A DNA stretch of 64,000 bases, from the NCBI GenBank assembly GCA_002104945.1, contig MCFH01000047.1:186001-250000 (forward strand), read 5' to 3'. A model generated the notes under the pieces. The model searched no databases. It saw nothing but the letters and a program-made list of their open reading frames with translations, and was not told the DNA's origin. This document shows positions 1-64,000 of the stretch, piece by piece (the stretch's first letter is position 1; each line of letters starts with the position of its first letter). Made by a program: the position numbers and the translations under genes. The DNA comes from Piromyces finnis finn (Eukaryota; Fungi; Neocallimastigomycota).

Positions 1-759
1 GTCAATTAAAAATACAAATAAATAAAGTATTAAAATAAAAAAAAAGCATTATGGAAGAAAATATTAAAAAAAAAAACTAGAAATACAATGTTTTGATAAT
101 AAAAAATATTATGTATTATATTATAATTTATAATTGCAAAGTTTTTAAAAGTATTTAAATACAACTAGGTATATTATTGAAGATAGAGTATGGTATATTA
201 TTAAATGGTTTAATAAAATAGGATATTGTGCTAACAATTATATAGTATTGAAAAAGAAAAAAACAATTCTTTTGCAGAAACTATTTAATATGTTTTATAC
301 TTAATAGGATAAGATGGTTAAAATATAAAAAAGTTTGGTTGGAATTTATAATGTAAGTAAATGGAAATTATTATTTATTATTTGTATTATTTTAAAAAAA
401 ATAATTTGTATTAATGTAAGAAAAAATACCATAAAAAGTCATCTAAAAAGTTTTAAATTTTGTTACAACAGCATTATCTATTATAAGGAGTAGAAATTAA
501 TAGTTATATATCAATGATATGTTGATGATGTTCCATTATGAATGGGTAGTCGTTCCAGTTTCTACCCTGGTTGTTAAGACGTTTCTTTAACATAAGGCTT
601 CTGATTCACCGTATATCTATAGTGATTTTATCCACTAGTATTGCCCATGGATTAGGGTATATTCACAGGTAAGTATTGTTTGTTTCACCCCAATAGGGCA
701 CCTGAGAGAGGGTTGATATATCTGTGGGAGGATGAGGATGCTGAATAGTATATGGTCTT

Positions 760-1019
760 AAAGGAGGAACTGTTAAGGACTCGTCTCTGCTAGGCTTTTA
801 ACCTCGTCTTAGGGTATTGTGAGCTCCGACGCTGAAACCGGTATGGCAAAAGAACACAAAGTTGTGTTCTGTACACTATTATGTAAAAACACATGATAAA
901 ATTATGAGTGGGTACAGCAATGTACAATTATATACATTATAATATACATTCAATAAAAGGTTAGATTATTGTCATTTCAAATATTATATTATTTCTATAA
1001 TATATTAATTTTGTTTACA
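760..1019 (+). mobile_element. Probable 3' end of a degenerate LTR retrotransposon (polypurine tract + 3' LTR), Ty3/Gypsy-like
   Basis: Purine tract AAAGGAGGAA (760-769) sits just before TGTTAAGG (771). The segment ends in TTTACA (1019), giving TG...CA ends about 249 bp apart. It contains AATAAA (952) and a 9-bp inverted repeat AGAACACAA/TTGTGTTCT (861-880). Region 520-880 is visibly GC-richer than its flanks but full of stops. No second LTR or TSD is visible in the window. Confidence 0.45.
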
Positions 1020-2389
1020 TTCCTATTTTTATCATTTTTTCATTATTTTTTGAGAAAAAAGTACACTCCATCCTACCATTAAATATATTAAAAAAAATTA
1101 ATAATTAAAATATGAAAATATAATCATAATATATTATTAGTATTAAAATCAATTTAAAATTTAATATTACAAATAAATATAAAGACGAAACAAGATAAAA
1201 AAAAAAAAAGAACTATTTTCTTTGGTTTTTTTTTATAATAAAAGAAAAAAAAAAAAAGTATCGTTTTTATTATTTAAAATTTCGAAATATAAATTTTTTA
1301 CTTTATAATTTCAAAGTTTAGATTTCTTTTTTTTTTTATAAGAAAAAAGAAAGCAAGAAATAAAAATATATAAAGTATTTAGATATATACACATAAATAA
1401 TATTTAAAATCACAAGTAATATTAAACATTTATTTTATTATTTAAAAAAAAAAAATAAATTGAAATATATAATTTGATAAACAATACATTTATTAAAAAA
1501 AAATTGGTAATAATCTAAAATTATTTAAAAGAGTAAAATAATAAATTTTTAGTAAAATAAAAAATATTGTTAATGCTATTTTAAATTTGAAAAATAAACA
1601 AATAATATAAAGATATAAAAAAAAGAATTATAATAATTTTTCTCCGAAAAATAAAAAAATATTCATTAGGAATAATATCTATTAAATAAAAGTAAAACAA
1701 AACAAAACAAAACAAAAACAAGATAAATAAAGACAAAACAAAAAACAAAAATAAGATAAATAAAAACAATATACTTTGTGTTAAAAAACTTTTCATATAA
1801 TATTAAAAAAAATATGTACTTAAATTTTAATAAGAAATTCTTATATAAAAACTATAAAGATATAATATGATATATTAAATATTTAAATTTTTACATCAAA
1901 AAAGTATTATTTTATTGTTTTCAAAAGAACAATTTAGCTGTTCATTAAAAGAAATTGATTATTTTCATTTATAAAAAATTAATTTAATCTTTATGATATC
2001 TAAAGCATAAAAAAAATAAAAATATATATTTACAGTCATTAATATATTAAACATAATAGTGTTATTATAACCTTCACTAATATTAAATAAAAAATAATAA
2101 CAATACTATTAAAATAGTTTTTTTTTTCAAAGATAGTTTAATAATAGTAATAAAAAAGATATACCTTATTAGACTCTATGTCAATAATTTTATTTTATGC
2201 TTAAAAAATTATTTGTTTTCGATACTACTTTTATATAATTATTTATTTATATTTAAAAAGTTTAGAAAAATCATAAATATATAATATTAATTTATATTAT
2301 TGTATTTATTTATAATATTATATACCAATGTACAAACCGCATTTTTATTGTTATATAAATAGAATAATAAGATAAATAAATAATAATCA

Positions 2390-5300
2390 ATGAGTAATAA
2401 TAATGTTTCTGATGGGCCAATCCCATTCTTTTCTTCTTCTGAAAATTCAAATTTCTTAACTCCTAATATATCAGATAATACTACAACAACACCATCACAA
2501 TCATCAACACAACAACCTCAATCCCAAGCAATCACTAATCCTCCAAAACAATCTGTTCAGGATGTATCATCACTATTTGGTAATAATAAAGAAGATTCAT
2601 TTTTATCATCAATAAATTTACAAAACATGCAAACCCATACACCAAGTTCAAATAATTTATATTATAATCAAGGTAATAATAGGATAATATCTATATGTCT
2701 TTTTTTTTGTTTTTTTAAATTAACAAAAAAATAATAATTTCTGTTAATAGTTTTCAATTAAATAGTCATTTAAATTTTTAATACATAATTAAAATATTTT
2801 ATTTTTACTATGTGTAGCTAATAATGGATCAACAGCCTCTTTAAATCAACCATATAATAATTCATATATACCAAAAACAGAATCAACTCCACAAAGTATT
2901 CATTCTTCTACTTCCAATTTAACTACTTTTAATCAAACAAATAATACAATAGTTAGTAATTCAGAATATGTCAACAATACAAATTTATTAAATAAGTCAC
3001 CATATATATCATCACCTGAACCAAGTACTACCAATTATAATACATCTAGAACACCAACTCCATCTTATGCTCAAGGATTTTATGCAAATCAAGCAACCCA
3101 AGGAAGCCAAACAAATCTTAGTAATTATACAAAAAATTATGCAGCTACTGGCAGTAATTCTTCATTAAATTCTTTCCAAAATCCTCAAAAGACACAATCT
3201 TTTCCCCTTCCAAATTATTCAAATATGTATAACCAAGATCAAACAAAGACAACTACAAAAAATTACTCTACATATCAACCATCCTATTATAATAATAGTA
3301 ATAATAATAATAATAGTAATACATATTTATCATCGTCATCTAATAATAATACAGCTGCCACTGGATACACCAATACTCAAGTAGGTACTGGAAGTATCCC
3401 AACCACTGGATATACTACTAATACCCAAACTTCAACAACTGCAACTGGATATACTAATACTCAAACTACACCAGCTGCAGGAATCACTGCTACAGTTACC
3501 GGATATACTAATACTCAAAATACTGTAGGTACCACAACTACAGCTACTGGATACACTAATACTCAAACTACACCAGCAACAGCTACTGGAACTACAACTA
3601 CAGCTACAGGATACACTAATACTCAAACTACACCAGCAACAGCTACTGGAACTACAACTACAGCTACCGGATATACTAATACCCAAACTACACCAGCAGC
3701 AGCTACTGGAACTACAACTACAGCTACTGGATATACTAATACCCAAACTACACCAGCAGCAGCTACTGGAGCTACAACCACAGCTACCGGATATACTAAT
3801 ACTCAAACTACACCAGCAGCAGCTACTAGAGCTACAACCACAGCTACCGGATATACTAATACCCAAACTACACCAGCAGCAGCTACTGGAGCTACAACCA
3901 CAGCTACCGGATATACTAATACTCAAACTACACCAACTACTGGAACCACAGCTACTGGATATACTAATACTCAAACTACACCAACTACTGGAACCACAGC
4001 TACTGGATATACCCAAAATGGTACCACAGTTGCAACCGGATATACTAATACTCAAACTGATGGTACAAGATATGGAAATACTAAAGGAAATTCAACTTCT
4101 GGATATAATTCAACTACTGGTTATTCTACTACTAGTCAAATAAATTCAACGTCTAATGCTGTAAATACTTATGGTACCCAAAATAACTCAACTCCTTCAG
4201 GTTATACTGCATCACAGTCATCAACAAATACTGGTTATGCAACAAATTCATCTTTAACTACAAATTCTTATCAGTCTACTAGCACAAGTTATCAAACTAC
4301 TCAAACTAATCAAACTACTAGTACAGGTTATGCAATAAATTCCTCATACAGTCCATATTCTCAAGCAGCAACAACTAAAAATAATGGGTTATTAAATCCA
4401 TCTGCTTCATATAGTTCTTTGAATAATCTTGTCGCGTCAACAAATAATGTAGCTTCTACCAATAATGATACATCTTCATCATCAAAAGATACTACATCCA
4501 TGCTTAGTAAGACTAATGAGTTTACAAATTATGCTAATAATAGTTCATCCCAAATTAATTATTATAATGGTAATACTGCAGCTTTAAAGAATGATGTGTC
4601 TAATCCAGGAGCTCCATCAATTCGTTCAAATACTCCAGGAGCATCATCTATTAATGATTTAACCATGGATACTTCCAATAATCAAACAGGAAATAATTTC
4701 TATTCAAATACCTCACCAAATTCTGGTTCTTACATGAATTCCACTACTTCATTAAATGAAAAGGTTCAAGATTCCAATACTAACAAAACTCCAAGTCCTG
4801 GCATTCCTTCTATATATTACCAAAATAAGAATTCTCAAAGTTTTTATTCAAATGCAGCAACTAGCAATTCATCTCCATGTCTTAATTCCATGGGCACGGC
4901 TTATCCTGCATCAACAACCTCATCTGTAAGAAAAAATTCTTATAATGATGCTACTTCAGGAAAGCATGTTAAATCAAACTCTGTTATGTCACCAGGATCA
5001 ACCTATCAAAATTCTCTTTATGTTAATAATAATGGAAGTGTAGCAGATAATATTAGTTTTACAGGAAGTGTAGGTAGTAAGAATGAACCTTCTGTAAGTT
5101 CTTTATATTATCACGATGAAAACAATGGTAAATATAGAAGCCCAACAGCTCCACCAGCATCTGATAATACTGCCATTTTATCACCATCTTCAACTAATGC
5201 AAATATTGATCGTCCTCCATCCGTTCCCCCAAATTATGTATCCTATAATTATAGTAAAAGTACAACAACCACAACCACTTCTTCATGGAAACCAAATGCT

Positions 5301-7978
5301 ACATCAACTTTATCATATTCATCCTTTACTGCTCCTACTCCAACTACTTCTTCCTACACTAATAATATAACATATCCTACTTCAACCACACCAAATCCAT
5401 ATCAATCAGATGTAACTCCATATTCCAAATCGACAACACCAAACCTATATCAGCCAGATGTCACTACATATTCTAAGTCGACAACACCAAATCCATATCA
5501 AACGGATGGTTCAACCTATCCTACTTCTACTACACCAAATCCATACCAACCAGATGCTTCTCAGTATTACGGTAACACAAACAGTCAAAACTTTTATAGT
5601 TTAGACAATCAATCTCAAAGTGAAATTCATTCCTGCGATCCAATTGTTATGCATCAAAACTTAAGTCCAATAGTTTCTTTTGGTTTTGGTGGTAAATTAA
5701 TTGTTATGTTCCCAAAGGATCTTTCTGGTACTGGTTTTTCTAGTAATGTTGTTGGTCCAAATTCGGTTCATGTTAAACCAGTTTCAAGGTTTATTTATAA
5801 TAATGTAGTTGAAGACTACAAGAAACAAGATGGTCCAATTCTTGGTCAAAAGAAGAATAAAAAACAAGTATTAGAAATGCTAAATAAAAAAATCGAACAA
5901 ATAAAGAGTAAGGATACTCAGTACAACAATTATTCCACTTTTAATGCTTCTGATTCTGATGAAATATTAATCTTAAAGGTTATCCATTTATACATTGAAA
6001 ATGATGGTATACTCTATGGTCAAAACAGTAAACCAGAGGCAGTTCAAAATTTAAGAAAGCTTTTACTGGACAATACAACATCCACTAATACTAACCATAC
6101 TATGATCAATGGTTCAAGTGTAAATTCAAGTGAAATTGAAAACATTAAGAACTGTTTACTTCAAGGTGATAGACCAGGTGCTTGTAGGGTTGCTGTTAAT
6201 AATAAATTATGGGCACATGCTTTAATCATTTCCAGTTATATTAATAAAGAAACCTATAAAGATGTTGTAAATTCATTTATAAAAAGTGAACTTCAAGGAG
6301 AGAATGAAAGTCAAAAGAGTTCCTTCCAGAGTATTAAGGTTTTATATAGTTTATTTGCTGGTATGGGAAAAGATGCAATTGGTAATACTTCTTCTTCCAC
6401 TATGCCTTTAGCAAATCCAATGGCAAATCAATCGGTATCACCATTAATACCACCAACCGCTGTTGCATCTACTACTGTATCTACTTCCTCAAACACAGAT
6501 GTTGTAAATAATTGGAAAGAAATACTTGGTATGATTCTTTCTAACCGTACACCAAATGATGTAAGTGCTATTGTCAGTCTTGGTGATGCTCTCTTAAGTA
6601 GTAATAAACTTTTTGCAGCTCATTTATGCTATCTTTTTTCACCTTCATCAATCTCTGGATTGAATGGTAAGACCACTAAAGCCGTATTATTAGGTGCTGA
6701 TCATTATAAAAATAGATATTTCTATAAAGACATGAATGCTTTCCACGTGACCGAATTTTTAGAATATATGTACTATATGGCAAATAAGAATATGAGTACT
6801 ATGCCTCATTTCCAAGCCTATAAATTAATATATGCTAACTGGCTTGCTGATATTGGTTTAGTTTCTGTAGCTTTCAACTACGCTCAAAGCATTATGCAAA
6901 TTATAAAGAGTGGCACCACAAATAATAGCAATGGTTCAACTTCTACTTCTGTATTCTATAATCAAACTTTATTTGAAAATTTGAAAGAATTTACTAATCG
7001 TTGTCAAAGCAACCTTAGTGGTACTAAAAATGCACCAAAGGATGGTTGGTTTAGTAAGATTACAAAATTTGATACTTTCTTGGAAGCTTTTGATCATGGA
7101 TTAAATAAATTTATTGGTACTACTGAAAGTGAGACTACACCAAATCACTCCAATGCTGGTTCTTCACAATCCGTAAAAACTGCCAATCCAGTAGCAATGA
7201 TGCCACCTTCCACTTATAATAATACAACAGCCATTAATAATTTAAAGAATTCTGCAAGTAATCAAAATTTAAGTCAATCCTACTATAAGAATTCTTATTC
7301 TACTGATCATGTAGATACTCCTCAAAGTAGTAGAAAGAATTCTTTTTCAAAGGATAATCAAAAGGGTGTCTTTTCATTAATCGGTAATTTATTCAATAAA
7401 GGTTCAAATGTTTCCACCACCAATAATTCATCTACAAATTCATTAAATAATCAAGAGGAATCCAATAAGAATGGTTACTATGATTCAATAACTAAGCAAT
7501 GGGTAACCACAAATACTCAAGGTAATGATAAATTTGGTAATGATATCACTGTACCACCACCAGCGGCTTCTGACTTTTATGGTCAAGGTTATAGTACTGG
7601 TATGAATAGCACTGCTTCGTCTGGTACGTTAAGCAGTGGTGTTATTCCACAATTTAATGCTATGGGAACCACTGCAGGTATAACTAATCCTAGAAGAAAT
7701 AATAGAACCAAATATAATGACCCAACATTAAGTATGGCTTATTCTAATAGTACTATTATGAATCAAGGTAAATAAATTATTTATAAGGATAATAGTATTA
7801 TTTTCATAAGATACTTATTTTTAAAAAAAATTGTTTTAAAATTTTTTTTTTTTTTTTTTTAATAGCTTCTCAAAACAGTACCACAGTACCACCACCACCA
7901 TTATATTCTAATACAAATACCACTATGGATAATCAAAATAATTCTACCTATAATGGCTATAATTATTATGGTAATTAA
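2390..7978 (+). CDS. SEC16: COPII coat assembly scaffold Sec16 (about 1780 aa, 3 exons)
   Basis: Exons 2390-2672, 2818-7767 and 7866-7978, with phase-1 GT/AG joins that keep frame. Motifs: PIVSFGFGGKL (Sec16 mid region); LLQGD..ACRVA...LWAHALIISS, NWKEILGMILSNRT, LGDALL, AAHLCYL, LGADH, TEFLEY, PHFQAYKLIYA.WLADIG (ACE1/Sec16_C); C-terminal YYDSITKQWV. Long low-complexity N-terminus. Confidence 0.93.
3531..4050 (+). repeat. Coding minisatellite in SEC16: 60-bp (20-aa) units TTTTATGYTNTQTTPAAATG, then 48-bp units
   Basis: Lines 3541-3901 all start with cagctac, showing a 60-nt period for about 7 copies. These are followed by 16-aa units ATGYTNTQTTPTTGTT. Confidence 0.95.
5373..5564 (+). repeat. 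Second coding repeat in SEC16: four 48-bp (16-aa) units Y(P/S)(T/K)STTPNPYQxDxxx
   Basis: Translation YPTSTTPNPYQSDVTP / YSKSTTPNLYQPDVTT / YSKSTTPNPYQTDGST / YPTSTTPNPYQPDASQ. Confidence 0.9.
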
Positions 7979-8409
7979 TAAAATCAAAGATAAAATCTTT
8001 TTATACAGCAACTTTTTTTTTTTTAGAAAGGAAATCTACCTAAATAAAAAAAAAAAAAAAAAACAAAAAGAAAAATAAAAGAAAATGTTTTTCTTCTTCT
8101 TTGAAAGAAAATAAAACAAAAGTACATATGTTAAAATAAGCTATTCATCAAGATAAAAGCCATTAATAATTGAAAAAAAAAAAATATAAAACTCTATAAA
8201 TAAATATAAATAATATAAATCATAATAAGTAATATAAAGCATCATATAAATAATAATAATTTACATAAAAGTAAAAATTAAAAAACTAATATTTCCATAG
8301 AAAAGATAAAAATACTACACTACAAATTAATACAAATCATTATAATCCTTTTAATCGTTAGTATCTTAATCGTCATTTTAATTCCTATAATCATAATACT
8401 TTAAATATC

Positions 8410-8410
<1 letters not shown>

Positions 8411-8460
<50 letters not shown>
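8411..8460. repeat. (AAT)n microsatellite
   Basis: Perfect AAT run of about 16 units. Confidence 0.95.
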
Positions 8461-8923
8461 TTAAATAAAGTGAAAAGAAGGGAAAATTTTTTAATCCATA
8501 ATACTATGTGATAATAAAATAAAAACAGAAAAAACAACAACAACAAAAAAAAAAAAACAATAATCTCTAAAAAAAAAAAAAAAGATATTATTGTTAATAA
8601 TTAATAAAATGTATTAAAATTCTAATAATATCTATTTCCACATTTTTTATTTCATTTCATTTTAATTTTAATTTCTGTGTTTTTTAATTTTTTGTATAAA
8701 TTATCAAAAGATGAATTGTAAGAAAAATAAAAATAAAAAAGTCTAATCATTGAATTAGCAATAAAAGAAAATTCCATACTAATAAATAATTGTTTTAATG
8801 ATAAGAAATAATAAAGTTTTTAACACACAATTCCAAAAAAAAAAAAAAAAGTCAAAATAGATATATTTAATATTATTATTTTTATTATTTTATATTTTAA
8901 AATCTTTTTTTTTTTTTTTTATT

Positions 8924-8960
<37 letters not shown>

Positions 8961-9055
8961 TATTATTGTAGAGGAGAGAAGGGAAAAAAAAAAAAAAGTA
9001 GATTTGATTTGAATTGGTATTACATTAATATTAAATTTTTAAAAACTTTCAAGGA

Positions 9056-11992
9056 TTAAAGGTAGGGTGGTCTGTATTTATAGGTTGTTGCAAATTCAGT
9101 TACTCTATTAAATATAAAATATAATGAGGGTTTTTAAAATTATATATATATATATAAATCGATTAAAAAAAAAAAATTAGCGTGTTATTATCATTAATAT
9201 ATAATCTATATTTAAAAAAAAGTTTATTATAACAATATTCTATAGGCTATGATAGAAATAATATAAATATATATATATATAAAAAGCTTTACTGTTTTGG
9301 TATTTCACTTAAAGTTTCAGCAGCAAGGAGAGTTGGATTATTAATATAGTTACTAAATTTATTTTAAATAGTATATATGGTATGGTGATGATTATTAGTA
9401 AATTTAATAACCTCATCAAAAATTCATAACATTTTATATATATATATAACTTAAAAATTTTTATAATAATTGTCAAAAAAAAAAAAAAAAAAACTTACGC
9501 TAATGGTACAAATTGAACAATATCTCTTTTAGAATATTTATTTTGACTTCTTAATACTTCACCATCACCATCAAGTTCATTCATTTGATCAAAATTTGCT
9601 CTTCCAACACCAATAATAATAATTGATAATGGAGCATCAGAGGCATCAATAATAGCTTCTTTGGTTTTACTCATATCAGAAATAATACCATCAGTAATAA
9701 TAGTTAAAATATGGTATCTTGGTAATGGATTATTTTGATATGGTGGTGGTAAACCATTTCTAGCTTGTGCAGTAATATTTTTAATAATTGGTGAGAAATT
9801 AGTTGGTCCATCTTTTTTTTTTTTTTTTTTTGTTTCATTTTTATTGTCATTATTCCATAATATATATTTAATAATTATTAAAATAGATAAATAATAGTAA
9901 TAAAAAAAAAAATTTTTATATATCATTAGTTTGAAGATTTATTAAAATTATTAGAAAAATATAGTAAAAAATAAAAAAAAAAAAAAAAAAAACTTACATA
10001 ATACGACAGTTTGTAAGGTATTATAGTATGCTGTTAATATACCAGCAACACCATAGACAGATGGATTATCTGGGTCACCTGTTAATGGACACTCAAATTC
10101 AACATATTTTCTATTAAAGAATTCCCCACCATACCCATAAACTTCCATGGTCTTTGTAGAATCATATGGTTCAAGAACATAACCAATGGAAGAAATTGCT
10201 TTTTGATATTCATTTAAGGTAAAGAAATTGTTTGGATCATAATTTGGTGAATTGTAGTGAAGAGAGGAAGGGTCGTTTTTATTACCTACAATAATTAAAG
10301 TAAATAAAAATTTTATTATATATTTTTAAATAATATTATTCATTTATATATATATATATATATTATTATTATTATTATTATTAAATTACCATTACTGCTG
10401 GTAAAATCAACAGAAAAACTAACTGCTATTTCTGTACCGCCCATAGGGAAATCCATAAAGGAGTAATTTTTAATTCTATTTATTTTATCAAAGGTAATGA
10501 CACCGGAATTGGTATATTTCTTTCCCTTTTTAGCTTTCTTTTTATCATTTATTACTTCAAATTGGGCACCACTTTCAAAAATCATTCTTGAGGATGCCAT
10601 AAATACACCAATTAAATCATTGTCAGAATTTCTATCCCAATCGTATACTGTTTAATGTTAAGAAAATTTTATTATTTAAATAGAGAAAAGAAAAAAAAAA
10701 ATAAAAGTTTTTATTATTATTTTTATTACTTCTCTTCTTCTTCTTCTTCTTCTTCTTATTGTTGTTATAATTATTTAAAAAATTTAAAAGCATCAATATT
10801 TATTTAATAAATATTACCTTCCCATAAAAGCATTCTGTCTGGTTCACCGTTATTAAGAGTTACTTCTGGGATTTTGATACCTTTCCATTTTGGATTTAAG
10901 GTATTTTTTATAACTGGTGTTTCAAAAACTTTATTATATGTACCATTATCTTCAATTCTTGAAATGATAATAAATGGATCACTCTTACCAAAAGTATCCT
11001 TTTATTTTTTTTTTTTTTTGAAACGAAAATATTAACAATAACAAATAATAATTATATAAAAAAATAATTATTATATTTAATGAATTATATACATATATTA
11101 TTATTATTGAAATAAAAAAAAAAAAATAAAAAAAAATTTTAGTTTTTAGTCTTATTTCATTTTTTTTTTTTTTTTATAAAAAATAAAAAGAAAAATATTA
11201 TTAATTTTATTATCTATCTTATATTATATTACCTTTTTATCAAGATTTTTACCAGAAATATCCATTTCAAATACGTATTGAGAATCAATAACTTCACGGA
11301 TTGTAATCTTAATTTTTGGTTTTTTTGGTGAAACTCTGGTTTTTGAGTTATCAAGTTTTATTCCTTCTGGAACAGTATATAACAAATCACAGGTACAAAC
11401 ATTATTTTCACTGCTACTAATTAAATCACCAAGTGCTCTTTCACAATAACCAATATAATCATTTTTAGACCATTCGTCGGAATCACTATCCATATCAAAA
11501 ACTAAAAATCTTAGATTTTGTATCTTTTTATATTGTTATCATATAAATAAATAAGTATATAAATAAATATACATATATAGTAAACATATAAATATATATA
11601 TATATATAAAGAAAATATTAAATTTAAATATTGAATATAAATATATAAATAAATATATAAATATACATAAAAATAATTATATAAAAAAGATAAATATATT
11701 TTTTACATACCATTTCAAAGTAGTAATCAATGTAAAAGGCCTTGACAAATTCTGGATTATCATTATTTTTTATTCTTTCAGTAGAATCAATTTTTTCCCA
11801 GACAGAAGTACTTGTATTATTATCATAATATTTCTTTTCAAGGAAAATAAAGACTTTTGGGTCACTTTTTGAAAAAGTATCAAAATTTGGTAAGTCTACA
11901 CAGGAAATTTTAATTTCTACTTTTGAAGATAAACTTTTAGCGTTATCGTAAGAAGAATATTTATAATAATTTGAAGGTGGAACAACACTCAT
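9056..11992 (-). CDS. Copine (C2A-C2B-vWA), paralog A, 573 aa, 8 exons
   Basis: Exons 11992-11711, 11523-11233, 10998-10818, 10647-10390, 10285-9998, 9811-9499, 9352-9293 and 9104-9056 sum to 1722 nt with an open frame. Motifs: C2A DLPNFDTFSKSDP / FDMDSD; C2B NLDKKDTFGKSDP / YDWDRN; vWA VDFTSSNG, SLHY, YGPTNFSP, IITDG, PLSIIIIGVG, RDIVQFVP, ETLSEIPKQ. Confidence 0.93.
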
Positions 11993-12377
11993 TTTAATTT
12001 TTTTTTTTTTTTTTTATTGTTATTACTTATATTTGAAATAATAATAGGTGTGTGATATTAATTAGTTTTTTATTTATTTATTTTTAAATTATTGCTTTTG
12101 TTTTTTTGAAAGAAATCATATACACATTTCAATATTTAAATTAAAAGAAATATAAAATTAGTATAATAATAGCTTTAAAGAAAATAATATATTTTATTTA
12201 TTTATCTAATTCTATCTATCTATATTATTATTATTATTATTATTATTATTCAATTGATATTTTGTAAATAAATACTCTACCTTGTTATTTGAATAATATA
12301 ATTTATTTTATATTTTGTTATTAGTATTGAAATTATTTTAAATAGTAATAAGTTTTTTTTTGTTTTTTTTTTAATTC

Positions 12378-12419
<42 letters not shown>

Positions 12420-13099
12420 TATAAATTATGTTTTATAACTAAATATTTTTAAAAGAAATTAAAAAAAAGGTATTTCGTTTTTTAAAGTCTTTTTATATAT
12501 ATATATATAAAAAAAAAGAACTTTAAAATATTAAAAAAATTATTAATATAATTAATATATTAAAATTTATTTTTTAATATATAAAATTATATTAATATTT
12601 AATTATTACATTTAAATGTCATACACTTTAAATTATTTTTAAGAAACTTCTTAAAAACTAATTTATTAAAATAGCATTCATCCCATTAGTCACATTACCC
12701 AAAAAATAGAATTAAAAAAGGTTTCTTTTTTCTTTCTTTCTTTTATAGAACATTTAGAATACTGGTATAGTTGTTATTGATGCTTAATATTAAATGATCT
12801 TTTTTTTTTTTTTTTTTATAATATTAATATATTGAAAAAAAAAATAAATAGCTGAATAAATAAAAAATAAAATCAAATGACAAATATCTACAACTATTAT
12901 TACTAAACTTAATATCACCACTACCACTATTGCCTTAAAAATATTATAATGGATATGAATATAATAAAAGTAAGAGTTTAATTTTTTTAATAAACGTCCA
13001 AGTGATAAATAATAATTAAAATCACAAGGATTAAGAATAGACAAATTTTAGTATATGAAAAAAAAAAATAATAAATAAATATATATATATAAATAATTG

Positions 13100-13110
13100 A
13101 AAACTTTTTA

Positions 13111-13162
<52 letters not shown>
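13100..13162. repeat. (ATT)n microsatellite
   Basis: Perfect ATT run between the two copine genes. Confidence 0.9.
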
Positions 13163-13217
13163 TTTAATGATTTACAACATCGTCTATTATATGTGTTATT
13201 TTTTTTTTTTTTTACTT

Positions 13218-14013
13218 TTATGCTAGATATGGCTTATACTTGTATAATCTAGCAAACTCAGTTACTCTATTAAATATTATTTCATTAAATAATTTATAAT
13301 GTTTAGAATTAGTATATAAAAACAGAGCATTTTGAATAATTATATAATAATTATATATTTTTAATGGTAAAGCTTCATAATAACAAAACTTACTGTTTTG
13401 GAATTTCGGCTAAGGTTTCACATGCTAATAATGATGGATTGCTTATATAATTACTATATTTTATGAGTTAAATTTTTTGTTAATAGATTAATACTCCATC
13501 ATCATGAAATATTAAAAATTTATTAATACGAAAAATAAAAAGCAACAATAACTTACGATAATGGAACAAATTGAACAATATCTCTTTCGGCATATTTATT
13601 ATTAATATGTAAACGATCATCATCACCATCAAGTTCAACCATTGAATCAAAGTTACCATTACCTACTCCAATAATAATAATTGAAAGTGGTGCATCACAT
13701 GCATCAATAATAGCTCTTTTGGTACATTCCATATCACTAATTTCACCATCAGTAATAATAGTTAATATATGATATCTTTGTAATGGTGCATTTTGATATT
13801 TTGGTGGTAATCCGATTCTAGCCCTTTCTGTAATTTTTTTTATAATCGGAGCAAAATTTGTTGGTCCCCCTTAATATATTTTTTTTAAAGGAAAATAATA
13901 TTATTATTTTGAATTATGTAATGAATAGTTTTTTTTTTTTTTTTTAAATAATTATAAAAAGAAATATATTAGTAAATTGAATAATTAAAAAATACATATT
14001 TATAAAGTACAAA

Positions 14014-14072
<59 letters not shown>

Positions 14073-16039
14073 TAAAAAAAAAGAATATTTAATTACATAT
14101 TTCAACGCTTTCTAAGGCATTAGAGTAGGCATATAGAATACCATTAACACCAAGTACTGCTGGTGTATCTTGATTTCCTGTAAGGGCACAATCAAATTCA
14201 ACATTTGGTCTATTAAAGAATTTTGCTCCATAACCATATACTTCCATATATTTAGTTGAATCATAAGGTTCTAAAACATATCCAATAGCTGAAATGGCTT
14301 TTTGATATTCATTTAATGTCATAAAATTATTAAGATCACAATTTGGTGATCTATAGTGAAGGGATCTTGGATCAGTGACCTCACCTTTAATAATTTGATG
14401 AATTATGAATTAAGATATGGAGTTTAAGATAAAATTTAGTCAATTATATCATTTTTATATAATATATTATAAATTATGTTATTAAATTTATTTATATTAA
14501 ATATATATATATAATGATAATAATAATAACAATAAATTATATACCGTTACTTCCGGTGAAATCAATGGCAAAGGTAACAGATATTTCAGTACCTAACATT
14601 GGGAAATCCATAAAAGAGAAATCTTTACAAACTTGAACATTTTCAAATGAAATTACTCCAGAATTATTGTATTGTTTTCCCTTTTTCTTATATTTTTCTA
14701 ACTTTTTTTTATTTATAATATTGAAAGAATTTCCTTGCTTAATCAATTTTGTAGAAGTTTCAAAGCTTCCAATAAAGTCTGGGGATGAATTTCTATCCCA
14801 ATCATATACTATAAATGCATTTTTTTTTTTAATTGAATATTGAATATTAAAATTAAATATATATTAGTTATAGAATTATATAAAGTGTAATGGATATTAA
14901 AAGATAAAAAAGTTTTCTTTTTTTACAAAAAAATAGCATCAATTTTCAAAAGTATAAAGGTAGAGATTATGTAATATTAAATAACATTAAAATGATCTAT
15001 TTAATATTAATTTAATAATATTACCTTCCCATAGTATCATTCTTTCATCATCTCCATTATTAAGGGTTGATTCTTTTATACGAATATCTTTCCATAATGG
15101 ATTCAAGGTATTCTTAATAACACTACTTTCAAAGATTTTAAGAACTGTACCATTTTCTTGAGACTTTGATATAACAAAATATGGATCACTTTTACCAAAT
15201 AAATCCTTTTAACCGAATATATAAATAAAAAATAAATAAATATTTTAATAAATGATTATGATTTTTTATTAAAGAATAACATTTAATATTCTAATAACCT
15301 TTTTATCAAGATTGGTTCCTCTAACGTTCATAGTGATATAAGTATTACTATCTTGGATTTCTTCCACATTAACAATAAGTTTTGATTTTTTTGATGATTT
15401 TCTTGTTTTTTTATTACTAATATTCATATCAGGTGGTGTAGTAGTCAAGATATCACCAGTGTAAACATTATTTCTAGAACTACCAACTAAATCACCAATT
15501 GTTGTTTCATAATAACCAATAAAATCATTATCCTTAAAACTATCCGAATTATCATCCATATCAAAAATAATAAATCTTAATCTTTGAATCTTTATAAATA
15601 TTCACAATTGTGTAAATTGAAAATATATATGTAATTCCAATTACATTTCCATTTATAAAAATATGAATAAATGTTGATAAATATTTATAATAGTTATAGT
15701 TTAGAAAATTGAAAATATTAATTTTTTAAAAAAATTATAATTCAACAAATTTACCATTTCAAAATAATAATCAATAATGAATGATTTTAAAAAAGTAGGA
15801 TTTAAATCATTATCAATTCTTTCTGTGGCACCAACTCTACTCCATGAAGAAACACTTTTTCCTTCATTATTAACACTTTTTTGTTCAAGAAATATAAATA
15901 TTTTTGGATCACTTTTCGATAAAGTGTCGAGGTTTGGTAAGTCTTTACATGAAAATCTTAATTCAATTTTTGAGCATAATTGACTATTGCCGTAATTTGG
16001 ATAGTGATAACAATCAGGTTCATATGTTTTATTATTCAT
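13218..16039 (-). CDS. Copine (C2A-C2B-vWA), paralog B, 576 aa, 8 exons
   Basis: Exons 16039-15755, 15589-15299, 15205-15025, 14808-14545, 14384-14097, 13869-13557, 13453-13394 and 13266-13218 sum to 1731 nt with an open frame. Motifs: DLPNLDTLSKSDP, DLFGKSDPY, YDWDRN, IDFTGSNG, WGPTNFAP, IITDG, RDIVQFVP, ETLAEIPKQ. Confidence 0.93.
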
Positions 16040-17298
16040 TTTTATTTAGTTCGTTATATATTTATTTATATATTTAATTATATATATTTTTTTTTTTATT
16101 ATTTAGTGATATTTTTTTTTTTTTTTTAAATATTTTTATGATAATTATGATATTTATATGTTTACTTTTTTTTTTTAATATTTTATATATATCATTTTAT
16201 TCCTATATAATATAATAATATATATTATATATAAATTATTATATTGTATTTATTATATTTATATAATTAATTATTAATTTAATATGAATTAAAAATGATT
16301 TATCCATATAAATATAAAATTTATTTATCCAAATAATGAAAATGTATCATTAAAAACTTTAATTATTATAAAAATGATTTAAAGTTAACATCAATTATAT
16401 TAAAATAAAGATTTAATATATATTAATATAAATTATTAATATATTTAAATATTAAAAAATTTGAATAGCTGTAATCATTAATTAATAAAGAAAGTTTAAT
16501 TTATATTTTTTTTTAATTTCCAAATAAAGTATAATTTTTATTCATTGGTGGATGATTTATAGAATATCAAAAATTTTCTTTTTTTTTTTTTTTGACATTT
16601 ACAACTATAGAAAAATCTTAGTTACTCTATTTATTAAAAAAAAAAGAATATTTACAGATAAAAGAAGAGGAGGAAAAAAAAAAGAATATGATATAATGAA
16701 AAGTGTATAAAAAAAGATGACTTTATGAATAATATTAAAATTCCAATTAATTAATATAATATGATATATGATAAAATGACTTTACCTGAAATTATTAAAA
16801 GTTTTGTAATAACAAAAATAAACCATAAAAAATTTATAGATTGTGTAACTTTATTGCTAATTCAAAGGATAACATATTAGTTAAAATGCAAGAATTGTGC
16901 TTTAACTCAACGTAGCAAATCTAAATATTTGGTATTTTAATAACAATTTTTTTTTTTGACTTACCATACTTGACAACCACACAACTTTTTTTTTTTTTAA
17001 TAAGGATAAGCAACAAACACATAAAAAAATCCTTTTTATAAAAAGGATCTATTAAAAACATTTTTATTTTTTATATTTGATAATTTATTTACTTTTATTG
17101 TCATTTTTAATTTCATCATGAATTTTTTTTTTTTTATTTTTGTTTTTTTTTTATTGTCTTTGTAGTATTATTATATTTTAATTTTTAAATTGCTCTTTTT
17201 TTTTTTTGAATTTTTTTTTATTTTAAGCTTTATTTCTTTTAACTAGAGCAATAGTTTCAAGGTAAATAAATTATTAAACCTTTTTTTTTTTAATTTAT

Positions 17299-20200
17299 TT
17301 ACTTCTTCTTGCTACTCTTCTTAGCCTTAGTATCAATTTCGTCAGCATTGTATTCAAATTTAATATGAATACTACCATTAGTACCTGGAACTGGGTACCA
17401 TTCTTCAACAGTCTTACTTTCGCTAGTTGAGAAACTTTTATGAGTATCAATTTGTAATTCACCCATAGTCTTACTTGAGAAAGAGTTGTGATCCTTAACA
17501 ATAACAGTAAGGCTTTGGTTTAATACTTCACCAAGACCAACCTTGAAGGATTCATTCCATTGTGGGTTAAGGTTGTTCTTCTTAATGACCTTAGTCTTAC
17601 CAATTTCCTTCTTACCTCTCATAATCTTAACATATGGATCACTGGTACCGTTAGAATCGACAGATGGTAAATCCTTAGCTTCAATAACATGGATATGTAA
17701 AGTACCAGCGTTTTCAACAGTCTTTTGACCTTCTGAATCACTTTCGGCATTATCACCACTAGTAATACTTGTTATATCGGCAGTATCAATTTCATTGGAA
17801 TTGGTCTTTTCAGCCATTGACATTTCTGGAAGGGTAGCATTGCTGATTTCAGATGGGTTTAAGTCTGAAATAATTTGTTGTTGTTGTTTAGCATTAGTAA
17901 CGGTAGTTGGAGAATCGTCCTTTAATTCGGCATTCTTATTTTTGTTACCCTTAAAGGTCTTGGTTAAACCACTAGCAACACCAGAAACAACAGATGATGG
18001 TGCCTTGAAAACACCCTTAACTACCTTGAAACTACCTTCAGCGACATTGTTGATTACCTTAGCTGGAGCACTACCTTCAGATGATTTTTCTCTATCTTGT
18101 TTTGAGGTGGAAACACTTTGTGGATAGAAGTTAAGAACAAGATTAACCTTACCAACCTTTCTACCATCCTTTGAAATAAAATCGATTGGAACATTTAAAT
18201 TTTGTCTTGGAATTAAACCAACAAGAGATAAGACACCAGTACCAATTAAAGTACTCTTTTCAACCTTATTCCAGTCCATTAATTGTAATTCTAATTGAGC
18301 ACACTTACGAGAACGAATGTTAATATCAAACTTTTCATTCCAACATGGTTCTAATGTCTTCTTAATTTCCTTGGTGGTGTAAACCTTATTACCGTTTAAG
18401 TTGAAGATGATGAATGGATCAGAAGTACCGCTAGAATCAACAGCAACAACCTTACCATCATTAACATTAACAGTTAATACACCCATATTTGGTAAGTAAT
18501 CCTTTGGTGGAACTTTAATATCAACTGGAGAGTAACCGAAAGCAATTTTAACAGCTGGAGCTTCTGGATTAGTTTTATCATTGGTATACCAGACACTCTT
18601 ATTTAAGTTGGAAGCAATGTCATTTAAACCAAACTTGAGAGCAAGTAAAGAAGTATCAGCATCAGATGTACCATTATCTCTTGCACGAACACGAATATTG
18701 AATAATAATTTATTTTCAATAATATTCATAATTAAACCTTCAGAAATTTCATCCCAAACTGGAGTGCTGGATTTAATAACAGCAGATCTGTAGAAGATTT
18801 CATCTGGACTGTTATCGAATGAACATTCACAGTAGGCGCAACTACCTTGTCTTAAATTCTTAGCTTCTTCAAGTTTAATTCTAAGAACACCAGTAATGTT
18901 ATTCTTGGTTGGATCATTTAATTCAATACTAGATATACCCATTTGACTAGCACTAAAGATACTGAAACCTCTTCCAGATAAACTTGTACCACTAATCTTT
19001 GGCTTTTTCTTATCAACTTCAGCTCCTGGAGTAACTTTTTCAGTAGCTTCAGTAGTAGTTTCGGTAGTAGTTTCGGTAGTAGCCTCAGTTTCCTTTGGTC
19101 TAGCTAAAGTAAGTGGGTAGTATTGAAGTTGGAAGTGAATTTCACCTTCACAATTAACATTCTTTTGTTGATTTTCGTATAATGGAGAGGTAATGTTGTA
19201 TCTTCCATCTTCTAATTTTTGAATGACTGGCTTAACTCTCATCTTTTCAAATTCTTTTGTTTTACCAGTTTCTTCAGTAATATTTTCACAAATATCCTTG
19301 ATATAGTATTCAATAGATCCAAGCTTTTTGTCATTGTTAATGTTGTTGAAGTCAAAGAGTTCAATCTTAATACGATCATTACGTGATTGAACAGTAGTGT
19401 AATAAGTTTCATTCCAGATTGGATCAAGGTTATTTTCAAGAATTCTACTTTGACCAACCTTTCTACCAGAAATATTTAATTTAGCATATGGATCAGATTT
19501 ACCTAAAGATTCAACATTCTTAATCTTGTTAGCGTTTAATAAATCAATTCTACAAATACCAATAGCTGGACTGTTGTCACCACTTTCTTCATTCATCTTA
19601 ATTGGGAACCAATCGAAACCTAAACGAACACGACCCTTTGGAGAATCCTTTAATTCTAACCAATCATTAGTTGGATTTTCGAGAAGGAACTTCATAGTTG
19701 GCTTAATCTTGCATGTTAAAGTACCAAGAATTGGGTCAACACCAAGATTATTCTTATCCTTAACAACAAGTCTTAATGAGGCAGTATTAATATTCTTTAC
19801 ATAAATATCTTCAGAAAGAGAGAATACTGGGTTATTAGTCTTCTTTTTAACATCAGTTTCCATAACCTTTTCGTGATTAACTTCAACAGAGACATATGGA
19901 TTAGATCTAGCACCCTTCTTCTTTTCTAAGTCCTTCATTGAGTAAAGATTAACACGAAGAATACCTGAACGTAATTCTTCTTCAGCAACTTCATTAGATG
20001 GATTTGGACTTTGACCTTCAGCTCCTCTAGCTTCACCACTTTCAGCTTCAGTTTCTTGTGGTTTAGCAACTGGGGCAGTTCCTGGTTTAGCAATTGGGTG
20101 GTATGAAACTTGTAAATTAAGACTACCAGCATCCTTACCTTCTAACTTTAATGGAACTTGTCTATTGATATCCATTAAAAAACGTTAGTTTATTATAATA

Positions 20201-22328
20201 AAAAAATTTTTTTAAACGTATTATAGTATCATATAATTTTGATTTTGATTCATATAAAAATATGTTATTTTAAATAAACTTACAAAATTTCACCAGATCT
20301 TGGATCACCCCATTGTTTAATAATACGTTCACGATCTTCAGGAGTTAATGGCTTCTTGCTTTTTGAAACTGGACCAGCTGGCTTAGCTTCTTCCTTCTTT
20401 TCTTCTCCATTTAAGGCTTCTTCTTCAAGTTCATCAATTAACTTGGCGAATTCAGATAACTTGAAAACTTCAGATCTACCCATTAACTTATCAGAAGTCT
20501 TATTCTTATCGAAAACTTCAAAGTTAATGTTATCAGCTCCAATAAATGAATCACGAATAGCGTTAAGTGGAATAATAAGATTCTTATTTTCGTTCCAGAA
20601 TGGATTAAGACTAAATAAAGATAATTATATTTATTCAGTAAAAATTCTTTAATAAATATTTTATATTTTATTAAAATAAACTTACTCGTTATCAACAACT
20701 TTAGTTCTGGCAATTTCATTACCACCTAAATTCATCTTAAGGTATGGATCTGGAGTACCAAGTTTTTCAATGTTCTTTAAGTTTCTACCTTCCATTAAGT
20801 TAATCTTTAAGAGACCAATTGGATCATCTAGATAATTTAATGAATATTAGAAAATTTTATTTTTTATACATATATATTTATATTTATAAGCATCAAAAAC
20901 TTACCATGTGACTTGCTCTTTAACATATTTTCCAAGTCTAAATCAAAAGTAGTTGGATCTATAGCAATTTCCTTAAGAACTGTCTTGACTGTAATATCAG
21001 TCATTTGTTGAACACCAGGAATCTATTTATTTTTTTAATAAAAAAAAGAATAAAAATTTAATTTATTACTACGTTTTGAATATTTATTTACATCATCTAT
21101 TAGAATACTTACACTTAAAAGATCAATTCCAACAAGTGGCTTTAAGGCACATGAAAGTTTTGGTGATTCCATGAAACAAACTGAAGCAGTTTTAATAAAT
21201 GGATAACTGTGAGTGAATCTTACACGTAAAAGGAGCTAGATTTTTTTAATTGAAAAATAGTTAGCATTTGTTCATTTATCTATCATTATAGATAAAAATA
21301 AAATAAAAATGATTTTTACCTTTCCTTCGAATAATAAGTTTGAAATATTGATATTTAATGGAACTTGGAATTTATCATTACCAACGAAAGCAGTAGCTTG
21401 AATTTCAGTCTTTCTCTTAGAGTCATCATATTTATCTTCTTCTCTAGTAACTGGAATGAAAGAAGCATGCCAGATCATTTGCTACAAAAATTATATTAAT
21501 AAAATTAGTATCTCATTTCAAATAAAAAAAGTTTTTTTTTTTTTGATAAATTTAAAAAAACCTACCATTTCTTCTTGTTCAAGGTTATCGAAACATTCAA
21601 CAGATTCTAAACGTGGAGCTTCAGAACCAAGATTGAATTTGGTTAATCTGATTGAATGCTATTTTATATTAAAAATTTATAATGTAAATAAAGCATGATT
21701 TCTATTACTTAAATACTACATAAATTTAAATATACTTACTAAAAAGCCTGGACAGTTTTCCTTTAAAATAGAATCAACGATTTCTGGAACCATTTCAGCG
21801 GCAACTGGTTCAATAGTACCCCAAATCTTTTGTAATAAGAAGTTTAACCATTCAATAGATTCTTGGTTGGTATCTAACTACAAAATTCAAGTTTAAATTA
21901 TTTTTATTAGTTTAATTTTGAGTTATTTGTTAAAAAAAAAAGTTTATTAATAATACACTTACAGCTTGCTTTTGAGCTTCATTTCTCATTTTGATTTCGT
22001 ACTTTTTGGTTAAAATTCTACCAGTAAAGGCATAGATTACTGAAAAGAATGCAATATTAAGTAAAACAAATGCAATTGAAAGACCCATTCTTGTAATAAG
22101 CCATGAGAAGAAAATAGCACTCATTAAACAAACAACTTGAATAACTGATTCTAAATAAATAAGGTAATCAGTTACAATTGGTTTTAATAAGAAATCTTCA
22201 GCTTTTTGTAAAATACTGTCAAAAGTTTCCTTGTCAGTTAATTCTTTTATAGTTTCTTCTGGCTTTTTGTCTTCTCCAATGACTTGAACGTCCTTGAAGG
22301 TAAATTTTGAAGTATCCCTTCTATCCAT
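17299..22328 (-). CDS. Tricalbin / extended synaptotagmin (TM - SMP - multiple C2), 1443 aa, 9 exons
   Basis: Exons 22328-21963, 21877-21740, 21658-21566, 21481-21320, 21235-21113, 21022-20905, 20827-20686, 20610-20284 and 20161-17299 sum to 4332 nt with an open frame. N-terminal hydrophobic segment (VVCLMSAIFFSWLI...IAFVLLNIAFF); SMP domain (ESIEWLNFLLQKIW, FNLGSEAPR); repeated C2 motifs (TPDPY, SNPYV, GKSDPY, GTSDPF, GTSDPY). Confidence 0.93.
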
Positions 22329-24127
22329 TTTGTTTTATATAAATAAAAGGAAATATACTAAACTGATTTATTGATGTTATTATTGATTATTTTTATTTCT
22401 AGTCTTTTATATTATTCTTGTTCAATTTTTTATTCAATCTTTTATAAAAATAATATAGAAGTAAGTTAGTTTTTAATATCAATAAAAATAAATAAAAAAG
22501 AAAATAATTAAATAATTGTATTTTTAAATTATTATAACTTTTACTTAATATTATTAAATATTATTAAATAGTATTATTCACTACTACTATTATTATTATT
22601 ATTATTATTATTAAATATTATTATTTACTACTACTACTATTATTGTTGTTGTTGTTGTTGTAGTTGTTGTTTTTATTATCTTTATTATTTTGATAAAAAA
22701 AAAAAAAAAAAAAATCCAAAAATAGTTGAAATGTTTTATTATTTATTATTTATTATAACATACATATATATGATTTATAATTTTTGATTTTATTAATGAT
22801 ACATACACACCATACAAATACTTTATTTATAGCATATATATAATACTTGAATAAATATATTATTATTTTATCAAAAAAAAAAAAAAAAGATTTCAAATAA
22901 TAATATAATTTTAAAGAATAAAAAGTGAATAAAAAAAATTTTTTTTTTAAATTTTTTTTATTTTATTTTCTATTTAAATAAAATTAAAAAAAAAAAAAAT
23001 TATAATTATGATGAAATAATTTTCATTTTCATCTTATCCTAACAATATTCATAATATATAAATATTATATTTTCTATATATATTATTATTAATAGATTGA
23101 GAATTTATGCCTTTAAAAATTTAAAACTGATACCAAAAAAGTGTAATTAATAATAAAGAACCATTTTAATTAAAGTAGATGTTAAAACTTTATTTATTAT
23201 TATTTTTCAATAAATATTATATTAATAATATATTAAATAATTAATTAATTAATTATAAAAATTGGAATAAATTTTTTTTTTAATGGATTTCACACCCCAT
23301 ATTATCCTATCAATTAATATAACGATTTACCAAAAGAAATAAAAATTATGGCTGATTTGTATTGCCTTTTTTTTTATTATAAATAAATAATAAATAAATG
23401 AATAATAAATGAATGAATAAATAAGTGAATCAATAAATAAATAATAAATAAATGAATGAATATTTATATAAATAAATAAAGAGGTTAGAATAATATCATC
23501 ACGCTGTCTTTAATGCTTTTGAACGATAGCAATACAGTTTTCATGGCGATAGATATTTAGGTAGATTAGTTTAATTAGTTTACATGATTATATTGTTTAT
23601 TGATAACAAAAAAGTATAAAAATACATAAAATTACAAGTTAATTAGTTTTTTAAAAGTTTTATTTGAACCAAATAACTTTTAAAAGCAATTTTCATGTAT
23701 AATAATAAAATATAAAATAATAATTGATAATAATAATAATAATAATAAAAGGTGATAGTTATAAAAATAAAACTTATTATTTAACATTATTGCTATTATT
23801 GTTATTATTAAAATATGTTTATTATATTTTAGTCAATTTATTATTTTTCAGATATCTTATTTTATTATTAATGTATACATTTCTTACATTTCTTATATTA
23901 AAGGTTGATTCTTGGAAAATTAAAAAAAGGTATATTTCACTCTTGAAACTTAATATTATTAACAAAAACTTAACTAGACATATAAAACACTCAAAATTAT
24001 TTTCATTGTTTCATTCACTAAATTCAGTCATTTTATTATGTTGTATCAACTAACCTTTTTAACTTTACATGCATATTAATAATATGCTTATTCATAATGA
24101 AATTATTACTATTATAAAATAAGATAA

Positions 24128-24588
<461 letters not shown>

Positions 24589-26091
24589 TTCATACGATGT
24601 TGTTGTTATCATTATATCCATTACCTCCTTTTATTGTTACTACACTCTTCTTCCTTTTCTACTGTTTTTACTTTTATTAATCAGACACTTTTGAAATTTT
24701 AATTTTGTGTAATTTTAAAAAAATGTTAAACAAGCACTTATTCATATATTGTATTATATTTGGATATATGAAGTCAATTGAAATTATTATTAAATAAATA
24801 TAAAAATTAATTAAAATTATAAAAAAAGATTTTTACAATTTTTTTTTTTAGGTTGAAAAGTAAAAAAACTGAAGTTTTATTTTTTTTTTATATATAATAA
24901 TTAAAACATTCAAATAATGTTATAATGATACATTTAAAAGTAAAAAGTGATAATACAGATAATAATAATTATTATAATGAATAGTGTTATTAAAATAAAA
25001 AACTTTCTTCATAAAAATCTATAATATATTATAATTATTATTAATAATTTTTTTTTTGGATTATTTAATTTATGAAATGAAAAATTTAATAAAAAAAATA
25101 AGAAATAATAGGGAAACCAAGATAATAATAATAATAATAAATAATAATAATAAATAATATATAATATACAATTTTATTTATTAATAATAGTAATATTATT
25201 ATTATTATTATTGCTATTTTAAAAAATAACAACTTTTTTTTTTATTTGAAAATCAAAGGAAATAAAAGGTTCCTTTTTAATTTTAAGAGGAAGAAAGGGG
25301 GAATAATTAAATAGAATAATAATATCAATTAATAATAATAATAATAATAAGGTAAATATAATAATAAAAAAATTAAAAATAAAAAAAGTATAAATAGATA
25401 ATTAATATAAATAATTAGACATATAAGTTCTAAATTATATATTAAATCCATTATTTTCAAATATTTTCATTTGAAATTTATTTTTAACTTTTTTTTTTTT
25501 TCTTTTTCTTTTTCTTCTTTCTTTCATATTTTATAAATTAAATCTAATCGAATATTGAATAATATTTAAAACATAAATTATTTTTATTAAATAAAATTAA
25601 TGAAATTGGTGCATTTGTTTCATTAAATATCGTTCATGGAAATTAAATAGAAATTAATAATTAACAGAAAAATTTAACAACGAAACTATCATCTTCAAAA
25701 AAAAAAAAAATAGTATTATTTTTTTAAAAAAATCTCAATTCATTTATTATATATATCTTCAGTAATATATATAAAAAATAAAATATATAAAATAATAAAA
25801 GTAAAATGTTTAATAATTAATATACAAATTTATTCAGTTCATATATATTGATTGATTCCCCCCTATAAGAATTTGCAAAAGTTCTTTTAGTAAACAGAAA
25901 AAAAAAACAATATTTTTAAAGAATCTCGATTTTAATTTATCAATAAATAAAATAATATTGCAAATTATCTTAGAATATATTTAAATATATATATTTTCAA
26001 TAAAAATATAATAATTTAAAGTAACAATACCCTTTGAAATTTTTTATTTATTTTAATTTAAAAAGTTAATAATAATAATAAATACATAAAA

Positions 26092-29000
26092 ATGGTGGAA
26101 TACGAACCATATAATGAGAATGCTGTATCAACCTTCAAAACTTTAAATATTTGTTTAAAGGGAATGCTTTCAATTGTTCCCAAAAATAGAACACCAGAAT
26201 TAACACAAGCAATATCTGTATGTCGTAAACAAATTGAAAACACCCTAAGAATTAAATATTCAGAAAAACCAAAAAAAGCAATTCAGCCATTTAGAGGTTA
26301 TGATAATAGTAATGATTCTATAAAGACAAAACAATCTTCACTCTTGACTGCTGCTCTCTTAGCAGCTTCCAAAGAAAATACCAATTCTTTAAAAATAAGT
26401 GAAAAGGAAGATGTAAATAATAAAAGTAAAATTATATCCATTACAATTCCTTCCAATACTCTTCGTTTAGAACAAGATTTATCTGACAATGATAATAATA
26501 ATAGTAATGATAATAGTAATAATAATGGAGATAATAACATGAATAATAAAAATATTAACAAAAATATTAATAACAATAAAAATACTAGTAATGATAATAT
26601 TAATTTATTATCTTCATCCAATTCTTCTATATCTATTCCTATCAAAATTTCTAATAATTCTATTAGTTTACCAAAAGAATCTTTCAAAAATAAAACTTTT
26701 GAAAATTCGTTTAAAAGTCATAAAAAAGGACAATATATATGTACATGTTCAGATAATGAAAAAGAATATAACAAGAAAAAGCAAAATGAAAAAACAGCCT
26801 CTTCTTCTTCTGATAATATAAATTCTTCATTAAAAGAAGAGTCAGAAATCGACCCTAAATCACCAGCTAAATCACCATTAATATCAAAATTAAAATCTGA
26901 TTCCAAGATAAAAAGCGACTCAGAAATTGAATCGAAACCAAGTGAAAATACAAATAAAACCAAAAAGAGTCACTCATTTTGGTTCTATTTATCTTCATCA
27001 AAATCATCAGATAAATCAGGAAAATCAAATAACAACAACAATAATAATAATAATAACAACAACAACAACAACAACAACAATAACAATAATAATAATAATA
27101 ATAATAATAACAATAATAATAATTTAAATTCTAAAGACAAAAATAACAAAGAAAAAGAAAAAACCATATCGGATAAAAATCACGAACAAAATCAAAATAA
27201 TGATACCAATTCAACAAAACATTCCTATTACCCTTCAAAATATTTTATATCTGTTCCAAATAGGAAAGATAAAATTGAAATTTCCCATTCATTACCAGAT
27301 TTAGTCCTTAATAAACCTTCATCATCCACTTCGAATTCTTTTACCGTTTCATCATTAAATCCGACAGTAGCTCAAACTATACCAATATCAACTAGTAACC
27401 TACACTCTAGTTCGGTTATTGATAATTCAATTATTGATTTAATGGATCACCCTACTGGTAAAGGTAAAATGTTAGATATACCAAAGGCTCCAATCATGAA
27501 ACATTCATTGTCTTCACAAGAAAGTCTTCATTTCAACGAACATTTATATGATCATCATGATGAATCAGATGCTGAGGATGATTTTGACGATTTTGATGAT
27601 CATGCAGAACAAATGATTTGTAAACGTTGTGGTGGCATAATAGAATCATCCCACAATAGAACATTACCATCAGATCTTGCTTATGATGAAAAAGATATAA
27701 CATTATTAAAAATAAATAATAAAGGTAAACCCATCTATCAATCTATTTAATTTTTATTATACATAGAATATGATTATTATATTTTATCATTAAAAAAAAA
27801 AAAAGGCTAAAAGTAGTGTAATAAATTCATTTACTTACTTTTTTTTTTCTATTAATATTTTATTAAATTTGTTAGATACCCATTCAAAAAAATCCAAATT
27901 AGCAATAGAAAATACTAATGTAAATACGGATCAAAAATCACTGGTTCTTTTAAAATCAAATAATAATAATAATAACAGCGAAAAAAACAATAACAATGAC
28001 AAAAACCATGGCAATGATGATTTAGATAATACTCTAAGTAAGAATAAAATAAATTCGGATGAAATATCACCGATCACTAATCAAAATGATCTATCGATTA
28101 AACATATTACCTCTATTCTTTCAGAGTCAACAGTTTTAACCGTTTCTGATGCTAAAGATGAAAAATTTTTAGATTTAGTGATTATTACCGCTTCGGAAAA
28201 GAATGGTTTATTTTCAAAATTACCTGTTGAATTAATTATATATATATTTTCATTCTTTAGAAGTCAAAGTGATTTACTGTCACTGACCCTAGTAAATCGT
28301 GCCATTGGTGCCTGTGCCAAAACATTATTATGTGGTTTACCAAGATTTCAAGATTATAATCATATGCGAAAGTTCTTTTCCGTTGCCGTGCCAAGTAATC
28401 GATCACTTTTAAATTGTGTTCGTTCATTACAACTTCCTGATATTACTGAAGTGATTCTTCCAAAAGATTTTGCATTATTTTATCCTCCATTGCTTAGTAA
28501 TCTGCAACATCTTAGTTTTTATCTAAACGAAAATATCTATGATAATTTTAATGAAAATTTCTGGTTAACAATGTTTAATGAATTCCATCAATTAAGATCT
28601 GTTTGTCTAGCCAATCGTTCAAAATCAGTGACCGATGCCTGTATTAGAAAATTAATTAAAAATAATACCTTTTTAAATGTTCTTGATTTAGAAAATATAG
28701 ATCAATTAACGGATGATGCCTTTACTGGCTTATCAGAACATTATCAATTACAAGTATTAAGTTTAGGTAACTGTACAAAAATTACAGATAAAACCCTCTT
28801 TAATTTATCTTCTTCTCCCGATATTCTTTACCTTTCCATTGATAATTGTTGGAGGGTTACGGATGAAGGTTTAAAAAGGTTTGTTAATAAAAAAAAATCA
28901 TATATTTAAAAATCGTTTTAATGGATATAATGAGACCCCTCCTCCTCCTCAACCAAAAACTAAACTAACATTATCATTTGTTTCTATATTGTTTTATCTA

Positions 29001-29788
29001 TTATTAGATTTGCCGAAACGCATAATTTACTTAAAGTATTCAGAGCCTATGGGTAAATACATTTAAAATAAGATTTATAGCCTATATAATAAAAAAAAAA
29101 TTTTTTTTTTTAAATCAAAAAAATTAAACATCAAAAAACTAACTTGTATAAATTGTATATTTTATTGGATTGAATAATAAAAAAATATATTATTGAATAA
29201 CTAATTAGATGTGCCAATTTAACCGATACTTCCGTTTCAGAAATAGGTAAATATTGTAAAAAGTTAGAAGTTCTTGATATTGGTGGTACTCTAATTACAG
29301 ACGTTGCTATTATGAGTATAGCCGAAGGCTGTCCTAATTTGGTTATGTTACAGATTGATGAAAATGGTGATTTAACGAATAAAAGTATAGCTGTGGTTGG
29401 TAGTTCCTGTAAAAAACTAGAATCTATCTATCTTCCAGATCAAATTACAGATGATGGGGTCATACCAATTGCTAAAAATTGTAAAGCCTTACAAGAAATT
29501 ACCCTGGATTGTTTATCCATTACAGATCAATCGTTAGAAGCTTTAGCAGAATGTGCTGAATTAGAATGTATTTCCCTTCGAGGTTGTACAGATATTACTG
29601 AAAAAGGAATAGATTACCTTACAAAGCGATGCAAACTTTTATATAAAATTTATGTTGATGATGAAACCAATTTAAATGAAAAGAAATTATCAAAAAATTA
29701 CATTACAAGAAAAAGTCCACAAGATTTTGTTGGCTGTCGTTGTTCCTGCAAAGAATATCCAGTATTTATTGTGGAACATGAACCATAA
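26092..29788 (+). CDS. F-box / leucine-rich-repeat protein (Grr1/FBXL-like SCF substrate receptor), about 1086 aa, 4 exons
   Basis: Exons 26092-27724, 27876-28878, 29008-29052 and 29209-29788 sum to 3261 nt in frame. F-box FSKLPVELIIYIFSFF..QSDLLSLTLVNR is followed by cysteine-containing LRRs (LQVLSLGNCTKITD, LSIDNCWRVTDEGL, RAYGCANLTD, LECISLRGCTDITE). The 45-nt exon 29008-29052 restores one LRR. The true start could lie further upstream. Confidence 0.85.
27028..27123 (+). repeat. Coding (AAC/AAT)n poly-Asn tract in the F-box gene
   Basis: About 32 consecutive Asn codons in ORF 26092..27750. Confidence 0.95.
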
Positions 29789-30770
29789 AAAAAAAATTTT
29801 TTTTTAATTCGTTTATTCATTTATTTTTTCTCATTCGATATAATTTATTTTATTTTATATAATATATATTTTTTATTCATATATCTTTTTTTTTTTTTTT
29901 TTTTTTTTTTTCAATTACTTTTTAGTTATGGTTGTTGTTACTATTGTTTTAAAAAAAAAAAATAAAAAAAAAAAAAAAAGATTATATATCTTTATCTTAA
30001 AAATAAACTCACATATACCATTGACAACAATATTTTACTACATCATCTTCCTTTATCTTCATATTTTTTTTTCTAAAAGTATTAAAAAAAAAAAAAAAAG
30101 AAATTGTACTAAAATTTTATTATCAAGGTTTAATTCTTTAAAACAAAAAAAGCAATATATAAATAAAATCATGATTATATATATAAATAAATAAAAAGTA
30201 TTCCATTAGTTAAATTTTATTAATAGATTGTTAAAAACCTTTTTTTTTTTTTAAAAAAAAAAAAAAAAAGGACTTTATCATTTAAAAACACCATTAACTT
30301 TTTTTTTTTTTAATATTTGATTGTATAAATAAAAAAAGAAATGATATGGTTATTTCACTCTTTCTAATCCCACTAAAATCTTTATGATATGATTATATAA
30401 ACTACAATCAGAATTTCAAAATTAATATATATATATTTTTTATAATTTTTATATTTTATTTTTATTTAGGTGTATATATGTTATGTTTGCTTTTGTATTA
30501 AATTAAATGTGCAGACTTTTTATTTTTTCTTTTTCTTATTTTTATATTATTATGATTCATTCGTTTAGTTTTTTTTTTTAAAAAAAAAAAAAGTTGAAGT
30601 TTTATAAAGTATATAAAGATTTTGATTTATTCTTTAATATATTTTAAATATATAAAAAAAAAAAACAATAAAATGCTTTTTTTTTTGTTTTTTTTTTTCT
30701 TTCTTTCTTTTCTTTTTTTATAAAAAAAAAAATAAATAGAGTGGTGTAAAATTAGTATTTTTATACAAAA

Positions 30771-31551
30771 TTAATTTGATTTCTTTTCTTTTTCTTCATT
30801 TTCTTCTTTCTTTTCAACTGGAAGGAATTTTATTGGATTTTTGCAGTAGAATGGCCATGGTGGAAGAATAACCTTTTTTTCCAATTTTGTTTAAATATTT
30901 TTTAAAAATTAAATTGATTGATATTTATAGTATTTATATAACATGGATAAATAAATAAATAAATAATAAAATGAAAATGGAAATGAATTCGAAATTAAAA
31001 TATTAATATTGAAAATTAATAAATAAATAAACAATAATTATATATCAATGTATATATGTAAATATATAAAATAATAATTATTATTATTATTTTGAAAAAA
31101 AAAAATAATAAATTTAAAAGATAATAATTACCAAAGCAGTAACAATTATACCAACAGCCATAATTTTGCAACTTATACTAACAGATTTTAAACAGAAACC
31201 AACAGTAAATGAAATTATCTTTTTTTTTTTTTTTTAATTTTTATCATAAAAAAAAAGTTTTTATTTTAGTAATTTTCTTTTTCTTCATTTAGTTATTTAT
31301 TTATTTAATAATATATATAGTTCATTTTATATTAAAAACAATAGAAATACATACACCGAAAACAATAAGAATAATTTGCATTAACTTTTCAGTTAATTTT
31401 TGTCCTTCGAAATCCTATTTTAAATATTAATAAACACATTTTTTTTTTAAATAAAAAAAAAAAAAAAACCTTTAATGAATGATAAATTTCATATAATTTA
31501 TACATATAAATAAATAAAAATGCATACAATATCATCTTTAATTAAAGCCAT
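30771..31551 (-). CDS. SPC1: Signal peptidase complex subunit 1 (SPC12), 90 aa, 4 exons; absent from ORF track
   Basis: Exons 31551-31528, 31414-31355, 31218-31132 and 30872-30771 (273 nt). Translation MALIKDDIDFEGQKLTEKLMQIILIVFGIISFTVGF...VILPPWPFYCKNPIKFLPV shows the DFxGQK and LPPWPxY..xP signatures with two TM segments. Confidence 0.93.
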
Positions 31552-32132
31552 TTTTTTCTTTTTTACTTATTAAAGGTATAATATAAAGAGAAATTTTTTC
31601 TATTATTTTTTGTATATTTTCTTTTTTTTTTTTTTTTTTTTTTTAGAGAGAGAATTTAATAAAATCTACTTTTTTATTTTATTATTATTATTATTCTATT
31701 TTCTTTTTATTATTATTTAAAAAAAAAAAAAAAAATTAAATTTTCAAATATAAATTAATTAAATTTATTAAAATGCTGTGTCTATTTAAAAAGAGAAAAT
31801 GAAATTTTTTAGATGTAAATTTTTGATTGGAAATTTCTTTTCTACCCAATTCTGCCCATGAATTTCTAATGCTTTTTGTTTTTTACCAGAGAAATATTGA
31901 ACTCAGCACAACATTAACCACACCTACACTCTCCCCCAAAAAAAATGAAATGAAATTTATTATTATAAAAATATTCTATCCTTTATATTATAAAAAACTA
32001 TAAATTAATTACTAAATACTTTTTTTCTCTTTTATAAAAATGATTAATCATTATTGATATAGGTTAGTAAATAGGATTCATTAGGATTCATTGAAATTTA
32101 TAGTAGAAATTTTTAAAAAGAAAAACTACACT

Positions 32133-32360
32133 ACTATTACTATTACTATTACTATTACTATTACTATTACTATTACTATTACTATTACTATTACTATTAC
32201 TATTACTATTACTATTACTATTACTATTACTATTACTATTACTATTACTATTACTATTACTATTACTATTACTATTACTATTACTATTACTATTACTATT
32301 ACTATTACTATTACTATTACTATTACTATTACTATTACTATTACTATTACTATTACTATT
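32133..32360. repeat. (ACTATT)38 hexanucleotide microsatellite
   Basis: 228-bp perfect array; it accounts for the NSNSNS and ITITIT ORFs. Confidence 0.97.
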
Positions 32361-33548
32361 ATTCATTGTTTTACAATTCCCTTTTTTCTTTCATTCTTTT
32401 ATTTACAACAGCCACAATATATGCAACGTTTTTGAAGGTTAATGTATATTTAATGTATACATTTAATAAATTAAAATTTGTGGTTAGTTTTAATTAAACA
32501 ACAAAATATTAATTAAATTCTCTTAATTATAATTACAATAGAATAATTATATATATTAAATGTATTCATAATATATAATGTTATACTAATTAATATATTA
32601 ATATATGCTGTTTTATATATTTTTTAAATTTATAAGGATGAATTTTTATTAAAAATCCACATTTATTTATTGAATATAATTAATATTTATGTATTTCGTA
32701 TGATTAATGCATGATCATAATTTGATTTTGATTGGTTACTTATATGTTAATGTCTTTTAAATTTTAATAAATCTTTTTTAATTATTTTAATATATAATAA
32801 GCTTTTTAATTTTTATATTAAAATTTATTAACATCCCAAAAAGAGTAAATAAATAGTAAATACTATCATTTTATATAGAATAAAATTTTTTATATAATAA
32901 TATTCCCTTTTCTTTTTTTTTTTTATCAATATTAATATAAAAAAAAATTTTTTTTTTTTTCTCTTTTCTTTAAAAAAAAAGGAAAAGTTGCATTACCTCT
33001 GAACCTTTTTTTTTTTTATTTCTTTTTAAAAGAAAAACTTTTATTATTATTATTTATACAACATAATAAATGAATTTATAAAAGAAATAAAATTTATATT
33101 AATAACCAAATAATTTTATTTTTATAATAATAATAAAATAGTTTAATGTAACAAATTTCTCCTAATTTAACCATAGTTTTTATTACAGCTATCCTTTTAA
33201 AATCATATGGGATTTCATTAAATTTCATTTAAAGAAAACAGTATTATCACTTTAATTTTTAAAAAGAAAATAAATATATAATTTTTTTTTAAAAAAAAAA
33301 ATAGAATTTCAGTCATATTAATAATGTTTTAAGAAATTTCAATATTAAAATATCAGTTTTTTTTTTAAATATAAATAAAAAGAGTTACGTTCACCAGTTT
33401 CAGTATTAAATTATTTACATATAAACATTTAAAAAAGAGAATATATTCAAAAAAAAAAAAAAAACTATTTTTTTTAATAAAATACATCATTTTTATTAAA
33501 TAGTAAAAAGTAAAAGCAAATAGTTTCGAAATATATATAAATGACAAA

Positions 33549-36500
33549 ATGATATCAATAGATATTAACCATATTAAAACGGAATATGAAGATAAAAAAG
33601 AATTCCAAAATATTGCAAAAGCAATAAGAAAATCGAGAAAATGTATTGTTGTTACAGGAGCCGGAATTTCAGTATCAGGAGGAATACCTGTAGGATATAA
33701 ATTCATTTATTAATAAATATAATTATAATTATTATTATAGATAATATAGAATAAATAAATTTTGATAGATTGATATGGATATAAACAAAAAATAAATTTG
33801 ATTATTTAAAAAAAAAATTGAAAATTTAGTAAAATATAATTTGTATTTTTATTACTATAATATTATTTTCAATCAAAAAATATATATAAATAAATAAATA
33901 AAGGATTTCAGGTCTTCAGACGGTTTATATAATCTAGTAAAAAATAAATTTCCACAAGCTGTTGTAAAAGGAAAAGATTTATTTGATGCAACTTTATTTA
34001 GAGATCCAGTAACCACCAAAGTTTTTTATACTTTTATGGGTGAATTAAAAGAAGTCTTAAATAAAGCAAAGATTACACCCACCCATAGATTTGTCAAAGA
34101 TTTAGATAATCAAGGAAAATTGCTTCGTTGTTATACCCAAAATATAGATAGTTTAGAACGAAGACTTGAATTATCTACAGATATTACAGATAAGAAAAAT
34201 GCAAAAATTGTTCAACTTCACGGAGATATGGATCGTGTTGTATGTACTTTATGCCAAAAAACGTTTGAATTTACAAATGACCATATAAATATATTTAAAG
34301 AAGGAAATTCAATTCCTTGTCCTTCTTGTCAATCAAAAAGTACAATCCGTGAAATGACAGGAAAAAGAGCTATCGCTGTTGGTTCTTTAAGACCAAATAT
34401 TGTATTATATAATGAACATCATATCAATGGTAAGTTGTAAATTTTTATAAAAGAAACTATTCATTTTTTTTAAAAGAAAAAACTCCAAAATCAAAATAAA
34501 TTCAAATTTATTCAAAGATAAAAAAAAAATATAAATTACCATGTAGTGTCATTTAGATTTATTCATCACTAATGAAATATATGAAATTGAAATGTGTCAT
34601 TTAGATTTATTCATCACTAATGAAATATATGAAATTTAAATGTGTCATTTAGATTTATTCATCACTAATGAAATATATGAAATTTGTCATTTTATTCATC
34701 AAAGATAAAAAATTAATCTTTTTTTTTTTTTTTTTATTTTTATCTATTTGAATATAAATGTCAATTCAAAAATAAAAAAAAAAAAACTTTTTTTAGGGGA
34801 TTTAATTAATGATTTTGCAAGTTATGATATATCCAAAAAACCTGATTTATTAATTGTTATGGGTACATCACTTAAAGTATATGGTATTAAAAATTTAGTA
34901 AAACGTTTAGCAAGTGTAGTTCATTCAAGAAAAACAGGAAAAGTAATATTTATTAATAAAACTGAATTATGTACAAAAACATGGGAAGATATTTTTGATT
35001 ATGAAGTTATATCAACATCAGATGAAGCCATTACTTTATTGAAAAAAGAAATTAATTATTTGGAAGCTCAAGATATGATAAAGAAGGAAATGGCGATAAG
35101 AAAAGAAGAGCTTAAAGAAGAATTGAAAGCAAAAGGTAACTATTTAAAAAAAAAAAAAGGAAAAGAAAAACCCTTTTAATAATAAAATATTGATTATCCA
35201 CTTTTTATATAATAACTTTTAATAATTGCTTTTTTTTATCTTCTTCTTCTTCTAGGTATTAAATATAATCCAAGAATACATAAATTTAATGAAATTACTC
35301 CAGATCAATCTATACTTAAAATTGAAGATAAGACAGGAAATCTTGTAATACATATACCCCATAAACCAGTTAAAGTTATATCAGAAGAAGATGAAAGCAG
35401 CAGTAGTAATAGTAGTGATGAAAAAATGCTTATATCTTCATCACCTACACTTTCAGTTGCCTCGATTTTTTCTTCTTCATCATCTCTGTCCTCCTTATCC
35501 GACCTAACAGAATATGAAGATAATACAGATGAGGATCAAATTATTCTTGATCATATTGACAATGAAACTAATTTAAAAGAAATATTATCTAAAAATGAAC
35601 AAGAATTACCTTTGGATACACCCCCTTCCCCTACCCTTACCTCTACCCCCATTATCATTACAGATGAATCCTCAACACCTTCAATTGACATGACAGAACA
35701 ACGTATTGCCATGGAAAATCTTACAGTGAATGATCCTATGGATCAATCCATAGAAATAATAACGCCTCCCCAAGAAGATACCAAAGAATCATCGTCTAAA
35801 TCAGAGAATAAAATTCAAATTCAACTTGTTGATAATAAATTAAAATTAAATTTAGGAAAGAAAAAGGCAGAATCAACGCAGAAAAAGAGAACATCCTCAT
35901 CTACAAAATCAATTAAATCTATAAAATTAAAATTGAATCCAACCAAATCTAAATCTGAAGAAAAAGAAAATAATCAAGATGTAAGTAGTATTAATAATAA
36001 TTTTTTTACCCTATTCATTTTTACTATGTTAGGAAATAATTTTTTTATTTTTTTTTTTTTTTGATCTTTTTTTATAAAAAAAAAAAAAAAAATCTAAATA
36101 CTAAATATATCATTCTTTTTTTTTTTTATTATTATTTACTGATAAATTTATTGGTTTAATTCTTTAAATCTATTCTTTATTGAAATATTATAACCATAAA
36201 ATTGAAATTTTTTTTTAATTTTTCCAAAATTTTAAATTTCTTCAAAAAAGTATTTGGAAATAGAAGAAGGAACAACAACAACAGCAGCAACAACAGCAAC
36301 AACAGAAATAGCTGATATTATGCCAATATCCTATCGATTAAGATCACGATCCAATAGTATGGAAATAGTACATGAACCTGTTCAAGTGAAAAAAGTAATC
36401 AAAAAAGTTACACCAACCACCACCACCACTACCACCAAAAAGACCACCAAATCCACTACCAACAAAAAATCTAGAGCTTCAATTAAAAAATCTACAACCA

Positions 36501-36682
36501 CCACCACCACATCTGATAATATACGTAATATTTTAAAGGTTGGTAAAAGAAATGTTGCCCCAATATCAACCACTCCAATAAAGAAAAATAAGGTGAAAAG
36601 AGAACGTGTTGAAAGAAACATATTAGATGAAAAATCAGTGAATAATTTAAATTTAAATAAAAGAATCAAGGTTCATGAATGA
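33549..36682 (+). CDS. HST3: NAD-dependent deacetylase, Hst3/Hst4-type sirtuin, about 720 aa, 5 exons
   Basis: Exons 33549-33689, 33904-34429, 34797-35135, 35256-35980 and 36251-36682 sum to 2163 nt in frame. Motifs: VVTGAGISVSGGIPDFRS.DGLY, GKDLFDA, TPTHRF, RCYTQNIDSLE, QLHGD, CTLC..CPSC zinc site, LRPNIVLYNE.H, PDLLIVMGTSLKV.G. Long disordered C-terminal tail; the last exon join is less certain. Confidence 0.88.
34547..34700. repeat. Intronic 48-bp tandem repeat, 3 copies plus a deleted partial copy
   Basis: Unit TGTCATTTAGATTTATTCATCACTAATGAAATATATGAAATT(G/T)AAATG starts at 34547, 34595 and 34643 (third copy lacks the last 6 bp); a partial copy starts at 34685. Confidence 0.95.
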
Positions 36683-37947
36683 AAGAAAAAATTCATATTT
36701 TGAGTATCAATAAATCAATATCCCAACCACATTTTAATAATATCTTTATATTATCAAGTTGTCATTTATTTAAAAATTATTTTTCACCACCACTAAGGAT
36801 GACAATTTATTTTTAACCTCATCAACATCACCTTTTTTTTTTTTATCGATTACATTAGCAAAAAAAAAAAAAGAAAATTTTGAATCTCTACATCAAAATA
36901 TATTTATTTTATTTATTCAATTCTATTTTTTTTTTTTTTTTCTATTTTAATTTAATAATTATAATGATGGATTCATTAATATGCATTATCATCAATTCAT
37001 ACTTTATAAATTGTATTTATAATACTCTTTATATTTTCTACCACCTTCTCCAATCAATCCAAATATTTTATCTTTTTTTTTTAGTATTATTATTATTTCG
37101 ATAGTAACAAAAGTATTAAAACAAAGCATCAGAATCAGTTTTTTATATAAATATATATATATATATATATGTTTTTTTTTTATTATTATTATTCATTTTT
37201 CCTAAAGAGTAATCTATTTTTATTATTATTATTATTATTATTTTAAATATTCACATTTTAATTCTATTTACTAGTTACTTTTTTGTTTTTTTATTTAAAT
37301 ATAAAAAATCTTTTTTGAATAAGAATAAACTTTTTAATGATAAATAACGATATTGATCATTGTAAAAAAAAAAAAAAAAAGTATCCTTTTCAACTCCCAT
37401 GAATGAAAAGGGTTAGTTAGTTCTTTTCACAAATTCATCCATTTGGAGATAAATTTTAATTATATATTTCATCATAAATTAACAATATATAAAATTATAT
37501 TGAATTTAATAATTTGAAATTGAATTTTAAAAAGTCAAAATTTTAAAAATAAAAAAACTTTTTGAAAAAAACTTTTTTTTTTTTTTATTTATTATAATAA
37601 AAAGTAGTAAAAGAAAAGAAAAAAAGCAACTTACATATTTGTTTGTTCGTTGATTTAAAGATATTTTATTAAAAAAAAAAAAAAAGATATATTCATATAT
37701 AAATAATCTTTTTTTTTTTTTTTTTACAATCCAACACTATTCAACCCTTTGCAAGTGTAAAAAAAATTTGTAATACTATTCATTAGATTCTTTTTTTTTT
37801 TTTTAAAGAAAGAAAGAAAGAGTAATATTCTTTTCTCCATTATATTTCTTGGGAATAATAAATAAATTGTTGTGCTGGCCTATATAAAACACTTTTTTTT
37901 TTTTATATTATATTATTGAAACAATTAAAAAAAAAAAAAAGTATGAA

Positions 37948-40900
37948 ATGGTAATAAATACAAAACTATTAAAGGGTTATAAAGAAGTAAATGAACAAAG
38001 AATAACTATTATTCAAGAATGTAAAGTTCATCATAAAGTATACGAATTATATATTGATCCTAAAAATTTAAACGTAAAAGAAATAAAAGGTACCTATAAA
38101 TATGGTTTTATATAGAAAAAAAAAAATTAAAAAATTTCTTTCTTTCATAATTTTGATATTTAAAAATATTCTGAAATATTGATTTTCATTCTAAAATTCA
38201 TTCTTTTCAAACTTTATTCATGCCTTTTTTTTTTTTTAAATAGAATGCTTACAGTCAAGCGATAAAAATTGGAAAGAAAGAATTATAAACTTTACTGGTA
38301 AAAGAAAAAAAAAAAAATTTTTTTTTTATTGTTTCATTATTAAAAAAAAAAAAAAAAAGATGATGCCATCATTTTAAATATTTTTTTAAAAATGATAAAA
38401 AAAATTTTACTATTTAAAAGGAAAGAATTTCTCTTTTTTTTTTTTTTTTATTTTCGATTATAAACAAAAAAAAATCATCAACAACCTAATAATAACAAGA
38501 GTAACAACAGCATACAACACAACACACAAGAACACACACAAAAAAATTGTTAAAATAATTTTTTATATTTAATGAATTGGAATGATATTAATGCATGTAA
38601 AAAAAAAAAAAGAAAAAAAAAAGAATAGAAAACAATATTATTTAAATACCTTTTTTTTTTATATATATAAACCTTTTTTATATATACATATATATATAAA
38701 TAATAATTAAAATACTAATACTTTTTTTTTTATCAATATATTTTTATATATTTATAATATTTATAATCAATCTATATTTATGAATAGATAATGTATATCA
38801 TTTTTATATTCCCGAAACATTATTTTATATCAAAGATACGCTATCTTTTTTATTCACTCTAACCTATAAATTACTATTTTCAAAGTTGGTATTTCATTCT
38901 TTTTTTTTTATAAAAAAAATTTTATTAAACTTTTTTTTTTTTTTAATAACTCCGTATATATATATATTTTTATAATTTAACTATTATTCCTTATTGGGAT
39001 TATAAAGATTCTTTTTAATCCTAAGTTTAGTATTTCTTCTAACCTTCAATTCAAACTCTAGATCTACCATAAAAGAAATTACTTTTGAAGTTTCTTATTT
39101 ATTTCATTTTTGTACTACCTTAAAATCATGGACTAAATCCTTAAAATCTTCATTAATACCAACAACAATAACGACGACATTATTTCAAACTCACACTCAT
39201 CCTCACTATCACTATCCTTCCTACCATCCATCAAAATCATCATCCTTTGATAATTTCTGTATTCTACCGAAATATCAATTATTAAAAAATGAATGGTTAG
39301 AGTATCATTATTATCATCCTACTTTGGATGTAGATTCTATCTATAGTTCATTAATTTCCCATGTTGTTTGTGATAGGCATGAGAGTCAGGATATGACCGT
39401 ACAAGGAAAAGAATTTAAAGAAATTCCAGATTTTTCAGAAATATTTAGAAAATTAGACCGAATTCAGGGTTCGTTAAATCAACTTGATTCTACCTATCAT
39501 TCTATCGCCAATAAATTGACGGTGTCTAAAGAAAATAATAAAAGGATGAATGGAATTTTGGAAGAATTTAGTTTAGAAATTTATTCTTTATACAAAAAAT
39601 TGAAAAGGTTGGAAGAACGATTATTCTATACGGTAAAGGCAAAGGCTAATGCATTAGATTATCAATATAAAAAAAGTTTAGAACGTGAAGAAAGAATTTT
39701 AAAAGTATTGTACGATCATATGTCTCAATTGTATACCACTCAAATCGAATTTATTCAACAAGTTAATTCGCTTTTACCTTTTGTGGAAACACCTCAACGT
39801 CATGGAATGAGTGAAGCGTATATAAAACAAAAATACTTTTTACTTTGTCAACAAATGAATAAATATAAAATGATGTTGACGGCGTTTGAATTACCGTTAA
39901 ATCTTTTAATTCATAAAGAATCCATGCCTTACTTTGAAGATTTCTTACAATTCCTAGGTAAGGAAAGTCAAACCTTGAAGGATTATATTCATACGTTAAA
40001 TTGGAAGGATCCTTCCTTGGCTCATTTTAATAAAAAAAATCAATGTGTGTGGAAGAGTCCGGTCGAACATTTAGTGGAGGATATTCATTGTCCGTTAAAC
40101 CCACCACCGCCATCACCATCACCAAATCATTCCACGATGCCACCACTGAATTTCCAAGAAAATATTTTTTATAAACTTTATCAAATTTATCATGAACGTC
40201 TTCTTAAACTAAAACAAGAAAATTATCAAAGAAATAAAACAAACCATCAATTTTTTGATGAAATGAAACGTATGCGACATCAATTGGATAATGTTCAATC
40301 AATTATTGAAATGTTGGGTTCAAATCAACAAAAATTAGAAAATAAATTTAGGTCAATTGAACAACTATTAAAATTATCCCCTGTCTCAAAAAATAATAAA
40401 AAAAATAATTCATCTCATTCTTTCCCACTGATTGTTTCCCATATACCATCATCTCAAGTACAATTTATTTGTATGAATACAAGTCCTGATTTTGATAATG
40501 TTTCTTCTTCTTCTTCTTCCAACGCCTCCTATCAATGCCCAGTATTTAATAATGAATTTGTAGATCTTGTTTACCAATATGTTATGAAAAAAATCCAAGA
40601 AACAGATCATGGTGTGGATCAACCAGATTATGCTTTAAAAAGTAGTGGAGGATTTATTGTCTATCCTTTAACAAGTCCTTCCTATCAAGGAGGTGAAGAA
40701 AAAAAAGAAGATGACCATCATTATCATGATAGTTTAGATCATCATCTTATAAAGGATAAAGAATCAACTTTCGCATCTTCTAATCCTCTATTCCGAAATC
40801 AACCTTCTTCTTTCTTCAAGGTATTACTGTCTAAATATTTCCTTCCTGCCGGATTTTCATTCTATTCATCACCAGAATTAGTACTTGATCCACATATTTT

Positions 40901-41351
40901 ACCAGGTTATGGATGGATCATGAATGGTTCTTCAGGTTATATTACTATTGGTTTAGCTAAACCTATCTATCCAAAATCTATTACTATTGATCATATCCCT
41001 TCAAATCTTGATTTAGAAAATACTATGTCTTCTGCCCCAAGGTATATTGAAGTATTGGGTATATACGATATCAATCAATTTAAACTTTATTCCCATCTTC
41101 CCGGTAATACAAAGAAAATAACAAGAATGAATCATCAAGAACATGAAAATGAAATTACTCTCATTCCTTTATTTGAATTTAATCCATCAACATCATCATC
41201 CATTACTCCTACTACGAATAGTTTAACCATTCCTATACCAGAAAATATATATGTTAAAATTAGAAAACCAATTTCCTATCTACATGTTAAAATTCTTTCC
41301 AATTGGGGAAATCAAAAGTATACTTGCATTTATAGAATAAGAGTTCATTAA
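37948..41351 (+). CDS. SUN-domain (Sad1/UNC-84) inner nuclear membrane protein, about 878 aa
   Basis: C-terminal SUN domain is clear: DYALKSSGG, TSPSY, SPELVL.P.ILPG.GW.MNGSSGYITIGLAKPIYPKSITIDH, SSAPR, LSNWGNQKYTCIYRIRVH. Coiled coils lie upstream. The frame stays open back to 39006 and includes a hydrophobic FFLILSLVFLLTF segment. Putative upstream exons 37948-38089, 38244-38297 and 38788-38884 join in phase but are lower confidence than exon 39008-41351. Confidence 0.8.
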
Positions 41352-42118
41352 AAAAAAAAAAAAAACTTTTTTTATTGTAAAATTTTAATTTTCTTTTTTT
41401 TTTTTTTTTTCTTCATTAATCCTAACCTTATCTATTAGATTATTCATTTTCCCTTTTTTTTTTTTTTTTTAATAATATTTAGTATAAATTTTATTTTTTC
41501 TAAAAATATAAGCATTAAGAAAATAAAAAGTTTTTCTTTATTTTAACCATTCCAACTCTTGGATAAAATATTTTTTGTATATATTGCAAATTCATTATTT
41601 TTATTTTTTTTTTTTTATTTTATTTTTTATTTTTTTTATTTATTTAATTTTTTTTTTTATTTTATTTTATTTTACCTTTTTTTTTAATATTATTATTATT
41701 TTTTTTTTTACTACCAATTAATAAGAAAAAAAAAAATTAAAATAATATTGGTAAAAAAAAAAAGGTAAAATAAAACAGTTTTTATTATAGAAAGAGGGAA
41801 GAATATAAATATAAAAAAAAAAAAAAGGACAAAGATTCCCTTTATTAATAAATAATAATAATATTAATATTAATAATAAATAAAAAAAAAAAAAGAATCC
41901 TATAAAGAAAGATATTGTGTCTTGTAACTTTTTTTTTTTTTGATACTTTTTCTTATTATTATTGATCGGATTTTCCTTTTTTTTTTTTTCCTTCTTCTTA
42001 TTTTATCTTTATAATATTTTTTTGTTTATATATGAATGTTAATTTTTTTTTTTTTTTATTCTTTATTGAGTCGTTTATTATTTTTATTTTTTATTTATTA
42101 AAGATTTCTTTTATAAAT

Positions 42119-42951
42119 TTATTCTAAATTTTCACTTGATTTGGAAAGTGTAGATTCTCTTGCTGGACCATTAGAAACATCCTTTTTCAATTGCTTTGGA
42201 ATGGAATGTGGAATACGTTCAGGTGATGGAATTTGAGAACCAACATCTTTTGGAGAAGAAACACCAGCTTTAGAAAGAGCATAATCTCCTGAATCAAAGT
42301 ATTTTCTTTCACCCTAATATTAATTATAAGTAGGTAGAATGTGTTTAGTAATCGATTCTTTCCTTATCATTGTTTGTGAACTATTTTACAAAGTCTACAT
42401 ATTTAAATTTTTTTTAATATTGAAAATTATTGATAATGATAAAAACTATTTTATTTGAATATATTTAATTTTTTTTTTTTTAATATACACAAAGATATAT
42501 TTTATCTTTTTATATATATATAATAAACATTCTATCCTATTCTTTATTTACTATTTTATAGCTTATTTTTTTAAAATATATATATATACATACTATTATA
42601 CTATTATGATATTTAAATTTACCTTTAAACGATTATTTAAGAAATCTTTTTTCTTTGGTGGTAAACGACCATATTTATTATAGAAAACTCTTTCTTCTTC
42701 AGATAGTGACTAATTTCATAAATATTATGTATTTTTTTTTAGATATATAATCATATTTTTTTTTTCAGGTTAAAAGTAATAATATAAAAAATAATAAATG
42801 ATATAAAAAAAAAAAAATTAGTATTTTTTTTATATATAAATTTAAAATGGATTATTCATCAAAATATTTTTTTTCATGATTTTTTTAAAATTTTATAATG
42901 TATTTTTATATATATATTTACGTTGACATCAATTTGACCGTTATTTGGCAT
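42119..42951 (-). CDS. IGO1: Endosulfine / ARPP19 / Igo1-2 family PP2A-B55 inhibitor, 103 aa, 3 exons; absent from ORF track
   Basis: Exons 42951-42922, 42709-42623 and 42313-42119 (312 nt). Translation includes KYGRLPPKKKDFLNNRLKGERKYFDSGDYALSKAG, with the invariant FDSGDY phosphosite. Confidence 0.95.
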
Positions 42952-45900
42952 CTTGTTTTATTGTTTTTTTTATTATTGTCGTTATTTGTTGTTTATATTT
43001 TAAGATATATTATTTATTAGAATATATATGTATATATTAAAAATGAATCTATATATTTTCCGTTATTTTATTTATTTATTTTTAAAACGTCCAAATATAC
43101 GATAATATTTTATCAATAACGTTATGAGTGATTATTTAGAATTATTATTATATTTATTAATATCATAATTTTAAAATAGGAATAGAGTGTAAATAAAAAA
43201 AAAAAAAGTTAGTATTTTATAATTTTTATAATAATAAGTTTTATATTTATTTTATTATATATTTATTTTTTTTTCAACAAGCTTTAAAATGGTTATTAAA
43301 TTAATTCCATTTTATTTATTTAGTTTTCTTTTTCTTCTATATCTTTTTTTTTTCATGTTTATATTGAAATAATTTTTATTGAATATTATTATTACTATTA
43401 TTATTATTATCATTTCTTTATTTAATTTGTTTAAATAGAATTTATTATAATCTCCCTCTTTTTTTTTTTTTTTATTAAATTTCAAAGCTTTTTCAATAAC
43501 TTTTATCATTTTCTTTATTGATAAATTGTTCAAGTGCTTTACTTTTTTTTTAACGTACTGTTTTAAATTTTTAGAATTTTAATGTTTTCACCAAAATGAA
43601 ATTTTTAATAAATAATTATTATTATTTTTATAAGAAAAAAATAGAAAACTAATTGTTGAAATTTAAAATTTCTTTTTTTTTTTTTTCTTTAAAAAAAAAT
43701 AAAATTTCTTGTTGATTTCAATATTTTTTATTTTTATTATTTTTTTTACCTTCTTTTTTTTTAATTTTCTAATATTTTAAAATAAAAAAAAAAAAAAGAT
43801 TTTATATTTTAATTGAAAAACCAAAAAAAAAAAAAAAAAAACTTTTAAAAAAAATAGTTTTAAACTTTTTTTATTTTATAAAAAAAATCCAAGATTTAAA
43901 TAATTATAATAAAAAAAATTAAATGTTTTTTTTTTTTTTTTTATATTTAATATTTAAATTATAATATTTTTATTAAATTAAAAAAGAATTTCAATTTAAT
44001 TATATTAAAAATGAAAAAATAGAATTAATTTAAAATTAAATGATTAAAGCACTACAATATATTACAAATGAAATGAAATATATGATACACACATATTATT
44101 ATATATAATTATTTCTATTGTATTTTAATAAAAAAGTACTTTTTTTATTTTAATTAAAGATTGACTTTTTTCAAAATAAGAGTTATAAATAACTTTTATT
44201 TTTATATCTATTACCCATTGTATATAGTTATTATCTAAATATAAAATATCCATAATATTCGTTTTTTTTAACTTTAATCTATATGTATTCGATCATTAAA
44301 AGGATGTTAATTTTTTCATCTTTTAAAAAAAGTAAAAGAATCATTTTAAAAGATACTTTTTTTTTTTTTACTTTCTTTAGCCATCATTTGTTATGACGAT
44401 TTAGCTGTAAAAAAAAAAAAAAGAGTATGGTTTATTATCGTGGAATATAAATTATTAATATAAATATTTTTTAATTATTATTATATTATTATCATTATAT
44501 ATTAAATGAATGTTAAAGTTAATCATTTAGTCACTATTTTTTTTTTTTTTACTTTCTTTTTTAAATGATGTTTTTCTTCTTTTCAAAAAAAAAAAAAAAA
44601 TCTGTCAATGTAATAGAACATTAATTTTTATTAATACCTTAGTCATTTATCCTTTTTTATTATTATTAAAATAAAGAAGATTAAAAGTAAACAACTTTTT
44701 TTTTTAAATATTTTTTCTGTAATATAGGAATCATTGGAATGGATAATAAAAATTCATAGGATGGTTCATTCATTTCTTTTTTGTATTTGTTTTGTTATTA
44801 TAGTTCTATTTTTATACAATTTTCTTTAAACTTTTATCAAACTTTAAATTTATATATCTTTTTTTTTATTTGTTTTTAATAATTCTCAAATTTAAATAAT
44901 GATTTTTATAATATTTGAAACAAAAAACATAATAAAAAAAAAAAAAACATCATTCTTTTTCTTTTTTTTTTTTTTTTTATTTTTAAAAAATAAAATATAT
45001 AATAAAATTATAGAAAAATATTATATGTATATAGAATGTCTATTTAATATTATTCATACTTTTAATTTATGATATTATAAGGGTTTATAAATATCTTAAA
45101 GATATAGATTTTTGATGATATAAGAATTAAATCATAAGACAATAATGAGGTCGTGAAAGAATTTTTATTTTATAATAGTATATTCATTTCTATTTAAAAT
45201 TTATTATTCTTTATCTATTTAAAAATGTCATCTATTTTTTTTTTTTTTTTTTTTTAAAAAGAATGTTTAAATGATCCCACCTTTGGGTGGTGGTTCATTT
45301 ATGCAGAAAACAAAAAAAAAATTTTTTTTAATAATTTTTTTGCACTACATACAACATACACCCATTAAGATTTGATAGAAGGAAACAAAAATATATATAT
45401 ATATTTTTAAAAGTTTTTACTTTTAATATATATCATTTATGTATGCAGTATTTATGTAATGCTTATTTTTTTTTATGAAACATTTTAGAATTAAATAAAA
45501 AAAATAATATAAAATTAAATATACACTATGTAATAATAATAGAAAATATACTTGTAAATTTAATTTTATATAGAATTTAGTTTTAAAATTATCAAATTTT
45601 ATATAAATTTAAACTTTCTAATAATAGGTTTTGATGAAAAAGAACAAAAAAAAAATTCTAAATAATATATTATTAAAAGGTATGTCTTTGAGGGAAAAAA
45701 AAGAATCAATAAGGATAACAAATATAAATAAAATTTATTTATATATATAGAATCAGTTTATTTTATTCTTTATAATATATCATTCATCATTTTAAAGTCA
45801 ATTTTGATTTTAAGATAAATAAATAATAATAAAAAAAACATTTATATATATTAGTGTATTAATAAGATATAATTATTTTCGAAATAAAAAAAAGAATTAT

Positions 45901-46186
45901 AAAAAGTAAAGGATTTAAGTTTAAAACCTATGGTTCAATTTTAATAGTTTTTTTTTTTTATTATTATTATTATTCAATAAGAATTTATCCACTTTTTTTA
46001 ATAATTTTTTTTTTAATAAAAAGTTTTTATTCTTTGTTTTATATATTAAGCAAAGCGTTAATTGTTTAGTATTTATAGTATTGTATTATAATAATTTCTT
46101 TCTTTTTTTTTTTTTAAAAAAAGGGATAGAGAAAAAAGTAAGAATATTATATATTACAAAAAAAAAAAAAAAAACGTAATAAAGAA

Positions 46187-46218
<32 letters not shown>

Positions 46219-46283
46219 GGTTATTGCAAGTATATATATATAGATAGATAAAAATTTTTATTTAACGAAAAGACGAAATCAAA

Positions 46284-49333
<3,050 letters not shown>

Positions 49334-50864
49334 TTAAAATAATTATATATTTCTATCTTGGTTTTCTTTTTTTTTTAAAAAAAAAGAAAAAATAATTGTT
49401 AAAAATTTTAGGTTTTCAAAGATATTATTTTATATATTATAGATAGATACATGTATTTTATATAAAAGTAAAGAAATTTTTTTAAAGTATTCATAGAAAA
49501 TTTAAATATAGAGTATTTTATTGTTTAATAAAAACTTATTTTATGTAGTCTTTTTTTTTTTCTAGAATTAATCTTATAAAAAATGTAATTCATTATCGTT
49601 ATAAATGTTTATAAAAATAAAAAAAAAAAAAAAAAAAAATTATATTAATAATCAATGGATTATAGAGAATTATTAAATATTTTTTTATTACTAATCATTA
49701 ATAATAAATTCTTATATTTACATTTCTCGGTCTAATGGATTGAATATTATACTTTTTAAAAGAATATAAACACCAGAAATACGTTTTTCCTATAACAACT
49801 TTTCCCGAGTTAAAGAATATCAGTAAAAAAAGAAAAAAAAAAAAAATCAATGAATTGTAAATGCTCTACAAATCTAATTTATTTACATTAATTATTTATT
49901 GTAAATTAATTTAAAGAATGACTATTTATATAAATATTATGTTTATCTAATTGTCCTTTTTAAATACCTTTTTTTTTTTTTTTTTTTTACTTTCTTTTAT
50001 TTAAAACATTTTCTTTTTATAAATAATAATAAAATAAATGAATAGATTCATAATTAATTTAATAAATCATTTAATTAATTAATAAATGAATAAATAATTA
50101 AATATTTTAATAAATTAATTAATAAATGAATTTTTTTTTTAATTATAAATAAAATTTCTTTTCACGTTTTCAATTTTAAAAAGCCAATTTCTAACAAAAA
50201 AAAAAAAATAAAATAAAATTAGAATATGCCAAAATGAAAAAGAATAGGTAGGAAAAAGTTTTTTTAAAAAAAAAGATAGTTAAATAAGATTCATAGGAAA
50301 TACTTTTTTTTTTATTTTATTTTACTTTTTATAGTTTAAAAGATCAATGTCAATGCTTAAATGGTTCATCCCTACCACCATCAAAAAAAAAAATTTTTTT
50401 TATAGTTTTTGAATTAAAAAAATTTTTTTTAAACCTTTTTCCATTTCAAAAGAAAAAGGCAGTTTGGTTCATTTCACCAAATAAAATATACGTTTTGTTT
50501 GAATAGTGACTAAGAAAGATCATCCTTTTCTTTTTCCTTTTTCCTTTTTTTTTTTTTTTTTTGTCCAAAGTGTGCAGTGTCATGTCATTTAACCTTTTTT
50601 TTTTTTCATTGAATGTTGAATCATTTATATTATTCAATATAATTTAATATATGATTGAGTGGATTGCATCATATAATAAGAGTACCCAGGATTTTTACTT
50701 TTTATTCATGCATGATTTTTAGACAATAGGAAAAATTCAATATATTAAAAAATGATAGAATATAAATAATATATTGTGTAATATATGATGGAATCAATTA
50801 TAAAATCAATAGAAAAATACATGATTTTTTTATTAATACAATAAATAAATAGATAAATAAATAT

Positions 50865-51085
50865 TAATGAATGAATAATTAATAAATAAATAAATTGATG
50901 AATGAATATTAATGAATGAATAATTAATAAATAAATAAATAAATATTAATAAATAAATAACTATTAATAAATAGATATATATATAAATATGAATAACTAA
51001 ATTGATGAATGAATATTAATGAATGAATAATTAATTAATTAAATAAATATTAATGGATAAATAAATAGATAAATAAATAAATTTA
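50865..51085. repeat. Degenerate (TAAA/TGAA)n satellite with an internal duplication
   Basis: ATTGATGAATGAATATTAATGAATGAATAATTAAT occurs at about 50894 and at 51001. Similar tracts lie at 23380-23480 and 50030-50130. Confidence 0.7.
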
Positions 51086-51703
51086 ATATTAAAAATTTAT
51101 TAATAATAAAAAAAAATTCATTTTTTAAAAAAAAGACTTTTTTTCCTTTTTTCCTTTTCCTTTTTTTTTTTTGACTTTATAGATTGTAGAACATTTTAAC
51201 TTTTATTATATATAAATATTCAGTTTTATTTTTTTTATTTTTTTAAATAATATTTCATTTTATACTCATTTTTACAACTTTGAATAATAAACTAAATGTA
51301 AGAAACTAAACCAAATACACCTGCCTCAATTTTTTTTATAAAAGTATAAAACAGGCAAGAAAAAATAAATAGATAGATAGAAAGAGAGAAAGAGAGAGAG
51401 AAAAAAAAAAGCAACACTATATATTTCGGTTTATATATAACATTATCGGTGAATTCGTTTATTTTAGTATTAATAATAAAAACAATAATTATAGGAAAAA
51501 AAAAAAAAAAAGTGAAATGAATTGTTAAAAATTATTCAAAATTATGTATTCTTTAAAAATTTATTGTTATACAACGAGACTTGAAAAAAAAAAGCTTGTC
51601 AATTTTACCTTATATAAATAAAATTATTAAAAAAAAGAAACTTGTCAATCTTACTTTATATAAATAAAACTAATACTAAATTTATTTTTTATATATAGCC
51701 AAA

Positions 51704-52487
51704 ATGAATGCTGATATTATTGATATGTCAATTTTTGGTCAAATCCTTGAAATGGACGAAGATGAAAACGATAGATCTTTCAGTAGAGATTTAATTATTA
51801 ATTATTACCAACAAGCTATCGAAACTTTTCAAAAAATGGATATTGCTTTGTAATTATTATCTTTTTTTTTTTATATAATACCTATTTTGTTTGAAAGCTA
51901 AAAAAATTTTCATTTTTTACCAATAACTAATAAAAACGTATATATATGTATTTATTTATGTGTATATGTGTATATATGTATATTTTATATTTATTAAATA
52001 TAGAGCTTCTTCCGACTTACCTTCCTTATCTAATTTAGGTCACTTTTTAAAGGGTAGTTCTTCCTCCTTAGGTATTGTTAAGGTTAGACAAATTTGTGAA
52101 CAAATTCAACATATTGGAAATTTAAAAGAAGGTAATGGTACCGGTGAAATTAGTCCAGCTGATGCTTTAAGTAGATTACCAATTCTTGTTGATGGTGCTA
52201 AAAGAACCTTTATTGAAGTAAAAATATATAATATATGTTCACCTTTATAAAAAATTTATCCATATTATTATTATTATATTCATAAAAATAGTAGTGTTAA
52301 AAAAAATTAACCAACTTTTTTTTTATTTTTATATAATCTATTACGTTTTAAATGTAATAATTTTCCTTTATCAATTTTTATTATATCTATATATAAAATA
52401 TATATAAAATATTGAAAAAAAAAATTCTATTTATCAATGTATCAGGCCAAGGACTATTTAAATTCATTTTATCATATTCAAATGTAA
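51704..52487 (+). CDS. YPD1: Histidine phosphotransfer (HPt) protein Ypd1, 133 aa, 3 exons
   Basis: Exons 51704-51849, 52004-52217 and 52446-52487 (402 nt). Motifs IIDMSIFGQILEMDEDE, LSNLGHFLKGSSSSLG (phospho-His) and CEQIQHIG. Confidence 0.95.
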
Positions 52488-53588
52488 AAAAAATAAAAAA
52501 TAAAAATTAAACAGGATTTTTAAATTATTATTTTTTTTTTTTAAAAAAAAAAAGAATTAAAACCAAAATCGAAACTAAAACAAAAAAACAAAAAACAAAA
52601 AACAATAACAGAAATTGAAACAGAAACGAAAACCGAGGAATTAAATTCCAATGATAAAAAAAAATAATTATAATAAAAAAATAGATATAAATTAAGATAA
52701 TTATTATCAATAGTTTGCTTCATAAAGTTAATTCAAAATAGTATGAGGAAAGCACCCTTTAAAACTTTAAAAGATCAACTATTAATAATAACAGCAATAA
52801 TAACAATAAAAATCTAATTCAAAATATCTTTTAATATAATCAAAAAATATATATATGTTTATAATAAAAAATATAAAATTAATACTAATAATTTAATTTA
52901 ATATCAATTTATTATTATTTATTAGAATAATAATAATAATAATAATAATAACAGTAATAAAGTTAATAATATTTTTTTATTAAAAAAAAAAAAAAGGAAT
53001 AAAAGTAAAAAGTATATGGAAAAAAAAAAGGTAAAAACATTATCGTTTATATTTAGAAAGTAATAAAGTCTTTTACAATTTTTTTTTGGCTTTATTTCAT
53101 CCATACTACATTTGAATTGTTCCTTTTTTTTTTATATATCAAAGAAAAAAAAAACATTAAAAAAAAAATTAAACTAGAATATAATAATAATTTTATATAG
53201 TATTTATATATATCTATAAAAATATAAATATATTATAATATAAAACTCTTTTTTTTTTTTTTTTAAAAAAAAAATTATCCAAAAAGAAAAAAAGAAAGAA
53301 ATAATAATTATAGTTATAATAGTTAGTAATAATAGCAAAATAAAAGTAATAAAAAATAAAAAAATAAAAATAATAAAAAAAATAATAATAACAATAATAA
53401 TAATAATAATAACAATAATAATAATAATAATAATAATATAAGAAAATATAATTAATCAAATATTGATATTTATTAATATATATATATATATTTTAATACT
53501 AATACATATCGTAAATAAATAAAGAAAAGAGAAAATAAAATAAAAATAAAAAAATAAATAAATATATATAGTTATAGTAAAGATAAAT

Positions 53589-54651
53589 TTAAAGTATAAT
53601 TTTTATGTGTTGTAAATCGATGGAAGAATCAGTAGGAGAAGGATTCTTGGTCATTCTTTTATGAAATAATTGATACAAGGCATCTTGATTTTCTTTTCGT
53701 AAAAGATGGACTTTTTTTTCAAGTTTTTTCAAGGTTTGTTGATCTTCTTCAATACCTTGAGTGATATGATAAAGATAAAGATTATCATCATCATCTTCTT
53801 CTTTTTCTTCTTCTTCTTCATTTTCTTCCCTTTTTTCTTTTTCCTTTTCCTTTTCTATGAAAAGATATTTTTTTTCATTAGTTTTTAAGGATGCTTTTTG
53901 TGGAGGTGTTTTTTCTGTTGTTAAAGTTAATATGGAAGAAGAAGAGGAAGAAGTATTTAAATTTGGTAGGGAAATTTTTTTCTTTATTGAGGAAGGATCA
54001 TTGGTAGTAGAAGAGGATTCATAAAGGGAAGATAGGGGGTAAGTTTCATTTAAAGAAGAAGAAGAAATGGTATTTAATTTTTGATTAGGTTTTATTTTTA
54101 ATTTTGATTTTAATTGAGATGAATTTTCAAAATTTGAAAAAGAAGATACGGAAGAAGATGATGTTGAAGAGGATGATAATGACGTGGATGAAGGAAGATA
54201 TTGATAATAAATGGTGGGATGAAGGATGACGGATTTCACCTTGGTAGAATCATTAAAAATAGGATGAGTGAAATTAATTTTTAGAGTTGAAGTCGATAGA
54301 GTATGATTTTTTTCCTTTTGGTTATCCTCCACCACCACCTCCTCCTTTATTGAATTTTTTGGGGATAGGAAGGAGGAGGATAAAGAATTTTGAAGAGTAT
54401 TTTCAAAGGTTGAATAGTTTAAAAAGGAAGGATAAAATGCAATAGTTTGAGGGTCCGATGACTGACAAGATAAATATTGATATTGAAATTGTGGGGAAAA
54501 TGGTTTAATTTTTTGTGAAGCTGGTATTTTTGATTCCTTTTTAAAAGTAATAAGAATATTTTCTTTGAAAAAGGATTTAAATTGTTGAACCTGATCTAAT
54601 AAATTCATTAAAATTTTTTTCTTGTTTTGTATTTGATAATTATTTCTTCTA

Positions 54652-54682
<31 letters not shown>

Positions 54683-56959
54683 ATATAATTTGATATGATA
54701 ATAAATAAATGAATAGAAAAATAGATAATTAGAAAAATAGGATAAATAAAAATATAATAATAATAGTTTGAATATTTTCCATTTTTTTTTTTTTTTCAGA
54801 GTTTGATTATAAACATTTGGTATTTTGAGGTGATTAATAAATGAATTAAAAAAAAAATAATATGAATTAAAAACAATATTAGAAAATAAATAGAGGTGTA
54901 CCTAAGATGATGATGATGTTGATGATAATGATTTCTTTGTTCCTTTTTATATTCATTAAATACACTAGACTTTTATAATTTAAATTTAAAATAAATAAAT
55001 AAAAAATAAAATATTAAATATTTATTAGAGTCTTTTTTATTAAAAAATATATATATATATTTCAATAAATTCAAAATAGCTATTTATTTTTATATATATG
55101 ATGTATATAACAATAATAATAATGTTATATTTATTTACCATCCATTTCCAAAGATAATATTCTTTAGTATATTGTATGACAAGTTGATCAAATTGTTCTA
55201 TATCTTGTTGAAGATGGAACAATGTTTCTTCTTTTAACCCTTCCTCTTTTTCATATAAAAAACTATTCATACTATGAATAGTGATTTTTCTGGAATGAGA
55301 AGCTGATTCGGTGGAAAGACCATTAGAAATTAATAATTCTTTAAGAAAAGGATGAATATTTGATGTTGATGATGATGTCGACACCGACGATCTATTCTTT
55401 ATCTTTTTTTTAATAAAATATTGATAGTAAGATACGGAAGGAAGGGGAAAAGAAGATGATGATGACGTCAATGATCCATTAGAATCCAATTGTTGTTTTT
55501 GAAATTGATATAAAATTTTACAACGAGTTTGTTGTAACGTATATATTGATCGAAGTTGATATTTTATTTGTTGATTTAAATATTGAATAGAATAAAATTT
55601 ATCTTTTAACTTTTTTTAGTCGTTTTTTTTTTAATAAAGATAATAAAAAGTTTTAAAAAAAATGAATTGGTGATAATAATATTAAATAATAATGATAATT
55701 AATATTAATAATAATGAAAATAATATAATAATAACCATTATATAATAATATTAAATAATAATAATAATAAGGAAATATAAAATTACATTTGAAGTATTTT
55801 CTTTTAAAGGATACAGAGGGTCAGTTAATGTAGTTGAATAATAATTCATAGAGGTATCCTGAGTAAAAATATGTTGTGCTATGGTTTGAGGAGGGAAACG
55901 ATTCAAAATAAATGTAGAAGGATATGTTGTGGAAGAAGAAGATGTTGATGATGACGTTATTCTTTGATTTATATTCGATTTTTGTTGTTTTTCCTGTTTT
56001 TTCTGTTCTCCTTGACCTTCTTGTTGTTGTTGTTGTTCTTTTTCTTTTTTTTCGTTTTTTTTAGATTTAATCTCCGTCACTTTTGAAAATACATTTAAAA
56101 AAGAAAGTGACCAAGCAATAATAAGTAATAATTCTCTGAAGGAAAATAAGAAATTTAATAAATTAATATATATTGTATTAGTAATAGAATAGAATAGGTT
56201 TTGAATACCCTTTATAATATCTACAACATAGTTATAGATTAAAAATATATATATATAAATAGTCTATAGAGATAGATAAAATTAATCTACCTTGATGTAT
56301 ATTCCTCATAACTTTTAGAGTAAAAACAAAGTAATGGAAAGGAAAATTTCTTTAATAGGGTAGAAAGAACTAAATTTTTTAATGAATCTTTTGTTTCTTT
56401 TCTACCTAAAATAAAAAATATATAAAAATTTATTAATTTTTAATTTAATAATAATTATTAGGAATAGAGATAATAATGATATTACTATTGCTATTACTAA
56501 TTCTAATGAAATAATGACGTTTAACTAGTATATAAGAATTAAATATATTCTTTTTTTTTTTTCTTCTTCTTACCATTAATTTCTAAAACTTCTTTTAAAA
56601 TAAATTTTTCATATAATTTTTCAATAATTATATATAATGATTCTTTCTATTTTGACAAATTTTTAATTAATTGAGGGATGGATAGATAGGTTTAGAATAG
56701 ATTTTAATATAGATTTAAAGAAAAAGAAAATAATGAAATAATGAAATAATGAAAAATGAATATAGTTAATATATTTTATAGGAAAAAAATTTTTTTTTAA
56801 AAAAAAATAAAGGTAGAAATTTACCACAGAATTATCATTGAATTTACTTTTTCTTATCACCTCTGCTTTCACCCTCACATGTAAATAAGAATAAATAGTA
56901 TCTACAAAATATGTTAAAAACAATTTTGTATTGATTGTTCCTTCTTTATTTTTATTCAT
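53589..56959 (-). CDS. TEDC1: Tubulin epsilon and delta complex protein 1 (TEDC1/C14orf80)-like protein, 756 aa, 7 exons
   Basis: Exons 56959-56825, 56646-56574, 56405-56291, 56135-55787, 55609-55139, 54969-54902 and 54648-53589 sum to 2271 nt in frame. Ordered blocks EVIRKSKFN, SRELLLIIAWSL, IQYLNQQIKYQLRSI..LQQTRCKIL and YYLWKWMSSV match human TEDC1 blocks as I recall them (EIFRRAKFD, SRELLLALSWLL, VQWLMGKLRFRWRQL..QQEQCALL, FWRWMDTV). Needs an HMM check. Confidence 0.7.
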
Positions 56960-57319
56960 AATACTACTCGTTTTAAATAAATGTTTTGTATATCTATAAC
57001 AGAAGTATCCCTATTTTTCATAGTATAACATTTATAGTGGAATGTTTAAAATAATAATAAAATAAATCAATAATTATCTATATGGGTGGGTGGATAGGTT
57101 TAGGTGTGTAAGTGTATATTTATATATATATATTTTTTTTTTATAAATTTTAAATTATAATTTTTAAATTTGAAATTTTAAATAAAAAAAGAAAAGTTTT
57201 TAAAAATTTAAAAATAAAAAATTTAATTAAAAAAAATAAAATTAAAAAAAATACATTTTAAATTAAACTGAAAATTTAATTTGTTAAAAATTGGAATTTT
57301 TTTTTTTTTTTTTTTTTTA

Positions 57320-57400
57320 ATTTCAAAATAAATTTCAAAATAAATTTCAAATTGATTTCAAATTTGATTTTCAAATTGATTTTAAATTGATTTTCAAATG
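57320..57400. repeat. Array of about 7 imperfect 11-12-bp units ATTT(T)CAAA(A/T)T(T/A)(G/A) in the divergent TEDC1-like/NTAQ1 intergenic region
   Basis: Reads atttcaaaataa x2, atttcaaattg, atttcaaatttg, attttcaaattg, attttaaattg, attttcaaatg. Confidence 0.8.
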
Positions 57401-57766
57401 TGTTTTTTTTTTTTTTTTTAATTTAGACATTTATTTATATATATATATAAAAAGCAGTTTTATTAAAAATAAATTTAATTTTTGAAAAGAAGAATATATA
57501 TTTATATAAATATCTTTCAAAATTAATCTACCTCTTTTTTTGGCCTATTTATCTATCTAGCTATAAAGCAAATTATAAAATTTCTTTAATTTTTATTTTC
57601 ATTATTTTATCCTTGAACACTATCTTTTTATTATTATTATTATTACCATTGTTATTACTATTATTATTACTATTTACTATTTCAATTTTTTTTTTAAAAA
57701 AAAAAAAAAAAAAAAAAGCAAGCATTTACCGAGAGAAAATTAAAAATTAAAAATTAAAAAAAAAAA

Positions 57767-58153
57767 ATGTCAACATTTTCAAAAAGTGATTTTATCTATA
57801 CTTCTTGTTATTGTGAAGAAAATGTATATAAACTTTGTGAAACCTTACATGAAAAATTTTCCATTCCTTTATCAAAAATATATGCTATCTTTATATCTAA
57901 TGAAGATAAACAAGTAATTATTATTCAAAAGATATTAATAATTATCTATTTTTTTTTTTAAAAAAAAAGTGTTATTCTTCTTCAACTTTTAAAAAGAGTA
58001 ATAATAATAATAACTCTAAAATAATAAATTAGGTTTTATTTTGGAAGCAGAAAAACCAAGTAGATCATTTTTATCCAGTTGTTTGGGTACCTTTTGTTTT
58101 TTTCTATATCATTTAATTTATTTCAATGTCAAAATTTAAATTTTAATTTTTTA

Positions 58154-58184
<31 letters not shown>

Positions 58185-58596
58185 CATTGGTTATATTTTC
58201 TATCACTTTAATAATATTAAAATAATATAATATATATTCATTTCAAATTTTTTCACCATAACAAGGATTATCATGTTATAGCACTTATAAAAGGAGAAAA
58301 AGGGTATATCCATTATATTTAAAAATAACAATATCATTTTATTACTTTCAATGCAATATTCTTAAATCTATTTATATATATCCTTGAACTTCTGTATTAT
58401 GGAATAAAATAAAATAATAATAAAGTGAACCCAATATTATTTTTGATTTAGATTCTACACTTGAATTTCCTTGTGATTTTAATGTCTATCTTTTAAGTGC
58501 CATTTACCCACGTCGTTTTGCCAGAATTGTACAAGAACATCAAGCGTAATAGATAAAAAAAAAAATTTTTTTTTTTATATATTTAATATAATGGGC

Positions 58597-58631
<35 letters not shown>

Positions 58632-59000
58632 ATTCAATTATAATAAATACAAAAAACAATAATAATACTAATTATTATTGAATAAATATTATATTGGAAA
58701 AAAAAAAATAGATATTTTAGAGTGATTCCAGCCGAGATGTATTTAAGTAATTTTGCTTCGGATAGAAGTCATATGGTAAAAAAAAAAAAAAAAAAAAATT
58801 GAATAACAATATTAATAATAAATAAAATGTAAAAAAAAAAAAAAGAAATAATGAATTGTTTATTAAATATATATATATAAAATAGTTGGATGAACAAGGA
58901 AATTGGTTACAACCTCCACCAGACTATGAACCCATTAAAACAAAAGGTAATCATCAATGAAAATAAATAAAAGTAATAAATATCTATCTATCTCTATTAG

Positions 59001-59036
<36 letters not shown>

Positions 59037-59191
59037 TGAAATTTATATCTTTTTTTTTTTTTCTCTATTTTATAAAAGATTGTACCATGAATATTGATCA
59101 TTTTATTAATATGACCAAGAATACTTCTTCTAATCAATACGGAACTGTTTATACCCTAAAAGAATTCATTGAAATTTTTATGAATCACTAA
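57767..59191 (+). CDS. NTAQ1: Protein N-terminal glutamine amidohydrolase (NtQ-amidase, WDYHV1), 198 aa, 7 exons
   Basis: Exons 57767-57913, 58033-58086, 58266-58303, 58426-58545, 58712-58775, 58886-58946 and 59079-59191 (597 nt). Motifs YTSCYCEENVYKLC (catalytic Cys), VVWDYHVI (His), FDLDSTLEFP (Asp), FRVIPA..YL.NFASDRSHM and W..PPP.Y. Confidence 0.95.
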
Positions 59192-59320
59192 GGAAAGAAA
59201 AGAAAAAAAAATTATAAAATTATAGCCATGATTAAACAAATTTTATTTAATAGTGAAAACACATCTACATGTAATAAACTAAAAAAAAAAAAAAAAATAA
59301 AGTAAAATAAAAATATTAAC

Positions 59321-59470
59321 TTTTTTTTTTTTTAAAAAAAAGGCATCAAATATTTTTTTAAACTTTATTATACTACTACATTGTTATAAAAAATAAAAAT
59401 AAAAATGAAAAAAATAATAGGTTTAAATAACTACAAAGATATAAAAATTGGGTATAATATATTCTAGTAA
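59321..59470 (-). mobile_element. Degenerate 3'-UTR-only remnant (copy C) of the LINE family with its poly(A) tail
   Basis: T13 at 59321-59333, then GGCATCAAATATTTT...AAAAATTGGGTATAAT.TATTCTAGTAA, homologous to the 3' ends of copies A and B. Confidence 0.8.
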
Positions 59471-59545
59471 CTAAAGTTTTTTTTTTTTTTTTAAACTAGG
59501 AAGAGAAGACACTTCTTGTATTTATTTAATTTCTTTATTACTTTA

Positions 59546-61766
59546 TTTTTTTTTTTTTTAACAACATCAAATATTTTAAACTTCATTATTAATTTAATTA
59601 AAATTATAATACATGTTATAAAAAATTAAAAATAAAAATAAAAATAAAAAAAAAAAATACGTTTAAATAAACACAAATGAATAAAAATTGGGTATAATGT
59701 ATTCTAGTAATTTTAATTAAAGTAAGAAAGCCACTATTAGACTAAAGTATAACAATTGTATTTGACTTCCAATGAGACACCGAGCCAAAGATCAAAATTT
59801 TGTCATGGAACAAAATTATGATCTCCATTGGTTGTGTTGGCCCTCCTGGCCTGTCTTACTGTTTCTTCAGCATTGACGCTCTTGGATGTTGCTTCAAACC
59901 TTTTGAACATTGACCATTGCTGGCCAATAGCAAAAGGCATGATTTTGGTTAGAAGTTCCGCTGTTACCGTCAAGAATGGTGTTCCTTCATTAGTACCAGA
60001 TTGATTATGACACTTGTAAAGTTCTTTCCATTCTCTTGAATTGTAATTAATATTGTTAAAACTTCTTCCCCCAAGAAGGAATTTAAATATTTTACTGCAC
60101 ACACTAGAATAATCATACACATTAATATTCACAGGATTATTAGAACTATTACTATCATTAACTAAATTACTATCTATATTAGAATTATTATCTTCACTAT
60201 TGTTATTACTATTATTATTACTTCTACTACTATCATTATTAATTCTACCACTACTATTGTTATTATTACTATTGATACTATTACTATTGTTACTATTATT
60301 ATTACTATTGGCACTATTACTATTACTATTATTGCTGTCTCTACTGATATTAACATTTTCATTATTATTGATAGGACTGTTGGAATTACGTTGACTGAAA
60401 AAATTTAGTAGCTGGACTATGGAATCATAATGTTTAATACGGATATCTCTAAATGTTGGACAATCTAATAACCAATGTTTAATACTTTGATCTCCACACT
60501 TGCAACATGGACAGTAGTTAGGACAAACTGGATCAACAAATTTGGCAGCTTTGGCAACTCTAGCATCCAACTTGTATCCGCTTCTTGCTTTCAATAGCCA
60601 GTAGAAGCCATAGGCAAACTCTGGGTACTCATAACATAATTTAATAAAATCTTTAGTTTCAATAAATTTATTATCATCATAATATTGCGCTTTGATTGAA
60701 TTCCCTTTGAGATCTTTCCAATAAAAGTTTTTAACTGCTTTAACATCTCCATGTTTTTTTAATTTTTTATCAAGTGTCCTACTTGATTTGCACCACGTGT
60801 ATTTTCTAAATTTAGGAATGTAATTGATAAGGTGTGAGATAATACAATTCGAGTTTTTCCATTTGTTAAAACATCTAACCTGAGCTAACGCACATTTGGC
60901 TGACAATGGAGGAATATTCAAATCTTTTGAGATAGAGTATAAAGATATAAACGATACAGCTTTATGAACTCCGGCAACCCATCGTATTCCTTTGTTAACA
61001 TGCTTCTGAGCAATCCTAGACCTAGCTTTGTTGGATCCAAGTAATGGTGCAAAGTATGAAACTCTGCTGATTACTTGTGAGTTAAGTACTAGCTTTTTGA
61101 AGGGAATAGGAATATTAGGATTTCTTAAGAATTTACTGACTGAGAAAAGTCCTTTCAAAACCTTGTTATTAAGAGCTTTAATAACTGGTTTAAGGGACAA
61201 ATTCTTATCAAATGAAATACCAAGATAAGTATAACAATCAGTAGTTGGAATGGGTTGTCCTGCTAAGTAAAATGTTGGATCTCTCTTGTTCTGATTTTCT
61301 ATTGATTCAGGACGAATCACCATCGTTGAACATTTCTGGATACCAAATTCCATTTCATTATACAATGCCCATTCATTAACTCTTCTAAGCATCTTTTTTA
61401 AGCATCCTCTTGTTGGAGCACAAATAACTATATCATTGGCAAAAAGTCCACCACAGCATCGAGTGTCACCTAAACTGACTCCAAGATCTTCGCACTCTTT
61501 AAATATATCATTAATAAAGAGATTAAAGAGAATAGGCGAAAGTGGGCAACCTTGACGGACTCCTTTCTTCACATCAAAAGATTTCGAGAATTGTCCATCT
61601 AATTTGACATTAGCCTTAGATGTTAAATATAAATTTTTGATGAATTGTAAACTCTTACCTCGGATTCCTAAACAATCTAATTTATGGAGAATATTACTGA
61701 TTGGGACTGAATCGTATGCTTTCCTGAGATCTAAAAAGGCCAAATATGTCTCTTTATTATCTAATT

Positions 61767-61769
<3 letters not shown>
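59546..61769 (-). mobile_element. Non-LTR retrotransposon (LINE) copy A, 5'-interrupted or truncated, RT catalytically mutated
   Basis: RT motifs FLDLRKAYDSV, KGVRQGCPLSPILFNLFIND, FANDIV (FADD with D to N) and YTYLG. C-terminal CPCCKCGDQSIKHWLLDCP zinc knuckle, stop at 59803, 3' UTR and poly(A) (T14, 59546-59559). The ATG start called in the track actually lies in the 3' end of copy B. Confidence 0.93.
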
Positions 61770-61801
<32 letters not shown>

Positions 61802-64000
61802 GGCATCAAATATTTTAAACTTTATTATTAATTTAATTAAAATTATAATACATGTAATATAAAAATTAAAATAAAATAAAAATAAAAAAAAATATGTTTA
61901 AATAAACACAAATGAATAAAAATTGGGTATAATGTATTCTAGTAATTTTAATTAAAGTAAGAAAGCCACTATCATACTAAAGTATAATAATTGTATTTGA
62001 CTTCCAATGGGACACCGAGCCAAAGATCAAAATTTTATCATGGGACAAAATTATGATCTCCATTGGTTGCGCTGGCCCTCCTGGCCTGTCTTACTGTTTC
62101 TTCAGCATTGACGCTCTTGGATGTTGCTTCAAACCTTTTGAACATTGACCATTGCTGGCCAATAGCAAAAGGCATGATTTTGGTTAGAAGTTCCGCGGTT
62201 ACCGTCAAGAATGGTGTTCCTTCATTAGTACCAGATTGAATCTGACGCTTACAAAGTTCTTTTCATTCCCTTGAATTGTAATTGATATTGTTAAAACTTC
62301 TTCCCCCAAGAAGGAATTTAAATATTTTACTGCACACACTAGAATAATCATACACATTAATATTCACCGGATTATTAGAACTATTACTATCATTAACTAA
62401 ATTACTATCTAAATTAGAATTATTATCTTCACTATTGCTATCATTACTAATATTATTATTTCTATTACTACTATTGTTATTATTACTATTGTTATTATTA
62501 CTATTGTTATTATTACTATTGTTATTATTACTATTGTTACTATTACTATTAATATTATTACTATCTCTACTGATATTATCAATTTCATTATTATTGATAG
62601 GACTATTGGAATTACGTTGACTGAAAAAATTTAATAGCTGGACTATGGAATCATAATGTTTAATACGGATATCTCTAAATGTTGGACAATCTAATAACCA
62701 ATGTTTAATACTTTGATCTCCACACTTGCAACATGGACAGTAGTTAGGACAAACTGGATCAACAAATTTGGCAGCTTTGGCAACTCTAGCATCCAACTTG
62801 TATCCGCTTCTTGCTTTCAATAGCCAGTAGAAGCCATAGGCAAACTCTGGGTACTCATAACATAATTTAATAAAATCTTTAGTATCAATAAACTTATTAT
62901 CATCATAATATTGCGCTTTGATTGAATTCCCTTTGAGATCTTTCCAATAAAAGTTTTTAACTGCTTTAACATCTCCATGTTTCTTTAGTTTTTTATCAAG
63001 TGTCCTACTTGATTTGCACCACGTGTATTTTCTAAATTTAGGAATGTAATTGACAAGGTGTGAGATAATACAATTTGAGTTTTTCCATTTGTTAAAACAT
63101 CTAACCTGAGCTAATGCACATTTGGCTGACAATGGAGGAATATTCAAATCTTTTGAGATAGAGTATAAAGATATAAACGATACAGCTTTATGAACTCCGG
63201 CAACCCATCGTATTCCTTTGTTAACATGCTTCTGTGCAATTCTAGACCTGGCTTTGTTGGATCCAAGTAATGGTGCAAAGTATGAAACTCTGCTGATTAC
63301 TTGTGAGTTAAGTACTAGCTTTTTGAAGGGAATAGGAATATTAGGATTTCTTAAGAATTTACTGACTGAGAAAAGTCCTTTCAAAACCTTGTTATTAAGA
63401 GCTTTAATAACTGGTTTAAGGGACAGATTCTTATCAAATGGAACACCAAGATAAGTATAACAATCAGTAGTTGGAATGGGTTGTCCTGCTAAGTAAAATG
63501 TTGGATCTCTCTTGTTCTGATTTTCTATTGATTCAGGACGAATCACCATCGTTGAACACTTCTGGATACCAAATTCCATTTCATTATACAAGGCCCATTC
63601 ATTAACTCTTCTAAGCATCTTTTTTAAGCATCCTCTTGTTGGAGCACAAATAACTATATCATCTGCAAAAATCCACCACAGCATCGAGTGTCACCTAAAC
63701 TGACTCCGAGATCTTCACACTCTTTAAATATATCATTAATAAAGAGATTAAAGAGAATAGGAGAAAGAGGGCATCCTTGACGGACTCCTTTCTTCACATC
63801 AAAAGATTTCGAGAATTGTCCATCTAATTTGACATTAGCCTTAGATGTTAAATATAAATTTTTGATGAATTGTAAACTCTTACCTCGGATTCCTAAACAA
63901 TCTAATTTATGGAGAATATTACCGATTGGGACTGAATCGTATGCTTTCCTGAGATCTAAAAAGGCCAAATATGTCTCTTTATTATCTAATTGACGTCTAC
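61770..64000 (-). mobile_element. Non-LTR retrotransposon (LINE) copy B, extends beyond the window; pseudogenised
   Basis: Near-identical to copy A over about 2.2 kb, with poly(A) tail T29 at 61770-61798. Carries a 1-nt deletion just before FADD (63667-63671), which splits ORFs 63654..63968 and 62263..63684, and a TGG to TGA nonsense change at 62263-62265. Confidence 0.93.

Follow-up and report, generated by a model that had tools for sequence, protein, structure and literature searches.

The window analysed here is a 64,000-nucleotide stretch of the genome of the gut fungus Piromyces finnis (contig C175:186001-250000; the genome searched comprised 56.46 Mb in 232 contigs). Its minus strand carries a gene of seven exons that extends, from start to stop codon, over positions 53589-56959. 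Splicing in silico yielded one continuous frame with a CDS of 2271 nt, corresponding to 756 aa; all six introns have GT-AG borders and measure 155-253 nt. The spliced translation is identical, residue for residue, to the database protein ORX44180.1 (UniProt A0A1Y1V0Y3; denoted P0002), which is listed as "hypothetical protein BCR36DRAFT_415212" of Piromyces finnis. The gene model was public beforehand, without a functional name. This identity confirms the assembly proposed in the first-pass annotation, in which three open-frame fragments and four small exons were joined into a 756-aa frame; the three long minus-strand open frames within 53589-56959 measure 339, 149 and 109 aa. The gene region is very AT-rich, with a GC content of 0.10-0.31.

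Exon 1 (56825-56959, minus strand, as are all features below; aa 1-45) ends at a donor after the residues NDNSV, which is kept in the orthologous metagenome contig L001 described below. An alternative donor, GTGAGG at 56878, was ruled out, as the exon in L001 continues to 56825. Exon 2 (56574-56646) encodes aa 46-69 plus one base and was placed by the minus-strand reading, by identity to P0002 and by L001. Identity to P0002 also fixes exon 3 (56291-56405, aa 70-107), in which the Pfam scan places the beginning of a match to TEDC1 (tubulin epsilon and delta complex protein 1), and, together with the orthologue alignment, exon 4 (55787-56135, aa 108-224), which comprises a conserved RELLLI..W block followed by a first low-complexity insertion. 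Exon 5 (55139-55609, aa 225-381), delineated by Pfam, HMMER and alignment, contains two conserved TEDC1 blocks flanking a second, Ser-rich insertion, and its end is formed by an invariant YTKEYYLWKWM motif. Exon 6 (54902-54969, aa 382-403), placed by P0002 identity, L001 and a further contig, L024, encodes an SSVFNEYKKEQ block and a His run. The open frame of exon 7 (53589-54648, aa 404-756 plus stop), backed by P0002 identity and alignment, corresponds to a lineage-conserved C-terminal extension.

A word search with exon 5 retrieved a 169-aa open frame, denoted P0001, on metagenome contigs, the longest of which is L001 (4747 bp). The seven exons, their phases and the GT-AG sites in L001 are all as in the window gene, and the contig encodes an intact protein of 662 aa with ∼60% amino-acid identity to the window protein. 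Synteny is preserved as well: in the window and in L001 alike, a gene for an N-terminal glutamine amidase lies divergently upstream. The dN/dS ratio between the window gene and L001 (Nei-Gojobori) is 0.24 overall; by segment, it reaches 0.57 in insertion 1 and ranges from 0.10 to 0.31 everywhere else, with values of 0.10-0.24 in the TEDC1 blocks indicating purifying selection. Nucleotide identity of introns versus exons, considered as another measure of constraint, proved uninformative at such AT content. The 2183-bp contig L024, from another relative, holds an uninterrupted orthologous ORF of 688 aa (P0007), whose alignment is colinear with the window model across all six junction positions. 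As an intron-free copy of a gene whose six introns are kept in two genomes, L024 would most simply represent a spliced transcript. Full-length orthologues are known from several gut fungi, and the gene is single-copy, with the 437-aa orthologue P0004 matching no other locus in the P. finnis genome.

Collectively, these data show that the window gene is a real, conserved and selectively constrained seven-exon gene. The very AT-rich, low-complexity sequence might suggest instead that the gene is mis-predicted or decaying and that the public model stitches together unrelated open frames; in view of the shared exons, phases and splice sites, the intact frame and the dN/dS of 0.24 in L001, the colinearity of the uninterrupted L024 frame over every junction, and the full-length proteins of several other gut fungi, we regard this as extremely improbable.

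The Pfam TEDC1 domain (PF14970) spans residues ∼95-385 of the protein and is broken by two low-complexity insertions. The protein begins with a conserved helical N-terminal part (aa 1-126), which is 66% identical to L001. Insertion 1 (55787-56080; aa 127-224, 98 aa) lies inside the domain, is rich in Gln, Thr, Ser and Lys, and is only 37% identical to L001, at the elevated dN/dS given above. It is followed by a conserved Gln-rich helix (aa 225-266) that matches the middle of the PF14970 profile. Insertion 2 (55277-55483; aa 267-335, 69 aa), defined by alignment and composition, consists of 30% Ser and includes a short conserved YYQ.FIKKK island. The most conserved block of the protein, aa 336-403, contains the invariant YTKEYYLWKWM; on the basis of Pfam and alignment, aa 338-381 within it (55139-55270) are equivalent to the region that matches PF14970 positions ∼129-168 in the orthologues P0003, P0004 and P0005. 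Judged from these divergent sequences, the TEDC1 blocks that appear indispensable are RELLLI..W, the QQIKYQ.RSI..QQ.RCK helix and YTKEYYLWKWM.

Beyond the Pfam domain, the protein continues with an extension of ∼350 residues (aa 404-756), in which several blocks are conserved across gut fungi. Structure prediction and alignment delineate a long C-terminal helix at aa 658-738 (53646-53888) with the conserved core DQQTLKKL.KKV..LRKENQD. The segment is predicted to form a single long helix, with pLDDT values >90 at residues ∼694-734; it is amphipathic, shows a/d heptad periodicity through about five repeats and has a conserved C-terminus ending in IKII. AlphaFold2 modelling of aa 1-420 from six sequences returned an all-helical model with a mean pLDDT of 41, a value too low for fold comparison. 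The anatomy proposed in the first-pass annotation thus held in each of its parts: ordered conserved blocks are present and are separated in the orthologue alignment by variable low-complexity stretches, the Gln/Thr/Ser-rich and Ser-rich insertions do interrupt the TEDC1 domain, and the proposed C-terminal coiled coil corresponds to the predicted helix with its five or so heptad repeats.

The PF14970 profile comprises 169 positions and has a curated Pfam cut-off of 27.4 bits. It is the top Pfam family for P0002, with 23.3 bits (E 8.9e-5) over profile positions 12-107, ∼4 bits under the cut-off; the match covers aa 101-264 (55490-56313), with introns 3 and 4 inside its span. The part comprising aa 225-420 alone scored 20.9 bits, in two stretches. 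When the exons were scanned one by one, exon 5 gave the sole TEDC1 match, a weak one (E 0.035, profile 74-109), the short exons being too small to pass the HMMER filters. The orthologues fit the profile better. PF14970 ranks first for the partial protein P0003 of Piromyces sp. E2 (25.2 bits, profile 69-164), for P0004 (38.2 bits, E 2.2e-9, profile 5-168 of 169) and for P0007 (34.4 bits, E 3.4e-8), the latter two lying above the cut-off; the Neocallimastix protein P0005 matches positions 129-168. Along the profile, these matches follow one another in the order in which the blocks occur in the orthologue alignment. Competing Pfam families reached no E-value better than 0.03 for P0002 or the orthologues, and for P0007 TEDC1 was the only Pfam match up to E = 10. 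In precomputed database annotation, P0004 and P0007 are both tagged PF14970. An ESM Atlas feature search with P0004 also returned TEDC1 for the top 11 clusters (score 0.93, 211 of 256 features in common); because the recognition value was low (1884), we count this result as weak support.

Direct searches remained within the gut fungi. An exon-5 HMMER profile run against 1.84 billion proteins found six proteins, P0002 among them, and all the named ones are from anaerobic gut fungi. Word searches, which had exon 5 or the orthologue alignment as query, likewise reached gut-fungal proteins only and no chytrid, animal or ciliate TEDC1, which agrees with the earlier expectation that the gene would be hidden from simple BLAST. 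Exon 5 matched nothing in a PDB sequence search, and no TEDC1 chain appeared in the PDB searches. A six-frame search of the P. finnis genome with PF14970 gave no match even at the TEDC1 locus, the method being insensitive to split, divergent genes.

The profile matches support, at family level, the assignment of the orthologous group to the TEDC1 family, with the window protein as a member that on its own scores 4 bits under the cut-off. The TEDC1 likeness claimed in the first-pass annotation is thereby upheld, both by the top Pfam match of the window protein and of its orthologues and by the two orthologues that pass the threshold over nearly the whole profile; the window protein by itself stays below the cut-off (23.3 versus 27.4 bits). 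P. finnis TEDC1 is a fast-evolving member of its family.

In animals, TEDC1, TEDC2, TUBD1 and TUBE1 assemble stoichiometrically into a complex that is required for triplet microtubules and stable centrioles (PMC11896610; 10.1101/156059), and zoosporic fungi retain centrioles together with the zeta/epsilon/delta tubulin module (PMC12659703). When the P. finnis genome was searched in six frames with the tubulin domain, about nine tubulin loci emerged. One of them, L008, is gamma-tubulin, matching gamma chains only (119 bits). A multi-exon tubulin, L007 on contig C165, showed the same distance to PDB beta chains as to PDB gamma chains; one of its exons is 46-85% identical to 27 fragments, among which the only names given are "tubulin epsilon" (56% identity). 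An ESM Atlas search with an epsilon-tubulin exon returned generic tubulin fragments only, which carry no subclass information. On these similarities, L007 is an epsilon-tubulin gene, and this subunit is present in the P. finnis genome. A 2014 survey gives epsilon-tubulin as absent from Neocallimastigomycota (PMC4202323).

Two further divergent tubulins have no good match to alpha, beta or gamma chains. The first, L012/L015 on contig C156, is a tubulin by Pfam (38.3 bits) and matched gamma and beta chains weakly (33 bits); the second is L013. No delta- or epsilon-tubulin chains were among the PDB search matches. By elimination, and from the N-terminus of human TUBD1, L012 is a candidate delta-tubulin. 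Findeisen (2014) reported delta-tubulin to be missing from Chytridiomycota and Blastocladiomycota and counted one fungal delta sequence (PMC4202323), which in our reading implies delta-tubulin in the gut-fungal clade. For the remaining subunit, a six-frame genome search was carried out with PF15764 (DUF4693). We take this profile to represent the TEDC2 family; it gave no match, and the same method also missed TEDC1 at its own locus. Of the partners expected if this fungus keeps the TED complex, as the first-pass annotation had proposed, the genome search delivered an epsilon-tubulin (L007), a candidate delta-tubulin (L012) and, by a procedure of low sensitivity, no TEDC2.

Two other readings of the TEDC1 likeness have to be weighed. 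The protein could be a lineage-specific, helical, low-complexity protein of gut fungi, in which Lys/Gln/Leu-rich helices match TEDC1 by chance or composition. Such a reading would fit the sub-threshold Pfam score of the window protein, the confinement of the exon-5 profile to gut fungi among 1.84 billion proteins, the low ESM Atlas recognition value and the absence of fold-level confirmation at a pLDDT of 41 for aa 1-420. However, four orthologues each have TEDC1 as their best family independently, their matches are colinear and tile all 169 profile positions, and two of them exceed the curated cut-off. Moreover, composition-driven matches normally bring coiled-coil or other families with them, and no such family competes here; the matching tubulins are also present in the genome. 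We therefore consider a chance resemblance unlikely.

Alternatively, the gene may be a true TEDC1 descendant that acts without delta/epsilon-tubulin or TEDC2 in a changed role; its product might, for instance, serve microtubules in general or the flagellar root, and the new function would then reside in the C-terminal extension. About half of the protein (aa 404-756) does lie beyond the Pfam domain and yet has blocks conserved among gut fungi, TEDC2 was not found in the six-frame PF15764 search, and the N-terminal cluster of the augmin subunit HAUS6 emerged as a distant ESM Atlas lead (0.77). The force of the last two points is limited, as a method that missed TEDC1 itself is insensitive to TEDC2 and the HAUS6 score lies under the lead threshold of the ESM Atlas tool. 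In addition, purifying selection acts on the TEDC1 blocks (dN/dS 0.10-0.24), and the genome has kept epsilon-tubulin and further divergent tubulins. A change of role of this kind thus appears to carry little probability. We conclude, with good though not complete confidence, that the window gene is the single-copy TEDC1 gene of Piromyces finnis.

Comparison with animal TEDC1 (human C14orf80, mouse Ted1) reveals similarities and differences. The Pfam TEDC1 domain is common to both and is present end to end in the fungal orthologues; both proteins are all-helical with a C-terminal helix after the domain, the fungal side being a prediction at a pLDDT of 41 for aa 1-420; and in both cases the host organism has centrioles and epsilon-tubulin. 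Animal TEDC1 proteins are roughly 400-450 aa long. In contrast, the fungal protein has 756 aa, its domain is split by insertions of 98 and 69 aa, and the domain is followed by a 350-aa extension with conserved blocks of its own. The two sequences have diverged beyond the reach of BLAST or phmmer. At the level of the complex, the animal system differs in that TEDC2 was not detected in P. finnis by the insensitive search. The Ted1 proteins of the ciliates Paramecium and Tetrahymena offer a parallel, as they too are non-animal relatives of TEDC1 that were found only by iterative profile search; ciliates, however, are placed in another supergroup, and the study concerned gives no member from fungi (10.1101/156059). 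The N-terminal domain of HAUS6 (PF14661) resembles the fungal protein in having a helical N-terminal domain followed by a coiled coil and in belonging to a microtubule-associated heterodimer. With an ESM Atlas score of 0.77, below the lead threshold, and no Pfam match, we claim no kinship.

In the AlphaFold-Multimer model of the animal complex, helices of TEDC1 and TEDC2 pair and face TUBD1 (PMC11896610). By analogy with the animal proteins (Breslow et al., Pudlowski et al.), helices of P. finnis TEDC1 would mediate pairing with a TEDC2-like protein, and the pair would dock onto a delta/epsilon-tubulin dimer at the end formed by delta-tubulin. Zoospore formation would be the stage at which the resulting complex is used, and its task there may be to construct the basal-body triplet microtubules or to keep them stable. 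The most likely role of the protein, on this analogy, would be to serve basal-body assembly at zoosporogenesis as a helical adaptor bound to the delta/epsilon-tubulin dimer. A variant of this scheme, which we regard as rather improbable, is that gut fungi, like ciliates, have TEDC1 without any TEDC2. The C-terminal extension with its long helix would then replace TEDC2, either by forming a homodimer or by binding a lineage-specific partner, and such an arrangement could possibly represent an ancestral, simpler cap for the delta/epsilon-tubulin dimer.

Of the proteins on which centriole triplet microtubules depend, TEDC1 and TEDC2 rank with the most poorly understood, and their rapid divergence has left their occurrence beyond animals sparsely charted. 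Breslow et al. traced Ted1 homologues out to ciliates, always alongside delta and epsilon tubulins and rapidly diverging, without mention of fungi (10.1101/156059), and a 2025 survey of chytrid centrioles does not mention TEDC proteins (PMC12659703). In the literature searched, TEDC1 did not occur together with chytrid or zoospore terms, and no description of a TEDC1 from fungi came up. Knowledge of how the TED complex works is unchanged by P. finnis TEDC1; its identification is that of a component which zoospore basal bodies would be expected to have and which had so far gone unlabelled. It corrects a "hypothetical protein" annotation, and with a fungal TEDC1 one more entry is filled in the table that sets the presence or absence of the TED proteins against that of delta, epsilon and zeta tubulins. 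With zoosporic fungi on the way to becoming tractable models for centrioles, the gene is a testable candidate in these organisms.

Upstream of the TEDC1-like gene, the window carries an NTAQ1-type N-terminal glutamine amidase gene on the plus strand, whose first exon lies at 57767-57916 (PF09764, 50.6 bits) and which continues onward from there. The two genes are transcribed divergently and are separated by an intergenic gap of ∼800 bp. The amidase neighbour is also retained, in the same orientation, at the metagenome loci L001 and L002.

The 437-aa orthologue P0004 ends early, and its tail is non-conserved. At L025:1347-1610, an antisense open reading frame overlaps the 3' end of P0004; the L025 contig may represent a chimeric or an intron-retaining transcript. 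On the L001 metagenome contig, the stop codon of the orthologous gene is closely followed by a homopolymer of over 100 T (L001:4150-4270), which has no counterpart in the window.

Several tubulin loci were identified in the Piromyces finnis assembly (G000). A beta-tubulin-like N-terminus that runs on into an open frame of 1930 aa (L009-L011, G000:C167:440363-444343) corresponds to the long-tailed beta-tubulin mentioned in a 2014 tubulin survey (PMC4202323). A very divergent tubulin (L013, G000:C156:1506788-1510099) yielded no PDB match at an E value of 1e-6. A second contig carries an apparently identical stretch (L016, G000:C147:5368-8472), which gave the same 28.4-bit match and has the same open frames on its flanks; either the sequence is duplicated in the genome or the assembly is redundant here.

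The same survey listed Neocallimastigomycota as being without epsilon-tubulin. Because a multi-exon epsilon-tubulin gene is present in Piromyces finnis (L007, G000:C165:430548-433823, minus strand), this entry looks outdated.
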